Of a stretch of 14,595 bases of DNA, positions 1-14,595 are shown in pieces. Below the pieces are notes generated by a model. The model was not told the DNA's origin, did no database searches, and was given only the letters and a program-made list of their open reading frames with translations. Position numbers and translations under genes: made by a program. How positions within the stretch are numbered: the stretch's first letter is position 1; each line of letters begins with the position of its first letter. The stretch comes from Piromyces finnis finn (Eukaryota > Fungi > Neocallimastigomycota), in the NCBI GenBank assembly GCA_002104945.1, contig MCFH01000220.1, positions 1 through 14,595 of the forward strand. Reading direction: 5' to 3'.

Positions 1-135
1 AGGTCCATAAAATAAAGTTGAATCATCTTAAGTTTGATTTCACAATCATAAGGTCTATGAGGAGGTAACACTTCACAATTTTTTTCTTAAACACTTCACT
101 AAATTCTAAATATTGGGTTGGTACGGCGACCAATT
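1..135 (-). pseudogene. pol: pol fragment immediately upstream of the reverse transcriptase domain
   Basis: Manual translation with two frameshifts gives VPTQYLEFSEVF..NCEVLPPHRPYDCEIKL.DDSTLFYGP. LPPHR..D..I.L..GP is the typical Ty3/Gypsy segment preceding RT. Confidence 0.85.
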
Positions 136-429
136 TATCTTTATTAATATCTTTTCATTATTATTATTATTACTACATGATTCATTATCATTATTACATG
201 TTTCAATAATTTTCGTTACAATACATTTAACTTTTTTATTAAAACTAATATATTCATCATCGCTTCATCTTCATCATTAATGGTTCTAACAAGGCGGCCT
301 TTAACATATTCTTTTTCTTCATGTTTGGGACGGAGGGATCTACTTTCGGTTTTTTGGTTAAGCTTCGGTCGAGAACATCATGATCTAATTGATCATTCTT
401 GACTTCTTTCTTGGTTTTCTTTTCTTTTA

Positions 430-795
430 CCTTTGTTACAGTGTCTGGCACAATAACCAGAACTAAAAGCGATTTTCTTAGAGTCCTAGAAAGCATTTGG
501 ATTATGCTTCTTTATCCACGGCAAACCAAGAATAACATCAACACCGGGGACTTGTAATCCATAAAGTTGAATTACTTCGAAGTGATTTTTGCAACGGAGC
601 ACACTTCTCAGTCCTTTCCCAAACACTAACAACTCCATCACTAACACCTGAAACACGGAATGGTTCTACTTTTTCCAAATTAATACCAAGGTCTTCAGCA
701 AGACTTGGATTAATGAAATTTAATTCAGAACCGGAATCAATTAAAACCTTAATTTTAACTTCCGAAACTTCATTGGTACTCAAGTAAAAATCCAC
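430..795 (-). pseudogene. pol: Retropepsin-like aspartic protease, frameshifted and with an in-frame stop
   Basis: The ORF track shows VLIDSGSELNFI (catalytic DSG). A shifted frame gives DVILGLPWIKKHNP (516-539 encodes DVILGLPW), followed by TAG and then SKKIAFSSGYCARHC. Confidence 0.92.
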
Positions 796-899
796 AAGTT
801 TAAATCACTTTTCACTCCCTTGACTCCAACTTTGTAAATTTTTGGATTAACAATTTTTGGAGTCCTTTCTTTAACAATTCTTAACACTTTTCTGGGCTT

Positions 900-1265
900 T
901 ACTCTATTAGGACAATTAAATTTTAAATGTCCTGGTTGTTTACAAAGAAAACATAACCCTTTTTTCTTTTCTTCTTCAAAGGTCTATGTTTTCATTGTAA
1001 TTTTTACTTGATCCTTGGATATTCACATACTTTTCGCTTTTTTCTCTACTAATTCTAAATACATCCACATCCATAGGATCATTAGCCCTTCTACATTAAA
1101 ATAAAATTCACTTAAGGAATTCCTTTTCATCATATCTTCAACTAAAATAGTTGAAGAAATCAATTGTTCAATTGAAGTTGGGTTTGATTCAATGAAAGCC
1201 AACTTCTCCCTAAGTGGTGGTAATAAACCTTTCAGAAACATGTAGATTTTTGCGCTATCATTAAA
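900..1265 (-). pseudogene. gag: gag C-terminal part with CCHC zinc knuckle
   Basis: FNDSAKIYMFLKGLLPPLREKL, then in a shifted frame DPMDVD, then GLCFLCKQPGHLKFNCPNR (CX2CX4HX4C at 953-912). Frameshifts and a TGA are present. Confidence 0.93.
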
Positions 1266-1876
1266 TGTAAAGATATCAAACGCCTCTGTTTGATATCTTT
1301 AATGTAACTTAAGCCACAAGTATTATTGTTTAAGTTACACAAATTATATTCAGAAAAAGAAAATGAGACATAATTTATTTATTAATAATTAAAGTTTAAA
1401 ACAAAATAAATTATTAGTTTTTTTTAATGTTTAACAAGTAAATTAAAATTCTCAATTTAAATCCCTAGTTTTAGTATTGTTTTTTCATAGAAATAAATAA
1501 ATAATATATAAATAATAAATGATTAATATATCAATAATACATGTGCACATATTCAAATTGAATAGTACTTAATTTGAATTGCCAATTGTATTTTACTAAA
1601 AATAGTTATAGTTTAAATATTTATTAATAATTAAGATTTTAGTGTAGATTTTAAATAATACTATATTTTAAATAAATAGTTATAATAATATAAATGTATT
1701 AGGAAAAATATAAATAAAGATATTTTTCATCATTTTATCGATGTAATTGTTATTATTAAAATTCTATTATAATAAAAGATATTTATAAAACAATTTTTTA
1801 TTTTATTTTTTCAAATTTTTGTGTTATTGTAATAGAATAGATATCCTAATCTATTCTTTCAGTGTTCAACATTACA
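1266..1876 (+). mobile_element. Solo LTR (copy A, 611 bp) inserted antisense into gag
   Basis: Termini TGTAA..TTACA; 5-bp TSD TTAAA at 1261-1265 and 1877-1881. Removing it restores the gag frame ...QNSSFN-DSAKIYMFLKG. Roughly 90% identical by eye to the reverse complement of 2709-3324. Confidence 0.95.
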
Positions 1877-2324
1877 TTAAAGCTTGAATTTTGGCTAATA
1901 CGTTGAAACTCGGTAATGTAATCTAATACCTGACCAAGTTTCCTTTGGCGAATATTATCTAATTTACCGTTAGCTACAACGGTATCGTATCTATAACTGC
2001 CAAGTTAGCCTTCAACCTATCTACAAATTCATCATAATGGTTTAAAACCTCACTATTATTCTTCATCAACACTGAAGCCCATTCCAACGGTTTACCAGAG
2101 AAGTATGATATAACAAAGTCGACCTTGACTCGATCTGTATTATACAGTGTCGGTCGAGTACGAAATACCAACTCAACTCTGGTTAAAAATCCATCCAATT
2201 CTCTTTGTTTACCAGAAAATACAGGTGGAGCATTAATAATGTTCCCCGAGTTCCCAGAAACACCTACAGTCCCATCACCCATCTCCAAATTCAAACTTTT
2301 AAACTCACTAATTAAGTCCTCCAA
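1877..2324 (-). pseudogene. gag: gag N-terminal/capsid part (retrotransposon gag, DUF4939-like pattern)
   Basis: APPVFSGKQRELDGFLTRVELVF...DRVKVDFVISYFSGKPLEWA. One frameshift near 2002 continues into YDTVVANGKLDNIRQRKLGQVLDYITEFQRISQNSSFN. The track's first codon is TTG, so the true start is uncertain. Confidence 0.9.
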
Positions 2325-2398
2325 TTCAAAATATAATATACAATATAAAATTAAAAATGGTTTCTTACTACTGTTTCAAGTAAGTAATCTTAAAAAAA

Positions 2399-2423
2399 TT
2401 TTTTTTTTTTTTTTTTTTTTTTT
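2399..2423 (+). repeat. T25 homopolymer in the element leader
   Basis: Direct count; preceded by A7. Confidence 0.9.
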
Positions 2424-2528
2424 AATTACACTAGTACAATATATTCTAATACAAAAGTTATTCAAACGCGTTCTGCAAAGCAGTGTCGAACAAGTTTTGT
2501 ATTACTAATTCCTGTAAGATTTTAATAG

Positions 2529-2668
2529 TTTTCTTTCTTCAATTTCTTGTCCTTCGGCGGTAGAATCCAACCAAGTAGCTTTTTCTTTCTTCAATATCTT
2601 GTCCTTCGGCGGTAGAATCCAACCAAGTAGCTTTTTCTTTCTTCAATTTCTTGTCCTTCGGCGGTAGA
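2529..2668. repeat. 52-bp tandem repeat, about 2.7 copies, in the retroelement 5' leader
   Basis: Unit ttttctttcttcaat(t/a)tcttgtccttcggcggtagaatccaaccaagtagct starts at 2529, 2581 and 2633. Confidence 0.97.
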
Positions 2669-2697
2669 TACCCTAACGTATTCTTGGATTTCGTTAG

Positions 2698-2708
2698 GTA
2701 ATTGTTAT
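2698..2708 (-). promoter_or_regulatory. Putative self-priming primer-binding site (ATAACAATTAC on the minus strand)
   Basis: Abuts the CA end of the 5' LTR, lacks TGG, and is the exact reverse complement of LTR positions 2833-2843. Confidence 0.75.
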
Positions 2709-3324
2709 TGTAAAGTCGACACAAAAGAATAGATTAGGATATCTATTCTATTACAATAACACTAAAATTTTAAAATAAAATAAAAAAAATTGTTTTTTAA
2801 AAATATCTTTTATTATAATAGAATTTTTAATAATAACAATTACATTGATAAAATGATGAAAAATATCTTCTATTTATATTTTTCCTAAATACATTTATAT
2901 TATTATAACTATTTATTTAAAATATAGTATTATTTAAAACCTATGCTAAAATCTTAATTATTAATAAATATTTAAACTATAACTATTTTTAGTAAAATAC
3001 AATTGGCAATTCAAATTAAGTACCATATAATTTGAATATGTGCCCATGTATTATTGATATATTAATCATTTAATAATTATATACTAGATGTCTATTTCTA
3101 TTAAAAAACAATACTAAAACTAGGGGTTTGAATTGAGAATTTTAATTTATTTGTTAAACATTAAGAATAAACTAATAATTTATTTTGTTTTAAACTTTAA
3201 TTATTAATAAATAAATTATGTCCCATTTTCTTTTTCTGTAATATAATTCGTGTAACTTAAACAATGATATTTATGGCTTAAGTTACATTAAAGATATCAA
3301 TCTGTGGCGTTTGATATCTTTACA
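2709..3324 (-). repeat. 5' LTR of the Gypsy element (copy B, 616 bp)
   Basis: TGTAA..TTACA termini, full-length homology to copy A, no flanking TSD (gttat versus cactt), and position directly upstream of leader and gag in the same sense. Confidence 0.88.
2871..2878 (-). promoter_or_regulatory. Candidate LTR TATA box (TATAAATA)
   Basis: Starts 35 nt upstream of the predicted transcript start at 2843. Present in copies A (1709-1716) and C, and at identical spacing in relic D (5323-5330). Confidence 0.6.
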
Positions 3325-3753
3325 CACTTTAATTTCTTAGTCTTAGTATTGTTTTCTGATAGAAATAGATAAATAGTATATAAATAATAAATGATTAATA
3401 TATAAATAATACATGGGCACATATTCAAATTGAATAGTACTTAATTTGAATTGCCTATTTAATTTTACTAAAATAGTAATAGTTTAAATATTTTATTAAT
3501 AGTTAAGATTTTAGCATAGGTTTTAAATAATACTATATTTTAAATAAATAGTTATAATAATATAAATGTATTTAGGAAAAATATAAATAGAAGATATTTT
3601 TCATCATTTTATCAATGTAATTGTTATTATTAAAAATTCTATTATAATAAAAGATATTTTTAAAAAACAATTTTTTTTATTTTATTTTAAAATTTTAGTG
3701 TTATTGTAATAGAATAGATATCCTAATCTATTCTTTTAGTATTCAACATTACA
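3325..3753 (+). repeat. 5'-truncated LTR (copy C) of the same family
   Basis: Aligns to copy A from about 1453 to its ..CAACATTACA end; the first ~187 nt are missing; begins exactly at the terminus of copy B. Confidence 0.92.
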
Positions 3754-3938
3754 TATTATAAGAACAATCATAATAAATAACCTTTATTAAAAAGAATATT
3801 AAAAAATATATATATATTTTAAATAAAATATCATTAAAGCTGTGTTGTTTATTATATTTCCTTATAATAAACTCTTTTTAAGATAAGTATAAATTTTTAT
3901 TTTAATTTCACAGTTTAATAATATTAATTATTATTACA
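3754..3938 (-). repeat. Fragment of a different repeat family (family 3), cut by LTR copy C
   Basis: Its reverse complement begins TGTAATAAT and aligns to ~9105-9347 (e.g. gagtttattataaggaaatataataaacaacaca versus gagtttattataagaaattataataacaaacaca). Confidence 0.7.
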
Positions 3939-3941
3939 TTC

Positions 3942-4742
3942 TGATAAATAATGAAATTAATAAATATAAAATTATTATTATACTTGATTTTTAAGTTAAC
4001 CCTAAAAGTAACTTAAAATAAGTTATAGTTTAATTAATTACTTTTACCAAAATCCTAAAATGAAATTAATCCTTAACACTGCATATATTTTGATTATTGA
4101 AAGAAAAATAATAAACTTTAATTAATCGAGATCAAAATATATAACTTTTGTTAAATTAATTGTTAAATTAAATAGTTAATAACTTCTTTTGTAAATTACA
4201 CTTTAAAAGTAAACAAATATAATAATTAATGTTATAAAATAATATAATTAAACACTTTTATTAAAATATTAAAAATAACTATTACTTTAATTGTAAAATA
4301 AACAACTTTTTATATTCTTTAACTTTTAATTATTTCTTTTATTGTTATTTCTAATTACTTTTATTACTTTTATTGTAAATAGTTATTAATTTTATTATTT
4401 AATGTAAATAGTTTAATTTTAAAGAAAATAAATATATGTAAATATTCTCATTTTAATCATTATTATTATTAATAAAGAAATATATAATTTAGTTAATATT
4501 TTTATAATTTTAATAATCAATTTTATAATAAATAAATAAAAATTTTAAATATTTAAATATTAGAAAAACAAGTATTTCTAATAAAAACAATTTAGTGTTG
4601 TAAATAAAACAATTTTATTAATTTTTATAAAAACACTTTCAAATTCTAATCCATATAACTTATACAGTTACAATCAAAGATATAATAATAATCACTTTTT
4701 GAAGTAAAATTCAAAAATTAAGATTATTATCAAATTATATCA
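3942..4742 (+). repeat. Left arm of an ~800-bp inverted repeat (family 2), termini TGATA..TATCA
   Basis: Collinear reverse-complement match to 6971-7738 over the whole length, roughly 85-90% by eye; homology stops at TG and CA at both ends. Confidence 0.9.
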
Positions 4743-4789
4743 GATATATGTAAGAAGTTACTTAAATAAAATATAAATAACTTCTAAAA

Positions 4790-5065
4790 TTTGTCATGAA
4801 TATTAGTGGATTCATGATAATTTATTTAAATAATGTTTTATTCATTTAATTAATAAGAAATATTTTATAAAAACATTATTTAATAATAACTTTAGAGATA
4901 TTATTAATTATAATTATAATGATTTTATTTATTAAAGTTTAAATTATATCTCTTCATTTATTTTGATGTGGAAGGAAATTAAAATAAATGAAATAGTCAT
5001 TCCTCCCTCAAATGATTAAAATGACTTAATCAAGTAATAAAGAAAAGTCATAAGCTTAAAGTCAT
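4790..5065 (+). repeat. Diverged inner inverted-repeat arm, partner ~5915-6125
   Basis: Anchors: tcatgaatattagtggattcatgata (~4795-4820) versus the reverse complement of 6085-6115; attaaagttt versus aaactttaat; aaagtcataa versus ttatgacttt. Confidence 0.55.
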
Positions 5066-5137
5066 TATATAAATATTTAATATATTTTAAATTAATAGAA
5101 TAGATAATTAAATTAAAATCTAAATCATGTATTTTAT

Positions 5138-5560
5138 TGTAAAAGTTTTATAAAATTTAAAATAGATTTAAAATTTTTACAATAAAACAATAAACCAAAA
5201 TAAATAAAAAAGAAACAAGAAAATAAATTATATTTAAAATATCTTTTTATTAATTTTATTTAGTTATTAACTAAATAATAGTCAATAACAATTACATTGT
5301 TTTAATCAAGAAATTTTACATGTATTTATATTTTTTGTAAATTATATTTTAATATACTATTCTATTTAATTATACAATATTCAATTAAATAAACATAACT
5401 AATTTAATACTATTAATTATATAATAAAATAATAAAACTAAACTAATTAAATACACTTTGATTCAATTTGAGCAAACTACAAATTAAATACAGTCCATGT
5501 ATTACCTATATTTATTATATATTTGCTATTAAAATGCTAATTTAAAACTACGCTAAGTTA
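5138..5560 (-). repeat. Old, highly diverged relic of the family-1 LTR (copy D)
   Basis: Shares aataacaattacattg (5284-5299 = 2832-2847), tatttatattttt after the same 23-nt gap, ccatgtatta at about the same offset, and ctattaaaa..aaaacta.g. Boundaries are approximate. Confidence 0.7.
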
Positions 5561-6282
5561 TTAAACTAATTTTAATTAAATAAAAACTTTTTAAGATTTA
5601 ATTTGATATTTAAAATATTAAATTTAATTATCCATTAATTTAAATATTTATCCAATTTTCATTTCTAACTTTGATATTTTAAAATTAATCTTATTTAATT
5701 ATTCCGTAAAATTATATAATAAATTTATAAATAATTTTCATTAAATATCAAAATTATATTTAATAATTATTAATTATTAAATAATTTAAAGATATATTTT
5801 ATATTTTACATTTATAACTAATGTAACTTTATTAAATAGATTAATGATTTATTAATTGATTTAAAAAATATAAAAACTCGAGAATAATTTGATAATTAAC
5901 TTTGGAGAAATCATTAAGTTTTATGACTTTACTTAATGATATAATATAATTGATTAATACATGTAGTAATAAATTTATTAATAAATAAACTTTAATAATA
6001 AATATTTTTGTATTAATTTAATAAGTAGGGTTAGGGCATTCTGACCTAACTTACTTCAATTCAACCTTAACTCCTTAACAAATAAATAATCATGAATCCA
6101 CTGATATCATGATTATTTATTAAGGGTTAAGGTCATATCTTAACCTTTCTAATTTTTTAAATACTTCTTTAATTTATAATTTATTTTGGAAATAAAATAT
6201 TGTTGATTTTAAAATTTTATAAGTGATTTCACATTTCAAGTGATCTTGAAATATAGATTTCACTTGTATTCGTGAAATAAAC

Positions 6283-6330
6283 TAGTGTGCTTACCACACT
6301 TTTCTTTAATAAAATAATCGCTTTTGACAA
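6283..6330. repeat. 48-bp dispersed repeat with small hairpin, copy 1
   Basis: tagtgtgcttaccacacttttctttaataaaa..atcgctttt.gacaa recurs at 8768-8815. Confidence 0.9.
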
Positions 6331-6964
6331 TGGTACAGAATTTATTATAAGTACCTTTTATTTATTATTTAGGACACTACAACAGTTATAAATAACAAAT
6401 TTATATTCTAGATGAATATTATTATTATATTATTATATTTTATTATTATTTTATTATTTTATTTATTATTTTATTATTTTATTACAAGTTTTATTATTCA
6501 TAAGTATTATTTATTATTATTTATATTATTATTTGTTAGTAAAAAAAAAATAGGAATAATCTTAGAAAATAAACTAATATTATTATTAATTCCTTCACTA
6601 AATCTAATAATATATTATTTATTCTTCTATTATTATCACTTTATCTTTATTTTATTTATAATATAACTAATATAAACTAACTATAACTAACTAATTAACT
6701 AAAACTAACTAACTATTAATAAGAACGCGTCTTCTCCTTTCTTTAAATAATTATATTTTTCGTCATTATATAAATTATAAAAAGTTTATTATACTTTATT
6801 GAATTATTTATAAGTTATTAATTTAATTTAATTTACCATTCTTATTATTACTATCGATATATCAATTTATTAATTAAAAATATTTATATATATATATATT
6901 TTATAAGGTTATTTCATTTGTCAAATATATGGATTTATTACATTTTTCTGAATGTATTGTACCA
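6331..6964 (+). repeat. ~630-bp diverged direct repeat ('core'), copy 1
   Basis: Seven collinear anchors to 9865-10464 at an offset of about 3500, the best being 6584-6650 versus 10097-10160; bounded by TGGTAC and GTACCA. Confidence 0.65.
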
Positions 6965-6970
6965 ACAACT

Positions 6971-7738
6971 TGATATAATTTGATAATAATCTTAATTTTG
7001 AATTTTACTTCAAAAAGTGATTATTTATTATATTTTTGATTATAACTATATAAGTTATATGGATTAGAATTTGAAAGTGTTTTTATAAAAATTGATAAAA
7101 TTGTTTTATTAGAAACTCGTTTTTCTAATATTTAATTATTTAAAAGTTTATTTATTTAATTATAAAAGGGATTATTAAAATTATAAAATATAACTAAATT
7201 ATATATATTTCTTTATTAATAATAATAATAATGATTAAAATGAGAATATTTACATATATTTGTATTTTCTTTTAAATTAACTATTTACATTAAAATAATA
7301 AAATTAATAACTATTTACAATAAAGTAATAAAGTAATTAGAAATAACAATAAAAGAAATAATTAAAAGTTAAAGAATATAAAAAGTTGTTTATTTTACAA
7401 TTAATTAAAGTAATATATTTTAATGTTTTAATAAAGATGTTTAATTATATTATTATAACATGAATTATTATATTTGTTTACTTTTAAAGTGTAATTTACA
7501 AAAGAAGTTATTAACTATTTAATTTAACAATTAATTTAACAAAAGTTATATTTTGATCTTGATTAATTAAAGTTTATTATTTTCTTTCAATAATCAAAAT
7601 ATATGCAGTGTTAAGGATTAATTTATTTAAGAATTTCGGTAAAGTACTTAATTAACTATAATCTTTTAAGTTACTTTAGGGTTAACTTAAAAATCAGGTT
7701 TAATAATAATTTTATATTATTAATTTCATTATTTATCA
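6971..7738 (-). repeat. Right arm of the ~800-bp inverted repeat (family 2)
   Basis: Reverse complement of 3942-4742; starts tgatataatttg and ends atttatca. Confidence 0.9.
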
Positions 7739-8767
7739 ATTGGTAAGGTTCTGTTAATAATAGGAATAATAAATATTTGAATTTAATACTTATTTTTATT
7801 TTTATTTTTCTGGTATATCGTTTTTATTAGAACTTCTCTTTTTATTTTATATAATTTATACATTTAAAGTTTAATATCAATTATCAATACTTTTAATTAT
7901 TAATTTCGGAAATAAACAAAAAAAATACATTAAATCTTAATAAATAAAAGATATTTTAATAACTAAACAATAAAAATAATAAGTTGTTTAATTTTATAAA
8001 TAATATAGTTTAATAATTTAAAAATAAGTTTAATTTAGAATATAATAGTAGTTCAATTTAATAAAAATAAAATTTAATTAAAATATTTACACTTAGATAA
8101 ATAATATTAATTTATTAATTAAAAATTCAGTTAACTTAATATGATAATAATGATAAATGGTTAAGCTATTTTAATATAAAAACATTATATCATTATTCCT
8201 TATCAACAAAAGTGTCACAATAACATATATAAAAATTTAAAAAATTTGGACACATGGAAAAATTAAAATTTTTTTTAAAATTTGAAAATTTGAAAAAATT
8301 TATTTTTTAAATTTTTATTAAAAATTTCAAAGTATAAAATTTCTAATATTTGAAATTATTAAATTTTTTAAAATTATTAAATTTATTATTAAAAATTTTA
8401 TTTTAAATTTATTAACTATTTACAATAATATATTAATTATTAATTTATAAAAATTAATATTTTATAATTAGATAATAATTAATTAAAATTAAAAATGTAA
8501 TAATTAAAATTGTTCATGTATAAAAAGAACAAAAATTGACAAAAATTACGAAGCTTTAGCGTTAGTAATTTTTTAACTTAAAGTTAATAAAATTTATAAA
8601 CTTCTATAAAACCAAAAACTTTAAAAATTTTAATATTTTTAATAACTTAATATATGCTGATATTAAGTTATTGCTAAAATAAAAATATTATTTAAATTTC
8701 TTTATATAAATATTATTAGCTTTACGCCTTCAATAGGAAAGCGTATTATATTTGTTAATTAATATAA

Positions 8768-8815
8768 TAGTGTGCTTACCACACTTTTCTTTAATAAAAA
8801 ATCGCTTTTTGACAA
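8768..8815. repeat. 48-bp dispersed repeat with small hairpin, copy 2
   Basis: Near-identical to 6283-6330. Confidence 0.9.
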
Positions 8816-9104
8816 CGATGCAATATATTTCAAAAACACCATAACTAAAATATAATTGTGAACATTAGCAATAGGGAATGAGAGATGAATAATATATTAG
8901 ATAATATTGTATTATTTCTATTTATATAATAAAAAAAATATAAAAACAAATATAAAATAATAAATTTTATAATAATATAATTAAATAGATTTTGGTTTAG
9001 AGTTTCTTTATTTAATTATTATTATATTATGATTATAAGATTAATAAATCAATACTAGTAGAATCGAAAGTTATTATTTAATAAATATTGTAACGATATC
9101 AAGT

Positions 9105-9858
9105 TGTAATAATTATATTATATTTATTATATAATAATAATTATTAGCTTTAAATTAATAATATAAACTATTATTAAAATGTGAAAAAAGGTAAAATTAG
9201 AAACTTAACTTAATGAGTTTATTATAAGAAATTATAATAAACAAACACCAATGTATCAGAATTATTTGTGTATTTAATAGTTTTTTAATATTTATTTTAT
9301 ACTTATTATTTTGTATAAAGTTATTTATTATAATTAATCTTATAATAATAACTCTTGATTTCTCAATCGAACTCAAGAGTACTATTTATATGTTTTATTT
9401 TATTAAATTAAAATTTCTAAGAACATTCTAATCTTACAAAAATCTTTTTAGGAAAAGACTAGAAGAAAACCTAAAAAGTTATTTGATTGATATTCTATCA
9501 TACCAATCATCGTAATATTAAGTAAGACCGTCGATAACGGGTAAACCTTAATATCCGATTTCCTATTACATACTAATATATAGTTGTATAATATTATTAA
9601 TGTATTAGTATGTGTTTTATCTTTTATAATACAAGTATATATAAATGAATGTATAAATACATAATTAAATAAATTAATTAATCTAATATAGTGAATGAAT
9701 AATTATTAACTAAATAAATATTTACAATATTTACTTAACAAATAACTATAATAATAAATAAATATATTAATATAATCTAATGGATTAATGATTATTAACT
9801 AAATAAATTATTTGTAATGTTTAATACTAAGAATAAATAATAAGTATTTATTCTTACA
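9105..9858 (+). repeat. Family-3 repeat copy a, termini TGTAATAAT..TTCTTACA
   Basis: Inverted homology to 10468-11093 (ataataactcttga; agg.aaagactaga..agaaaacc; ttaatatccg.ttcctat; aatagttttttaa), with matching termini in both copies. Confidence 0.65.
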
Positions 9859-9864
9859 CAAGTA

Positions 9865-10464
9865 TGGTACAACCTGTTTATTTTGTTTGTACCTTTATAT
9901 GGATCAATACAACTAGATGAATAAAACAATTATATATTATAATGAAATAACACAACAATAAAAATGATTTTTATTTTTATGTATTATGTTTATATTCTTT
10001 TTATTTATCTTTGATCAATAATGTACTATTAATGATTTAAACTCTTATAATAGAAATAAATAAGTATAATTCACTAGATTATAATCTGAATATCACTATT
10101 AATTCCTACTTAAATCTAATAATAATATTATTTATCTATCTAGTATTATCACTTATGCCTATTTTCTTATTATTATTTTTATTATCTTTTATATCGTTTC
10201 TTCCCTTTTAATATTTATTAATTCTCTTTTATTAAATACTCTTTGTTGTAATTAAGGTTTTAGTCTTTTAATTAATTTTATTTATAATTTTTATTTTAGT
10301 TATTGCTATAAGCGTTATTAATTAAATCAATAATTGTTAGCTTATAAATTATATATTAAATTTTTATTAAACCTAAAATACTTAAAGTAGAATTATTATT
10401 AGTAAAATTAAAGGTTAAATTGGAATTCCTATGCTCTTATATTTTTTCTGAATCAGTCGTACCA
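9865..10464 (+). repeat. ~600-bp diverged direct repeat ('core'), copy 2
   Basis: See 6331-6964; TGGTAC at 9865-9870 and GTACCA at 10459-10464. Confidence 0.65.
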
Positions 10465-10467
10465 AGT

Positions 10468-11093
10468 TGTAAGAAATTAGAATTAAACTTAAGTAATTCT
10501 ATATTTCTTATTAAAATGTATACATTTTTCATGTTTTATTTTATTAATATTTTATAAATGTAACAATCCTTATTATGTAATATGTGTAATGTAAATTAAA
10601 TTGTAGTCTTATTTTAAATTATATTAAACATTTTATTTAATTATTTAGTATATTTTATTATCTAAATTAAAATTAAAGTAAAATTGATAGGAACCGGATA
10701 TTAAATATTTTTCCTATCACAAATAGGTTTTGATTTAATTATTCGGTGATTAATAAGAATAGATTATTAATCGAATCCTTCTAGGGTTTTCTTATCTAGT
10801 CTTTCCCTAGAAGATTTATTTGTTAGACTAGAAAATTTTTAATTTAACCCAAAATTTTAAATTCTTATAAATAAAACAACTCTCGAATTTAATTAAAAAA
10901 TTCAAGAGTTATTATTTTTTCTTTGTAAGAAAAAATAAACTCAAAACTTATTAAGAGAAGTTTTAATAAAATTTTTTAAAAAACTATTATTCAAAAATTT
11001 AAAATATAAGAATAAAACAAAACATTAAAGATACGTATTACTCATTTTGTGAATATAGTTATATTATTATATTACTTACAGTGTATTATTACA
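10468..11093 (-). repeat. Family-3 repeat copy b, inverted relative to copy a
   Basis: On the minus strand it starts TGTAATAAT (11093) and ends TTCTTACA (10468); internal anchors match 9277-9570. Confidence 0.65.
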
Positions 11094-11169
11094 TTGTAGT
11101 AAGAATGTACATATATAATTAAAATTATATATTAAATTCTTACACAACAAAATGACACACGTTCAAATA

Positions 11170-12045
11170 TACCTTAATTCTAAATAAGCTTAGAAAGTGA
11201 TATATTTGTGTGTAATTGAATGATTTATTTTTACTTGCTCATTCTACAAGTTTATATAATTATTAAATATAATTTAAAGTTGTAAAAACACATCTTGTTT
11301 TATAATATTAGTTTATTTATTTAAAATAAATGTATAATACATCTCGCTATGTATTATAAAAAAAAATATATTAATTTATTATAATTTTAAAATATTCTAA
11401 TTTTCCTGGCTAATTAGTAACAATCTTTAAAAATATATTTTCTATTTCTATTTATAATAAATATTACATTTAAGTTTGTTTATAAACAAAAGTTGTTTGT
11501 ATTTTTTACATTTTTAAAATTTAATTAAACATTTATATTTTATATTATTTTGATTATTTACTATTATTAATTTATATTAAGTTTATATAATTTTAAAATC
11601 AGCTATTCTATTAATTCATTATTTATAAATTTCATTCTTTATCAAAAATGATACAAAGAGGATATTATCTTAATTCTATAAATGAATATAGAAAGTGATA
11701 ATATTTGTATCTAAAATTTAATAAATAAAAATAAATAAGAAAATAAAAATAGAATAAATGATTTTTATACTTGTTCATTTGCAAGTCTTTGTTAGTTTAA
11801 AATATAAAATTATTTTATTTAATTATAAAGTTTAATATTTAATAACTCTTGTATTATTAAATATATATATGTTATTGTTTAATACATCTTGAATGTATGT
11901 AAATATAATCACAACTATTATTTTAATAAAATTTAATATTATTATCTAATTTTTACTGGATTATTAGGAACATCTTTTAAAATAAAATAATTCTATCACT
12001 ATTTATACAAAATTATTATTTTAAAGTATAATTATAAACAAATAT
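11170..12045. repeat. Old diverged tandem duplication, period about 500-560 bp
   Basis: Ordered anchors occur twice: taattcta..tagaaagtgata, tacttg.tcatt, aatacatct.g, tctaatttt.ctgg.t.attag.aaca, ttctat..ctatttata, tataaacaaa. Confidence 0.65.
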
Positions 12046-12055
12046 AAACTATTTA

Positions 12056-12163
12056 TTTAAAAATAAATAAACAATTAAATAGACAAAAAGTTTACATTTA
12101 TAGTTTTTAATTTAATAATTTTTACATGTTAATTATTTTAATTTTCAACTATCTGTGTTTTAA

Positions 12164-12218
<55 letters not shown>

Positions 12219-12486
12219 TTATTATTATATAATTTAAAAATAAATAAACAATTAAATAGACAAAAAGTTTACATTTATAGTTTTTAATTTAATAATTTTA
12301 TACATGTTAATTATTTTTAATTTTCAACTATCTGTGTTTTTAATATTATTATTATTATTCTTATTATTATTATTATATTTAAAAATAAATAAACAATTAA
12401 AATAGACAAAAAGTTTACATTTATAGTTTTTAATTTAATAATTTATACATGTTAATTATTTTAATTTTCAACTATCTGTGTTTTAA

Positions 12487-12550
<64 letters not shown>

Positions 12551-12580
12551 TTATTATTATTATTTTATTATTATTATAAA
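12056..12580. repeat. Compound tandem repeat: three ~110-bp units, each followed by an (ATT)n tract
   Basis: agacaaaaagtttacatttatag...caactatctgtg begins at 12081, 12258 and 12404; ATT tracts differ in length. Confidence 0.97.
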
Positions 12581-13043
12581 TTCATAATTTATAAATTTAA
12601 TTATTTACCAAAATGTTACGGTTCGAGGAATTTACTTTTATTTATAAAAATATTAATAAATTTATTAATACTCAAAAATATATTAAAATGAAATAAGAAA
12701 ATTGTTTTATTAAGGTATTAATATAAAATTATAAAATAAAATAAAATAAAAATAAAATATCTGTATATTCTCTAATTCTTATAATATACACCTTTTTATA
12801 CTTTTTGTAAAAATTAAGTAGTGTTAATTAAAAGAATTAGTCTTTAATTATTTACATTAATTTTAGTATTTAAATTACTTTTAAATGAATAATAAAATTA
12901 CATTACTATTATAATAAATATTTATACATATTATTAAATTGATTAACATACATTAAAAGTTTACTTTAAATATTTAACTAAAGAATTTTACTATTTTACA
13001 GAAATATTATTCATAATTTTAATTAATAAAAATTCATTAACTT

Positions 13044-13289
13044 GATAAATTAAACTAAAAGTTCAATAAACTATAATTTTCAATATATTATTATTACTAA
13101 ATTAATTTTTAAGTTTAATAAAATAAAATTTAAGTTCAATAAAAAATAATTATTAATAATTTTAAAGATAAATTAAACTAAAAGTTCAATAAACTATAAT
13201 TTTCAATATATTATTATTACTAAATTAATTTTTAAGTTTAATAAAATAAAATTTAAGTTCAATAAAAAATAATTATTAATAATTTTAAA
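13044..13289. repeat. Perfect 123-bp tandem duplication
   Basis: 13044-13166 and 13167-13289 read identical base by base. Confidence 0.95.
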
Positions 13290-13435
13290 TATAATTTAAG
13301 TGTATACATTAATTTACAAATAAGAATATTGTAAAGTTTTCATACATTTAGGAACAATAATGGATTAGGTCATAATCATTAATTATGACAAGAATAACAT
13401 TATTTGTTGGTTCCTTAACAAAAAAATTAAAAGTG

Positions 13436-13509
13436 GCTCGCGTAGCCTAATTGGATAGGGCGTCAGACTTCTAATCTGAAGATTGCGGGTTCGAGTCCCG
13501 CCGTGAGTG
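13436..13509 (+). tRNA. tRNA-Arg, anticodon TCT, intronless, no encoded CCA
   Basis: Acceptor GCTCGCG/CGTGAGT, D-arm GCCT..GGGC, anticodon arm TCAGA-CTTCTAA-TCTGA (TCT at 13470-13472), T-arm GCGGG-TTCGAGT-CCCGC, discriminator G. Closely resembles fungal tRNA-Arg(UCU). Confidence 0.98.
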
Positions 13510-13511
13510 AA

Positions 13512-13521
13512 TTTTTTTTTT
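13512..13521 (+). terminator. RNA polymerase III terminator (T10)
   Basis: T-run starts 2 nt after the tRNA discriminator. Confidence 0.9.
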
Positions 13522-13700
13522 AATTTTTAGAGAAATTCTTAGCAAAATTTTTAGGATCAGTGAACCAATTAGATTGCGAGACGGGAGTCAATCGATAGAA
13601 AAGACAATATAAATTTTCAGACGGCAATATATTGCAATGGACAGCAATATGCGGCGAAAAGGTACGAAAAACACATGGCAATAGTAGGGGTGAGAGATGA

Positions 13701-13724
13701 GGGATGAGGGGTGAGGGGTGAGGG
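13701..13724 (+). other. G-quadruplex-consensus motif in (TGAGGG[G])n-like repeats
   Basis: GGG-ATGA-GGGG-TGA-GGGG-TGA-GGG, plus a fifth G4 run at 13687-13690. Confidence 0.7.
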
Positions 13725-13770
13725 TAGAAACAGGTAGTAGAAATAAATTGAAATGCTATTTTTAAATAAT

Positions 13771-14365
13771 AATAATATTTTTATGAATAATATTTATATG
13801 ATATATTTTTATGAATAATATTTATTAATTTTATATGAATAAATTTTGAATTTATATATGAATAATATTTATATGAATAATATTTTTATGAATAATATTT
13901 TATGAATAATATTTTTATGAATAGTTTTACTATGAATAATATTTTTATGAATAATATTTATATGAATAATATTTTTATGAATAGTTTTACTATGAATACT
14001 ATTTTTATGAATAATATTTTTATGAATAATATTTATATGAATAATATTTATATGAATAATATTTATAGAATAATATTTTTATGAATAATATTTATATGAA
14101 TAATATTTATATGAATAATATTTTTATGAATAATATTTTTATGAATAATATTTATATGAATAATATTTTTATGAATAATATTTATATGAATAGTTTTACT
14201 ATGAATAATATTTTTATGAATAATATTTTTATGAATAGTTTTACTATGAATACTATTTTTATGAATAATATTTTTATGAATAGTTTTACTATGAATAATA
14301 TTTATATGAATAATATATTTTATGAATAGTTTTACTATGAATACTATTTATATGAATAATTTTTC
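13771..14365. repeat. 15-bp minisatellite, about 40 units, four main variants
   Basis: Units atgaataatattttt, atgaataatatttat, atgaatagttttact, atgaatactattttt; degenerate at both edges. Confidence 0.98.
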
Positions 14366-14595
14366 TATGGATATTTTATAATTGATAGGAACAAAATAAA
14401 TTTATTATAAACATAAACTATAATATGAATAATACACTAAATAATACTATGAATAACTTAAATAGTAAATAAAGTATACTCTTATACTTTGTATATTTAT
14501 GTATTTTACTATTACCAATATTTATTTTTATGTTTTAAATTTATTAAATTCATACTATTTTTATTATATTATTATCAATAATATTATTAATTTAA

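Follow-up and report, generated by a model that had tools for sequence, protein, structure and literature searches.

The window (the whole stretch of 14,595 nt analysed here) comprises the first 14.6 kb of contig C136 in the extremely AT-rich genome (56.5 Mb, 232 contigs) of Piromyces finnis, an anaerobic gut fungus (Neocallimastigomycota). It is best explained as holding the 5′ end of one dead element from a Ty3/Gypsy chromovirus family, here termed F1, that is abundant and was recently active, accompanied by other LTRs of the same family:

1–2697, minus strand: leader, gag and protease of the F1 copy, running off the contig start and containing a solo LTR
1266–1876, plus strand: solo LTR of the F1 family, inside gag and in opposite orientation (TSD TTAAA at 1261–1265 and 1877–1881)
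2529–2668, minus strand: part of the leader, in which a 52-nt unit is tandemly repeated 2.7 times
2709–3324, minus strand: 5′ LTR of the F1 copy (TGTAAAG...CTTTACA, 616 nt)
3325–3753, plus strand: 5′-truncated F1-family LTR, head to head with the 5′ LTR and 100% identical to it over 246 nt

The limits of the 5′ LTR (3324–2709) were set from about 30 genomic copies together with the 5-bp TSDs and polypurine tract of intact copies, and within these limits it shares 92% identity with the LTR of an intact young copy. The copy in the window is dead because its gag-PR frame carries frameshifts and more than 15 stops, the frame-breaking small indels among them possibly being long-read homopolymer errors. 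Its similarity to young copies is that of a mosaic, with 97% identity and many small indels in the gag-PR DNA (1–1265) and, over 1882–3324, 84% in the leader and 5′ part of gag next to the 92% of the LTR, a distribution that suggests recombination between subfamilies. The element sits in an older LTR of the same family, and the perfectly matching stretch of the two LTRs (2723–2968 and 3492–3737), set against 86–95% in the remainder of both, suggests gene conversion or an assembly effect. A second copy of the window region, at 100% identity, is found around positions 304274–308184 and beyond on contig C188, and reflects redundancy between contigs or else a very recent duplication.

Intact members of the family have LTRs of 603–608 nt that are 100% identical within a copy (603–616 nt when the window copy is included), 5-bp TSDs, a polypurine tract preceding the 3′ LTR, and a single ORF of 1530 aa that encodes gag, PR, RT, RNaseH, IN and a chromodomain. 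More than 60 copies are 97–100% identical in the RT-IN region and mostly open. Four small sequencing runs also contain the element. The domain order PR-RT-RNaseH-IN with a C-terminal chromodomain is that of Ty3/Gypsy elements, the best solved match is Ty3, and the chromodomain scores 25.5 bits as PF00385 (cut-off 25.1), a domain that the relatives carry too. The closest proteins (77–89% identity) come from metagenomes and one 55% relative from Orpinomyces, while the best named matches outside the gut-fungus group are chromoviruses of ascomycetes, basidiomycetes, fish and axolotl (43–48%), followed by plant elements (38–42%). A dictyostelid host, which the base composition had suggested at first, is rejected in view of the relatives from Orpinomyces and gut metagenomes. 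A quick maximum-likelihood tree, built without Tf1 or sushi references, gathered all gut-fungus families into one clade (support 99) that is nested, together with Dikarya and vertebrate chromoviruses, in a larger clade with 100% support, and left plant and algal chromoviruses outside; membership of F1 in the named Tf1/sushi clade, to which this tree speaks from its neighbours, is likely.

The junction between the 5′ LTR and the leader contains the elements of a predicted primer system, all of them on the minus strand:

2871–2878, minus strand: TATAAATA box, its first T lying 35 nt before the G at 2843, where the RNA is predicted to start
2833–2843, minus strand: predicted self-primer GTAATTGTTAT, the 11 nt with which the element RNA would begin; exact complement of 2708–2698
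2709–2843, minus strand: predicted R-U5, 135 nt from the putative RNA start
2698–2708, minus strand: predicted primer-binding site (PBS) ATAACAATTAC, at +1 after the CA of the LTR and without TGG

The first-pass annotation had proposed that the 11 nt past the LTR are complementary to a site within it, and the segments at 2708–2698 and 2843–2833 are indeed exact reverse complements, with pairing that reaches 12 nt when T at 2832 is matched with the LTR-terminal A at 2709. Its remark that no TGG occurs at the site holds for the first 20 nt past the 5′ LTR of the window copy, and the TATA box it placed 35 nt upstream of the G at 2843 is found at 2878–2871. From 2843 to the LTR end the distance is 135 nt, and the predicted R-U5 spans 132–135 nt in F1 as a whole; the transcript start at 2843 itself is a prediction drawn purely from the TATA spacing. 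How readily such a match could arise was gauged with 20,000 dinucleotide-preserving shuffles of the family LTR, among which 69 (0.35%) contained an exact 11-mer complement and 28 (0.14%) a 12-mer. Because the LTR is 83% A+T, the F1 match taken alone is suggestive rather than conclusive.

Within the family both partners are strictly kept. F1 copies with intact ORFs and 100% identical LTRs carry the site, the same 11-mer follows the LTR in all 23 LTR copies with adjoining internal sequence, and three leader subtypes diverge only a few bases beyond it, while the primer is invariant in about 30 LTR copies. A genome-wide pattern search returned the identical site in 50 of 51 F1 junctions, the lone variant having an A-to-G change in the site and an unchanged primer, so that a G.U pair is kept; a further hit on contig C135 did not belong to an element and was due to chance. 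Neither of two outcomes that would have overturned the proposal was seen: no copy carries a TGG primer-binding site, and the site is invariant in the young intact copies. The expectation that site and 5′ end would covary fared unevenly: no covariation was seen inside F1, where both 11-mers are invariant and the single variant is a wobble rather than a compensated change, so that conservation is all the family offers, and it was borne out across families, where seven distinct pairs were found.

These pairs come from F1, from F2 and F3, two other Ty3/Gypsy families of this genome whose RT-IN shares about 48% identity with that of F1 and which are 59% identical to one another, and from F1 relatives in gut metagenomes and public assemblies (80, 64, 57, 55 and 54% identical to F1), with LTR ends fixed from TSDs or polypurine tracts where possible:

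F1 and its 80% relative (L040): site ATAACAATTAC, LTR complement GTAATTGTTAT
64% relative (L042): site ATTTTCCAACTAT, LTR complement ATAGTTGGAAAAT
57% relative (L045): site ATAAAAACTC, LTR complement GAGTTTTTAT
55% relative (L082): site ATAATCTTACTA, LTR complement TAGTAAGATTAT
54% relative (L047/L048): site ATAACCTTAC, LTR complement GTAAGGTTAT
F2: site TTACTAACGCT, LTR complement AGCGTTAGTAA
F3: site ATACTAACGCT, LTR complement AGCGTTAGTAT

In all seven, the 10–13 nt starting at +1 past the CA of the LTR (offset 0) are the exact complement of one site in that LTR, and the first 18 nt past the LTR are free of TGG in each. In its length and offset each of the seven complements lies within the bounds by which self-priming has been called elsewhere, at least 10 nt of complementarity beginning 0–5 nt past the LTR (PMC6317226). 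Between F2 and F3 one base has changed in the site and one in its complement with the pair preserved, a clean compensatory double change, and the complements of these two families recur at shuffle frequencies of 5e-5 and 2e-4, respectively. The 80% relative keeps both F1 12-mers while the remainder of its LTR and leader has diverged. The base following the primer is T in most families, which allows pairing to continue onto the LTR-terminal A, and in the 54% relative the duplex reaches the ACA of the LTR end. A TATAWAW box has its first T 34–41 nt upstream of the first paired base in six of the seven families, F3 having only a TATA at –41, whereas a box at such a distance from a random LTR position is expected in 3–10% of cases per family. 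The complementary LTR site would therefore coincide with the point at which a TATA-driven transcript begins, as it does in Tf1. Complementarity, position, conservation, covariation between families and TATA spacing are all direct observations, and it is the recurrence across families that we regard as the decisive evidence for reading the site as self-primed. The earlier suggestion that the family self-primes thereby gains strong support, from seven primer/PBS pairs of equal geometry in one clade.

Most likely, then, F1 starts reverse transcription as Tf1 of Schizosaccharomyces pombe does. According to this scheme RNA polymerase II would start about 35 nt past the TATA box of the LTR, at GTAATTGTTAT, and the first 11 nt of the RNA would fold back over the R-U5 of 132–135 nt onto the complementary site adjoining the LTR. 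The RNase H of the element would then cut the RNA where the duplex ends, and the 11-nt RNA remaining on the site would prime minus-strand DNA, the first base copied being the last base of U5. For F1 the start of the RNA, its cleavage and its use as a primer are steps that we infer from the sequences and their comparison. Such a mechanism is of a known kind. It has been demonstrated for Tf1, in which the first 11 nt of the RNA complement a site next to the 5′ LTR that lacks a tRNA site (PMC7175516), and predicted for Tf2, Tj1, Tcn1, vertebrate sushi-type elements, the plant Tcn1 clade and TAR copia elements (PMC4600332, PMC7175516, PMC6317226), so that for the group to which F1 belongs self-priming had already been predicted, from fungi to vertebrates (PMC4600332, PMC6317226).

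The likeness to these systems varies in degree. Tf1 and Tf2 share with F1 an 11-nt complement to the 5′ end, a single gag-pol ORF and an integrase chromodomain, although they are unrelated to the gut-fungus families at the DNA level and reside in a different fungal phylum. Priming and RNase H cleavage, demonstrated in Tf1, are predicted in F1, and in the gut-fungus families the geometry differs from that of Tf1 in being variable, with an R-U5 of 132–283 nt and a duplex of 10–13 nt. For Tj1 of Schizosaccharomyces japonicus self-priming was predicted, as here, from complementarity between 5′ LTR and PBS (PMC4600332). Tcn1 of Cryptococcus, the plant Tcn1 clade and the sushi-type elements are likewise chromoviruses for which the same rule led to the same prediction (PMC6317226, PMC7175516), but their hosts and lineages are different, the gut-fungus families forming a clade of their own in the quick tree. 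Skipper of dictyostelids resembles F1 as a chromovirus of an AT-rich host without a TGG site; unlike F1, in which the complement is exact and covaries, it has a polypyrimidine stretch with no complementary site in the LTR (PMC5006619).

Predicted RNA folds bear on how the primer might reach its site. In the predicted R-U5-PBS folds of F2 and F3 the 5′ 12 nt lie on the site with a pair probability of about 1, and the fold z-scores are –5.7 and –2.9, respectively. When the F1 RNA is folded only as far as the site, the predicted primer-site duplex has a probability of 0.9, which falls to 0 once 45 nt of leader are added, a loss that speaks against the scheme and arises because U5 and leader pair together and these pairings are preferred. 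One additional feature of the window copy is relevant in this context:

2751–2760, minus strand: U5 segment GTTATTGTAA, an 11–12-nt complement that can pair with the LTR end and the first half of the PBS (2704–2713)

The stem formed by this segment is kept in the 80% relative despite a different loop between its arms, whereas complement searches and predicted folds showed no common U5 stem in F2 or F3. The segment may assist priming as a U5-IR-like stem, or it may compete with the primer for the site. A bolder reading would make self-priming ancestral and universal in the gut-fungus chromovirus radiation (at least seven lineages, 10–13-nt primers), with F1 in addition gated by a U5 RNA switch; this combination we consider possible but doubtful. 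In its gating part, offered as tentatively as the whole, the conserved U5 segment, which repeats the 3′ half of the primer, could sequester the LTR end together with half of the site, and the leader would alternate between a closed and a priming-competent form.

Several other explanations of the F1 match deserve consideration alongside self-priming. Pairing between the 5′ end and the PBS could have been selected for another purpose, such as a packaging panhandle, dimerisation or translation control, with a different RNA as the true primer. Covariation establishes that the pairing matters and is silent on what it is for, and further conserved pairings surround the F1 site, both of which leave room for such a role. 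Against it, the paired site always lies exactly at +1 past the CA of the LTR, where a minus-strand primer must end for the LTR end to be correct, the duplex of 10–13 nt fits the 11 nt of Tf1 (PMC7175516), and the first 18 nt of the site contain no alternative TGG in any family, so that we judge this explanation unlikely. Less probable again, and indeed improbable, is priming by a host tRNA, tRNA half or other small host RNA, to which the LTR match would be incidental. Half-tRNA priming does exist in other LTR elements (PMC6317226), and the tRNA comparison covered 12 distinct host tRNAs, an Rfam search with 2914 first-look candidates having returned mostly identical copies of two tRNAs. Among these 12 distinct tRNAs from the fetched loci, a small part of the host set, the best match was 8 of 11, and the site has no TGG; moreover, a host primer would not predict that the site differs in all seven families and always finds its match in the family's own LTR.

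The remaining explanation, chance complementarity in an LTR of such composition, could appeal to the shuffles, in which a single 11-mer match arises in 0.35% of trials, and to the presence in the same LTR of a second complement of 11–12 nt to the same region. It is refuted by the recurrence of the layout across families, since the same arrangement at equal offset appears in six further sequence-distinct families, and the compensatory change between F2 and F3 and the conserved TATA spacing stand against it as well; its likelihood is accordingly close to nil. Self-priming thus remains the favoured account of the F1 junction.

Apart from priming, the ends of F2 and F3 elements showed a relation to tRNA genes. 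In either orientation, the ends of F3 elements lie 10–11 nt upstream of where the mature tRNA begins in tRNA-Ser and tRNA-Arg genes, and one F2 copy ends 14 nt upstream of a tRNA gene, at the following places:

L036, 8372–8384: F3/F2 end near a tRNA gene
L037, 8564–8576: F3/F2 end near a tRNA gene
L039, 8277–8292: F3/F2 end near a tRNA gene
L054, L073 and L077: F3/F2 ends near tRNA genes (upstream of the tRNA at about 1501)

Such positions suggest that these presumably self-primed chromoviruses target Pol III start sites in the manner of Ty3 and Tj1. Tj1 inserts immediately upstream of Pol III genes (PMC4600332), and F2 and F3 likewise lie 10–14 nt upstream of tRNA genes; the activity of Tj1 has been shown experimentally, and the F1 copies examined differ from it in being nested in other elements and not associated with tRNA genes. 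The window contains a tRNA-Arg(TCT) gene (13436–13509), identical copies of which number at least 34 genome-wide. The sequence that ends 14 nt upstream of it (...CCTTAACA, 13414–13421) may be the end of another LTR.

Further repeats are scattered over the window. At 5284–5355 (minus strand) lies a diverged LTR-like stretch in which TATAAATA is followed after 27 nt by GTAATTGTTATT (74% identity to the region of the F1 site), and it is probably an old solo LTR, because what follows its putative end (...CTTTTACA) shows no match to the primer. Fragments matching the 3′ end of an F2-type LTR (...CGCTTTT(T)GACA) occur at 6276–6330 and 8761–8815, so that several families are nested in this region. 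Long AT-rich tandem arrays with a 15-nt period occupy 12041–12556 and 13734–14381, and 13021–13266 is a 123-nt tandem duplication.

A search of a limited literature collection did not turn up any work on gut-fungal LTR retrotransposons; Tf1-type self-priming is apparently unreported for anaerobic gut fungi, and what is new here is the host phylum. Self-priming as predicted for F1 and its relatives extends the Tf1 type to an early-diverging fungal phylum, and the seven covarying primer/site pairs constitute a natural compensatory-mutation series for a mechanism that has been studied experimentally almost only in fission yeast. Annotation tools that seek only tRNA sites will mislabel such elements as devoid of a primer site. 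F1, F2 and F3 are probably active, given their many copies with identical LTRs and intact ORFs, and for gut fungi, which are without genetic tools, well-defined active retrotransposons, some of them apparently aimed at tRNA genes, could serve for insertional tagging.
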